Shown here one piece after another: positions 1 through 54,807 of a stretch of 54,807 nt of DNA (position 1 is the stretch's first letter; every line of letters begins with the position of its first letter). The notes under the pieces were generated by a model. The model was given only the letters and a program-made list of their open reading frames with translations, was not told where the DNA came from and did not search any database. A program made the position numbers and the translations under genes. This DNA is from Promethearchaeota archaeon (GTDB lineage: Archaea > Asgardarchaeota > Lokiarchaeia > Sigyniarchaeales > SOKP01): positions 1 to 54,807 of the forward strand of contig JBHLNZ010000015.1 of NCBI GenBank assembly GCA_048941015.1, written 5' to 3'.

Positions 1-2222
1 GGACCTATAAATTGAGAATATAATACAGAGTAAGCACGTTGATTGGAAACTACACTTATCATTTCAGCTTCATTTTCAGTTGCTGGGCCGATTATAACCT
101 CTTCTGCATCCCTAGTAAGAGCAAAGAATTCTCCTGATGTGGAAAGCTGTCTGAATTGAATATTACCTAATTGAAGCATTTTCTGTATTATTGTTCCATA
201 TTGACTCATATCCCAGTGACTTGTCAACATAAATCGGACTGCTTTCTTTTGATATGCAAATTCACTTATAACCTGCAATATCTCAGGTATTACATAAGGC
301 ATAACTATAATAATAGATGATTTCACCCTAAAAATTGCATCTTTAATAGCAGCAATTAATGCATCCTTTCCAATTACTTGCCAAGTAGTAATTTCTGAAA
401 TTTCTGGTATTGAACTTGAAGCATCATGGATATCTGATAATTTTGCTTCATTACTTTCAGCTAATTCTGTAGCATCATCAATAGAATTCATAAATTGTAG
501 TGTAAAATCAGCAATAGCATCTTTTATATTTTGGGTTGTGTCACGAGTGGTGTTTGAAAGACTATTTTGTAGAGTTTTAGCACTAGCTTCATATTTAGTC
601 TTATGATCTTGGAGCATCTCACTTAGGTTTCTATCTAAATCCGCTGACTCATCGCCCCATAAATTAATCTCTGTTGTAATCTTTTCAGAAGTGTCTCTCT
701 TTCCGCTAATAAATTTATCATCAACATTTCTTATCCAGCTCTCTTTTATATTTTTTACATCAGAATCAAATTCAGTATAATGTTTCAGTGAAACATCTTT
801 ATGTTGATTAATTGCATCGTCGTATTGGTGATGATGTTGTTTTAATGAGCTCTCCAGGGAATCTTTCAATTTAATAGTGGTATCTGAACAATCTTTTACA
901 CCACTCTGAATTGTAGTGTCAATTTCCCCCGCTAAGTCAGTCGCTAAAGTTTCTAATTGAACATTAATAGTTTCTTGAGCTTTATTATCTAAATCATTTG
1001 TTTCTAACACAACATTATCATTCTCTCTTGTCATTATATTTGTGACATCATCTTTCAATGTATCCGTCGTTCCTCGAGTTTCCTTGATATAAGTATCTGA
1101 AGTATTTGTAAAATCTTCCTTCATAGGCTCTGTATATTTTAAAATATTTTGAATAGTAGTTTCATGTCTTGCTTTATACTTTTTCTTTTTACCGAGCCAA
1201 AAGAATCCTTTCTTTGCCATATCAGCTGAAAAATCAGTAAATCGATTAGCATGTTCTAACAAATTATCAATCAATGTTAACGTCATATTTTTAAAGTCAG
1301 TTGTTTGCTCTGTTAATGTTCTATGTCTGTCTTCAAATGTATTTTTTAATTGAGTTTGAAGTGTATCTGTTGTATTTTTCAAATGGTTGAGATGTTCCTT
1401 TAATAGATTTGATATTCTCTCTTTTAAGTCAGTTACAATTTTATCCATACGCTCCAAGTATTTCTCAAGAATCTGTTCCATCCTCGGTTTGAGGTCGCTA
1501 GCAATTGTCTTATGACGATCTACATGATTATCTAAATCTTTTTTTAACTCTGTTTCTAAATCACTCACTCGAGTACTAAAATCACTCAATAAATCTGAGA
1601 TTAATTTAATTAAATTCTCTTTAGTATTATTAACTTCAGTTTCATTTTCTTTTACTCTTGAATCACTAATATCCTTGAGATTTGAGTTCAAAGTATCCAT
1701 AATCGAATGAATATTTTCTTCTAAACCTTTTGAGGTATCAGTGAATCGATTTCTAGCATTATTAATTCTATCTCTTTTATTATTATTTTTTTCATCAGAA
1801 TCTTTGAAAAAAGATTTAATTTGATTATCTACAGCGTTTTCTACTTCATTAATACTTTTATCTTGAATTGACTCAAGCTTTTCAAATCGGTTTGATTGAT
1901 CTGCTAAGATATTATCTTTTATTTTCGCAATTTCACTTCGAAATGCTTCGGATTCCCCAATATATAATTCAAAAAATGGTTCTAATGGGATAAATCTCTC
2001 AACAATTCCCCCTATTTTTTTGAGAAAACCTTTTTCTACTAACCAATCAGTGACTTCGACAACTTTTTCATATGTAAGACTTTCATGATCTTCCATTAAA
2101 GATACATATACTTCAGAAATAGTTGCTCTTGGTACTCTTAAGTAGACCATATAAATGTTAATCTGCTCCTCAGTAAATCCATACCGAGTAAAAATCTCTT
2201 TGGTAAATTCTTTTAAAGACAT
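1..2222 (-). CDS. TrmB-like regulator: N-terminal wHTH, ~500-aa coiled coil, C-terminal TrmB/PLD-like effector domain (3' end truncated by the window edge; absent from the ORF track)
   Basis: Hand translation from ATG at 2222 is open to the window edge: MSLKEFTKEIFTRYGFTEEQINIYMVYLRVPRATISEVY...LVEKGFLKKIGGIVERFIPLEP (TrmB wHTH-like), a long helical region, then TWQVIGKDALIAAIKDAIFRVKSSIIIVMPY...FALTRDAEEVIIGP (TrmB C-terminal-like). Confidence 0.8.
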   Translation of the reverse strand, partial: MSLKEFTKEIFTRYGFTEEQINIYMVYLRVPRATISEVYVSLMEDHESLTYEKVVEVTDWLVEKGFLKKIGGIVERFIPLEPFFELYIGESEAFRSEIAKIKDNILADQSNRFEKLESIQDKSINEVENAVDNQIKSFFKDSDEKNNNKRDRINNARNRFTDTSKGLEENIHSIMDTLNSNLKDISDSRVKENETEVNNTKENLIKLISDLLSDFSTRVSDLETELKKDLDNHVDRHKTIASDLKPRMEQILEKYLERMDKIVTDLKERISNLLKEHLNHLKNTTDTLQTQLKNTFEDRHRTLTEQTTDFKNMTLTLIDNLLEHANRFTDFSADMAKKGFFWLGKKKKYKARHETTIQNILKYTEPMKEDFTNTSDTYIKETRGTTDTLKDDVTNIMTRENDNVVLETNDLDNKAQETINVQLETLATDLAGEIDTTIQSGVKDCSDTTIKLKDSLESSLKQHHHQYDDAINQHKDVSLKHYTEFDSDVKNIKESWIRNVDDKFISGKRDTSEKITTEINLWGDESADLDRNLSEMLQDHKTKYEASAKTLQNSLSNTTRDTTQNIKDAIADFTLQFMNSIDDATELAESNEAKLSDIHDASSSIPEISEITTWQVIGKDALIAAIKDAIFRVKSSIIIVMPYVIPEILQVISEFAYQKKAVRFMLTSHWDMSQYGTIIQKMLQLGNIQFRQLSTSGEFFALTRDAEEVIIGPATENEAEMISVVSNQRAYSVLYSQFIG

Positions 2223-2402
2223 AAGTTTTTCTCCAACTTTAAGATAACATTTAGTTTAAAATTCTTAACAATATTTTTTAAATATGAATTCCTTATGATA
2301 AATTTTATCATATTTAAATTTCTATAATAAGATCTTTAAAATTATTATATTAAAATTTAAGGATTAGACGACTTAATTTTTTACAATTATTCTCTTTAAC
2401 AA

Positions 2403-2412
2403 TTTTATATAA
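2403..2412 (+). promoter_or_regulatory. Probable TATA box for the 2510-4500 operon
   Basis: TTTTATATAA in the divergent intergenic region. Confidence 0.4.
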
Positions 2413-2437
2413 AAATTTGAAACTGAAATTATAATTG

Positions 2438-2451
2438 GGAATAATTATTCC
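2438..2451. promoter_or_regulatory. Perfect 14-bp palindrome, candidate operator
   Basis: GGAATAATTATTCC, flanked by ATTG...CAAT, ~25 nt downstream of the TATA-like box. Confidence 0.45.
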
Positions 2452-2509
2452 TCAATCCTTTTTATATTGTATTCTTTTAAATAATTCAAACAAGTTTAGG
2501 TTAAAAAAA

Positions 2510-3193
2510 ATGAGAAAAACTAATAAAATTTTATTCGGAACATTTGTTTTTTTGATGATTTTTACTATTGCTACTTCAATTAGTGTTGTTGCTGTTGGAC
2601 CTCCTGATCAAACCGTTGAAGTTCCTGGAGATACCGTTCAAACCCAATTACAAGCAAATATACATTATATGTTTCGATTTCGACAAAGAACTCAACTAAG
2701 ATTCAATGCAAATATAAATTTAGATTTAAATGCTGAATGTGAAGCATTAAGGATAGGAGAAAAAGAATTCCTTATTGAAGTCGAAGCGGAAAATGATTTA
2801 GAAATGAATATGACATGTACTCGAGAAGAAGAACAACTAGGTTTAATGATGGGTTCAACCCATAGGATAAGAAGCAGAAATACTTATAGATATCAAGAAG
2901 GATTTGTTTGTTCGATAGAATGTAATGGTACAATGCTTAAAGCTCGATTAAGAATACAAGCAACTAATCAAAATAGGCTTGGTCAATGGGCATATTATGA
3001 TGAGGCAAATGAAGGATGGGTAACCGTTCCAACAACTGTAGAAGATGGATACTTAACAGCCGAAGTTGATCATTTCTCAACTTGGACAATATTAATGCCA
3101 GATTACACTGTTCTAATCGTTGGAGTAATTATCGGCATCGTTGCTGCCTTAATAGTTATAGCATCAGTAATATATATCAGAAAACGAAAATAA
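2510..3193 (+). CDS. Membrane-anchored surface protein with juxtamembrane HFS motif
   Basis: ATG at 2510 gives a signal peptide (MRKTNKILFGTFVFL...), preferred over the ORF-track TTG at 2435. Beta-rich ectodomain ends ...GWVTVPTTVEDGYLTAEVDHFSTWTIL, then a TM helix and RKRK. Confidence 0.75.
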   Translation: MRKTNKILFGTFVFLMIFTIATSISVVAVGPPDQTVEVPGDTVQTQLQANIHYMFRFRQRTQLRFNANINLDLNAECEALRIGEKEFLIEVEAENDLEMNMTCTREEEQLGLMMGSTHRIRSRNTYRYQEGFVCSIECNGTMLKARLRIQATNQNRLGQWAYYDEANEGWVTVPTTVEDGYLTAEVDHFSTWTILMPDYTVLIVGVIIGIVAALIVIASVIYIRKRK

Positions 3194-3194
3194 A

Positions 3195-3205
3195 TTTTTT
3201 TTTTT
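3195..3205 (+). terminator. Oligo-T tract, possible intra-operon terminator
   Basis: T11 immediately after the stop codon of 2510-3193. Confidence 0.4.
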
Positions 3206-3246
3206 AATTTATATTTATATTAATTAATAGTTTTTAAACGATTGAC

Positions 3247-4500
3247 GTGAAAGGATTAAATTTTTTAAATATAAAATCTAAGAAATTATTTTTTTTAACA
3301 TTTCTATTTATAATTTTATCATCTAATTTTACAACATTGGTTTCAGGTAGGGTAGTAAATGTTGGAGATTATTCAGTTAGCGATTTAGTTTATCCTAATG
3401 AGACAGTTCAATATAATTTTCTTAACAATATTACATTTGAAATTTCTACTGATTCTTTAATAGATCTTGAAATTGAGTATGAAAATCGAATTGAAAATCG
3501 ACAGATTTATTTTATTATCAATAATACTCAATCTATTTATCTCAATATCTCCTCTAAGATAAGTATGGGAAATTTTGGAATAATGAAACCTCCTCAAAAC
3601 CCGAAAAAGAGAGATTTTCAATATCAATATAGATATAGTTGTATTTTTAAAATTAGAACTAATATAAGCATAGATCACTTGACTATTCAGAGTAAAAAGA
3701 AAACTCAATTCGGATTAGATCCTAATAAAGCTTATTCTTTAGCTATCTTCGAATCTTCTAAAGATTCATGGCAACTTATTTCTACATTAGATCAAACTAA
3801 TGAAACAGAGAGTTCTCTAACTAGTTCGATTACTTCTTTACAGGCAAACACAGATTATTATATAACCTTTTTTGAAATCACCGAAGTATTTAATAATTGG
3901 ATTTGGGTTCTTATAATACTCATCTCTTCAGTAGTAATTGCTTCAATAGTTATTTTAATTTCAAAAAAAGACTACTTTCAATATTTAAAAACAAGAACAG
4001 TCCCAATTGAAAAAGGTGCTCACCGTCTGAGCTTAGAAGAAGTATTAGAAAATGAAAATAGAAATAAGATAATCGAACTCATTCTAAATGAGCCAGGTAT
4101 CCATTTTAATGAGCTATTAAGAAGAACTGAAATTGCAGCAGGCAACTTAGTTTGGCATTTAGACATCTTAGAAACATATAAAGTGATAGGGAAGAAACGA
4201 ATTGGAAAATTTATAGCATATTTTCCATACTATCAAAAAAATCCTGTTTCAAATATAGATCTTAAATTGAGTAAAAGTAAATTGACACTAGAAATTTTAG
4301 AAATGATAGAAAAAGAACCTGGACTCTGGGGTAACAAAATAACTAAACATTTTAAAGTAGATCATAAAACAATTCAATACCATGTAAATAAATTAAAAGA
4401 ACTCAATTTGATAAATTTCAGGAAGGAAGGCAGAAAAAAGAAAATATATATTAATTTAGATTCTGAATATTTTCAAAATTCAAAGGAAGACAATATTTAG
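3247..4500 (+). CDS. Membrane-tethered transcription regulator (ectodomain, TM, tandem wHTH)
   Basis: Signal peptide; ectodomain alignable to the upstream protein; TM WIWVLIILISSVVIASIVILI; wHTH motifs RNKIIELILNEPGIHFNEL...LVWHLDILE and EILEMIEKEPG...TIQYHVNKLKE. Confidence 0.85.
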   Translation: MKGLNFLNIKSKKLFFLTFLFIILSSNFTTLVSGRVVNVGDYSVSDLVYPNETVQYNFLNNITFEISTDSLIDLEIEYENRIENRQIYFIINNTQSIYLNISSKISMGNFGIMKPPQNPKKRDFQYQYRYSCIFKIRTNISIDHLTIQSKKKTQFGLDPNKAYSLAIFESSKDSWQLISTLDQTNETESSLTSSITSLQANTDYYITFFEITEVFNNWIWVLIILISSVVIASIVILISKKDYFQYLKTRTVPIEKGAHRLSLEEVLENENRNKIIELILNEPGIHFNELLRRTEIAAGNLVWHLDILETYKVIGKKRIGKFIAYFPYYQKNPVSNIDLKLSKSKLTLEILEMIEKEPGLWGNKITKHFKVDHKTIQYHVNKLKELNLINFRKEGRKKKIYINLDSEYFQNSKEDNI

Positions 4501-4682
4501 AGCGTAGATATCCATATGTTAATCTGAGGTCCAAAAATAATTAATAATATAAACAATATAAAAACTGTTATTACAATTAAACTTCCAAAATTAAATTTAA
4601 AACTCACTCTTATATTTTGTGCCCGTTCAGAAAATTCTCTTGCTTTTGCTTTATAAAAAGCTTTTAAACCTTTTGATGTCAT
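4497..4682 (-). CDS. Small single-TM hypothetical protein
   Basis: Fills an intergenic gap; basic N-terminus plus hydrophobic helix; only 13 bp from the divergent nitroreductase start, so it may be spurious. Confidence 0.4.
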   Translation of the reverse strand: MTSKGLKAFYKAKAREFSERAQNIRVSFKFNFGSLIVITVFILFILLIIFGPQINIWISTL

Positions 4683-4695
4683 ATTTAGAATTAAT

Positions 4696-5199
4696 ATGAT
4701 TGAACCTGAAATTTTGTTAGATTTTTTAAAGAGTAGGAGAAGTATTAGAAATTATCAAGATAAAACAATCTCCGAGAAAGAAATAAATATGATTCTTGAA
4801 GCTGGAAGATGGGCTCCCAGTGCTTCTAACCGACAACCCTGGGAATTTATCGTTATAAAAGAACGAGAATTTATCAATAAAATTGCAAAAACTGCATCAT
4901 ATGGAAGGTTTATTAAACAAGCATCAGTAGTAATAGCTATTATTGGAAAGACAAAAATTAGTCCTAAATGGTATATAATAGATACAGCTTTAGTTACAAT
5001 GAATATGATGTTAATAGCATATTCTATGGGTATCGGAACTTGTTGGATCGGTACAATGGATAGAGATAAGGCAAAGAAAATCCTTGAATTGCATAATGAT
5101 GATTATGTAGTCACAATATTACCTTTTGGCTATATTAAAGGTGATATTCCAGCACCTACACGGAGGAAATCTTTAAAAGAAATAGTAAAAGAAATTTAA
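4696..5199 (+). CDS. Nitroreductase family protein
   Basis: SRRSIRNY, APSASNRQPWEF, GIGTCWIG motifs. Confidence 0.93.
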   Translation: MIEPEILLDFLKSRRSIRNYQDKTISEKEINMILEAGRWAPSASNRQPWEFIVIKEREFINKIAKTASYGRFIKQASVVIAIIGKTKISPKWYIIDTALVTMNMMLIAYSMGIGTCWIGTMDRDKAKKILELHNDDYVVTILPFGYIKGDIPAPTRRKSLKEIVKEI

Positions 5200-5204
5200 G
5201 TTTA

Positions 5205-6374
5205 TTATGTTTTTATTATTAATTCTTCTAAGGTCTCTGGAGCTTTAGATAATTTCATATAACCTTCTTCAGTAATTAACACTGTATCTGAATGTCGAAA
5301 ACCTCCCATTCCAGGTATATAGATACCAGGCTCAACGCTTATTAACATATTTTCTTTTAATTTGCGATTATAACCTTCTGCTAAAAAAGGTGCTTCGTGA
5401 CCAGTTATACCAAGGCCATGCCCAGTTCGATGTATAATATATTTTCCATATCCTTCATCTGAAATAAATTTTCTAACTTTTTTGTCTACATCTCCCATTA
5501 TAACCCCAGGTTTTAGAAGAGAATATGCTAATTCTCTTGCCTTAATCATTACCTGAAATAGTTTCTTAGTTTTTTCAGGAATCTCACCTAAAAAGAATGT
5601 TCTTTCAATTTCCACTCCATAACCATCCACTTGAGCATATACAATTGATACATGAGGTCCTCCTTTTTCCATAGGAGCAAAAATTTTAGGAATTATATGA
5701 GGATCATGTGAAAATGAAGGAGGCCATACAGCTGCAGTAGTTTTACACACAATAAAATTTGCTTCAGGGATATCTTGTATTATTTTGGAAGTCATTAATC
5801 CTGTTATCTTTTGATAAATTGCAAATTCTGGAACCCCAGGGCGGCAGATATTGAGCAATTCCTTGTGTCCTTTATTAATGACTTTGCAAGCATGAACACT
5901 CCTTCCTATTTCATAATCAGTCTTTATTATTCGAATCTCATCAATAATATCCGTAACGATTTTTTTACCAGGTGTCTTTTCTGCAATTCCGGTTGGCATA
6001 GCTGATTCAATTCCAACCGTTTTATCGTTAGAAATTAATTTTTGATATTTATCATACCAATTTTCTCCCTTAGGAGCTGGAAATTCATAATAATCGATAA
6101 ATTGAAGTTCACATAAAGATCTTGATTCAACATGACTTCTTTCTAATAAGGGGACTATCATTTTTGGTATGCCTTCTTTTTCTATGATTAATATAAATGG
6201 TCTCTCATGCACATTATTAGCAAAATTTGTTAAATAATAGATATTGACAGGATCAAAAGAAACAACATAATCCAAGTCCTGCATTCTCATTAAATTTCTT
6301 ACACTTTCTAATCGATTTTCTAATTCTTTCTCACTTGGAGGTGTTTTGATAGGTTTTATTTTCATAAGCACCAA
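5205..6374 (-). CDS. Xaa-Pro peptidase / creatinase-prolidase family (M24B)
   Basis: HRTGHGLGITGHEAP and SVEPGIYIPGMGGFRHSDT motifs. Confidence 0.9.
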   Translation of the reverse strand: MVLMKIKPIKTPPSEKELENRLESVRNLMRMQDLDYVVSFDPVNIYYLTNFANNVHERPFILIIEKEGIPKMIVPLLERSHVESRSLCELQFIDYYEFPAPKGENWYDKYQKLISNDKTVGIESAMPTGIAEKTPGKKIVTDIIDEIRIIKTDYEIGRSVHACKVINKGHKELLNICRPGVPEFAIYQKITGLMTSKIIQDIPEANFIVCKTTAAVWPPSFSHDPHIIPKIFAPMEKGGPHVSIVYAQVDGYGVEIERTFFLGEIPEKTKKLFQVMIKARELAYSLLKPGVIMGDVDKKVRKFISDEGYGKYIIHRTGHGLGITGHEAPFLAEGYNRKLKENMLISVEPGIYIPGMGGFRHSDTVLITEEGYMKLSKAPETLEELIIKT

Positions 6375-6459
6375 TCCATTTAATTTTTTTATAATTTTTT
6401 ATATAATCATTAAATTAAGAAATATTAATAAAATAAATAGTGAAAGGGAAAAAAAGAGT

Positions 6460-7242
6460 CTATTCTTTTTTTACAAATTTTTCAAGCCTTTTCTTCAACT
6501 CTGCAGATTGCCCGGTAGTTATCATAGCTATAGATTCACGTGAGAGTACAGATTCAATATTTAAGTCTTGATTTTCATTAATAAATTGCTTTGTATATCT
6601 CAGAGCGAGATGGTCTTTAGAAATGATCATATTTGCCGTTTTTTTTAATATTCTATTTAAACTTGCAGGTGGACATACCTGATTAACTAATCCCATATTT
6701 AACGCTTCCTCAGCAGAAATTTCATTACCCATTATCATTAATTGTTTTGCTCGACCTTCTCCGATGATTCTTGGCAAAATCTTCGTAGAAGCATTTGAAA
6801 AGAAAAGTCCTACTCCCACTTCTGGAAGCATTATTCTAGTATCTGTTGCTGCTATTCGAATATCACATGCTAATGTGTGTTCAAAACCTCCACCGATGAC
6901 CCATCCATGGTATCCTACAATAATTATTCCTGGATGTGCTAACATCGTTCTTGTTAATATTTGCCATGATTCTAAAAATTCAACGGCCTCATCTAATCTT
7001 GTTTTACTAGTCAGAAGTTCATATCCATATTTTAAATCTGCTCCAACAGTAAAATGCTTTCCATTAGCACAATAAATAATACATACATCTTCATTTTTAG
7101 TACTCAGTTTAAAAGTTTCTATTAACTTTTTAAGAACTTGAAGAGTTATAGTGTTTCTTTGTTCTGGTTTATTTAGGGTAATTGTACCAATATCTCCTTC
7201 TTTTTCATATAACACAATATCTTCCATTTTATTTCTCACCAA
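6460..7242 (-). CDS. Enoyl-CoA hydratase/isomerase family
   Basis: ITLNKPEQRN, FTVGADL, GGGFE...CDIRIA, PEVGVG. Confidence 0.92.
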   Translation of the reverse strand: MVRNKMEDIVLYEKEGDIGTITLNKPEQRNTITLQVLKKLIETFKLSTKNEDVCIIYCANGKHFTVGADLKYGYELLTSKTRLDEAVEFLESWQILTRTMLAHPGIIIVGYHGWVIGGGFEHTLACDIRIAATDTRIMLPEVGVGLFFSNASTKILPRIIGEGRAKQLMIMGNEISAEEALNMGLVNQVCPPASLNRILKKTANMIISKDHLALRYTKQFINENQDLNIESVLSRESIAMITTGQSAELKKRLEKFVKKE

Positions 7243-7380
7243 ATGACTCTTAATAATCTTTTACAATAAATTGATTTGTTCAATATATATAGGAATTAAA
7301 ATTTTATTATCTATGATTTAAAAAGTGTTTAAAATGAATCCTCTTTATTTAAACTAAATAGAAATTTTAGGAGTTAGAAA

Positions 7381-8880
7381 ATGGTCTTAGAAAATTTAAA
7401 ACCTAGAATTGTATGGAAAATTTTTGAAGAGATTGTAACAAATACCCCTAGACCTTCAGGTAAAGAAGACAAAATTAGGGAAAAAATTAAAAATTGGGTA
7501 GTTAAGGTAGCTGAGGATCATAATTTTAAGATTGAGATTTTAGAAGATAAAATAGGTAATTTATTTATTAAAAAGCCAGGAACTGAAGATATGGTAACAT
7601 GTTCACCCATTCTTCTCCAAGCGCATTTAGATATGGTATGTGAAACTGATAGAACTGAAGGATATGAATTTGAAGATCTTGGGATTCCTATAAGAATTCA
7701 AGAAAATAAGGAATGGATTGATGCTGATGGGACTACACTTGGAGCTGATAATGGAATAGGACTTGCTTTAGCTTTAGCACTTTTAATTGATCAAACCATT
7801 CAATCTCATTGTCCTATTGAAGTTTTATTAACTGTAAATGAAGAAGATGGTTTCGATGGTGCTACTTTATTAGATCCTTCTATTCTTAATATAAAGAGTA
7901 AATTAATGATTAATTTAGACGGCGGACCTTTAGGAACAGTTGTAATTGGCTCAGTTTGTGGAAGAAGAATAAGATTTTCAAAGAAATTTAAGTGGATTGA
8001 GTACAAAGAAAGTGATAATTTACAATTTTATGATTTAAAAGTAAATGGGTTACTAAGTGGGCATTCAGGAGAAGATATTAACTTACCAAGAGCAAATGCA
8101 AACAAATTAGTGAGCAGAATACTGTCAAAAATTTCTCAAGAATTAAAAATTTATCTCTCTAAATGGCAAGGCGGAACTAAAACAAATGTTATTCCCGCTG
8201 AATCCATAATTAAGTTTGGCATAAATATTAAAGATATAGATAAATTTGAACATTTAATTCAAAACGAGATTTCGTCAATCTATGAATATTATGAAAAATT
8301 CGAACCAAAAATTAAAATTGAATACAATCAAATTACTCCTAAAAATTATCTTTCAAATGAAGATTCGATTATATTGCTATCAACAGCTAATTTAATCCCT
8401 CATGGAGTAATTAGAAAATCTCATATTTATGAAGATTTTGTAGAATCTTCAAATAATTTTGCTGTTGTAAATACAGAAAAAAGTAATGAAATTTTTTGGA
8501 TTTATCCACGTAGTATAATTAGGAGTGAATTAGAATCATTTTGTGTTTCTATGAAACAATTAGCCGTGTTTGGGGGTTGGAGAGTTTTTTTAAAGCCTAT
8601 ACTGCCTGAATGGTTGCCTGATCTGAATTCAAAATTTTTAAAATTCGTAATAAATCAATATAAAGATTTAATGAGTGAACCAATAAAGACTAATATCGTT
8701 CATGGGGGATTAGAAACAGGAATGATAAGTACTAGGATACCCGATCTCCAGATGGTCTCTCTCGGCCCCACAATGGAAAACCTACATTCTCCTAGTGAAA
8801 GATTAAAGATATACGATGTTGGAATTTTATATGAATTACTTAAAAAAATTACATCAAACCTTAAAGAATTAAAGCTTTGA
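7381..8880 (+). CDS. pepD: Aminoacyl-histidine dipeptidase (M20C, PepD-like)
   Basis: LQAHLDMVCE, GTTLGADNGIG, NEEDG, GHSG, HGGLETG, HSPSE. Confidence 0.88.
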   Translation: MVLENLKPRIVWKIFEEIVTNTPRPSGKEDKIREKIKNWVVKVAEDHNFKIEILEDKIGNLFIKKPGTEDMVTCSPILLQAHLDMVCETDRTEGYEFEDLGIPIRIQENKEWIDADGTTLGADNGIGLALALALLIDQTIQSHCPIEVLLTVNEEDGFDGATLLDPSILNIKSKLMINLDGGPLGTVVIGSVCGRRIRFSKKFKWIEYKESDNLQFYDLKVNGLLSGHSGEDINLPRANANKLVSRILSKISQELKIYLSKWQGGTKTNVIPAESIIKFGINIKDIDKFEHLIQNEISSIYEYYEKFEPKIKIEYNQITPKNYLSNEDSIILLSTANLIPHGVIRKSHIYEDFVESSNNFAVVNTEKSNEIFWIYPRSIIRSELESFCVSMKQLAVFGGWRVFLKPILPEWLPDLNSKFLKFVINQYKDLMSEPIKTNIVHGGLETGMISTRIPDLQMVSLGPTMENLHSPSERLKIYDVGILYELLKKITSNLKELKL

Positions 8881-9639
8881 GATTACAGGATTCTTAAAAG
8901 AACAAGGAACTATGCTTATACATTTTCCACAAACGTCAGCAAAGCCTAAATTAGAGTAAGCTTTTGCATTTTCTAAACAAATTTCAAAGCATCTATGCCT
9001 ATCAAATTTTTCCAATGTTAAAGCACCAAATTTGCAATTTTCAACGCATTTTGAGCACGATTTATTATAATAATGCAAGCAATATACCTTCTCTCTCTTT
9101 TTTATTGGTTCAATTTTTACTGAAGTAATTATACTTCCGATTCTCCCACAACACCCATTGTCAGTAATTAACATTTTATGAAGCCCAAAATTACCAAGAC
9201 CTGCAATATAGCCTACATGTTTATGTGACCAATCACTTATTAATCTTTTTTTACTAAAATTATGAGTAGGTGGCATTTTTACTGATTTAAAACCAAGAAA
9301 TTTCAACTTTTCCTCAATCATGAAATTTAGTTTCAAAATTAGATCATTAGTCTCTAAATAGGATATTACCCATTCTTTTGAGCTTATTCTACCTTTCTCA
9401 TTAGTTTTAACCATTTCTTTTTTAAACGGAATGAAATAAACAATAACTGTATTAGCGTTTTTTAACAATTCCAAAGGATGTTTATGTGTTTTGCCAATTA
9501 CCGTTTTCATTTTAAGAAACAACGGATCTGTAGCACTTGCGAAACCAATTAATGGTTCATCCCATTCTGTAAACGTTTGATTGCTAATTTTAAAATCCCT
9601 AACATAATTTTTAATCCAGATCTTTATTTTTTCTTTCAA
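8869..9639 (-). CDS. QueG-like (epoxyqueuosine reductase family) Fe-S protein
   Basis: WSHKHVGYIAGLGNFG, GRIGSIIT, CSKCVENC and CGKC cluster motifs. Confidence 0.8.
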   Translation of the reverse strand: MKEKIKIWIKNYVRDFKISNQTFTEWDEPLIGFASATDPLFLKMKTVIGKTHKHPLELLKNANTVIVYFIPFKKEMVKTNEKGRISSKEWVISYLETNDLILKLNFMIEEKLKFLGFKSVKMPPTHNFSKKRLISDWSHKHVGYIAGLGNFGLHKMLITDNGCCGRIGSIITSVKIEPIKKREKVYCLHYYNKSCSKCVENCKFGALTLEKFDRHRCFEICLENAKAYSNLGFADVCGKCISIVPCSFKNPVISKL

Positions 9640-9732
9640 GATTATTGGAGATTTTAATTCATTTTAGAATAAATAAAGTTATTTTAACGGTATTTAATAA
9701 ATTTTTATTATTGAATTTAATTAAGTTATAAT

Positions 9733-11337
9733 ATGGATATACCAAAGTTAGATTATTTGTGGCAATATGTACACCACTGGGCTAAAGCTGACCCTGATTT
9801 TCCTTTTATAAGATTTAAATGGAAAAAATATAATGCTAAAGAGTTTACAGAAGCAATAGACCATTTAGCAAAAGCATTTTTGAGTTTAGGAATAAATAAA
9901 GGAGATGCAATAGTTACAATTCTTCCTATGATAATGGAATATGCCTTAATATATTTAGCCGCTAATTCAATTGGTGCAATTTGTGTTCCGATGGATGTAA
10001 GATTCAGGCCTGCAGATTATCGTCGATTCATACCTCATGTGAAACCTAAATTAATATTTTTAATTGGAAAAGCGCGTGGATATGATATTGCTAATGCGAT
10101 TCAAGAACTTAAATCTGAATTTAATCCCGATATAAGATATTATATGATTGGAAAAGATGATTTTGGAATTCCTTTTGAAAGTTTATTGGAAAAAAGTTCC
10201 GATTTAGATGAAGAGTTGGTAAATAGACGAAATAGCTTAGATCCAAATGACGGTGCTCTAATTATTTTTACCGGAGGTACTACTGGAATTCCAAAAGCAG
10301 CATTATTAACTCATAAAAATGTTGCTCATGCAAGTTATCTTGAAGCAAGCTATATTCATGAAAAAGGAATTCCTTTAGGATTGAAGCCGCACTTTAAAAT
10401 GATCAATGCATTTCCTCCGAGTCATGTTGGTGGTTCTGTAGAAATATTAGGAACTGTAATCATCGCTGGATGTGAAATTGTCCTCCAAGAGCAATGGAAT
10501 CCCTATAACATATTAAGAGCTACTCAGAAATGGAAACTTCAATTAATGGGAGGAGTTCCTACAATGTATGCTATAATGCTTAGTTTACCAGATCTAGAAG
10601 ATTTTGACTTATCTTCCTTAGTTTTAGCAATTTTGAGTGGAGAGAAGTTAAGCTTAGAATTATTAACTGGTATAAAAGATAAAATATGTCCAAATATCCT
10701 TAATGCATATGGAAGTACAGAGTCTGGACCAGAAGTAACTTTCACTGACATTGGAGATCCATTAGAAGAATTAGCTAATGGATATATTGGTCATTTATTA
10801 CCCGATCAAGCAGTAAAGATTGTCGATGAGGAAGATAAAGAAGTAGATCCTGGTATAATTGGTGAAATGCTTTTCAAGGGGACCTTAACCATTCCTGGGT
10901 ATTATAATATGCCTGAAGAAAATGACAAAACTTTTACCAAAGATGGTTGGTGTCGATCTGGAGATTTAGGTTATATAACCAAAGATGGAAAAATTTATAT
11001 CAAAGGTAGAAAGAAGTTTATTATCCGCGTGGGAAGCTATACGGTACTTCCTTCTGAAGTAGAAAGTGTAGTGATAGAACACCCAAAAGTAGCAATGGTA
11101 GCAGCGGTAGGTATACCCGATAAGATTTATAATGAGCTTGTTTGGATTGCAGTTGTACCTGAAGCAGGTGAAAAAATCGATGAGAATGAGATTTTGAAGT
11201 TATGTAAGGGTCAATTAGCCGATTTCAAAGTTCCTAAAAAAGTAGTTATAAAAAAAGAACTTCCTATAACAAGACTTGCTAAGGTGGATAGACCAACACT
11301 TTTAAAACAACTTATAGAAGAATACAATTTAAAATAA
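9733..11337 (+). CDS. AMP-dependent acyl-CoA synthetase / long-chain fatty-acid CoA ligase family
   Basis: IIFTGGTTGIPKA, YGSTE, SGDLG, GRKK motifs. Confidence 0.92.
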   Translation: MDIPKLDYLWQYVHHWAKADPDFPFIRFKWKKYNAKEFTEAIDHLAKAFLSLGINKGDAIVTILPMIMEYALIYLAANSIGAICVPMDVRFRPADYRRFIPHVKPKLIFLIGKARGYDIANAIQELKSEFNPDIRYYMIGKDDFGIPFESLLEKSSDLDEELVNRRNSLDPNDGALIIFTGGTTGIPKAALLTHKNVAHASYLEASYIHEKGIPLGLKPHFKMINAFPPSHVGGSVEILGTVIIAGCEIVLQEQWNPYNILRATQKWKLQLMGGVPTMYAIMLSLPDLEDFDLSSLVLAILSGEKLSLELLTGIKDKICPNILNAYGSTESGPEVTFTDIGDPLEELANGYIGHLLPDQAVKIVDEEDKEVDPGIIGEMLFKGTLTIPGYYNMPEENDKTFTKDGWCRSGDLGYITKDGKIYIKGRKKFIIRVGSYTVLPSEVESVVIEHPKVAMVAAVGIPDKIYNELVWIAVVPEAGEKIDENEILKLCKGQLADFKVPKKVVIKKELPITRLAKVDRPTLLKQLIEEYNLK

Positions 11338-11354
11338 AATTCAATTGAAGATCA

Positions 11355-12644
11355 TTAAGCATCTTCTAACTCAATTACTCTACTTAATTCTTTTTTTATC
11401 TTATCTTGTTTTTCCTTTTCTAATTTGCATTCAGTAACCTGCCAAAATCGATATTCATGATTTAAGTAAGCAGGACAGCCAAGTTTTATCTCATCTGGAC
11501 AATTTGCTAGTTGCCAACATTGAAAAATTTTCTCTTTAAAAAATTTATGAAATTTCTTGGGTAATTTCTCATAGTTAAATTGTGTTTCTCTAAGATATTT
11601 ATCTAAATCATTTGAGTTATACGTATTCCAAAAAAGGATATTTTTATTTTTATTTTCTCTCTCCTTTAAATAATCAAATAATGCTGCCATTGCTTTTCCT
11701 GTATATGTTGTTTCTAACTTAAAGTTTCTTTTTTTCCCTTCTAATTCATATACTTTATCTACAGCATTTTGCCCTCTTATTGTCTTTATACCATATCCCG
11801 ATCCTAAATAACCAGTAATAAAAACAAAATCATCTTCTTTAATTTCTACATTAGGAATAGATTTATCCTTTTTTTTTAAATATTTAATTGCTTTATTAGC
11901 ATTTTTCATTACAGAAGATGGATTTGATGTTAAATCTGTATAAACAGCTACTACATGGACTTTTGATCTCAAACCTAATAATTTACAACCTGCTATAAGA
12001 CCCGCTGCAGTCCCTACAGAACCTCCTGCAATAAAAATAGCATCCGGTTCTGGAATTAATCCTTCGTCAATCTGCTTTTTTAACTCAAACATAGCATTGA
12101 TAAAGCCAATTGTTCCGAGAGAAGAACCAATACCAAATAGGGGAGAACCACCAGGAAACATTAAAAAATATTTAGGATGTACTAGTTTAAAAAGTAGAAA
12201 TTTAATAAATGTACTAATATCTCCCTTCCCTAGGTGTAGATTAGCTCCAAAATAATCAAATAATAAAAGAGAGCGCTGAACATGCCATGTTAATGGTTGT
12301 TCGAACAAGAATAAATCACATTTTAAATTTAATTCTCTACATGTAATTGTGCATGCTAAACCATGATTCGTTCCAATGCCTCCATTTGTTACGACTGCTT
12401 TTTTCCTCTTTTTTAATATTTTCCCGAAAATAAATTCAAATTTTCTCAGTTTATTACCTCCATAGATATGATGATTTCTATCATCTCGTTTTATGAAAAT
12501 TTTCCCTTCTTCCATTTCTAAATAATTTTCTAATTCGTTTAAACGTTCAATATCCGTTGGAATTTGACTTAAAATGGGAGTCCAAGGGAGTTTTCCTTCT
12601 AAATTCGGGTATTTTTCAAATAAAGCAGGCTTTTTTTCATCCAT
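11355..12644 (-). CDS. D-cysteine desulfhydrase / ACC deaminase family PLP enzyme with Cys-rich C-terminal extension
   Basis: IKRDD...GGNKLRKFE, LETTYTGKA; tail CWQLANCP...CPAY...FWQVTEC. Confidence 0.88.
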   Translation of the reverse strand: MDEKKPALFEKYPNLEGKLPWTPILSQIPTDIERLNELENYLEMEEGKIFIKRDDRNHHIYGGNKLRKFEFIFGKILKKRKKAVVTNGGIGTNHGLACTITCRELNLKCDLFLFEQPLTWHVQRSLLLFDYFGANLHLGKGDISTFIKFLLFKLVHPKYFLMFPGGSPLFGIGSSLGTIGFINAMFELKKQIDEGLIPEPDAIFIAGGSVGTAAGLIAGCKLLGLRSKVHVVAVYTDLTSNPSSVMKNANKAIKYLKKKDKSIPNVEIKEDDFVFITGYLGSGYGIKTIRGQNAVDKVYELEGKKRNFKLETTYTGKAMAALFDYLKERENKNKNILFWNTYNSNDLDKYLRETQFNYEKLPKKFHKFFKEKIFQCWQLANCPDEIKLGCPAYLNHEYRFWQVTECKLEKEKQDKIKKELSRVIELEDA

Positions 12645-12791
12645 AATAAATAAAATTTATTACTCTAAAAAAAGATTACATGCTTAATTTGCTTTAGACA
12701 AAACTTTATAAAAATCTTAATAGAAGCTATGAATAAATTTATCTTTTTATAAAAATAACTTAATTTTAATTATCAAATAACTATAGGAGTC

Positions 12792-14000
12792 TTGTTTATC
12801 ATGGATTTTAATATTCAAGATTATACATTATTAGATGAAATAGGACCTGAAAAAATTATAATTATTAAAAATCCTTCTGTAGGTTTAAATGGCGTATTAG
12901 TTATTGATAATTCTATTTATGGTATTCCTGCTGGAGGTATAAGGTTAGCACCTGATATTAGCATGGATGAAATGATTAGATTATCTCGAGCAATGTCACT
13001 TAAATTTTGTGCTTATCGATTAAAAGTAGGTGGTGCTAAAGCAGGTATCTGGTGTGATCCTTTAGATCTCAATAAAAAGAATATCCTTCTTACTAGCTTT
13101 GCAGATTCAATAGCTACTTATATAAAAAACGATGTTTATTATCCTGGACCGGATATGGGAACTGATGATGATGATTTATATAAAATGTTCTGTGTAATGG
13201 GTGTACCAAATTTAGCACCTAAAAAGATAGGTTTTAAGAAAAATGGAATACCCGTTGAAGAATTGTTCACTGGATATGGAGTTGTAAATTGTTTAGATGT
13301 GATTTATAATAATCGTGAGAAATTAACAAGTATACAACGCGATACATCAAAAAAACCAAATATACTCTTAGAAGGATTTGGTAAGGTTGGAACTTCAATA
13401 GCTATGAGCCTAGATGAATTAGGATTCAAACTTACGGGCGTTTCCACTATTAATGGCGCAATATTTGATGAAGATGGATTGGATATTAAAAATTTAATAG
13501 AATTAAAGCTAAAATATGGCGATAACTTAATAAATCATTATGAAAGTAAAGATTTAGTACATATTGAGAAAGAGAAATTATTTGAATTATCTTCAGACTA
13601 TAGGACGGACTTTATAATTCCTGGAGCTAGACCGGATGTAATTAATAAAAAAAATATCGATAAGCTTGAAGCAATAGCTATAGTACCTGCTGCAAATATA
13701 CCCTACGAATCCGGTATAACAAATACTTTAAAAGAAAAGAATATCATCGCATTTCCAGATTTTATTACAAATGCTGGAGAAGTTTTAGCAATATTAGTTA
13801 ATAAAGTTGCCAAAAATGCTGATGAGATTTTCAATTTTGTAAAAACTAAAATTACCGAAAAAACTTTTGAAGTTATACAAAGTGCTAGTGAAAATAATCT
13901 TTCTCCATATGATTATGCTGTAGATGATGCACTCACTGAACTAAAAAAGAAGTTAAAAAGAAAAGTGAATTCATTAGAAAAATTAAATAAAAGATATTAA
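12792..14000 (+). CDS. Glu/Leu/Phe/Val dehydrogenase family
   Basis: GGIRL, GGAKAG, GPDMGT, TGYGV, GFGKVG, PDFITNAG. Confidence 0.9.
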   Translation: MFIMDFNIQDYTLLDEIGPEKIIIIKNPSVGLNGVLVIDNSIYGIPAGGIRLAPDISMDEMIRLSRAMSLKFCAYRLKVGGAKAGIWCDPLDLNKKNILLTSFADSIATYIKNDVYYPGPDMGTDDDDLYKMFCVMGVPNLAPKKIGFKKNGIPVEELFTGYGVVNCLDVIYNNREKLTSIQRDTSKKPNILLEGFGKVGTSIAMSLDELGFKLTGVSTINGAIFDEDGLDIKNLIELKLKYGDNLINHYESKDLVHIEKEKLFELSSDYRTDFIIPGARPDVINKKNIDKLEAIAIVPAANIPYESGITNTLKEKNIIAFPDFITNAGEVLAILVNKVAKNADEIFNFVKTKITEKTFEVIQSASENNLSPYDYAVDDALTELKKKLKRKVNSLEKLNKRY

Positions 14001-14106
14001 TTCTTATTTTAGGTTTAAAACTTGAAAAATGTCAAAACAATAAATTAAAGATTTAAATACTTTATAAAATAACATTGAAATTAATAACTATTTTTTGTGA
14101 GAAATT

Positions 14107-15573
14107 ATGGTAGAAGATAAAGAACTAAAGCGCGGATTAAGTTTACCGATGGCTATATTTATTATAATTGGTATGGTAATTGGTGCGTCCATATGGGTAA
14201 ATCCTGCAGCTTACTTAATTAGAACAGGACCAGCTATTTTTTTAGCTTATATAATTGCTGTTATTCCAGCAATATTTATAGCTTATCTTGCAGCATATCT
14301 TGGTTCAGCATTTCCAGTAGCAGGTGGGACTTATGTTATAACTAGTAGATTAACTGGTGGATTTGGGGGTTTTATGAGCGTTTGGATGATCATACTAGCT
14401 GTAGGTTCAACATTAGCTTATCTAGGCACAACTTTCGGAGTATTTATAGGTCAGGCAATTGGAATAGATGACAATTCTCTCTTATGGTTTTCAATTCTCA
14501 TAGGAATATTAGTATTAGTATTCTTCTATTTTCTAAATTGGATAAAAATCGAAGTTTCTGGATTAATTGAACTTATTATTACAATATTTGGGGACATTCT
14601 TGTCATGTTGATTTTTATTATTGCTGCCATTCCTGTATTTGATCCTACTAACTTTGTTCCATTTTTACCACTGGGTTTTGGTCCAGTGTTATTTGCCGCC
14701 TTAACTTTCTATTTTTCCTATGTAGGATTTACTTTAATCTTGGATGTTGCTGGAGAAGTAAAAAATCCTAAAAAAACTATTCCTAAAGCATTACTTTTTA
14801 GTATTATTTTTCTTGTAGCTATATATACTATTCAAGCACTTATGGTTGCTGGAGTTCAAAATTATACTAATCCTGTAGGAACTGTTATTGAATTGATCCT
14901 TCAAGGAGGGTTCCTTCCTCAAGGAATGGTATTTTTCATGGCAATTTTAATTGCTATCGCTATCGCCTCTACAATTCACCCTAGTTATATGGCATTTTCA
15001 CGAGATATTCTAATGATAGGAAGAGAACATCTATTTCCAAAAGTCTTCAGTAAGGTTCATAAAAAACATAAGACACCCGTTCCTGCTTTAACTCTGCTAT
15101 TTATAGTAGGTATTATCTTTTTATTAACCTTCATACCTATTTTGAGCCCAATTTATGGTGTCGAAACTTCAGCTGTTCTTTTAAGTGCGGTAGTAGGAGT
15201 TGTCGTTTTAATACTACAGATACCCGTTTCAATTGGAGCAATTATACTTCCAAAAAGATTTCCTGAATGGCATGAGAAAGCTGGCTTTAAACCGTCATTG
15301 CGTGCGCTAAAAGTTATGGGAATAATTGGAGCGATTACTTCGATAATATTTATACTATTATTATTTACAGATCCAGACGCAGGTCTGATTGTATCATTGA
15401 TTGTCTTTCCATTCGCTGGTATTGGGGCATTATTATACTTAATTAGAAAAATTAGCTTAAATAAAAAAGGTGTAGATTTAAAGCAGATAATGAGCAAATT
15501 ACCTGAGTCTGTATCTTTAGATGAAGGTGTTCCAAGTAAAGTTGAACGGTTAGCTCATGAAAAAGAAGAATAA
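14107..15573 (+). CDS. APC-family amino acid permease
   Basis: ~12 TM helices, GMVIGASI, FPVAGGTY, AGEVKNPKKTIP. Confidence 0.92.
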   Translation: MVEDKELKRGLSLPMAIFIIIGMVIGASIWVNPAAYLIRTGPAIFLAYIIAVIPAIFIAYLAAYLGSAFPVAGGTYVITSRLTGGFGGFMSVWMIILAVGSTLAYLGTTFGVFIGQAIGIDDNSLLWFSILIGILVLVFFYFLNWIKIEVSGLIELIITIFGDILVMLIFIIAAIPVFDPTNFVPFLPLGFGPVLFAALTFYFSYVGFTLILDVAGEVKNPKKTIPKALLFSIIFLVAIYTIQALMVAGVQNYTNPVGTVIELILQGGFLPQGMVFFMAILIAIAIASTIHPSYMAFSRDILMIGREHLFPKVFSKVHKKHKTPVPALTLLFIVGIIFLLTFIPILSPIYGVETSAVLLSAVVGVVVLILQIPVSIGAIILPKRFPEWHEKAGFKPSLRALKVMGIIGAITSIIFILLLFTDPDAGLIVSLIVFPFAGIGALLYLIRKISLNKKGVDLKQIMSKLPESVSLDEGVPSKVERLAHEKEE

Positions 15574-15592
15574 TTTAATCTTTAATGTTTTT

Positions 15593-16483
15593 TTAAATTA
15601 GTAAATATCCATTTTTTTCTTCTATTATTAAATTATCGTGAAGTAGTTTCTCAATATGTTTCTCAATCATTATAAGTTCAGCAATAATTTCAAATTCTTC
15701 AAACAAGTATTTTTTATATATTAGATTTTTACCCATTAAATCCGCAAGTTTTATTATCTTTTTTTCAGATAATTGTTCTAAAATAAGTTGCTCTCTTTTC
15801 TCAATAATTGTTTTAAACTTCCTTAATTCTTCCTTTACTTGATTATCTCCTTCAATAATTCCCCTATGCCCTGTAACAACTTTATCGAATTTTATATTTA
15901 TTAGTTTATCTATTGAATTTGAAAATTCAATTAAGCTAGCATCAATATTCCCATAATAGGGAAACCTAGTTAGATCAATATCAGCAAAAAATCCTATTTT
16001 AGAATTAATTTCGTAAAATGCACAATGTCCTGCAGTGTGTCCTGGAGTGTGAATAACTTTTAGTCTAAGCATATCTCCAATCTTAAAAATTTCAGTATCA
16101 TTAATTACATTATTAATTTTAGTGTTCTTCACCCTTAAATATTCCAATAATTTTAAAAAATCAGTACCAATTTCTTTGTCTTTAATATCATAATAATAAT
16201 TCATCTCTTCAATGTTTTCAATAATACATTTATCCTTTTCGTGGCAAAAGAAATTAATATCTTTTAAAAGGTGATTCCCTGATATGTGATCTTCATGCCA
16301 ATGACTTAAAATGACATTATTAATCTGAAATTCTTTTTTTAAACTTCTTAATAATTTATTCGAAACTCCAGTATCTATTAAATAATTACCAATAAGAATT
16401 GAGTTGGAATAAGGATATCTCGCCTTATTTGCTCCTTGAATGAAATATATCCCTTCTGATAATTTTTGTGTAAATTTATTCAT
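15593..16483 (-). CDS. MBL-fold metallo-hydrolase
   Basis: SHWHEDH, HTPGHTAGH. Confidence 0.92.
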   Translation of the reverse strand: MNKFTQKLSEGIYFIQGANKARYPYSNSILIGNYLIDTGVSNKLLRSLKKEFQINNVILSHWHEDHISGNHLLKDINFFCHEKDKCIIENIEEMNYYYDIKDKEIGTDFLKLLEYLRVKNTKINNVINDTEIFKIGDMLRLKVIHTPGHTAGHCAFYEINSKIGFFADIDLTRFPYYGNIDASLIEFSNSIDKLINIKFDKVVTGHRGIIEGDNQVKEELRKFKTIIEKREQLILEQLSEKKIIKLADLMGKNLIYKKYLFEEFEIIAELIMIEKHIEKLLHDNLIIEEKNGYLLI

Positions 16484-16691
16484 TCAAAATCATAGTTTAC
16501 AACAATTGATGATTGAAATTAATGAAGTTTCTTAAAATCTTGGATTTAGATTTAGGTTTATCTCTACTAACAAAAATTCTCCTAATCTTATCTTTTTCTG
16601 ATATATTTTCATTTACTAGAAAGTTTAATTTACAATATACTTTTTAATTATTATTAAGATAATTATAATAACAATTTTCGAGGTTTAAAAA

Positions 16692-16985
16692 ATGAGAAAT
16701 GAAGATTTAATGAGATTACTCGCTGGGATTGGCGGAGGAGTAGCATTAATTGAAGCAATATTAGGATTTAGTGGGAGGAATTTAGATAGTTCAAGAATTA
16801 TAACTTTAATAATTTCAATTATTTTGGCTGTCATAATTCTTCTTGCTGTTATTAAACCCGATAATCCAGTACCCTTAAATTGGATATTACTTGTAGTAAT
16901 AGGAATAATAATGATAATATTTAGTAGTTTAGCAGGGGGAATATTAACTTTAGTTGCTGGATTTATTGGATATACGGAAAGATAA
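16692..16985 (+). CDS. Small hydrophobic membrane protein
   Basis: 97 aa with 3-4 TM segments; GAGG upstream of ATG. Confidence 0.7.
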   Translation: MRNEDLMRLLAGIGGGVALIEAILGFSGRNLDSSRIITLIISIILAVIILLAVIKPDNPVPLNWILLVVIGIIMIIFSSLAGGILTLVAGFIGYTER

Positions 16986-17156
16986 TTTAAAGTTTAACAG
17001 CTTCATGGCGTTTTCTATCCTTAAAAAAACTACAGCACATTAGCAATCTAAAATGTAATTCATTATTTTTATTAAAAAATTTTATAGGTCTTTTTATCAT
17101 TTCTGTAAAAAATAATGGATGAAAGTAAATTATAATTCATAAGGAAGGTTTTTTAA

Positions 17157-17312
17157 ATGTATTATAATTGTCCTGCTTGTTCAGGTATGAAAAAGCCTAA
17201 AATAATCAGATATTTTCCTCCAGTAATCGTTAAATGTATGGAATGTGGTTATGAGGGTTCAGAAGAAAAATTCATAAAAGAAAAAAAAATACATTCTACT
17301 CTTTTACTTTGA
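17157..17312 (+). CDS. Small Zn-ribbon protein (51 aa; not in ORF track)
   Basis: MYYNCPACSGMKKPKIIRYFPPVIVKCMECGYEGSEEKFIKEKKIHSTLLL; two CxxC pairs; AAGGAAGG just upstream. Confidence 0.7.
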   Translation: MYYNCPACSGMKKPKIIRYFPPVIVKCMECGYEGSEEKFIKEKKIHSTLLL

Positions 17313-17352
17313 TTTGATGGCTTTTTCAATATTTTTTTATTTTTTCAAATTC

Positions 17353-18828
17353 TTAATAGCTTCTAGCAATGTAAACTGTACATGTTGCTGGTTCACCACA
17401 GACTAAACAAGTAGCAAATTCATGTTTCTCTTTACCTACTCGTTTTCCTCTAACAAAAGCTCCAAATTCCTTTTCTACTACTTCTGCACATCGCTCACCT
17501 TTCTTATCAATTGAGCAAAAACCACAACATACGATTTTTCCATTGTTTATAGCTTCAATAGCTGCATCTCGTTCATACACACATTCTATTTGAGATTCAA
17601 AGTCGATTAATGACTTTTTTTTAATTTCTTGGGTATAATTTTGTGCTATTGCATCTATTTTATTTCCTATTTGATTTTCTTTCACAGTAATTTTCAAATC
17701 ATCATGACGTTTTACGATCACTATTTGCTTTTTTTCGATATCCTTTGGACCGATTTCAATTCTCATTGGCACTCCTTTAAGTTCCCAGTAATAGAACTTA
17801 TTTCCTACGGATTCATCTGAATCATCAAGCTTTACAGAATATTTTTCTTTCAGCAGGTCATGTATTTCTTTTGCTTTATCTAATACTATTTTCTCTTGAC
17901 CCTTATAAATTATTGGTATGATAACAATTTGAATTGGAGCTAAATCGAAAGGAAGAATTAATCCCTTATCATCTCCTAGATATGCAATCATCGCCCCATA
18001 GATTCTACTTATCGCAGGGCCATAACATGTTTGATATCCAAATTTCTCCTCACCATCGCTATCAACAAATTTCACGTTAAAAGGTTTAGAAAAGTTTTGT
18101 CCTAATAAATGAGTAGAAGGTAATTGTAGCACTTTTCCTGATCCCATCAAAGCATCTGCTGCATAAGTAGCTATTGCACCAGCAAATTTGTCCCATTGTG
18201 GTCTTTCAAAAAAGATTATTGGAATTCCAAACTCATTTTGGAGCATTTGATAAGTCATTTCCATATCTTCTTTCACTTGGGCTTTTGCACCTTCCATTGT
18301 AGCAAAAACATCATGGCCTTCAATCCAATGAAATTCCCTAGCTCTAAAAAAAGGTCTCGTCATTTTACCTTCATAACGCCAGATTTGACATGAAAGGTAC
18401 CTTTTGAAAGGCAAATCCTTATAGCTTCTGATCCAAAGAGAATACATTTTGTACAAGGCAGTCTCACTAGTAGGTCTTAAAGCTAAACGTTCACTTAACT
18501 TACCTGAACTCCCTGCTTCTGTGACCCAAAATACTTCTGGAGCAAATCCCTCAACATGCTCGGCTTCTAATAAAAAATTACTCTCTGGGATTAGTGAAGG
18601 CATAGTTAAGGGCAAATGACCATTTTTTTCCATTAACGCTTCATATTTAGCATACATCTTTTTAATAGAGATAGTTGCCCATTCACGATAAACTATAAAC
18701 CCTTTAATATTATAACGAATATCAGCTAATTCAGCTTTATTAATCAGCTCCGTATACCAACCAGAAAAATCTTCTTCTTTTGATACCGTAATACTCGTTA
18801 AAGGAACTTCTTTTTTCTTTTTAGCCAT
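17353..18828 (-). CDS. proS: Proline--tRNA ligase (archaeal/eukaryotic type)
   Basis: EAEHVEGFAPEV, RPTSET, REFHWIEGH, HLLGQNFSKPF, C-terminal Zn site and ARSY end. Confidence 0.97.
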   Translation of the reverse strand: MAKKKKEVPLTSITVSKEEDFSGWYTELINKAELADIRYNIKGFIVYREWATISIKKMYAKYEALMEKNGHLPLTMPSLIPESNFLLEAEHVEGFAPEVFWVTEAGSSGKLSERLALRPTSETALYKMYSLWIRSYKDLPFKRYLSCQIWRYEGKMTRPFFRAREFHWIEGHDVFATMEGAKAQVKEDMEMTYQMLQNEFGIPIIFFERPQWDKFAGAIATYAADALMGSGKVLQLPSTHLLGQNFSKPFNVKFVDSDGEEKFGYQTCYGPAISRIYGAMIAYLGDDKGLILPFDLAPIQIVIIPIIYKGQEKIVLDKAKEIHDLLKEKYSVKLDDSDESVGNKFYYWELKGVPMRIEIGPKDIEKKQIVIVKRHDDLKITVKENQIGNKIDAIAQNYTQEIKKKSLIDFESQIECVYERDAAIEAINNGKIVCCGFCSIDKKGERCAEVVEKEFGAFVRGKRVGKEKHEFATCLVCGEPATCTVYIARSY

Positions 18829-18943
18829 CCTTAATCACCAATTATAATATATCAAAAGTTAAATATTTAATGAGTTTTAGGTGCAGAAACGTTTAACTTC
18901 TCCAAGAATTATGTAATCCTTACTAACTCTTGAAATAAATTCA

Positions 18944-19735
18944 TCAATTATCGCTCAGTAATTTAGCGTCAGTAATTATGGAACCTGCTAAAACTTCCCT
19001 TTCAGTAGCTAGATCATTTAATTCTAATATTAAAACTACTGCTTCATATCCTTTTGAGTTTAGATATTGTTTTAATTCTTTTCCTATGAACTTTAACTTT
19101 TGTTCGTCTTGAGAAAAAATAGTATAATGGATTATTGTTCTTGGATTTTCAATCAGTTTAAAATCACGGATACGCATCTCCTCAAAGTTTAAAATTGAAA
19201 TCATTTCAGCTCCAGCAATTTTTCCGATTTTTCTAATTTCTTCTTCTAAAGGACCTATAGAGAAAAATTCCCGATTCTTTTTCTCTATTTTTTCGGCTAA
19301 TATTTTTTCTAAATTTTGGCGCGTATTTGGATCGTAAAAAGCTGTAAGTTCATTTGTACAAATTTTCCTATACTTTTCTGAAATTAGATTATCTTTACTA
19401 TTTAAAAATTTAATTAAATTATCGTAATATTTTTCGTCTAATTTTTGGAAAGTTTCAACATTTCTTATAAAATCAGTAAGTTTGTCTATTAAATCGTAGT
19501 AAAATTTTAAGCTCGATTTAATATCTAATTTATCATTCATCTCTTTTATTTCTGGATAATAAATCCTAGTAATTTGATTCACATTCTTATTGCAGAGAGC
19601 GCATAACTTTGCAATCTTATCAGCATTTTTAATAGACTTATATTTCAATAAATCAATAATATCATTAACTAAATTAGCTAACTCTTGAAAAATCTCTAAA
19701 ATTTTATTTTTATATTTTTTCTCAATATAAGACAT
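18944..19735 (-). CDS. Hypothetical protein (helical)
   Basis: 263-aa ORF, co-oriented with neighbours; no recognisable motif. Confidence 0.65.
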   Translation of the reverse strand: MSYIEKKYKNKILEIFQELANLVNDIIDLLKYKSIKNADKIAKLCALCNKNVNQITRIYYPEIKEMNDKLDIKSSLKFYYDLIDKLTDFIRNVETFQKLDEKYYDNLIKFLNSKDNLISEKYRKICTNELTAFYDPNTRQNLEKILAEKIEKKNREFFSIGPLEEEIRKIGKIAGAEMISILNFEEMRIRDFKLIENPRTIIHYTIFSQDEQKLKFIGKELKQYLNSKGYEAVVLILELNDLATEREVLAGSIITDAKLLSDN

Positions 19736-19806
19736 TACTATAAAGAAGATAAATTACTCGTTAAAAACTTTATATAAAAAGAAGGAGAAGAATTTATTTT
19801 TTAAAA

Positions 19807-21021
19807 TTATAAACCGAATACTACCCCAACATACATCACAGCCCCACTAATCAAAGAGACAGTGAAGTTATCATTAAGATTAAACGAGAAAAGCTCTACT
19901 AAGGGTGCAGCAATTCCCCCAATGATTAGAATCCAAATAGAAATGTTTAACGTAGTGGAAAGTATAAATATGCAAATTATAACACAACCAACATATGCGA
20001 GTGTACCTTCAATTGATTTTGCTTCATGTAAGAGTTTATGCCTACCAAAAGCTAATCCAAAAATTTTACTGAATATATCACCAAATACAAGGAATGTAAG
20101 GGCAGTAATTGCAATTTCTTTCGGATCAAAAACAAGAATTGTTATAAACGCAGCAACAAGAAAAAGAGTCATTGAGGAAAATGCTTTTTCTTCGCTTTTT
20201 CTAAATAACGCTTTAACTTTCTCAGTTAGTAATTTATTTGTTTGCTTATGGATGAACCTAAATAGATCAAGAACTATAAAACATAAACCAACAATTCCAA
20301 TGATTATAAGGACGATATTTTTTTCATAAAATATATAAAAAACGACAAATAATATCGCAAAAGGTCTTATAGCGACGCGCCACCAATGAACCTTAAAACT
20401 TTCATCATCAATCCTAATACTTTTACGGCTGAACACATTATATGCTCCCATAAAGGTGATATGAGCAAGGATAAGTAAAAAGTAAAAATTATATGGATTA
20501 GTTGGGTAAAATACAAATACACCATAACAAAGTACAGGAAGGACAATCATCGGTAAAATACTTCCTTGTTTTGTTATATAGGTAAAAATTGCTACAAGTA
20601 CAAGGAGAACAGCGATAATGTAAAAAATTTCTAAGCCAGAAATAATATAATTCACTAAATGAAAAAGTAAAATACCAGTCGCAGCCGCAACACCTTGACC
20701 CCCTCGAAATTTAAGGTAAAATGGAAAAATATGCCCTATAATTGTAAGCAATCCACTAATTTGAATAAAGATAAAATCAGCGCCCATAAGATTTGCTATT
20801 AGCATTACTAACAAACCTTTAAGTGTATCATATAAGGCAGTTGGAATTGCATATCCAATCCCAAGTGAACGATATACATTCGATGTACCTGCGTTCTTAG
20901 TACCGACTTCTCTAATATCAATACCTTTCATTTTACCGAATAAATAACCCGGATTTAGCGTACCAGCAAAATATCCTAACAATAAACTAAAAATATCGAT
21001 TAATAACGTAATTGGATCCAT
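19807..21021 (-). CDS. plsY: PlsY glycerol-3-phosphate acyltransferase fused to a CTP-dependent lipid kinase (SEC59/DGK1/VTE5-like) domain
   Basis: N-half GIDIREVGTKNAGTSNVYR, DTLKG, GHIFPFYLKFRGGQGVA; C-half FGDIFSKIFGLAFGRHK...KSIEGT...DNFTV. Start placed at MDPITLL (ORF track 21072). Confidence 0.88.
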   Translation of the reverse strand: MDPITLLIDIFSLLLGYFAGTLNPGYLFGKMKGIDIREVGTKNAGTSNVYRSLGIGYAIPTALYDTLKGLLVMLIANLMGADFIFIQISGLLTIIGHIFPFYLKFRGGQGVAAATGILLFHLVNYIISGLEIFYIIAVLLVLVAIFTYITKQGSILPMIVLPVLCYGVFVFYPTNPYNFYFLLILAHITFMGAYNVFSRKSIRIDDESFKVHWWRVAIRPFAILFVVFYIFYEKNIVLIIIGIVGLCFIVLDLFRFIHKQTNKLLTEKVKALFRKSEEKAFSSMTLFLVAAFITILVFDPKEIAITALTFLVFGDIFSKIFGLAFGRHKLLHEAKSIEGTLAYVGCVIICIFILSTTLNISIWILIIGGIAAPLVELFSFNLNDNFTVSLISGAVMYVGVVFGL

Positions 21022-21271
21022 AGAATAACACACATTATTAATTTTAAATAGCAATAATTTCTTAACTGCCATTTTTATTAAAGCTTCGTATAAAAATAAA
21101 ATTTGATTATATTTAATTATTTAGTTGTATCTAAAAGATATAATATAAAATAGCATTAAAATAACCTGCTATAAAAATTTGAAGAAATAGTTAAGAATAT
21201 CTAAAGAAATATAGATAAAGAAAGAAAATTAAAAAAATCTATTAAAGAGGCTCACTAGATTTAAAAATCAC

Positions 21272-22216
21272 TTAAACTAGCTTACTTTTAATCTGTTTAG
21301 ATCTACTTCTAAGTGTCACTTCCGTGACCTTTGCTACTTCAGATACTTCAGCTTGGGTTTTTCGGCAGTTACTTGATTTTGCAGCCATATAGATTACACT
21401 TGCTGCTAAACCCTTTGGATCTTTACCAGTTCTCAATAATCCATTTTTCGATGCCTGAGCGAGCATGTTAATTGCTTTCTTTTGAACTTCCATTGGCAAA
21501 TTTAAGTCATTTCCAAAACGAAATACTAATTGTTCAGCAGTAATTGGCTTATATTTCAAGTTTAACTCTGGAAGTACTTCTTTTACAACCATCCCCAAAC
21601 TTCTGTGAACAGTTCTCCTTGGAGTCATAGATGCATCGCATACTTCTTCTAATAATCGCGGAAACTCATGTACTCTTATAGCAGCATATAATGATGCGGC
21701 AATAAAACCATCAATTGAGCGTCCCATTGTCAACTTCTTTTTAGCTACAACACTATAAATTTTCCAAGCTGTTTCTTTGATATATTCTGGAATATTCATC
21801 TTTGAAGTTAACATTTTCAATTTTGGTTTTGCTTCCCAGAAATTCCTTTCGATACTAGATATCAACGAATTTTGGATCTTAGATAGTCTTGAAAACAACG
21901 TCTTTCCTTTAGCGTTAATTAATCGACCTTTTGAGTCAATCTTTGAATTTGGCAACATAGTACGAGGTCCAAATTCTCTCCAGCGAGGTTCAGTCCTTCG
22001 ACGCTTGTTAACTTCTTCAATCGTATATGCGCGACGTTCATTTCCAACTAAATTGCGACTTTGAATTACACCACAATTTAAACACACAATATCTCCGTCT
22101 CTTGACTCGATACATGGATTAGCACAACATTGCCCCGTTCCACAACTACTCATGTTGATTTCATCTGAATTAACCTTTGAAGATCGTAATCGGTCTTTAT
22201 AGCTCATTTTTTTCAC
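21272..22216 (-). CDS. tfb: Transcription initiation factor IIB (TFB)
   Basis: Zn ribbon (CC...VCLNCG) and two cyclin repeats: GRSIDGFIAASLYAAIR, GKDPKGLAASVIYMA, TQAEVSEVAKVTEVTLR. Confidence 0.95.
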   Translation of the reverse strand: MKKMSYKDRLRSSKVNSDEINMSSCGTGQCCANPCIESRDGDIVCLNCGVIQSRNLVGNERRAYTIEEVNKRRRTEPRWREFGPRTMLPNSKIDSKGRLINAKGKTLFSRLSKIQNSLISSIERNFWEAKPKLKMLTSKMNIPEYIKETAWKIYSVVAKKKLTMGRSIDGFIAASLYAAIRVHEFPRLLEEVCDASMTPRRTVHRSLGMVVKEVLPELNLKYKPITAEQLVFRFGNDLNLPMEVQKKAINMLAQASKNGLLRTGKDPKGLAASVIYMAAKSSNCRKTQAEVSEVAKVTEVTLRSRSKQIKSKLV

Positions 22217-22620
22217 TTTTTTTTGTTTTGTTTATATGGGTTTGAATCTTACTAGTTTTTTACGTTACCGTATTTGCTAGATTTGATCAATCTGATATAT
22301 TTTTATTATCTGTTTCAATAATAATATGTTAAATTTATACTAATAAATTTAACATTTTTAAATTATAATATCTCCCAATGAAGACTTATGATTTAAATCT
22401 ATCCAATAAGTTATTAAGTGAGTTGAATATTTAAAAATATTTTTGTCTGAAGTTGTTATCCGTCGGATCACGACCCCACATTTTGCCCATTTTATTATCA
22501 CATTTTGATAAAATTCGATTTAAGGCTTTCTAGATATCAAATATTATGACTTATATTTTATAAGTAAAAATATCTAGAAAAGAAATAGAAATTAGTCAAA
22601 ATAAATAATTTTATATAAAC

Positions 22621-22935
22621 TTAAGAAGCAGTTAAGTGACCGCTAAGAGGTAATAAAAGACTCAAAAATAAGTTAAAAAATATAATGAATATTCCAATAC
22701 CAACTAATATTTTGTTTAAATTAGCGTTATTTGAGAATAACCCCGCAATTAATAGAAGAATTGCTGGAATTAATGTAATACACAAAACGAAAACAATTTG
22801 TCCTAAATTACCCACAGTATAAACATTATTTTCAAAGAAAAAAGAAACAAAAATGATAATTAAATTTAAAAAGCCCTCAATAAGTAGATCTCTCTGAGTC
22901 TTTTTTAGTTTTAAAGATTCTATGCTTTCCGTCAT
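22621..22935 (-). CDS. Small 3-TM membrane protein
   Basis: Hydrophobic 104-aa ORF. Confidence 0.6.
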   Translation of the reverse strand: MTESIESLKLKKTQRDLLIEGFLNLIIIFVSFFFENNVYTVGNLGQIVFVLCITLIPAILLLIAGLFSNNANLNKILVGIGIFIIFFNLFLSLLLPLSGHLTAS

Positions 22936-23028
22936 TATATTATGTTAATAGACTGTTCAGTGATAATTTAGTTAAAATTTGTATCTAATTAAACTTTTCC
23001 GAAATATTGGTAAAATAAAGATTCTTAG

Positions 23029-23322
23029 TTATTTTAACTCTTCAGTAATTTTAAGAAAATCACTATAAGGTATTGCTGTCCAGCTTTCAGCAAAGTTAGC
23101 ACCTGCAGCACGAGATAATAATGAAACTTTTGCGGCTTCTTGTTCATCTTTCGCTTCAAAAATATCGAGAAAATCATATGGTCCTAAAACGGCATAATGG
23201 GAAATCCACCTAATACCGGGCACTTTTTCCTTAACTAATTTTAAGAACTTTTCACCCTGTTCTTTTCTTTTTTCTACTAAATCAGGGTTTTGGAGTTTTG
23301 TTGCAAGAATATATATTGGCAT
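23029..23322 (-). CDS. GYD domain protein
   Basis: MPIYILATKL...YAVLGPYDFLDIFEA; start at the internal ATG. Confidence 0.85.
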   Translation of the reverse strand: MPIYILATKLQNPDLVEKRKEQGEKFLKLVKEKVPGIRWISHYAVLGPYDFLDIFEAKDEQEAAKVSLLSRAAGANFAESWTAIPYSDFLKITEELK

Positions 23323-23422
23323 AATGAAATTTATTATAATTGAAAAAATAAAGTTTACTGCTATGATTATTTTAAACAAAATTCAGAAAAAAATCTTTAA
23401 GTTAATTTGAAAGTATAAAAAT

Positions 23423-24319
23423 TCAAACCTTTCTCATATATTCCCTTATTTGTTTATATCCAATTATTTTTAGATCATATTCTTTAACACATTCTTTAAT
23501 TCGGGGATCTATGAAAGCTTTATAGTCTTGATCTCGCCAAACTGCAGAATCTGGAGTTATTGCTTGTAATTCAGGACTCATTTTAGCAGCATGAAATAGA
23601 AGATGGGTAAGTCCAGGTTTTAATTTTGAAAAAAGTTTGCAATAATAACTTGTTTTATCTTTATATTTCCCACCAGTTTCGGTAATCATATAGTCTATTA
23701 AAGGTAAACCACTCTCTTCTACTTTTTTAAGTAGTTTTGAATAGATGGGCGCATATTGTCCTAATCCTCTTGCAATTAATTCTTCTTTAGAGACATTAGG
23801 AATAAAAGCAGGGATATTATATTCTCGAGCTAATTTTAAATAGAAAGGCATAAATTTTGGATCCATCACGGTTCCCATATGGGTATCTATATGAGAAATA
23901 ACGATTCCGTTATCTAAAGCCATTTGAATTTGGGCTCGCATTTCATTTTCAGCTGCTTGTGGAGTTACATTAGCAATTGCCTCTACTTCTGTTCTCCAAA
24001 GACATTTTTCTGAATCTAATAGTCCTGTTTTAAGATCAATACTACTTAGTGGTCTCCAACGATAAATATTCCATTCAGATGTAAGAGTTAAATGAACACC
24101 TAAATCATATTTAGGACTTTTTTTATAAATTGAAGCGGTTTCTAGAAACCACGGGGATGGGACAATAATCGAACCGCAACTCGCTACTCCAAAATCCAAA
24201 CATTCAAATGTTGCCACATTTGAAGAATGACAAAATCCTACATCGTCAATATGAAGAATTACTACCTTATCACTAGCATCAAATCCTAATTTCTCAATAA
24301 ATGATTCCTTTTCTATCAT
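23423..24319 (-). CDS. ChbG/YdjC-family carbohydrate deacetylase
   Basis: ILHIDDVG, GVHLTLTSEW, SHIDTHMG. Confidence 0.88.
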   Translation of the reverse strand: MIEKESFIEKLGFDASDKVVILHIDDVGFCHSSNVATFECLDFGVASCGSIIVPSPWFLETASIYKKSPKYDLGVHLTLTSEWNIYRWRPLSSIDLKTGLLDSEKCLWRTEVEAIANVTPQAAENEMRAQIQMALDNGIVISHIDTHMGTVMDPKFMPFYLKLAREYNIPAFIPNVSKEELIARGLGQYAPIYSKLLKKVEESGLPLIDYMITETGGKYKDKTSYYCKLFSKLKPGLTHLLFHAAKMSPELQAITPDSAVWRDQDYKAFIDPRIKECVKEYDLKIIGYKQIREYMRKV

Positions 24320-24352
24320 AATAATTTGAATTAAAATAAGTTTAAAAAATTA

Positions 24353-25633
24353 TTACTGTGTTAATCTTGGTAAGATTTGAGGACCATTAGGTAAAATTAA
24401 TATTTTTGCTTCACTTCCATGCTCTTTTAACGATTTTTTTATAGCATCTTCAACAGTTTTAGCATACCTTAAACCAATATTTCCTAATTCATTCGGGTTT
24501 AGTTTAGATATTATATAAATCTCAGCCTTCATCATTACTCTAGTTAAAACTTGTATTTCCCATTGGTCGGGTACTAGAATTTTCCTCGTATAAATCTTTT
24601 CATAAATCTCTTTAGGTTCTAGTCCACAGTAAAGTAGTTCCTTAAATTGATCTTGACCAACGCCTATTCCATCTGAACATTCATTAACAGAAATGATTGT
24701 TCCTCCCTTTTTTACTGCCATCTCACCAACTGCCATGCTCTTTACAGCTTGATATAAGTTAAGGTCAAGAGGGTAACCACCATTTCCACAGATAACAATA
24801 TCATAAGGTTCTTGGATTTCTTTAAAGATGAATTTTAATTGGTAATCAACAAGTTTTCGATGTACTGCTTCTAAATCTCCAACAGCAATTTGAGTGATTT
24901 TATGTTCACTATCTATACAGACATTTACTATAAAATCGACTCCCGCCATTTTAGCAGCTTCAGTTGAAATTTTCGCCATTGGATTTTTTTCATAAATTCC
25001 AAACCTGGAATACGGAGAAGCTATATTTTCTGCTGAATGGTTTTCTAGAATTGTTTTTTCTCCGGCAATCCCTGGTACAATTGACTTTCGGCCTCCTGCG
25101 AACCCAAAAAAGAAATGAGGTTCTACATACCCGGTTAAAATTTTTAAATCACTTTCAAAGTAATGTTTATTTACAAATATTGGACAATTATCACTAGTTT
25201 TTCCTAAAAAAATGAGCGAATTGTTATCTGTTGCAACATGATCAATTGTCTTGATTCTTGTTTTTAATTTTTTACCTAATATACGTTCTAGTTCATCTTT
25301 TTGAGAAGGACGATGTAATCCAGTGGCAATTAATACTACGATCTGATCATTATGAATTCCATAATCATTTAATTCAGCAATAATAGCTTCTAAAATTATA
25401 TCAGATGGGATGGGGCGAGTAGCATCTGATACTACAATACAAACTTGATTTAAAGGTTTTTTACGTTCAACTATTACCTTTAAAGGAGCTGTTTCTAAAG
25501 GATTTCTGAGTGCTTCTCTAATTTTATTAATTGGATCTTCAACATTTTTTTGTTTTTCTGCTTGAAAGATTGTTACATTCCAATTAGGATTAATCTTTAT
25601 TTCCAAACCATCTTTGCCATAATCAAATTTAAT
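24353..25633 (-). CDS. larA: Nickel-dependent lactate racemase family (LarA); start codon uncertain
   Basis: SDATRP, ATGLHR, PHFFFGFAGGRKSIVPG, NLYQAVK, DQWEIQ; similarity extends upstream of the ORF-track start (IKFDYGKDGLEI). Confidence 0.88.
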   Translation of the reverse strand: MKFDYGKDGLEIKINPNWNVTIFQAEKQKNVEDPINKIREALRNPLETAPLKVIVERKKPLNQVCIVVSDATRPIPSDIILEAIIAELNDYGIHNDQIVVLIATGLHRPSQKDELERILGKKLKTRIKTIDHVATDNNSLIFLGKTSDNCPIFVNKHYFESDLKILTGYVEPHFFFGFAGGRKSIVPGIAGEKTILENHSAENIASPYSRFGIYEKNPMAKISTEAAKMAGVDFIVNVCIDSEHKITQIAVGDLEAVHRKLVDYQLKFIFKEIQEPYDIVICGNGGYPLDLNLYQAVKSMAVGEMAVKKGGTIISVNECSDGIGVGQDQFKELLYCGLEPKEIYEKIYTRKILVPDQWEIQVLTRVMMKAEIYIISKLNPNELGNIGLRYAKTVEDAIKKSLKEHGSEAKILILPNGPQILPRLTQ

Positions 25634-25805
25634 AAGACCATCACTTCTAAATAGTAATTATTTCTTATTCTTTCTCAGAAATTGTGTAAGTAGCTATTCA
25701 TCCGAAATAGGATTCCAGTCAGTTTCTATTATTATTAAGATCTATTTCTTCGATAATTATAGTTATAAAAAAGATTTTTAAATTTTTAATTTTGGCGATT
25801 AATTT

Positions 25806-26693
25806 TCAAAATGTATTGAACATCTCACCTTTAAAACCCCAGTTTTTAAGAATCATTTCAGCATTATTGATTATATTCTCTATAAATTCTTTAACAGTTA
25901 CAATTTCATCAATATGTCCTGCAGCCATACTCCATACACTTTTATCTTTTAATTGATGATGAAATATTTGTTTATAATATTTTTCATCAAAAATGTCTTG
26001 ATTAATTAATTTTTTTTTATAACTCTGGGGGACCTTACACTCTTTAGTAGCCATCACTGCAGTTCCAAAACATACAGCATCAGCACCCATTGCTAAAGCT
26101 GATAAATATCCTCGCGCATCACCAATACCTCCAGCAGCAATAATAGGGATTTTTAGAATCCTCTTACCCATTGTTATATTAACTAAAGTTGTATTTTGGA
26201 TGGGATTTTTAAAACCTGTTCCTTCTACTCCTACTAAAGTTACCGCATCAGCTCCTAAATTTTCAGCAGAAATTGCATGCTTTATTGTTGTACATTTATG
26301 AACCCAAATACATCCTGCTTCTTTAATTATTTTTCCTATTTTAGGAGCTTGATAAGCAGAAGTAGTAAAAATTTTGACACCTTCATTCAAAGCAATGTTG
26401 AGAAAATTTATATAACTTTCTTCAGTTTTAGGTTTTGGTACTCTTTTAGCCATTATCGGGGGCATAATTGAGAAGTTTATCCCATAAGGCTTATCAGTTA
26501 AAGCATTCATATTTTCAATTTCTTTCCGAAAATCTTCATCTTTAAAAAAATTAAGTGCAGTAATAATACCTAATCCACCTGCATTTGAGAATGAGGCAGC
26601 AAATTCTGCCCTTCCTACACCAGCAAAAGCACCCATAATAATTGGATACTTAATTGCTGTTAATTCAGTAATTTTCGTTTTCCAAATCATCAA
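25806..26693 (-). CDS. Nitronate monooxygenase / FabK-like flavin oxidoreductase
   Basis: IKYPIIMG, SNAGGLGII, PIIAAGGIGDARG, GADAVCFGT. Confidence 0.9.
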   Translation of the reverse strand: MMIWKTKITELTAIKYPIIMGAFAGVGRAEFAASFSNAGGLGIITALNFFKDEDFRKEIENMNALTDKPYGINFSIMPPIMAKRVPKPKTEESYINFLNIALNEGVKIFTTSAYQAPKIGKIIKEAGCIWVHKCTTIKHAISAENLGADAVTLVGVEGTGFKNPIQNTTLVNITMGKRILKIPIIAAGGIGDARGYLSALAMGADAVCFGTAVMATKECKVPQSYKKKLINQDIFDEKYYKQIFHHQLKDKSVWSMAAGHIDEIVTVKEFIENIINNAEMILKNWGFKGEMFNTF

Positions 26694-26882
26694 AAATCAG
26701 GGAAGATTCAATTAAAATCAATTTTACAAAAATGAAGAATCTAAATTTTTATTTTTATTATCCTTATTTTTATACACAGATAATAATATTTCATAAAAAA
26801 GATTTTTTAAATATATCAAATACCATTATATTTTTGTAAAGAAACTAAAATTAGGAAATTTTTTGGGAAATTGTGATTCTTT

Positions 26883-27299
26883 ATGGGTAAGATTTTAAAA
26901 GATCTATGGATTCTTACTTCAACTGGAGTAGTTGTATATTCAAGAGTTATTGATGAAAGAATCAATCCTCAACTTTTTGGCGCATTGATGAGTGCTTTAA
27001 ATAGTTTTGCAGAACAACTTTCGAATGGAGGAATCTCAAATTTTGAGATGTCAGATATGAGGTTTGTAGTGGTTCGACGAAGAGATTATTTATTTGTTGG
27101 AAGTGCACTTAATAAAACAAAAGAAAAGAAAGTAATTGACGAATTAAAAGTTATTTCCGACAAATTTTTTGAATTATATTCCTTAGAATCATTACTGAAT
27201 TGGGATAGTGACATCAGTAAATTTTCTGATTTTGGAGAACATATTAAAAAGTCATTAGAAAAAGCGCCAGCTGATAAACTAAAAGAAGCATTCTGGTAA
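26883..27299 (+). CDS. Asgard longin-fold protein
   Basis: LWILTSTGVVVYSR...QLFGALMSALNSFAEQL...KFFELY...WDSDISKFSDF pattern typical of archaeal longin domains. Confidence 0.75.
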   Translation: MGKILKDLWILTSTGVVVYSRVIDERINPQLFGALMSALNSFAEQLSNGGISNFEMSDMRFVVVRRRDYLFVGSALNKTKEKKVIDELKVISDKFFELYSLESLLNWDSDISKFSDFGEHIKKSLEKAPADKLKEAFW

Positions 27300-27420
27300 T
27301 CATATTCAAATTCACACACTTTTTTTATATAAACGTAAAAAATTTAAGAAAGAAAACACTAATATTTCTTGAACTTATACTAAGATTCATTCAACTTAAA
27401 TTCTTAATGAAAGACCGATA

Positions 27421-27753
27421 ATGAAAGATTTAGATAATGATAAAAAGATACAAGATCCGAAAGTTTTAGACGATTTTGAAGAGCTTTTAAATAAAAATAG
27501 ATTGGATTTTCTTGGATCGTCTAATCCAAATAAAATAGTTAAAAGTTTAACTTCACCTCGATTTTTAGGATCATATCATTTGAAAACAGATATAAATCCT
27601 CAATTTAAATCTTTTCAAAGGCTTATAAAAGGAGAAATTGATTTGAAATCTTCAAAAGCTTTACGAAGTATTGTTTTTAATCCCCTAACGATTACACTTA
27701 TAATAATTGCTTTTGTATTTAACCTATTTTTACTATTTTTCAGTATTTTGTAA
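27421..27753 (+). CDS. Hypothetical protein with C-terminal TM helix
   Basis: 110 aa with a hydrophobic C-terminus. Confidence 0.6.
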   Translation: MKDLDNDKKIQDPKVLDDFEELLNKNRLDFLGSSNPNKIVKSLTSPRFLGSYHLKTDINPQFKSFQRLIKGEIDLKSSKALRSIVFNPLTITLIIIAFVFNLFLLFFSIL

Positions 27754-27897
27754 TCAACAAATTCAAAAAAAAAATTGAAAATTTCCTTTGTTATTATTAA
27801 CTTCAAATCATATCAATCTAAATAAATTTTAAAGAAATCTTACCATTTTATATATAATTTTTATTATTTAATTCGATAATTAGATGGGGTCTATTTT

Positions 27898-29367
27898 TTG
27901 ATTTATGATGTAATAATTATTGGAGGCGGAGTTATCGGGTGTTGTATAGCAAGAACTCTTTCAAAATTCGATCTCAAAATCGCTCTTTTGGAAAAGGAAG
28001 CAGAATTGGCGTCAGGAACCACTAAAGCTAATTCTGGCGTTATTCATGCGGGATATGCTGCTCCAAGAGAATATGTTAGAAGAAATTTATGTATCAAAGG
28101 TAATAAGTTATATACACAAGCCGCTGAAGAATTAAAATTTCCTTTCCAAAGAATTGGATCTTTTGTAGTAGCTTTAGAGGATAGTCAGATAAAAAATCTT
28201 GAGGAAGAAAGAAAACGTGGTATAGAAGATGGAGTTCCCGGTTTAGAATTAATTTTAGACAAACAAAGGATAAAATATATGGAACCTAACCTCACCGATG
28301 AGGTTGTTGGAGCTTTACATGCTCCCTCTGCTGGTATCGTTAGTCCATATGAAATGACTTTTGCACTTGCCGATAATGCTGCCGTAAATGGCGTAAAATT
28401 TTTTCGAAATCAAAAAGTTAGCAAAATAAAACATACTGATTATATCTTTACAATAAAGACAAAGACAGATGAATTCAAAGCTAATAATATAATAAATTGT
28501 GCTGGAGTATATTCTGCAAAGATATCTAAAATGGTTGGTTTAGATTATTTCGAAATTATGCCACGTAAAGGAGAATATATATTATTCGATAGAAATGCAA
28601 TGCATTTAAATAAAATTTTGTTCCCTATTCCTACTAAAGTTTCAAAAGGAATATTAGTTTGCCCAACAATGCATGGGAATACATTTGTTGGACCTAATGC
28701 TCAAAATATTACAGACAAGAAAGATATTTCGACAACTGAAGCAGGATTGAAAGAAATTATAGAAGGTGGAAGGAAAATGGTCCCAAATTTACCACTACGG
28801 GCATCAATTAGAAATTTTGCTGGATTACGTGCTGTACCTAGCACCTATGATTTTATCATTGATAACACAGATATATATGGCTTTATAAATGTAGCAGGTA
28901 TTCTCTCTCCGGGACTAACTTCTTGTTATGCAATAGCTGAAAAGGTTGTGGAATTCCTTGAGCTTTTAGGACTTCAATTAAAAGTAAAAGAAGATTACAA
29001 TCCAATCCGTCTAAAACCAGAGAGATTTAAAGATTTTTCAAAAGAAGAATTGGATCAAAAAGTTAAAGAAGACCCAGCTTGGGGAAAAATTATATGCCGA
29101 TGTGAAACAATACCAGAAAAAGAAATTTTAAATGCAATTCATTCTCCTGTGGGTGCTACAACTGTTGATGGTGTGAAATTTAGATGTCGACCAGGAATGG
29201 GGCGATGTCAAGGAGGTTTTTGTCGCCCACGTGTCATGGAAATACTTTCACGAGAGTTAAAGATCCCTTTTGAAGAAGTTACTAAAAGAGGTGAAGATAC
29301 GAATTTCTTAGTTGCTAAAACTAAAGATTTATTACTTGAAGGAATTGTTGAAGGTGGTGAAAAGTGA
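27898..29367 (+). CDS. FAD-dependent glycerol-3-phosphate dehydrogenase-like oxidoreductase with BFD-like [2Fe-2S] domain
   Basis: GGGVIG, TKANSGVIHAG, SPGLT, ICRCE...GMGRCQGGFC. Confidence 0.88.
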   Translation: MIYDVIIIGGGVIGCCIARTLSKFDLKIALLEKEAELASGTTKANSGVIHAGYAAPREYVRRNLCIKGNKLYTQAAEELKFPFQRIGSFVVALEDSQIKNLEEERKRGIEDGVPGLELILDKQRIKYMEPNLTDEVVGALHAPSAGIVSPYEMTFALADNAAVNGVKFFRNQKVSKIKHTDYIFTIKTKTDEFKANNIINCAGVYSAKISKMVGLDYFEIMPRKGEYILFDRNAMHLNKILFPIPTKVSKGILVCPTMHGNTFVGPNAQNITDKKDISTTEAGLKEIIEGGRKMVPNLPLRASIRNFAGLRAVPSTYDFIIDNTDIYGFINVAGILSPGLTSCYAIAEKVVEFLELLGLQLKVKEDYNPIRLKPERFKDFSKEELDQKVKEDPAWGKIICRCETIPEKEILNAIHSPVGATTVDGVKFRCRPGMGRCQGGFCRPRVMEILSRELKIPFEEVTKRGEDTNFLVAKTKDLLLEGIVEGGEK

Positions 29368-30662
29368 AGAGTTATAAAACTGAAATATTAGTCGTTGGAT
29401 CGGGCGCTGCAGGGATGGCCTCTGCAATAGAAGTTAAAAAGGCAGGCTTAGAGGTATTATTAATAGAAAGGGATAAGGAACTAGGAGGTATAACATTGCA
29501 ATGTATTCATAATGGCTTCGGTTTAAAAGAATTTCAAGAAGAATTAACAGGCCCAGAATACGCTCAAAGATTTATAAATGAACTCAAAAAGTTAAAAATC
29601 CCCTATCTTTTAGATACAATGGTTATAGAGATCACTAAAGATAAGATTGTGTATGCTATAAATAATAATGAAGGTCTTATTGAAATAAGAGCTAAAGCAG
29701 TAATTCTAGCAATGGGTTGCAGAGAAAAAACAAGAGGTGCTATCAATATCCCTGGATTTAGACCTGCAGGAATATATACTGCTGGGCAAGCACAAAGATT
29801 TGTTAATATAGAAGGGTATTTACCAGGAAATACTTATGTCATCTTAGGGAGTGGCGATATTGGAATGATAATGGCTCGGAGATTAACATGGGAAGGTTGC
29901 AAAGTTAAAGGTGTAGTTGAAATACAACCATATGTAAGTGGATTATTAAGAAATCAGGTCCAGTGTTTAGAGGATTATGATATCCCCTTAATTACTAGTT
30001 ATACAGTGACAAAAATTCATGGAAAAGATAGAGTAAAGGGTGTTACCATTTCAAAAGTCGATCGGAATTTTGATAGAATTGTAGGGTCTGAAAAATTCAT
30101 TGAATGTGATACATTATTGTTATCTGTAGGACTAATCCCAGAAAACGAACTTACCTTACAAGCAGGAGCGGAATTATCGAAAAATGGAGGCCCTATAGTT
30201 GATAATAATTTAGAGACTACAATAGAAGGTATCTTTGCCTGTGGAAATGTATTGCAAGTACATGATTTAGTTGATTTAGTTAGTGCTGAAGCAAAACGAG
30301 CGGGACTTAATGCTGTAGAATACATAAATGAACGATTCGGAAAAGAAATCAAGGATAATGAAAAAATAAAGTGTATCCCAGGTGAGAACGTTAATTACAT
30401 CAAACCCGATTTCATTAATAAGCGTGATTTTTCTAAGGAAATCATTGTTACATTTCGAGTAAATTATCCCGATCGAAGAGTTCTTATTCAATTTAAAGAT
30501 GAAAAAGGGAATATAATCTATAAAAGAAAGAAAGTATACGTAATTCCTAGCGAGATGATAGAATTAAATATCAAATTCGATCAAATTGCTATAGATCCGG
30601 AATGTGAAGCAATAACAGTTGAAGTAATTCCAAGACCTGAAGTATTAATTGAGGAGGATTGA
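29364..30662 (+). CDS. NAD(P)/FAD-dependent pyridine nucleotide-disulfide oxidoreductase (partner subunit)
   Basis: GSGAAG, QCIHNGFG, GSGDIGMIMARR, GIFACGNVLQVHDLVD; GTGA overlap with the upstream gene. Confidence 0.9.
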   Translation: MKSYKTEILVVGSGAAGMASAIEVKKAGLEVLLIERDKELGGITLQCIHNGFGLKEFQEELTGPEYAQRFINELKKLKIPYLLDTMVIEITKDKIVYAINNNEGLIEIRAKAVILAMGCREKTRGAINIPGFRPAGIYTAGQAQRFVNIEGYLPGNTYVILGSGDIGMIMARRLTWEGCKVKGVVEIQPYVSGLLRNQVQCLEDYDIPLITSYTVTKIHGKDRVKGVTISKVDRNFDRIVGSEKFIECDTLLLSVGLIPENELTLQAGAELSKNGGPIVDNNLETTIEGIFACGNVLQVHDLVDLVSAEAKRAGLNAVEYINERFGKEIKDNEKIKCIPGENVNYIKPDFINKRDFSKEIIVTFRVNYPDRRVLIQFKDEKGNIIYKRKKVYVIPSEMIELNIKFDQIAIDPECEAITVEVIPRPEVLIEED

Positions 30663-30669
30663 TTAAGTC

Positions 30670-31047
30670 ATGTCAGAATTAAGTACTATAAAAGTAATTA
30701 GATGTATCGTTTGTCCAACTGGTTGTGAAATAAAGGTAAATCAGGACAAGAATAATAAGATAACTTTTGAAGGTTATACTTGTAATAGAGGATTAGAATA
30801 TGCAGAACAAGAATTTTATGAACCAAAACGGATTATAACAACAACTATGAGAGTTGAGGATGGATTTTTACCTCTAATTCCAGTTAGAAGTGATAAACCG
30901 ATTTTAAAAGACAAATTAAAAGAAGTTTTTAATGAAATCGCTAAAAAGAAAGTCAAAGCTCCAATAAAGATGGGAGACATACTCATCGAAAATGTGCTTG
31001 GTGTCGAAGTTAATATTATTGCCAGTCGCAATCTAGAAAATCGTTAA
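30670..31047 (+). CDS. DUF1667-like CxxC protein (third gene of the operon)
   Basis: CIVCPTGC...GYTCNRG...PKRIITTT. Confidence 0.88.
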   Translation: MSELSTIKVIRCIVCPTGCEIKVNQDKNNKITFEGYTCNRGLEYAEQEFYEPKRIITTTMRVEDGFLPLIPVRSDKPILKDKLKEVFNEIAKKKVKAPIKMGDILIENVLGVEVNIIASRNLENR

Positions 31048-31160
31048 AAAAGTTTTATATCTAAAATTTTCTAAAATTTATTTATTTTTAAGAATTTAAA
31101 TTTAGAATCATTAAAAAAAAGCAAATTTTTATTCTGATTTCTCCACTCTTACTCAAATAT

Positions 31161-31397
31161 TCAATCAGAAGTTCTCACCATTAAAATTATTAAGATTATT
31201 AAAACAATAATCCATTTTACCGCATTGAGTATTGCCATTAAATAATTCAGCCCGGACAATAAAAAAAGGGAATTGAATGATGGAAAATCTACAAAAACAA
31301 TAATTATTATTAAGATCATAACTAAGATACACGCACAATTAGACCCAAACGGTTTTTCTTTTACATCTTCTTTATTGGATATACGAGGCATCCTCAA
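31161..31397 (-). CDS. Small 2-TM hypothetical protein
   Basis: 78-aa hydrophobic ORF in an intergenic space. Confidence 0.45.
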   Translation of the reverse strand: MRMPRISNKEDVKEKPFGSNCACILVMILIIIIVFVDFPSFNSLFLLSGLNYLMAILNAVKWIIVLIILIILMVRTSD

Positions 31398-31626
31398 ATA
31401 TCATATTATATCGATAATCATTTAAATATTTTGAAGAATAGTCACTTTTCGCTTAATTGGTCAAAAATAGAATTGGAGAGGGGAAAAATTTGAGCCCTTG
31501 ACTATAGTCCGAGCCAATGCATAGTTAAAGACATTAAAAAGGATACTTTTAAATTTAAATGATAATTTAGAAAAATATTTATCAAAATTCAGCTAAATCT
31601 ATTTATAATTCTTAAATTTATAGAAT

Positions 31627-32262
31627 ATGCTTCCTAAATTTATTATTCAATTCTTTCTGATAACGAGTTTCTTCATTTTTGGATATAATATTACATATAT
31701 CATTCTTTTTAAGAGAAAGCACAAAAATGATGAAACTAACGTAGATATTAATAATAAATTAAAAGAAACGAGACTTTTTGCTCGGATTGGAGTTATGTTA
31801 TTAAATATTTTTATAACAATAGTATGTTTAAACATTTTTTTTTATGACACTATAAGTTCAATTATCCCACGGATAGATTTGTTTATTTATAGTGAAGTTA
31901 TTCAAATAGTAGGGTTCACATTAGTTATAGGAGGAAATATCACTTTGTATTTAGCATATCATGAGCTAGGTATTTACTGGGCTTACCCAATAGATGGTAT
32001 TAGCAAAAGAAGAAAATTGGTAAAATCCGGAATATATAGTTATATTCGTCATCCTATATATCTTTCTTTTAATCTATTTTGCATTGGTTTTAATATGATT
32101 TTATTAGATTGGTTACTACTTGTTTTATACATAATAGGGGGAATAGGACTCTATTTTCAAGCGATTGATGAAGAAAACATTTTATTAGAATATTTCGGAG
32201 ATGAATATAGAGAATATATGAAAAATACAGGAAGATTTTTTGTCAAATTTCATAACAAGTGA
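31627..32262 (+). CDS. Isoprenylcysteine carboxylmethyltransferase / PEMT family membrane methyltransferase
   Basis: LVKSGIYSYIRHPIY, EENILLEYFGDEYREY. Confidence 0.9.
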   Translation: MLPKFIIQFFLITSFFIFGYNITYIILFKRKHKNDETNVDINNKLKETRLFARIGVMLLNIFITIVCLNIFFYDTISSIIPRIDLFIYSEVIQIVGFTLVIGGNITLYLAYHELGIYWAYPIDGISKRRKLVKSGIYSYIRHPIYLSFNLFCIGFNMILLDWLLLVLYIIGGIGLYFQAIDEENILLEYFGDEYREYMKNTGRFFVKFHNK

Positions 32263-32293
32263 AATAAATAACTAAATGAGGGCTAATAATTAG

Positions 32294-32863
32294 ATGAATA
32301 AAACGTTAAATAAGAAAAAGTTAATAATTCCTGTTATAAATTTGATATTGATGATTTTTTTCATCATAGGAAGTTTTTTAATTAACTTACCCGTTCTTTA
32401 TTTAATCTCTGTTTATGCATTAACATTAACTACTATTACAGTTCAATATAATCATTGGTTTTTAAATAGTTTGGCTATACCTCTTACATTTACCTATTCC
32501 TTTGCATTTATACAAGATATAATTGATTTAAATCCTCTTTTTGCTTTTTTTCATATACCAACTGTTACTTGTTGTTATATTATTATATGGAGAAAAAACA
32601 ATTCCCTTATAGTAATGCTAATTATTAGTGTTCTTTATGCATTCTGGATATATGCTATAAAAACATGGTTATATTTTCCCTATTATGATTGTATTTTTTT
32701 CATCTGTGATAAAACACAACAATTCTTCAGTGTCTTGATCATTGGCTTTATAACTTCAATAATAGCTTCTAAACCACTAAAATCGTTAATCTTAAAGATT
32801 TTTAAATCTCTATTTAAAGATAAAGAAGAAGAAATAACAGAAGAGAGATTAGTAATTGAATAA
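32294..32863 (+). CDS. Multi-pass membrane hypothetical protein
   Basis: 189 aa, ~5-6 TM helices. Confidence 0.65.
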   Translation: MNKTLNKKKLIIPVINLILMIFFIIGSFLINLPVLYLISVYALTLTTITVQYNHWFLNSLAIPLTFTYSFAFIQDIIDLNPLFAFFHIPTVTCCYIIIWRKNNSLIVMLIISVLYAFWIYAIKTWLYFPYYDCIFFICDKTQQFFSVLIIGFITSIIASKPLKSLILKIFKSLFKDKEEEITEERLVIE

Positions 32864-32888
32864 AATACCAATATCTATAAAATGAACT

Positions 32889-33344
32889 ATGATCGAAATG
32901 GATAAGTTATATAAAGTGCAAGAAAATTTATATATCGGTGCATATTGGCCAAAGCTCAGCTTTGAAAAATGTGAAAAACTAGGGATTACAGCAATCGTAA
33001 ACTTAATGGAAGATAATTACTACAATCCAACGGAGTTAGGATTTAAGTATCTTCATAAAGGATTTCCAGATGAATCGTATCCACCGCATTGTTTATTAAA
33101 GGAGATTTTGGATTTTATTGATAGCAATATTAAAGATGGAGGTAAGGTTTTAGTTCATTGTGCAATGGGTATTTCTAGAAGTGGTGGAATCGTAATTGCT
33201 TGGCTTTTAAAAAATCATTCCAATTGGAGATGGAATGACGCTTTAAATTATGTTCGTAAATCAAGATTAATCTATCCTGCTATTGAAATAAAAAATTCGA
33301 TTCTTGATTATTTTGAATCGATAGAAGGAAAAAGAAGAGATTGA
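32889..33344 (+). CDS. Dual-specificity protein phosphatase
   Basis: VLVHCAMGISRS (HCx5R) active-site loop. Confidence 0.93.
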   Translation: MIEMDKLYKVQENLYIGAYWPKLSFEKCEKLGITAIVNLMEDNYYNPTELGFKYLHKGFPDESYPPHCLLKEILDFIDSNIKDGGKVLVHCAMGISRSGGIVIAWLLKNHSNWRWNDALNYVRKSRLIYPAIEIKNSILDYFESIEGKRRD

Positions 33345-33451
33345 ATTTTATATCTAGATAATCATTCGTATTTCAATAACTTTTTAAGATAAATCTTAGA
33401 TCTTTTAATAAAACTTATTCTATTCAAAATATTAAAAAAGGAGATGTGTAG

Positions 33452-33772
33452 ATGACAGAATTCGAAGAAAAAGTTCTCAGTTTACTCAGTGAAATTAATA
33501 ATAAACTTGATAAGCTTTTAGGTTCCCCTAAATCTCCAGCAACTGCCAGTATTGAGCAAAGCTATATTAAACCTTCTGCTGTGGTTGAAAAACAAGAAGA
33601 AGAAGCAAAAGCAGCCGAGAAACCTTCATTTGAAGGACGAAGAGTATGCCCAGACTGCGGTGGAACCGATTTTAGAGCCGAAGAAGATAAAAGTCAGGTC
33701 TTGCATCAAATGGGTGGTGTAAAGATCTATTCCAAGAAATATATTTGTAAGCGTTGTGGTTATGAATATTAA
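33452..33772 (+). CDS. Small protein: N-terminal amphipathic helix, linker, C-terminal Zn ribbon
   Basis: EGRRVCPDCG...DKS...KKYICKRCGYEY; GGAG upstream. Confidence 0.8.
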   Translation: MTEFEEKVLSLLSEINNKLDKLLGSPKSPATASIEQSYIKPSAVVEKQEEEAKAAEKPSFEGRRVCPDCGGTDFRAEEDKSQVLHQMGGVKIYSKKYICKRCGYEY

Positions 33773-33848
33773 ATTACTCATAGTGGCTCTAAAGCTTACT
33801 AAATGAATATTTAAAGAAATTTTGTTTTCCTTTTTTTTAGATTTAGAA

Positions 33849-35708
33849 CTAAATTGAGGCAGTTTCTTTCGTTTCTTTTAATTTTGCTTTTTTGAAAGGA
33901 TCTTTAAATTGCAAATCAAAAAGATGTTTATAAAATCCTCCTTTCTCGATTAATTCTTGATGAGAGCCTTCTTCTATAATTTTTCCTTTATCTAAAACAA
34001 CAATACGATCTGAATTGATAATTGTAGAAAGTCTATGTGCAATAGAAATACTCGTTCTTCCCTTTAGCAATGTTTCTAAAGCTCTTTGAATTAATAATTC
34101 ACTATAGGGATCAATTGAGGAAGTTGCTTCATCAAGGATTAGAATAGGTGGATCTGCTATTAATGCTCGTGCAAAAGCGATTAATTGTTTCTGTCCTTCA
34201 GAAAGTCTGCTTCCTCTTTCTCCTACTACGGTATCATATCCTTTTTCAAGTTCCATTATGAAATCATGTGCACTCACTTTCTTAGCTGCTTCTATTATCT
34301 CTTCATCAGTTGCATCTAATTTACCGTATCTAATATTATCTTTCACGGTTCCTGAGAAAAGAAAGTTTTCTTGTAAAACAATTCCCATATTTCTTCTTAG
34401 ATTCTTAAGATTTATCTCTTTTAAATTAATCCCATCAATTTCTATTTCTCCCTCAGTCGGATCATAAAATCTACTTAATAATTTAATAAATGTACTCTTC
34501 CCAGCTCCAGTATATCCCACCAATGCTAATCTTTCTTTCTCTTTAATCGCTATGTTAATATCTTTCAAAATTGGAACTCCCTGTTCATAAGAAAAATTAA
34601 CTTTTTTATATTCAATTTTTCCTTTAACTTTTGTAAGCTTTATTGCATCCTCTATTTCCCTGACCGATGGTTCTTCATCTAATAATCTTATAATCCTCGA
34701 GCCTGCAGCAATCGAATTTTGTAAAAGAGTAAAAAATCCAATTATCGAAAAAAGAGGTTCGAAAAACATAAAGATATAAAAAATAAATGCAACTAAAGTA
34801 CCTTGGGATAATATACCTTCTCGTATTAAATGTCCAGACGTAAAGAATAAAATAGAAATGCCAAATGTAATAACTAATATTACAATTACAGGGATAAATG
34901 CTTGTAGTTTTGCAGCTTTCATAGTTGTAATTCTTTCTAATTCGGTTGTTTCATTGAATTCCCTATAATTAGGATCTTCAACTGCAAAGGATTTAATAAT
35001 TCTCATTCCAGTAATAGATTCATTTAATCTGCTTGTTACATTAGCAACACGTTCTCTTAACTCTTTAAAATATTTTTTCGCTCTTGCAAATAAAATACCA
35101 GCAATTCCACCAAAAAATGGTAAGATTAAAAATGCTACTAATGTTAATTGAGGACTGAGTAAAATCATAAAAAAGAGTGCACCAAAAATCATAAAGAAAT
35201 TACTAACAGAGACAAGTAAACCTGATTGTATTAATTCTTGGATTGTATTGACATCTCCGGTTAGATAATTTATTTTTTTTCCTGCAGTTCTTTTTGGACT
35301 TTCATGGTAATCTAAACCTAATTTTTGAAATTTAATGAATAATTCAGATCTTAAATTATACATGGTAAGGGTTGCCAGTTTAGAAATAATATACCCCTGT
35401 AAAATCCTTGTGATAACGCCTGAAATGGTCATGACAAAAAAAAGAGTCCCTAGAAAAATGACAACTTCTAAATTTCCTTCTGTTGCTCCAATACCACCAC
35501 CCAATCCATCATCAACCAAAGCTCTGAATATTAATGGAGTAAACCAACTGATTATAATATTTAAAGTAATTAGAAATGTAAGTGGAAGAATGTATTTTTT
35601 ATTTCCTGAACCAATATAATACAATAATCTTCTCAATATTTTGAAAGTCCCACCTCGATATAATTCTTCTTCATCTTTACTTTCAGAAATCTTTCTTCTT
35701 TTCCACAT
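33849..35708 (-). CDS. ABC exporter (TMD+NBD), heterodimer subunit with consensus Walker B and His switch
   Basis: GYTGAGKS, degenerate signature LSEGQ, ILDEATSSID, IAHRL. Confidence 0.93.
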   Translation of the reverse strand: MWKRRKISESKDEEELYRGGTFKILRRLLYYIGSGNKKYILPLTFLITLNIIISWFTPLIFRALVDDGLGGGIGATEGNLEVVIFLGTLFFVMTISGVITRILQGYIISKLATLTMYNLRSELFIKFQKLGLDYHESPKRTAGKKINYLTGDVNTIQELIQSGLLVSVSNFFMIFGALFFMILLSPQLTLVAFLILPFFGGIAGILFARAKKYFKELRERVANVTSRLNESITGMRIIKSFAVEDPNYREFNETTELERITTMKAAKLQAFIPVIVILVITFGISILFFTSGHLIREGILSQGTLVAFIFYIFMFFEPLFSIIGFFTLLQNSIAAGSRIIRLLDEEPSVREIEDAIKLTKVKGKIEYKKVNFSYEQGVPILKDINIAIKEKERLALVGYTGAGKSTFIKLLSRFYDPTEGEIEIDGINLKEINLKNLRRNMGIVLQENFLFSGTVKDNIRYGKLDATDEEIIEAAKKVSAHDFIMELEKGYDTVVGERGSRLSEGQKQLIAFARALIADPPILILDEATSSIDPYSELLIQRALETLLKGRTSISIAHRLSTIINSDRIVVLDKGKIIEEGSHQELIEKGGFYKHLFDLQFKDPFKKAKLKETKETASI

Positions 35709-35710
35709 AT

Positions 35711-37519
35711 TTAAGCTCTTTCCTCAACTTTTAAGGTTAAATAAAGATTTTTATAGATCCCTTTATCCTGATTCATTAATTCTTCGTGAGTTCCTATTTG
35801 GACAATTTCTCCATTTTCTAATACAATTATTCTATCTGCATTCCTTACGCTTGATAATCTTTGTGTTATTAGGAACGTAGTTGAATCTTTAAATACTTCA
35901 TTAAAGTGTTTTTGAATCCGATATTCAGTATCAACGTCAACCGAAGAAGTCGCATCATCTAAAATCAAAATTCGTGGTTTTATAGCAAGAGCTCTCGCAA
36001 TAGCAATTCTCTGCTTTTGACCCCCTGAAACTGTCATACCTCTTTCACTAACTTTAGTATTATATTTTTCAGGGAGTTCATTTTCAATAAATCCGTGAAT
36101 ATCTGAAGCAACCGCTACCTTTTGAATTTCTTCAAGTCTAAGTTCAGTATTTCCAAATGCAATATTGTCTCTGATTGATCTAGAAAATAAGAAGCGATCT
36201 TGGGAAACAAAACCAATTTGCTTTCTGAGAGATTTAAAAGTTACATCTTTAATATTAATACCATCTATTAAAATCTCTCCTTTAGATACATCATAAAATC
36301 TTGGAATTAATTTAACTAGAGCAGATTTTCCAGATCCTGTAGCGCCAAGAATAGCAATATTCTCTCCGGGCTTTACTTTAAAATTGAGATTTTTTAATAC
36401 ATAATAATCTCCATCTTGGTCAAACGAGAAAAATACATTTTTGAACTCTATTTCCCCTTTAATTGGTGGCATCTCAATTGCATCTGGTTTTTCTTTAACA
36501 ATAATTTGAGAATTTAAAATATGTGTAACTCTATCACAGATTTCAGTTATTTGAGGCATATTACCGAGAAACCTGGAAATGAAATATAGCGGTTCAACAG
36601 AAAAATTTAAAACTAACACAAACGCAAATAGCTCTCCAAAAGTCATTTGCCCACCAAGAACAAAATATCCTCCTAGAAGTAATACGATTAAGAAGGCAAT
36701 ATTATCTATGAGATATATAATAGGATCAAAAGTAGCTTGAAGTTTGATGATTCCCATTGAATCTTTGTAGTATTGATCATTTTGTTTAGAAAAATTTTTG
36801 ATTTCATGAGATTCTCTCCCAAAAGATTTTACAACAGTTATTCCTTGTACATTTTCTTGAATTTTATGCGTTAAATCCGCATAAGTTTCCCTTGATTTCT
36901 TAAAGACAGGTCTTAATTTATTTCTAAAGCGTAATAAAACATAAAATAATGCTGGAGATATTAAGATAACGAAAATAGCTAATTTTGAATTGATATAAAA
37001 AAGAATTATAAAACTAAATAAAAAGGTTATACTTTGACGGATAAACATTCCTAAATTACTTCCTAGAAACTCTTTAAGTAAATTTACATCACTTGTAGTA
37101 CGTGAAATTAGTTCTCCTGTCTTATTTTCGTCAAGCCATTTAAAGCTCATCAACTGAATGGTCTTAAATAAATCATTTCTCAAGTTGTAAATAACCTTTG
37201 CACCTATAAGTCTATTAATATAAATTCTTAATCCAAATAAAATTCCTACAACAGCTTGTATGAAAACTATTGTAAAAAAAATAGGTAATATATTTGATAA
37301 AGGTAAGCTAGGATTGACTAAAACATCCATGGCGGGACCTAATAAAAGGGGAAATGTCATAAATAAAAATGATTGAACAATTCCTAAAATCTGAATCAAA
37401 ATAAATGTTTTTTTATAATCCCATAAATAAGATAATATTTGTCTTAAAGAAGTCTTATATTTTTGCCTAAGAAAGTTCTCTCTTCTCTCTAAGAAGTCCT
37501 TTTTTTTTTCTTTACCCAT
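35711..37519 (-). CDS. ABC exporter (TMD+NBD), degenerate-site subunit (TM287/288-type heterodimer)
   Basis: GATGSGKS, SGGQKQR, ILDDAT (E to D), ITQRL (H to Q). Confidence 0.93.
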   Translation of the reverse strand: MGKEKKKDFLERRENFLRQKYKTSLRQILSYLWDYKKTFILIQILGIVQSFLFMTFPLLLGPAMDVLVNPSLPLSNILPIFFTIVFIQAVVGILFGLRIYINRLIGAKVIYNLRNDLFKTIQLMSFKWLDENKTGELISRTTSDVNLLKEFLGSNLGMFIRQSITFLFSFIILFYINSKLAIFVILISPALFYVLLRFRNKLRPVFKKSRETYADLTHKIQENVQGITVVKSFGRESHEIKNFSKQNDQYYKDSMGIIKLQATFDPIIYLIDNIAFLIVLLLGGYFVLGGQMTFGELFAFVLVLNFSVEPLYFISRFLGNMPQITEICDRVTHILNSQIIVKEKPDAIEMPPIKGEIEFKNVFFSFDQDGDYYVLKNLNFKVKPGENIAILGATGSGKSALVKLIPRFYDVSKGEILIDGINIKDVTFKSLRKQIGFVSQDRFLFSRSIRDNIAFGNTELRLEEIQKVAVASDIHGFIENELPEKYNTKVSERGMTVSGGQKQRIAIARALAIKPRILILDDATSSVDVDTEYRIQKHFNEVFKDSTTFLITQRLSSVRNADRIIVLENGEIVQIGTHEELMNQDKGIYKNLYLTLKVEERA

Positions 37520-37656
37520 ATTTAAAATAAAAAATTGTAAAAGAAATAGTTTTTTAAAATAACTTATAATAAATTTTAATGATTAATTTAAGTTCTTTTT
37601 AAAAATAAAGTTGTTAAGCAACAATAATCCCATATATTATTAACTTTATAGATAAG

Positions 37657-38754
37657 GTGAGATTGATTCCTCCAATAAGAATAAAAAATTGGATGAGATA
37701 TCTAAGAAATTTCGCCTTAAATAAATTTACAAGTCATAAAGTACCTTATTCAGCACAAATAGAACTTACTTTGCGATGTAATGCTTTTTGCCCTTTCTGC
37801 TCATTTCCCTTATTTCCTCATTCGTTAAGTTCAAATGAGATGACTACAGACCAAGTAAAATTTATTATTGATCAAATTGCTGAGCTTGGGGTTAATTCTC
37901 TCTCTTTCACTGGAGGAGAGCCCACGTTAAGGAAAGATCTCCCCGAATTAATTTATTATACTGGAGTAGTTCATGATTTTATCAATGGGATTGCAACCAA
38001 TGGTTATTTAATGCCGAAATTGTTTAAAGAAAATGGAAAATTAGAAGGGCTTGATTATATTTTATTATCTCTTGATTACCCATCACCTGATCTTCATAAT
38101 CGAAAAAGGGGTATAAAAGTCTTTGATAAAGTCTTAGAAACTATTGATTTAGCAACTAAAAGAGACGTTAAAGTAATTATAAGCACTGTTGTTATGAAAG
38201 ATAACTTATCTTTACTTGAAAAAGTTTGTGAATTAGCTGAAAGTCTAAATTGTTCAATAGAATTATTTCCTTGTGAGAATATTGTGAGGGAATTCTATGG
38301 AAAAGAATATTATATAGAAAATGTAAATGAAATGATTCCCCAAATTCCCTTATGGGCTAACATCATTCGAAATTTAAAAACTAAATTTAAAAACATATTG
38401 ACTGATTTAATAAGTATAAAAGTTATTGAAAAGGGGGGTTTTGGTGGAAATTCAAATTTTCATCAAAATATTTTACGGTGTAATGTTGCAGAATCCTATC
38501 TTTTTGTAAGCTATGATGGGTTAGTAGATTATCCCTGTAAAATTCATCCTATAAATAGTTTTAATGCTTTAATACACCCTCTTTCTAAGATATACAATTC
38601 TAAAGAAGTAAGATCGATAATGAAGCAACATGATTCCTATTATTTCTGTAATGGTTGCAGGTTGGGCTGTAGCATTGCCTCTAGTTTACCTGCAAAATGG
38701 AAAACATTAGCCGTCAAATATATTCTAGGGTATCTAAATGGGAATTTATCTTGA
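37657..38754 (+). CDS. Radical SAM protein with C-terminal auxiliary-cluster cysteines
   Basis: CNAFCPFC, FTGGEP, TNG, C-terminal C...YPC...CNGCRLGC. Confidence 0.92.
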   Translation: MRLIPPIRIKNWMRYLRNFALNKFTSHKVPYSAQIELTLRCNAFCPFCSFPLFPHSLSSNEMTTDQVKFIIDQIAELGVNSLSFTGGEPTLRKDLPELIYYTGVVHDFINGIATNGYLMPKLFKENGKLEGLDYILLSLDYPSPDLHNRKRGIKVFDKVLETIDLATKRDVKVIISTVVMKDNLSLLEKVCELAESLNCSIELFPCENIVREFYGKEYYIENVNEMIPQIPLWANIIRNLKTKFKNILTDLISIKVIEKGGFGGNSNFHQNILRCNVAESYLFVSYDGLVDYPCKIHPINSFNALIHPLSKIYNSKEVRSIMKQHDSYYFCNGCRLGCSIASSLPAKWKTLAVKYILGYLNGNLS

Positions 38755-38814
38755 ATTGACCATTTTAAAAAATTTTATTTTAGATTATTATTTTCCTATC
38801 ATAGTGATTTAATT

Positions 38815-39414
38815 ATGACAGTTGGGTATATTATCATCTCGATAATGCTTATGACTATTGGTATGATTGCCCTTGGTTTGATTTTTAATAAAATAATGGG
38901 CATAAATCCTGAGATTGCTAAAGAGTTTAGAGATAAAGCTACAAATCTCCAAGAACGCATGAAAACAGCTCAGATGATGGGAGACGGCAGGCAGATGATG
39001 GAATTACAAAAGGAATCAATGCAACTTACAAAACAAATGATGAAAAAACAACTTCTACCATCGTGTATAAGATGTATAATATTTTTAATAATATTTGCAA
39101 TTCTAGGCATTGTCTACGCTGAATATGCCTCAGGTCTACTTCCATTTCCAATATTAATATTTGGGGACGGATGGGTTGCTTTATACTTCTTATTTTCAAT
39201 TGGATTTACTCTACTTATCTGGGCTACTAAAAAGTTATATAGAAAAGTTACTGGTAAAGGAGGAAAAGGTAAAACAAGAGATATTTTGAACATGCTATCA
39301 CCTATTTCTGATGGATATCAAACATATCACTCAACTACTCCATCAACAATAAATAGCGATTCGGGAGTGGTAAAACCATCCGATTCATGGAAAGATAAAA
39401 TTAAAAATCAATAA
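38815..39414 (+). CDS. EMC3/TMCO1 (DUF106, Oxa1 superfamily)-like membrane protein
   Basis: TM1, Met/Gln-rich coiled coil (MMELQKESMQLTKQMMKKQLLP), TM2, then GWVALYFLFS TM3. Confidence 0.75.
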   Translation: MTVGYIIISIMLMTIGMIALGLIFNKIMGINPEIAKEFRDKATNLQERMKTAQMMGDGRQMMELQKESMQLTKQMMKKQLLPSCIRCIIFLIIFAILGIVYAEYASGLLPFPILIFGDGWVALYFLFSIGFTLLIWATKKLYRKVTGKGGKGKTRDILNMLSPISDGYQTYHSTTPSTINSDSGVVKPSDSWKDKIKNQ

Positions 39415-39461
39415 GGGTCATAATTGCAAATATCTAATTTAATTCTTATCCATTTAATAAC

Positions 39462-39734
39462 ATGAGAAGTTATAAAATTTTGGTTATATTTATTATCATC
39501 ATTTTATTAATATTTTTAAGTTTCTTACTCAACCCATATTTCCTTTTTTTACCTATTTTGTGTTTTATACCTCTTTCATGTGGCTTCAATAGGAGATCTG
39601 AAAGAAATCATCAACAACAACCAAATCAGACGCTTCACTCTCAACAAACTAGAAAAAAATGTCCTTTTTGTGAAATGGATATGATTGAAAATAATGTAAG
39701 ATTTTGTCCTAATTGTGGGACAAAATTAGTATAA
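39462..39734 (+). CDS. Membrane-anchored Zn-ribbon protein
   Basis: N-terminal TM; CPFC...RFCPNCGTKL. Confidence 0.8.
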   Translation: MRSYKILVIFIIIILLIFLSFLLNPYFLFLPILCFIPLSCGFNRRSERNHQQQPNQTLHSQQTRKKCPFCEMDMIENNVRFCPNCGTKLV

Positions 39735-39751
39735 CTATACTAGTGAAAATT

Positions 39752-40231
39752 ATGGAAAAAAGTCATAATGTCAAAAAACAAATAGTTCTATACTTCTTAT
39801 TTGCTATTTGTATGATAATTTTGAATTACTTAATTCAAAAAGTTAATCAGCTCTTAATCGCACCATTTATCTGTGAAAATTTTGGAGAAAATTATTTGAT
39901 TTCTATTCTCTATTGCTCAATAAATCCTTATAATATGCCTGAACTAATGGGTTCTATTTTTGCTGTTGGAATAACTTATATTATTAAATTTTTCTTAGAT
40001 AAGTTTATAGTTTTTCAAAAGAAAGATAAGCAATTGAAAGAGACTTCTAAAGAATTCTTGAAATATTTTGGTTTTGCAATCCTAACCACTATAGAAAATA
40101 TAGCGATTCAATTTTTACTAACTAACTTTTTAAATTTTCGATTAGAACTTAGTTTTAGCGTCGCACTCTCAATAGGATATATTACAAAATTTTTTTTGGA
40201 CAGAAGATATGTTTTTCATATTTCTTACTAA
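39752..40231 (+). CDS. GtrA-family membrane protein
   Basis: KFFLDKFIVF, EFLKYFGFAILTT, GYITKFFLDRRYVF. Confidence 0.8.
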   Translation: MEKSHNVKKQIVLYFLFAICMIILNYLIQKVNQLLIAPFICENFGENYLISILYCSINPYNMPELMGSIFAVGITYIIKFFLDKFIVFQKKDKQLKETSKEFLKYFGFAILTTIENIAIQFLLTNFLNFRLELSFSVALSIGYITKFFLDRRYVFHISY

Positions 40232-40379
40232 ATTATATGAAAAACATTATTAATGTTATAATCTATCTTTGAAGAAAATCATTTACGTACTGATTTAGGT
40301 AATTATCTTTATTTTTACAATAATTAAATATAAATAATAAGTAGAAAAATTTAATAGAACAAAAAGTGTTTTTAATAAT

Positions 40380-41678
40380 ATGCCGGAAGAACGTGAGCAT
40401 CACAAAGATGAAGATGAATCAATAGTAGAAGCACTTTCAAGTCTAGGTTGGGTTGAAGAAAAAGAAACCGAAGAAGAACGCCCCGATAAGGAAGAAGTTA
40501 ACCTCCAAGAGCAATTAAATTTTTTCATTGAAGAAAATAAAAAATTAACGACTGAAATCAAAACTATTCAAGAAGAAAAAGATGATTTTAAACAAAAATT
40601 TAATGAACTGGTTAAAGAGAAGGAAAAACTCGGTGAAACCCTTGAAAAAAACAGTGATACTATCGATAATTTGTTACAATCAATTGTACAAAAAGATACT
40701 AAAATTAAAGATTTAGAAGCAGAAAACAAGATCTTATTAGATAATACTAAAAGTCAAGATCTTGAAGTTGAAAGGATTCCTGAATTAAATCAAGCATTAG
40801 AAACTAAGGACCAAGAAATTAATTCCCTAAAATCTCAAATAGATAATTTAACAAAGCAATTCGAAGAGATTGACCACGCAAATAACGAAAAAATTGAAAT
40901 CTTACAAAATCAAAAATTAGAAATTGATAACTTAAGTACTATTATAAACGAACAGGTTCAAAAAATTCAGGAACTTAATTCTCAAATCGAAAGCTTTAAA
41001 TCTAAACGGGAAGATACTGAAGAATTGGTTAAAAAGTTACAAGAAAAAGAAGATAAAATAAAAGAGCAAATGGAACAGATTCAATATTTAGAAAATGATA
41101 CAATACAGAAATCAAAATTTGAAAAAGTTCAATTATTAGCTGAAAAAAAAGATGAAATCATTACAGAAAAAGAAAAAACTATCTTTAATATGGAAAACAC
41201 ATTAAAGGGCGCTAATGAAAAAATAAAAGAAATGCAACAACAGCTTGAAACATTTAGTCTACTCAAAAAAGATCGAGAGAAAAAAGAAGAACGTATAAAA
41301 GAACTTGTGCTAGAAGTTGAAAAATTAAATCAAAAAGCAAAAACAAATGAAGATTTTATAGCAAGATTACAAAAGAACTTAGAAGAGTCTCAAGAAAAAT
41401 CCGGAAATATTACGGGAAAATTTGAATTAGAAATTGCTAATATAAGGAATCTAATTGATGAAAAGAACGCTGAGATAAAGGATATGAAAGAAAATGAGAC
41501 ACAATTAAAAAATAAATTATATGAAGCTGAACAAATTGAAGATAGAATCCTAACTGAATTACAGAAAGTAAAGGATGAAAATATAAAACATGAATCTGAA
41601 ATTGAAAAGAAAGAAAATGAACTAGTTGATCTAAAGAAGAAAATTAAAATAATGCGAAGGGATATGAAAAAAACCTGA
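40380..41678 (+). CDS. Long coiled-coil protein
   Basis: E/K/Q-rich heptad pattern over ~390 aa; no globular motif recognised. Confidence 0.8.
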   Translation: MPEEREHHKDEDESIVEALSSLGWVEEKETEEERPDKEEVNLQEQLNFFIEENKKLTTEIKTIQEEKDDFKQKFNELVKEKEKLGETLEKNSDTIDNLLQSIVQKDTKIKDLEAENKILLDNTKSQDLEVERIPELNQALETKDQEINSLKSQIDNLTKQFEEIDHANNEKIEILQNQKLEIDNLSTIINEQVQKIQELNSQIESFKSKREDTEELVKKLQEKEDKIKEQMEQIQYLENDTIQKSKFEKVQLLAEKKDEIITEKEKTIFNMENTLKGANEKIKEMQQQLETFSLLKKDREKKEERIKELVLEVEKLNQKAKTNEDFIARLQKNLEESQEKSGNITGKFELEIANIRNLIDEKNAEIKDMKENETQLKNKLYEAEQIEDRILTELQKVKDENIKHESEIEKKENELVDLKKKIKIMRRDMKKT

Positions 41679-41688
41679 TTTTTTGTAT

Positions 41689-42333
41689 TTACCTTTCGTT
41701 TAAAAAATATAAAACTTTGTTTGAAGCTCTTTGCTTTGTAATTACATTAAATTGTTCTAATTCTTTTAAATATTTACTGGTTGTATTTATATGCATATTT
41801 AATTCTTCAGAAAGTTGGGTCTTGGGGATTCCAATATTATTTTGTTTAAGATAATTAATAATTTTTTGACTTTTCTCCTTTGAAGTCAAGTAGAATAATT
41901 CAATGTCCTTGAAATCTTTATTTGCATCAAAATAAATTTCATGTTTCCCTACAATTTCTTTTAGTATGAATTTAAATTTTAAAAGTATATTGAGATGCCA
42001 GACTACAACATGATTACTAATTTGTAATTTCCTTACAATGTGATTAAAATAGATACCTGGGTATTTTAAAATAAATTCATATATCTTTTTCCGTTTTTCA
42101 TTATCCAAAATTTTACTTCTTATTAATTTTGAGCCTTCTAATACATAATTTTTTTCAATTAAAGATTTTAAAATTGTCTCTATCCCCTTATAATTGAGAT
42201 TTAATGAGGATCTTCTAATTCTTGATTGGATATAAGGGATAATTTCATCGATTTTGAATTCTCGGTTCTTATTTAGATAGTCTTCAATAATATTTAATAC
42301 AAGTGCTTCTTGTTCCTGAAGTTCTATTAACAT
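41689..42333 (-). CDS. Soluble multi-wHTH transcription regulator, homologous to the cytoplasmic part of 3247-4500
   Basis: ILDNEKRKKIYEFILKYPGIYFNHI...VVWHLNIL; second HTH TQLSEELNMHINTTSKYLKELE; extra N-terminal helical domain. Confidence 0.85.
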   Translation of the reverse strand: MLIELQEQEALVLNIIEDYLNKNREFKIDEIIPYIQSRIRRSSLNLNYKGIETILKSLIEKNYVLEGSKLIRSKILDNEKRKKIYEFILKYPGIYFNHIVRKLQISNHVVVWHLNILLKFKFILKEIVGKHEIYFDANKDFKDIELFYLTSKEKSQKIINYLKQNNIGIPKTQLSEELNMHINTTSKYLKELEQFNVITKQRASNKVLYFLNER

Positions 42334-42369
42334 AAAATACCAAAGCCCAATTTACTTCTTAGATAATCA

Positions 42370-43662
42370 TTAATTTTTAAATTTTGTTCTTTCAATCATT
42401 TCTTTGAGGATAGCCTTTCTTTCAGCTGGTGTTAGGTTAAGCATTTCTTTTATAAAATTTTCCTTTTCAGAATTGTCCCATTTAAAAAGATTTACTTGTT
42501 CAATAAATTCTTTTGATATTGCTGTAAAATTTTTATTTCTTAGGTTCGCAAGTTCATCTATAGAGTTCTTATCCTCAACATTTTGATTTTTCTTTTTCTT
42601 AACAAACTTATTATTATTATCAAGAAAGATAGTCGAAAAGATAGCTTCCCTATAATGATACAATGCATATCCAACGCTAATACTAATAGTGCTAATAACC
42701 GCTATTAAAATTATTAGAAGCCAAGGAAATTGTGGGGAAAATGACTTAATAGCATTTGGTATTCCAACTTTAGGATCATGATAGATAGAGTTTCCTCGAG
42801 GATAGTTTAAGTACAATTTCTGATCGTTTTCATTGTCATCGTCTACTTCGATTTTACTTTCAGCAATTTTTTTCGAAATTCCATCGATCGAAGCATTTTT
42901 ATTCCATGTAAATATACCTTCAAAAGTGTTGCTTACTGTTAAGACGCCCTTCTCATTACTTGCATAACCATTTTTTTCATCTTCTGTGTCCTCCACTTCA
43001 ACAAAATCTCCACTAGTTTCTAATTTGATATATAAAGCAAGTTGAGAACTACTATTCAAATAATTGAAATTATTAATTTCAATGTCAGTTTTGGCAATAG
43101 TGGGTAATATTAACGTATTATTAACGAAATCAAACTCTTCTAAAACATAAAAGTGTGTAGTAAAAACACCATCAGTAGTGTTAACAATAAAATGATGCAC
43201 AGACGTATCTTCTGAAATACTATATCTGTAATAGATCAATTGATCGAAACTGTTCAAATCAAATTCTTGTATTAATTGATCGGATGTAGAATCGTATACT
43301 CCATTAGTATCATTATCTATATACTCAATAAGCTTCTTAAATGTAAAACTAAATTCTATTTCAAATTCACTTTCACCCTCACTTCTATAATCAGATTCAT
43401 ATGAAGTTTGAAAATTCAGGCCATCATTATCATATCTAATTCTCATTTCAATTTCATCAATGGTATCTCCATGTCTTAAGAAAGATTCTATTTCTGTTTC
43501 ATTAGTTTTAAAGTCAATATCGATATTCCTTTCATTCAGTTCTTCAAAGTCATCATCTATACCATCACCATCTGAATCAGATGCTACTACAAACACGAAG
43601 TTAAAGCTGAAAAAGATACTTGAAAAGAGAATAATTGCTAGAAATAACCTAAATCTTTTCAC
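42370..43662 (-). CDS. Acidic surface protein with TM helix and ~95-aa cytoplasmic tail (paralog of 43813-44835)
   Basis: Signal peptide, DSDGDGIDD, LNYPRGNSIYHDPKVG, TM, tail ending EMLNLTPAERKAILKEM. Confidence 0.8.
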   Translation of the reverse strand: MKRFRLFLAIILFSSIFFSFNFVFVVASDSDGDGIDDDFEELNERNIDIDFKTNETEIESFLRHGDTIDEIEMRIRYDNDGLNFQTSYESDYRSEGESEFEIEFSFTFKKLIEYIDNDTNGVYDSTSDQLIQEFDLNSFDQLIYYRYSISEDTSVHHFIVNTTDGVFTTHFYVLEEFDFVNNTLILPTIAKTDIEINNFNYLNSSSQLALYIKLETSGDFVEVEDTEDEKNGYASNEKGVLTVSNTFEGIFTWNKNASIDGISKKIAESKIEVDDDNENDQKLYLNYPRGNSIYHDPKVGIPNAIKSFSPQFPWLLIILIAVISTISISVGYALYHYREAIFSTIFLDNNNKFVKKKKNQNVEDKNSIDELANLRNKNFTAISKEFIEQVNLFKWDNSEKENFIKEMLNLTPAERKAILKEMIERTKFKN

Positions 43663-43782
43663 ACAGCTTACCTCATTTTAAAGTTCTTCTTTTAAAATTT
43701 TAAATTTTTTTCATATAATTTATAAGAAGATTTTCTGGGCTCTATCATAAGGATTTGATTAATACTATTTTGATATTCATTT

Positions 43783-43792
43783 AAAAAAAAAA
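43783..43792 (-). terminator. Oligo-T tract between the two paralogs
   Basis: T10 on the minus strand ~20 nt after the 43813 stop. Confidence 0.35.
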
Positions 43793-43812
43793 TTATTTAA
43801 TAAAATTTTGAA

Positions 43813-44835
43813 TTATGAAATTCTCTTTTTTCTACGAACTAAGACTATTGCGACTGCTACTCCTACTATTGCTATCGCACCAATAACAAGAATTACTGGA
43901 ATCCATGGAAAACCTGATCCTAGAAGAGAAATTCCTACTTTAGGATCATGATAAATATGAGTTCCTCTAGGATAGTTTAAGTATAATTTCTGCTCATTTT
44001 CATCATCATCATCTATTTGTATTGCACTTGATAATACATTTTCTTGTAAACCATCAACCATTGCTAATTCGTTCCATGCGAAAATTCCGGCATAATTGAG
44101 ATTCCTCGTCATTACTCCATCTTCATTTGATGCATAACCATCTTTTTCATCTTCAGTTTCATTTTCATCTTCATATTCTATACCTGATTCTAATTTAGTA
44201 TATAACGCAAGTTGAGATGTATCATTTAAGTAATTGAAATTCTTCATTTCAATATCAATTTTAGTCTGAGTAGGCGTAATTAATGTATTATTCACTATAT
44301 CAAATTCTTCTACGAGAAAGATATGAGCTGTAAAAACTCCATCTGTAGTATTTACTATAAAGTAATGTAAAACTGTGTCTCCAGCGATGCTAGAATTTGT
44401 ATAAATCAAAGGTTGAAAGCTATTTAAAGCAACTTCTTGTATTTTATCGTCAGTTGATGGGTCATAAATTCCATTCCCGTTTAAATCAACGAATTCAATG
44501 AGCTTTCTAAATGTAACTCCAAATTCTATCTCAAACTCAGTCGAATTTTCAGATGAGTACTCTGATTCATAACTAACCTCAACTTCAAGACCTTCACTTT
44601 CATACTTAATTTTGAATTCAATTGAGTCCTTAGTCTTACCATTACGTAGAATTGAATTAATCTGAAATTCATTAGCAGAAAATTCAATTTCAATGTTTCG
44701 TTTTTCAGATTCTTCTAAATCATCATCTATACCATCATTATCATCATCACTAGCTGCCACATTACCCACGTTCATAGTAAAAATCAATAATCCCAATAAA
44801 AAAATTCCTAATAAATATTGTCTTTCTTTTTTCAT
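43813..44835 (-). CDS. Acidic membrane-anchored surface protein with Ca-binding-like motifs
   Basis: Signal peptide, DDDNDGIDD, DLNGNGIYD, LNYPRGTHIYHDPKVG, TM, RRKKR end. Confidence 0.8.
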   Translation of the reverse strand: MKKERQYLLGIFLLGLLIFTMNVGNVAASDDDNDGIDDDLEESEKRNIEIEFSANEFQINSILRNGKTKDSIEFKIKYESEGLEVEVSYESEYSSENSTEFEIEFGVTFRKLIEFVDLNGNGIYDPSTDDKIQEVALNSFQPLIYTNSSIAGDTVLHYFIVNTTDGVFTAHIFLVEEFDIVNNTLITPTQTKIDIEMKNFNYLNDTSQLALYTKLESGIEYEDENETEDEKDGYASNEDGVMTRNLNYAGIFAWNELAMVDGLQENVLSSAIQIDDDDENEQKLYLNYPRGTHIYHDPKVGISLLGSGFPWIPVILVIGAIAIVGVAVAIVLVRRKKRIS

Positions 44836-45136
44836 TATAATATCAACTCCAGAGATAAATTTTTTGTAGATAAAATAATAATCCCATTTAACTAATTGTT
44901 CGTTGATTATATAAAAGAATCTGGTAAAAAATTGAACTATTTAATCTACTTAAGTATCTTTTAAATAAATAGTCAATCCTATTTTCTTATTCTGCTTTCA
45001 AATATGGTTATATCAAGTTAAAAGTTCTAAATTTGCACATAAAATAAGATAGAGGCATCTAAAACTAAATTAAAAATAGTTATTAAAAAAAGATAAAAAA
45101 AAGATAAAAAATAACAAATTACAAATTTAAATTACT

Positions 45137-46153
45137 TCATTTTTCTCTCCACTCTATTCCACACTCGCCGCAACGATATTTCTTTCCGTACATCCGTGGA
45201 TAATCCATAATAATATTACTTTTATCAACACTTTCATGAATTAACATTTTATTTTCATTACCACATTTTGGACATCTTCTCCGTCCCTCTCCTTTCTCAA
45301 TGGTTAGTATTGAATCGTCACTACGTCCCGGAATCCCTGGTCCTGCACTTGAGGCACTCGCAGCTTTTATTTCAGCTATATCGGCTTTTATTTCTTCAGG
45401 AGAAATATCCATTACCTTTGATTTAAATTCTGGTTGGATCTCTGCCACAGCTCTGTCTGCGTCTGTTTCAGGTTCTAATACTGATTCTGCTCTTAATTGT
45501 ACTGCATCAGATTCTTTATAATCTACTCCTTTTTCTATAGCAGTAAGAAATTCGGTATCATCACCTTCTTCAAAAATAGTCTCATTTTGAAGTCCCGAAC
45601 GGTCGGCATCAATTTGTCTGGCCCATTGACCTGCTTTTACTTTTTCTTTAACATTACATTCTCTTCCTTGCCATATGTATACTTTATTACCTAAATCAGC
45701 GATATAACAATCTTCAGTATCTAAGGAATCTTTAGAAAAAGGAACTTGAATCATTTTCATAGCATTGATCCCTTCAAATTCTTCTGAAGAAACTCGATAT
45801 AAGATATTTTGCCATTCTGAGAATCCTGCCCAATCACCTGTTGATACATCTTTTAATAAGGTTTTCGCAATATTTTTTTCTACAATCTTCATTGCACCCA
45901 TGATACTTAATACTTTTAAAAAACCTGCAGGTTCTTGCCCTTCATCAACAGTAATTATTTTTGCTGCTCCACCTCGTTGTTGATCCAAAGTTCTTGCTTG
46001 TGCGGCCCCCGCAGTTTTTTCATCAACACTACATTTACTTCCTATCCAAACATAAATTGTTTTCTCATCATCAACGAGATATACATCTCCTGTTGAAAAA
46101 ATTGGCTTATTGATTTCTTTTAAATCGCCTTGATCCACCATTAAAAGTTTCAT
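45137..46153 (-). CDS. Two-domain gelsolin with C-terminal Zn ribbon
   Basis: GDVYLVDDEKTIYVWIGSKCSVDEK...DEGQEPAGF; LDTEDCYIADLGNKVYIWQGRECNVKEK; CPKC...CGEC. Confidence 0.92.
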   Translation of the reverse strand: MKLLMVDQGDLKEINKPIFSTGDVYLVDDEKTIYVWIGSKCSVDEKTAGAAQARTLDQQRGGAAKIITVDEGQEPAGFLKVLSIMGAMKIVEKNIAKTLLKDVSTGDWAGFSEWQNILYRVSSEEFEGINAMKMIQVPFSKDSLDTEDCYIADLGNKVYIWQGRECNVKEKVKAGQWARQIDADRSGLQNETIFEEGDDTEFLTAIEKGVDYKESDAVQLRAESVLEPETDADRAVAEIQPEFKSKVMDISPEEIKADIAEIKAASASSAGPGIPGRSDDSILTIEKGEGRRRCPKCGNENKMLIHESVDKSNIIMDYPRMYGKKYRCGECGIEWREK

Positions 46154-46263
46154 ATCAATTTCCTCAATTTTTAATTTTTGCTATTCAAATTATTTTTAAT
46201 AAAAAGATAGTCTTCTTCTTTATATTTCTTTAGAAATAATATGGAAAAAATATTCAATTTATA

Positions 46264-47646
46264 TTAGTAGTCGTTTAATGCAAGTTTAATACGATTCACC
46301 ATTTCCGCAATTTGATGAATATCTATAGAAGAATAAGCAATTCTTATTCCATTTATGTTTTCCTGATCATTTTCAATAGGAATTACACCAACTTTATATT
46401 CTTTTAATAAGCATTCAGCAAATTCTGTTGCCTTAATCTTATCAGAGCTTAAATTTAAAAATATAAAGAATCCTCCAGAATTGGGATCAATTGATATATT
46501 AGGACTAACTATTTTTCTTAATTCCAAATTAAATTTTTCAAATCTCTTTTTAAGTAGATTTTTAACGGCTTCTCGTTCTTTAATAATTTTTTCCATTCCT
46601 TTTTCTTTAAAGATTTTTAAAGTGATTGCTTGATAAAAGTGATTACAATTAGATATTGTACTTCTTATCATCCCTGAAAGTTTATTATCTAATTCGGTCT
46701 TTAATTGCTCCAATTCTTCCAAATTATTAACCCAAGATGGCTTTAATCCCATTGTCATAAATCCAATTCGACCTCCATACATTAAAAGTTCCTTTGTGAT
46801 TCCATCTAATTTCAAAGGAATAATATCTTCCCTTAATTGTTGGAAATCATAAAAAATTGACCTATTAATTACACTCTCAGAATATGTATACGGTTCATAA
46901 GCATCATCGATCAATATAATTATTGGTTTATTAATTCTTTTTTGCAATGAGACTAAGGATTTAACAAATTGATTTGCTTCTTTCCAAGTTGGAATAAACC
47001 CGGTAGGATTATTAGGAAAACCTAATAATATTACTACTTTTTCTTGGGTTTTTGAAACTTCTAAAATAGATTTTTCTAATCCTTCAAAATTAAATTTATT
47101 ATCAAGCAAAAATTCAAACGAATAAATTTTAGCTCCTAAAAACCTTTCGATTATATTATCATAATTTTCCCATCTTTTATTTGGACAAATTACATATTCT
47201 CCAGGATTCAGAAACATAGCGCAACTTAAAAAAATAGCACTTGTAACTCCTGAAGTAATTATTGGAATCGAAGTAAAATTCATCAGATGATCGATTTTAT
47301 CTTTGTCAATTTGCTCTTTAAAGTTTGATTTCTTAATAATCCACTCTTTCCATATTGATCTTAAATCTTGTAAACCAGTAATCGAGGCATATGGAACCAA
47401 ATCATTAATTTTTAAATTTTTAATATAATTTTTGATATCTCCCAAATAACAGGGAAGCCATTCAGAAGTTCCATGATTGATAAAATCTTTTTCAAATGCA
47501 TAAGCAGTGCCAATCGTTCCAATAAAATCTGCTTCTTTTTTTGCTCTTCCAGACCAATAGAAGATCCCTTCTGGTAGATAAATTCTTTTTCCTAACTCAG
47601 AAAAACAATTATAAAGAGGAGTTTTTTTAAGTATAGTAAAATTCAT
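46264..47646 (-). CDS. Aminotransferase class I/II (PLP)
   Basis: FPNNPTG, DDAY, DGITKELLMYGGRIGF. Confidence 0.9.
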   Translation of the reverse strand: MNFTILKKTPLYNCFSELGKRIYLPEGIFYWSGRAKKEADFIGTIGTAYAFEKDFINHGTSEWLPCYLGDIKNYIKNLKINDLVPYASITGLQDLRSIWKEWIIKKSNFKEQIDKDKIDHLMNFTSIPIITSGVTSAIFLSCAMFLNPGEYVICPNKRWENYDNIIERFLGAKIYSFEFLLDNKFNFEGLEKSILEVSKTQEKVVILLGFPNNPTGFIPTWKEANQFVKSLVSLQKRINKPIIILIDDAYEPYTYSESVINRSIFYDFQQLREDIIPLKLDGITKELLMYGGRIGFMTMGLKPSWVNNLEELEQLKTELDNKLSGMIRSTISNCNHFYQAITLKIFKEKGMEKIIKEREAVKNLLKKRFEKFNLELRKIVSPNISIDPNSGGFFIFLNLSSDKIKATEFAECLLKEYKVGVIPIENDQENINGIRIAYSSIDIHQIAEMVNRIKLALNDY

Positions 47647-47728
47647 TATAACATTACTCCATTAATTTTCTTAACTAAAAATTATCCATAAAATAAATAT
47701 TTAAGTATCCTAAAATTAATAAAAAACT

Positions 47729-48355
47729 ATGAATGAGAATAATAATTCTAAAGAACCTGATCAAGAACTGAGTATTTCTTCAGATAAAGAAATTATAAAA
47801 GAAAACGTAATACTAAAAGGCTGGAATGATTTTGTGTCGAGTATATCTGAAGGGTTTAAAAAATTTCAAAAAAGTGTTGAAAATCAATCTAAAGAGAATT
47901 CCGAATTATGGAATGAAAATAAAGAGAAATTGGTTTCGTTTTTTACTAAAACTAAAGAACTTTGGGAAAATAATTTAAATGAATGGAATAAAGAATTACT
48001 GGATTTGCAATCTGAAAGTCAAGAACAATGGAATCAGAATAAAGAAAAAATAGATAGATTTTTTAAAGACACAAAACAAGAATGGGATAATAAATTAAAA
48101 AAATGGACATTAGATATTCAGCAAAAACAAATTGAAACAAAAGAACAATGGGAAGAGAGGAAGCAAAAGATTAGTGAAGATCTTAAAAATTGGCAAGACA
48201 AAACGCGCAGAGATTGGGAAAAAGGATTAAAATCATGGCGTAAAGAAATGATAAAAGGCTCCTATATGTTTTTAGTTTTTATGATACCAATTTTAGTAGT
48301 GTTTTTTGTTATAGTATGGTTAATAAATTGGCTATTAGGAGGCCTTAGAGGGTAA
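47729..48355 (+). CDS. Tail-anchored Trp-rich helical repeat protein
   Basis: Three ~40-aa W-periodic repeats and a C-terminal TM helix. Confidence 0.75.
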   Translation: MNENNNSKEPDQELSISSDKEIIKENVILKGWNDFVSSISEGFKKFQKSVENQSKENSELWNENKEKLVSFFTKTKELWENNLNEWNKELLDLQSESQEQWNQNKEKIDRFFKDTKQEWDNKLKKWTLDIQQKQIETKEQWEERKQKISEDLKNWQDKTRRDWEKGLKSWRKEMIKGSYMFLVFMIPILVVFFVIVWLINWLLGGLRG

Positions 48356-48386
48356 ATTTCATCCAATTATTAACTTTTTCATCAAA

Positions 48387-49046
48387 ATGTTCGAAATATT
48401 TATATTATCTTTCATAGTAGCATTGTCAGGTGCACTATCCCCCGGACCTTTACTTACATTTACAATATATAAATCTCTAAAGCAAAAAAAAGGATATTTA
48501 GCAGGATTATACATAGTATTAGGTCATGCTACTATAGAGTTAATTTTAATACTTGCATTACTAGCTGGTGCCTCTTATTTCTTCCAAAACCTCGTGATAC
48601 TCACTTTGATAGGCGTTGTAGGTGGTTGTTTTCTATTAATATTCGGCTTATTTATTATTAGAGACGTCTTAAATCAGAACTTCAACATCAATTTCAATCC
48701 CACAAATAATGATCTGAAAGGATATAAAGGAAATAGTTTCATAGGAGGTATTATCGTTAGCCTTTCTAATCCTTTCTGGGAATTCTGGTGGGCGGTTATT
48801 GGTCTAGGTTTCATGCTTTCTTTTAATATTAGTTTTGAGAATCCCTTAGGGATTTTATTATTCTTTTTAGGACATGAATTGGGAGATATTGTATGGTATT
48901 TGCCGATTTCAACATTTGTATCGCTAGGAGGCAAATCCCTTAATCCAAAAATCTATAAATATATTTTAATAATATGCGGAATTTTCATGATTATTTTTGG
49001 CATATATTTAATGATTAACATTATTTTTAACCCTCCTTCCCTGTAA
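48387..49046 (+). CDS. LysE-family translocator
   Basis: SGALSPGPL, GHATIE, SLSNPFWEFWW. Confidence 0.9.
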   Translation: MFEIFILSFIVALSGALSPGPLLTFTIYKSLKQKKGYLAGLYIVLGHATIELILILALLAGASYFFQNLVILTLIGVVGGCFLLIFGLFIIRDVLNQNFNINFNPTNNDLKGYKGNSFIGGIIVSLSNPFWEFWWAVIGLGFMLSFNISFENPLGILLFFLGHELGDIVWYLPISTFVSLGGKSLNPKIYKYILIICGIFMIIFGIYLMINIIFNPPSL

Positions 49047-49307
49047 ATTTACATAATTTATTAAATATATCTTAAGGAAACTTAATCATTCCAATCCTCT
49101 AAATAATAACGATTTATATTGAGAAATATCCAAGTATCACACAAATATTATAATCACATATATTTTTCTAACAGTAGTATGAAATAATAAAGAATATTAA
49201 TATTCAATTTGGAAAAAGTACATTTATTCTACTCAAATTGGTTTTTATAACTGAAAATCAAATCATCATTGAAAGATTTACATATAAAAATTAGATAAAA
49301 GATCATT

Positions 49308-50186
49308 ATGAATGAAAAGGAAATGATTAAATGCCCTGTATGTGAAGTAAAATTCATTCCTAGAACTTTTTATCCTGAAGAGGCTATTTTTTCTACTCCA
49401 GATGGTAAAAAATTGTCTGGTTTTGATGGTTATATAAGCACTAGTGGCATAAAACCTCCAGAAGTAGTTATAAGTGCTTGGAAGACTTATTGTCCTAATT
49501 GTAATTATATTTTAAGCTTTGTAAAAGAAATTGTAAGAAAAGAGAAGATTTTTGCTCAAACTGTAGCAGGGAAGGAAGTAAAAGAAAAATACAATAGTTA
49601 TTATTATGGGTTCCCATATGGAGATTATTCTCAACATTTAAAAGAAATATCCGAAAAATTAAAAAATGAAATTAATTGTTCCCTTGATGAAATAAATATG
49701 GATATTTGGGAGAACTTATACACAATTAATGATAATTTTAAATTTCTAGTTCGTTTCTATGCTAGTTTAGAGAGCTATTGTGATTCAAAACTTGGAATGG
49801 GCAATGAAAGAGATATGATTGCAAAGATTAAGAAGTTAAATGTTCCAAAAGAAGTTGAATTGATATTATTAGAACTTAATAATGTTAAAGATCAAATTGT
49901 TCAAGGAGATTACGAACTCTCAAAAGAAGATCAACAAAAAATTAATATTATCCTTGTTAAATTTGTATTTTATCTAATTACGAAACATATTCGACCTTTG
50001 ATTAATCAAAAAGTTTTAGATGATGGTTATGAATTTATAAAACTAGAAGATCTTGAAGCAGAAGTAAAGTCATATCTCAGTAATTATTTGTATTCCACAT
50101 TTAATGGATCTACTCAAGCAAAGAAGGAAATAAGATTCTTTTTGGATAAATTTCTAAAAGAACAAATACAAAATCAGTCTAATTAA
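49308..50186 (+). CDS. Hypothetical protein: N-terminal Zn ribbon plus HEPN-like helical domain
   Basis: CPVC...CPNC; VRFYASLE...LNNVKDQIVQGDY. Confidence 0.55.
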   Translation: MNEKEMIKCPVCEVKFIPRTFYPEEAIFSTPDGKKLSGFDGYISTSGIKPPEVVISAWKTYCPNCNYILSFVKEIVRKEKIFAQTVAGKEVKEKYNSYYYGFPYGDYSQHLKEISEKLKNEINCSLDEINMDIWENLYTINDNFKFLVRFYASLESYCDSKLGMGNERDMIAKIKKLNVPKEVELILLELNNVKDQIVQGDYELSKEDQQKINIILVKFVFYLITKHIRPLINQKVLDDGYEFIKLEDLEAEVKSYLSNYLYSTFNGSTQAKKEIRFFLDKFLKEQIQNQSN

Positions 50187-50189
50187 GAT

Positions 50190-52235
50190 TTACTCATCCG
50201 TTTCGAATAAACCTGAGTATGGTTCAATAAAATGATTTTGACACATGGGACAAGAATTATATTTAGAAAGCCAGGCAGCAACACAGAGATAATGATATGT
50301 ACTACCACAAAAAGGGCATGTGATTACTTTATCCTTGGCAAAATTAATATAATTATGACAAACAGTACATTGAACATCTGATAGAGTAACACCCTCACGT
50401 ATTTTAACTTTATTTGAAAGAATCTCTTCCGTTTTTGCTAATTCTACTTGATATAGTCCTAAACTGGATGTAAGTTGATTAATTTTAGCATTTAATTCTA
50501 TGATCCTATCTCTTAACTCATCTTCAGATAATCGTTCCGCTAAAAATGCTGAGAGAGCAAAATTTAAGGGTAATCCTTCATAATTTTCTGTCTGTTTAGT
50601 TATTTCAGTAATTTCTGCAAATAAGATAGATTCTTGATCTATTAAATCTTTAAAACTCTTAAAAACTTTATTTAATAAAACAGTTAATAGAAATGTTAAT
50701 TGCTGCTTTTTCCGATTAAAATTATTTTCCCATTGTTTAATAATTTGGAACAATTCAATGTTATTTGCTTTATATTTATCAAGCTTATTGTAAACTTCTT
50801 CTTTAATGTTCTCTATTTTTCCTTTATACTCTGTTAGAAGTTCTCGAATTTTTTTTAATTGAGGTAATTCTTTCCTTATCAGAATAGAGGTTTGATCTTC
50901 ATATTCACTTATCATTTTATTAACTTCAGAAATTTTTTCATTTATATATCTCCTAACTTCCACTCGTAAACTCTCATCTCTGACACTCTCAAGATAACTT
51001 AAATATTCATTTTTTCTACGATCAATTTCTGAACTTAAACTTGAAATTGTTTTTTTTAAATTTACTGTTATAACCTCAAAGGGTTTTAATAATTTATCAA
51101 GGTTTATTAACCACACTTCTATTTCATCGAATTTAGAAGCAAATAAACCTATTTTATCATAGTGAGAGTATACTATGTCAATGAATTTATCAGTTTTTTC
51201 CTCATCAAGGTCACTGATAATAATTTGAAACTTTTTATCTAAACCTTTAAAATATAAATCAACTAGTTTTGGTAAGAAAATATTAAATTTTTTTTCCATC
51301 AATTTCTTAAGATCTAATTTTTCTTTCTGTTCTTTTTCAAATAATTGAAATTCTTTTTCCAATTCTAAGATTTCTTGAAAATAATCATCTAAATTATCCT
51401 CGATTAGAGACATTACAACCGGACGTAATTTTAACTTCAAATTTTTTATAATCTCTTTTCTTTCAAGAACATTAATAAATTCTTCTTCAACTTCATACAC
51501 ATCGAAGATATCAACTATATATAAAAGATAAATCAGATCTTCGAACGCTTTATTTGACCCCTCTTGTTTGGTTAAGAAATATTGATACAATTCGTCAAAA
51601 TGAAATGATAATGGGATTTCCTTATATAGTTTAATTTTCTTTTTCGTTTTAGCTTCGACTAAACTTTGAATGTAAGTTTCAATTTCTGCTATCTCTTGCC
51701 ACTTTTTCAGTTCATCGGGTATGTTGTTTAACTTAAAATTCAGATTCTTAATTTTATTCGTTTCAATCCATAAATAAATATTATCTTCGTACGTTTTATC
51801 TATCTTTTTCTTATGTTTTTCTAAGTTAGTTGAAAGAAGTTCAGCCTCATTTAAAATAATTTTAGTCTTCGCCAATAAATCGCTGAGAAATTTGTTTTCT
51901 TTTAATAATCTTTTGATATTTCTTCCATTATCACTAACATTTGCTAAATTTTTAGAAATCAAATCTAGTTCTTCTTGTATCTTTGATTTCAAATTAAAAA
52001 AATACTTATCATCTGATTCCGATAATAAAAATTGTTCAATAAAATTTCTTATATCTTTTGTATATTTATCATAATTTTCTAAAATGTCATTTTGGAATTT
52101 TATTTTTAAAAAATCATTTAACGCTTCATTATCTGATTTTAGTTCAGATAATTTATTTTTCATCTGTAAAATTTCTTCTTTTGTGAATCCTTTGATTTCT
52201 CTGATATCATTAAAAGAGTTATTAAATAGGTACAA
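50190..52235 (-). CDS. Long helical/coiled-coil protein with C-terminal C4HC3 RING finger (putative E3 ligase)
   Basis: CTVC...CPFCGSTYHYLCVAAWLSKYNSCPMC. Confidence 0.82.
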   Translation of the reverse strand: MYLFNNSFNDIREIKGFTKEEILQMKNKLSELKSDNEALNDFLKIKFQNDILENYDKYTKDIRNFIEQFLLSESDDKYFFNLKSKIQEELDLISKNLANVSDNGRNIKRLLKENKFLSDLLAKTKIILNEAELLSTNLEKHKKKIDKTYEDNIYLWIETNKIKNLNFKLNNIPDELKKWQEIAEIETYIQSLVEAKTKKKIKLYKEIPLSFHFDELYQYFLTKQEGSNKAFEDLIYLLYIVDIFDVYEVEEEFINVLERKEIIKNLKLKLRPVVMSLIEDNLDDYFQEILELEKEFQLFEKEQKEKLDLKKLMEKKFNIFLPKLVDLYFKGLDKKFQIIISDLDEEKTDKFIDIVYSHYDKIGLFASKFDEIEVWLINLDKLLKPFEVITVNLKKTISSLSSEIDRRKNEYLSYLESVRDESLRVEVRRYINEKISEVNKMISEYEDQTSILIRKELPQLKKIRELLTEYKGKIENIKEEVYNKLDKYKANNIELFQIIKQWENNFNRKKQQLTFLLTVLLNKVFKSFKDLIDQESILFAEITEITKQTENYEGLPLNFALSAFLAERLSEDELRDRIIELNAKINQLTSSLGLYQVELAKTEEILSNKVKIREGVTLSDVQCTVCHNYINFAKDKVITCPFCGSTYHYLCVAAWLSKYNSCPMCQNHFIEPYSGLFETDE

Positions 52236-52405
52236 TGAATTACACCATACTCAACAAGCTTTTTATTACAAGTAATAAAAATATTTTATTCAATAAAATT
52301 TTTAGTAATAAATAACAAATATATTTTAAATCTTAGCCAAAAGAGAAAAGTCTTTTCAAAATATTCTTATATGTTTACTTTATAGATAAAAAAAACGTTA
52401 AGAAT

Positions 52406-53023
52406 TTATTCCCCTAACTCTTTAATTTCGAAACTTTTCTCTTTTGTAGCATTCTTGGTAATGATCAATAAGTCAATACCATTTCCTGACATCGCATCTC
52501 TTGTTATTGAGTTCCGAATTGCTTTTTCAACTAGTTTTTCACCTTGCGCAACTGTCATATCCGGTTTATATTCTGCTTCTAAAATGCCGTAAGAGAAGAG
52601 CATTCCTGTACCAACAGCAGCAAAATCTTCTGGAATTAAAGAGCCAAGAGCATCCAATGTATATAATTTAGGACCATCTTCATCAACTCCTGCTACAACT
52701 AAATTAGTATATAGAGGTGCCATTTTTCGCGAGTAAAGAAAGTTCGAAACTAATTTAGCTAAACTTTGTGTTGTTATACGTTCACCAGCATCTAATTCAT
52801 ATAGATTAGATTGTGCACGAAGTATTCTTACTAAAATCTGAAAATCACCAATCAGTCCATAAGCTGCTAATCCGATATTATCTGTAATTTTGAATACTTT
52901 GCGTGTGTTTTTATTAGTTACTGTATAACCCCATGTAGCCCTTCGGTCACTGCCCAAAACTACTCCGTCCTTACACTTAATAGCGACACTTGCCGCCCCT
53001 GGAACCATAATTTGCTGAGACAT
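52406..53023 (-). CDS. psmB: Proteasome beta subunit lacking the catalytic Thr1
   Basis: PGAASVAIKCKDGVVLGSDRRAT...KVFKI...GLIGDFQ...RDAMSGNGID. Confidence 0.95.
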   Translation of the reverse strand: MSQQIMVPGAASVAIKCKDGVVLGSDRRATWGYTVTNKNTRKVFKITDNIGLAAYGLIGDFQILVRILRAQSNLYELDAGERITTQSLAKLVSNFLYSRKMAPLYTNLVVAGVDEDGPKLYTLDALGSLIPEDFAAVGTGMLFSYGILEAEYKPDMTVAQGEKLVEKAIRNSITRDAMSGNGIDLLIITKNATKEKSFEIKELGE

Positions 53024-53143
53024 AATTTTTCCTTTAGTTGAATTTTTTAACTATTTTATTAGTATAAATAATATAGAATTAATTAAAATTTTTGTTTTAA
53101 ATTATAACATTTTACTGGAAACTTCCAAAAACAAAATACTTTT

Positions 53144-53187
53144 ATGCTCATTATATGACTATAGTTTTTAAAACTACATTTGAGCAT
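53144..53187. repeat. Nested inverted repeat
   Basis: ATGCTCA...TGAGCAT enclosing TAGTTTT-T-AAAACTA. Confidence 0.5.
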
Positions 53188-53280
53188 GTGATTTGTAGAT
53201 TAAAGTCATTGTTTATTCATTATTTCTATTACGACTTATCAATAATGATCATCGCATTAATAATACGTGATTGATATGGG

Positions 53281-53614
53281 ATGAATTTTTTTCCCCTAAA
53301 TTTTTTTTAATTCTCTAGGCTATCATAATAAAACACATCAAAAAGACCAATTGACCATAATTATTATTTGAATAATTACGATACAAACAAAATTAATTCA
53401 AATTTTATAAGTGATCAACCAATTAATGATCATATCTTTCTTGATCACTTACTAGTTTGGGATAATGTTTTTTGATTAAAATTTTTTTAATTCTCCTTTA
53501 AGTTATAGCAAAACTAATCTTAAAGCCCGTTTAATCAAGATTAATCATTGAATAATTTTGACTCTAAAAAAATCAATTCATCTTTTTCGAATGATCAACC
53601 ACTGCATGATCATA
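53281..53614. repeat. Degenerate 180-bp non-coding tandem repeat with phased TGATCA sites
   Basis: 53281-53434 vs 53461-53614 align without gaps at 105/154 identities (hand count). Confidence 0.8.
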
Positions 53615-53815
53615 GATGAATATCCTTTAATTGAAATCAAAATTTTTTGTCGTAATTTTTTATTCGTTTAACTTCCCACTTTCTTCACATTCCTACAAAA
53701 CATTTAAATAACTCTTCGGATATAATATAATCTAAGAAACTCTAAAAATAAACTAAAAATAAATTAAAAACTGAAAAAATAAAAATTTTTCACAAAAAAG
53801 TGGAGGAATGAAATT

Positions 53816-54034
53816 ATGGCTAAAAAGAAACATTCGTTCGCATGGAGCCCAATCAGAAGATTAATGAAACAGCAAGGAGCTTCAATCGTAGCAAGAAATG
53901 CTGTAGATTTATTAATTGATCATCTTGAAAAGACAGCATCTGGATTGACTGAACAAGCAAGAGCTTTCACCATGCATGCCAACCGCAAGAAAATCACCAA
54001 GAACGATTTACTTCTTGCGATTAAATATAAATAA
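53816..54034 (+). CDS. Archaeal histone
   Basis: PIRRLMKQQGASIVARNAV...HANRKKITKNDLLLA histone fold; GGAGG upstream. Confidence 0.95.
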   Translation: MAKKKHSFAWSPIRRLMKQQGASIVARNAVDLLIDHLEKTASGLTEQARAFTMHANRKKITKNDLLLAIKYK

Positions 54035-54071
54035 ACTTAATTAACAGAAGTTTGGGCTCAAACAAGATATA

Positions 54072-54099
54072 ATTTTTAATTTTTTTTCTTTTTTTTTCT
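54072..54099 (+). terminator. Oligo-T terminator of the histone gene
   Basis: Successive T-runs after the histone stop. Confidence 0.5.
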
Positions 54100-54107
54100 C
54101 AATGAAG

Positions 54108-54807
54108 TTATGAAACTTTTTTTCTCATGCTTTTTAATAGAGAATTAATTAAAATGCCTAATAATGCTCCAATGCCAATAATTGAAACTAATGGTATGAT
54201 TATCAAAAAAATATCACGATACGTGCATGATCCATTATTATAAAAGAAGTTATTTTTACAAGCTATTTCCTTAATACAAACATCATTTCCTATAAAAACA
54301 TTACCTGTAATCTTATTAGAATCACTATCAAAAAGATATAGCCCCCATTCATGATTATTTGTAACGGTATTTCTCGAAATAATATTTTTATCGCTATGAG
54401 ATAATTCAATTCCTTTAAACGTATTGTTATCTACTATATTTTCCGAGATAATATTATTATCACTATAAAAGATCCCAATTCCATTTAAATTCTTTTTTAG
54501 TGTATTACCCGAAATAAGATTCTCAACACTATCAAAAAGGAAAATACCATTATGATTATATTCTCCATTATTTTCAGAAATAACATTATAATAACTAGTA
54601 TCCAATCTAATTCCGCAAGAATTATTATTAGCTTTGTTTCTCAAAATATTATTTTTAAAACTCTTTGATAAGTAAATTCCATTAATATTGTTATTTGCTA
54701 TATTTTCCGAAATAGTATTATAATCACTTTGATACAATTTAATCCCATAATGATTATTAAAACTTACATTATTTTCTGTAATGACGTTATTATCTGATTG
54801 AGATAAA
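54108..54807 (-). CDS. NosD/parallel beta-helix surface protein with C-terminal TM (5' end truncated)
   Basis: ~22-aa repeats GIxLxxSxxNxIxxN; the frame stays open from the ORF-track start to the window end. Confidence 0.88.
   Translation of the reverse strand, partial: LSQSDNNVITENNVSFNNHYGIKLYQSDYNTISENIANNNINGIYLSKSFKNNILRNKANNNSCGIRLDTSYYNVISENNGEYNHNGIFLFDSVENLISGNTLKKNLNGIGIFYSDNNIISENIVDNNTFKGIELSHSDKNIISRNTVTNNHEWGLYLFDSDSNKITGNVFIGNDVCIKEIACKNNFFYNNGSCTYRDIFLIIIPLVSIIGIGALLGILINSLLKSMRKKVS

Follow-up and report, generated by a model that had tools for sequence, protein, structure and literature searches.

Locus and neighbouring genes

The window, that is, the whole stretch of 54,807 nucleotides that was analysed, is contig C15 of an archaeal genome of 3.59 Mb with 29% GC, termed G000 in the following. 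Within the window, a spacer of 792 bp (53024-53815), which with 22% GC is the AT-richest region around, lies between the divergent genes for a proteasome beta subunit (psmB) and a histone. The histone protein has 89-100% amino acid identity in 42 relatives and 75% in G044. Among the several histone paralogues of G000 it is the only one whose gene carries the upstream module described below. Matches to Pfam families in the window include gelsolin, longin, RING and TFIIB domains, which points to an archaeon of Asgard type; the same Pfam analysis of the window found no partition genes and no candidate regulator gene adjoining the locus. On its other side, the proteasome subunit gene adjoins a gene on the minus strand (50190-52235) for a lysine/glutamate-rich protein of 681 aa with a C-terminal RING-H2 finger (PF13639). 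A second long spacer in the window (31048-31626, 579 bp) holds only an open reading frame of 78 aa without a family match and is poorly conserved in the compared stretches of relatives.

The features of the locus, with the strand where one applies, are:

52406-53023, minus strand: psmB, proteasome beta subunit gene, open reading frame of 205 aa (Pfam PF00227, E 1.3e-55), the divergent neighbour
53095-53108, minus strand: block TTTTAAATTATAAC, conserved in the one-copy alignment, putative TATA-like box of the proteasome gene
53245-53252: palindrome ATGATCAT (A site), left boundary of the array; most one-copy genomes keep a homologous GATC core, 165 bp upstream of B
53253-53433: repeat copy 1, 181 bp, ending in the second ATGATCAT (53426-53433); orthologous copy-1 units form clades of their own
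53298-53315: A/T box AAATTTTTTTTAATTCTC of copy 1, with its copy-2 equivalent at 53478-53495; the T-run columns are invariant in 27 units
53368-53400: inverted pair of TTGAAT (53368) and ATTCA (53396), with copy-2 equivalents at 53548 and 53576; columns invariant or nearly so
53412-53432: TGATCA-N9-TGATCA inverted repeat of copy 1 (B1, C1); B1 decayed and C1 kept in most other two-copy genomes of genus g1
53434-53613: repeat copy 2, 180 bp, ending in the third ATGATCAT (53606-53613)
53442-53447: extra TGATCA, 15 bp past C1, exact in G000 only among the genomes examined
53592-53612: TGATCAACCACTGCATGATCA, inverted repeat of copy 2 (B2, C2), 224/209 bp before the histone ATG
53643-53661: TTTTTTGTCGTAATTTTTT box between array and core promoter; TTGTC core invariant in 14 genomes of 9 genera
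53703-53710, plus strand: TTTAAATA, putative TATA box of the histone gene, invariant in alignments
53731-53736, plus strand: TCTAAG, likely start region, following the TATA box
53816-54034, plus strand: histone gene, open reading frame of 72 aa (Pfam PF00808, E 2.6e-9)

A tandem repeat of 180 bp in the spacer

The initial annotation, made from the sequence alone, had described a gapless repeat of 180 bp upstream of the histone gene, and 53281-53434 indeed matches 53461-53614 at 105 of 154 positions, at an offset of 180 and free of gaps. The best self-match of 154 nt in the entire spacer, with 106 identities, lies at the same offset. These values are far above those of 300 dinucleotide-preserving shuffles (mean 73.9, sd 2.0, maximum 81), and the head-to-tail copies are more alike than chance, as is characteristic of a tandem DNA duplication. 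The repeat also deserves to be called hidden: Tandem Repeats Finder gave no 180-bp repeat, and a separate repeat search recovered 110 nt at 71% and 32 nt at 81% identity, both spaced by 180. Altogether, the two copies in G000 are 65-68% identical. Stop codons in all six frames, previously noticed for copy 2, are present in both copies with at least two per frame.

The 8-bp palindrome ATGATCAT, of which the G000 genome contains 115 occurrences, bounds the units at 53245, 53426 and 53606, with spacings of 181 and 180 bp. A partial third copy had been proposed around 53210-53255. It is weak, as had been said, and it fits the 180-bp offset poorly, with 16 of 46 identities compared to 25 of 46 at offset 181; in essence, this third copy is the ATGATCAT boundary site. 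Other chunks of 792 bp from the window also contain gapless self-matches, namely 101/154 in 54001-54792 (offset 132) and 100/154 in 47601-48392 (offset 120); the former begins just upstream of, and overlaps, a NosD/beta-helix repeat gene (54108-54737).

Organization of the module and the promoter

Each unit presents the same order of elements: ATGATCA(T); GGGAT; the A/T box (AAAATTTTTTTAATTC); ATAA.AAA; TTGAAT followed after approximately 23 bp by ATTCA; and TGATCA-N9-TGATCA. The last unit is followed by TTTTTTGTCGTAATTTTTT, then TTTAAATA (TATA), TCTAAG, an A-rich leader and GGAGGA. Of these elements, the inverted repeat of B2 and C2 is the best-conserved operator-like one, and the spacer ACCAnnnnn of the B-C pair recurs in genus g12 at -223/-208. 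The A/T box is possibly a bend element or a weak promoter-like box. Two words are enriched in the units, TGATCA and, as the second, ATTCAA/TTGAAT, the latter at 5.5-fold over its genome frequency in 59 units; this is descriptive only, as the units are kin by descent. The G000 genome has no other occurrence of the TGATCAACCA pair, of the TTTTGTCG box or of the exact A/T box.

Two potential secondary structures were considered and dismissed. The TTTTGTCG box is complementary to part of the 5' untranslated region, but this match is AT-rich and its arm in the untranslated region is missing in one-copy genomes, which indicates chance. Equally, a larger hairpin TTCATCT...AGATGAA around the copy-2 pair of G000 is absent from one-copy genomes, as judged by eye on the alignment. 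The A-rich histone 5' leader contains an 11-bp tandem repeat, CTAAAAATAAA x2.6 (53742-53770), and other histone paralogues of G000 (contigs C118, C137, C141 and C95) are matched by leaders and Shine-Dalgarno regions like those of this histone gene.

TGATCA sites and their phasing

The six TGATCA sites reported for the region (53246, 53412, 53427, 53442, 53592 and 53607) are all exactly in place. The hexamer as such is not enriched in G000, with 1041 sites or 0.29/kb against a composition expectation of 0.33/kb, and neighbouring TGATCA sites exactly 15 bp apart occur three times genome-wide, every one at the histone locus. The near-matches TGACCA (53352) and TAATCA (53532) fall in phase as described; four further one-mismatch sites, which had gone unmentioned, are out of phase (53181, 53236, 53473 and 53542). 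Since 180 equals 12 x 15, the copy-2 sites share the phase of copy 1 by descent, and what is in phase independently of this amounts to the B-C pair with its 15 bp, one near-match position and the additional site at 53442. G046, which is among the closest relatives and sister to G000 in the unit tree, has the other five TGATCA sites without that at 53442. Of the proposed 15-bp phasing, the TGATCA pair is a conserved feature, while the wider phasing results mostly from the duplication or is specific to G000. In most other two-copy genomes of genus g1, one TGATCA of each pair has decayed; an intact pair is hence not required in both copies.

A conservation profile of the pooled alignment peaks at period 15 (power 6.9, block-shuffle p 0.005-0.011). 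Period 15 is not the top period in the subgroups, where 12, 10.5 and 18 lead, and the way in which the units were cut, with TGATCA sites 180 bp apart in each, inflates the signal; it is kept as a hint only. The tetramer GATC is not avoided in the G000 genome. A possible sensing of GATC methylation, as considered in the initial annotation, gained no support: G000 has, on contig C138 (11310-11612), only a marginal match of 22.8 bits to the D12 class N6-adenine methyltransferase family.

Conservation, spacing and linkage to the histone gene

Alignments of the histone spacer to six relatives, each with 20 kb of flanking sequence, extend in all six over 329-715 bp, at 64-76% identity and with 0-4 gaps opened. 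As controls, not necessarily syntenic, ten further spacers of the window were compared: of 60 comparisons, 27 gave patches of only 27-101 bp and 33 gave no alignment. The neighbouring psmB gene shows 71-74% nucleotide identity, although its four-fold sites have reached saturation, with an identity of 0.29-0.42 across 10 genomes, so that a non-coding module is conserved to the same extent as a protein gene. The initial annotation had called the region length-constrained; in line with this, despite such saturation, 27 units align with single-base indels only and an alignment of 59 units retains 180 of 188 columns.

The palindromes keep a constant distance from the core promoter. The GATC core of the first (B) site is kept in 40 of the 43 genomes compared in detail, the core of its partner 15 bp away in 25 of 43, and the box (TTGTC core) is 53-56 bp from the TATA box in 42 of 43. 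Distances upstream are equally narrow, with 165-166 bp from A to B, 15 bp from B to C and approximately 54 bp from the B site to the TTTTGTCG box, and the distance of the TGATCA-N9-TGATCA pair to the histone start is conserved among genomes. Extra DNA or genes are found between psmB and the module in 16 of the 43 genomes, never between the module and the histone gene, and in all 16 the module-to-histone distance is unaltered. With insertions on the psmB side only and the spacing on the histone side intact, the module belongs to the histone gene; psmB is not functionally tied to it. The inserted genes differ between species, for example an open reading frame resembling a SAM-methyltransferase (L011 of G019, 2490-3230) and membrane-protein open reading frames (L010 of G013, 322-1451), which suggests that insertions recur at a spot immediately before the module.

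Distribution in relatives and history of the duplication

By DNA search, the region is present in all 24 congeners sampled, and copy 2 together with promoter and histone gene aligns in 113 of 135 family genomes (E <= 1e-25). The match from copy 2 to the histone gene is full-length in genera g1, g12 and g16; in eight other genera it extends only from the TTTTGTCG box on. In the detailed comparison, 19 of the 43 genomes have two copies (10 of g1, 9 of g12), 21 have one recognisable copy (14 of g1, 5 of g16 and one each of g17 and g22), and three, from g13, g14 and g15, retain the promoter-proximal part only. Loss of the period and of the TGATCA phasing in relatives had been named as the sign of a neutral decaying duplication; instead, the repeat at offset 180 recurs in these 19 genomes of two genera, with period 181 in two of them. 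Where this was measured, 89-111 of 150 positions are identical at offset 180 or 181, and another six genomes of g1 have an identity of 0.47-0.56 between their copies.

One-copy genomes of g1 carry TGATCA at -382, -217 and -202 from the ATG, and two ATGATCA(T) sites are already 180 bp apart in them, so that a duplication between these two sites yields the exact array of G000. An ancestor would thus have duplicated the 180 bp between two ATGATCAT sites, possibly by unequal exchange or slippage at the 8-bp repeats, with both copies subsequently kept at intact length. In the tree of 59 units, the two copies of a genome never group as sisters, and clades specific to one copy extend across species (100/99 support), which indicates that the duplication is old and that both copies have been retained. 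It may have been a single ancient event.

Coding capacity, RNA structure and transcripts

Conservation of the module has no period-3 component (power 0.52, p 0.2). A micro-open reading frame of approximately 23 codons starting from TTGAAT is open in most one-copy and copy-2 units and was nevertheless rejected: its substitutions, which fall chiefly on the first and second codon positions, are not protein-like, and neither copy 1 of six genomes nor G007 keeps the frame open. RNAalifold on 27 units predicts no pairs for the plus strand and hardly any for the minus strand (-0.03 kcal/mol), single-sequence fold z-scores of -1.58 and -1.20 are not significant, and the same applies to covariation in the pairing of the TGATCA pair, as 35 of 500 shuffles reach the observed score. 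In Rfam, the best matches (E 0.66-7.2) are chance-level snoRNA and miRNA hits far below gathering scores. A search for further copies in the G000 genome retrieved only short AT-rich chance matches, the best with E 7.5e-4 over 27 nt. The module is neither coding sequence nor a structured RNA, and it is not a mobile element, MITE or dispersed repeat. A scan for sigma-70 promoters and intrinsic terminators, models not appropriate for archaea, gave no more sites than in shuffled sequences.

Five wetland metatranscriptome runs share few words (0.04-0.06) with the locus. Contigs from four of these runs cover 53747-54066 only, although assembled contigs cannot show the absence of a transcript elsewhere. 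With 3-11 differences per piece, they represent the histone mRNA of a relative. The RNA contigs of this close relative begin at 53747-53785, which as contig ends cannot show the transcript start, and run through the histone gene.

A putative control platform for the histone promoter

The 792-bp spacer is most likely one long, strongly constrained non-coding control region of the histone gene. Its core is the module of approximately 180 bp between ATGATCAT palindromes; the TTTTGTCG box, then the TATA box and the start of the transcript follow at fixed distances. Sequence-specific proteins would assemble on the sites, among them at least one dimer recognising (A)TGATCA(T); the conserved words TGATCA and ATGATCAT are DNA palindromes, as expected for dimeric DNA-binding proteins. 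The resulting complex of fixed geometry, a loop or a wrap, would then set transcription from the histone promoter approximately 100-450 bp downstream, and the duplication would supply a second set of sites. Of the possibilities raised by the initial annotation, a nucleoprotein or regulator platform is the one that best accounts for the offset-180 repeat, the position of the pair and the nearly indel-free spacing, and we give about an even chance to a spacing-constrained cis-regulatory platform for the histone promoter that is read by sequence-specific proteins. That proteins bind, that they regulate and how the duplication arose is what we infer from these patterns. As the motifs occur at no other locus of G000, no regulon backs the transcription factor, and a dedicated or autoregulatory factor must be assumed. 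Furthermore, known archaeal regulators usually act beside or over the core promoter, so that 100-450 bp upstream of the TATA box is far.

Several known systems share aspects of this arrangement. Sites of archaeal Lrp/Ptr2-type or other dimeric regulators are, like the palindromes of the module, located at fixed positions upstream of BRE/TATA, and several sites with conserved spacing suggest cooperative binding in both cases. However, the Lrp/Ptr2-type examples span tens of bp by the promoter, whereas the module extends over approximately 275 bp (one copy) to 455 bp (two copies), is without an adjacent regulator gene and has its motifs at one locus only. The looping operators of bacteria (lac, gal, ara, deo) resemble the module in that identical palindromes are 150-200 bp apart and indels are disfavoured, and a constraint of the looping type would explain the 180-bp distance from A to C. 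In looping systems, on the other hand, the DNA between operators usually varies freely, whereas the intervening DNA of the module is conserved in blocks; looping is hypothetical here. The paired upstream activating sequences of yeast histone genes, bound by Spt10, are paired sites found at histone genes only and point in the same way to a dedicated regulator of histone supply. There is, however, no relationship to the Spt10 system in sequence or protein, the module is archaeal, and only one of several histone paralogues carries it.

Alternative explanations

The units could alternatively be genes for small, largely unstructured non-coding RNAs, or parts of a long alternative 5' leader of the histone mRNA, with the A/T box as promoter, TTTTTTGTCGTAATTTTTT as terminator and the duplication as two copies of an RNA gene. 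AAAATTTTTTAT-like strings, which are similar to the A/T box, precede several tRNA genes of G000; the conserved ATAA.AAA block follows approximately 25 nt past the A/T box; T-runs occur after the array, where the TTTTTTGTCGTAATTTTTT box would fit an oligo-T terminator; and uniqueness in the genome is common to many RNA genes. We nevertheless hold this explanation to be unlikely in view of the folding and Rfam results given above, a GC content of 22% against 29% for the genome, and the presence of T5-T8 runs inside the putative RNA. The most conserved words, moreover, are perfect DNA palindromes, the A site is without a complementary partner close by in one-copy genomes (the closest TGATCA is 165 bp off), and the A/T box lacks the TTTAAA core common to two neighbouring promoter-like boxes. 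A quite improbable alternative is an array that positions histones or controls the histone promoter by autoregulation, as had been read from 180 bp being six times 30 bp: archaeal histone dimers step in 30 bp, and six such steps would seat a defined multimer. A period of 180 bp (181 in two) kept in 19 two-copy genomes, an A-C distance of 180 bp in one-copy genomes, the near absence of indels and the specificity for a histone gene all agree with this. Against it, neither G/C nor AA/TT shows a 10-10.5-bp periodicity, the mean power of 0.7-1.6 in 59 units being at noise level, and a period of 30 does not stand out when the conservation profile is pooled (power 0.66, permutation p 0.12), ranking second in the copy-2 subgroup only. 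The 180-bp period is rather set by the spacing of two ATGATCAT sites, because it is already present in one-copy genomes. The region is also extremely AT-rich and contains long runs of A/T, a kind of DNA that archaeal histones reportedly avoid, and conservation in discrete words including palindromes indicates sequence-specific readers.

A unique chromosomal site, that is, a replication origin or partition site, had equally been suggested and is highly improbable. The spacer does resemble archaeal origins with ORB repeats in being long, AT-rich, unique in the genome, conserved in the family and repeat-bearing, and it holds palindromes as well. Such origins differ from the module, however, in their linkage to orc1/cdc6: the three Orc1/Cdc6 genes of G000 are located on contigs C58, C64 and C129, and in five relatives for which long contigs exist (G104, G125, G008, G018 and G076), the locus has no such gene in its vicinity; there, the nearest match over the cut-off is approximately 96 kb away and a sub-threshold one in G125 is at 38 kb. 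The GC skew of the 55-kb contig follows gene direction only, the window is devoid of partition genes, and a fixed distance to the histone promoter would not be needed by an origin. Nothing clear was seen among repeats around the three orc1/cdc6 genes of G000. Finally, a neutral tandem duplication in decay would be compatible with the divergence of the copies (identity of 65-68% in G000, of 47-56% in six others of g1) and with the loss of some TGATCA sites. Both copies, however, persist at full length in 19 genomes of two genera, and orthologous copies are more alike than saturated neutral sites, with indels nearly absent; conservation and fixed spacing in the face of such saturation lead us to reject neutral decay, which we consider scarcely credible. 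The remaining probability is assigned to mechanisms outside these explanations.

Significance of the control region

If the spacing-constrained platform for the histone promoter is accepted as the preferred explanation, a more far-reaching version of it can be formulated, which in its full form is unlikely: an enhancer-like platform of fixed geometry and 275-455 bp that serves one histone gene in the Asgard archaea of this family and on which dedicated palindrome-binding proteins, possibly together with histone, would loop or wrap the DNA. This platform would be modular, because it was duplicated and retained as a unit. The archaea most closely related to eukaryotes would then possess a cis-regulatory architecture of eukaryote-like size. 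Promoters in archaea tend to be compact, and, as far as titles and the openings of abstracts go, such an element was not found in the literature. What is unusual in any case is that several hundred bp of non-coding DNA are conserved like the neighbouring protein gene, nearly free of indels and tied to a histone gene across several genera, which gives a concrete handle on the control of histone supply in Asgard archaea. As the element is sharply delimited by the ATGATCAT boundaries, the TGATCA-N9-TGATCA pair and the TTTTGTCG box and comes in natural one- and two-copy variants, tests of binding, spacing and transcription can be designed directly.

Motif repeats at other loci

The only other dense TGATCA cluster of G000 is located on contig C48 (20560-20601), where five TGATCA at 9-bp spacing apparently form a 9-bp tandem repeat. 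Searches for motif patterns used the reversed word as control, a poor choice as words containing CTAG may be rare for other reasons. In a relative of the same order (G051, C1:2117284-2117436), TGATCAAAACTATCGTGATCA occurs in five identical copies at 33-bp spacing, unrelated to the histone locus. Furthermore, several relatives of genera g16, g22 and g12 contain TGATCAACAGCGTGCTGATCA or a near variant of it (for example L058, G121:C2:125806, and L060-L063); these sites are GC-richer and conserved and probably lie inside a coding gene.
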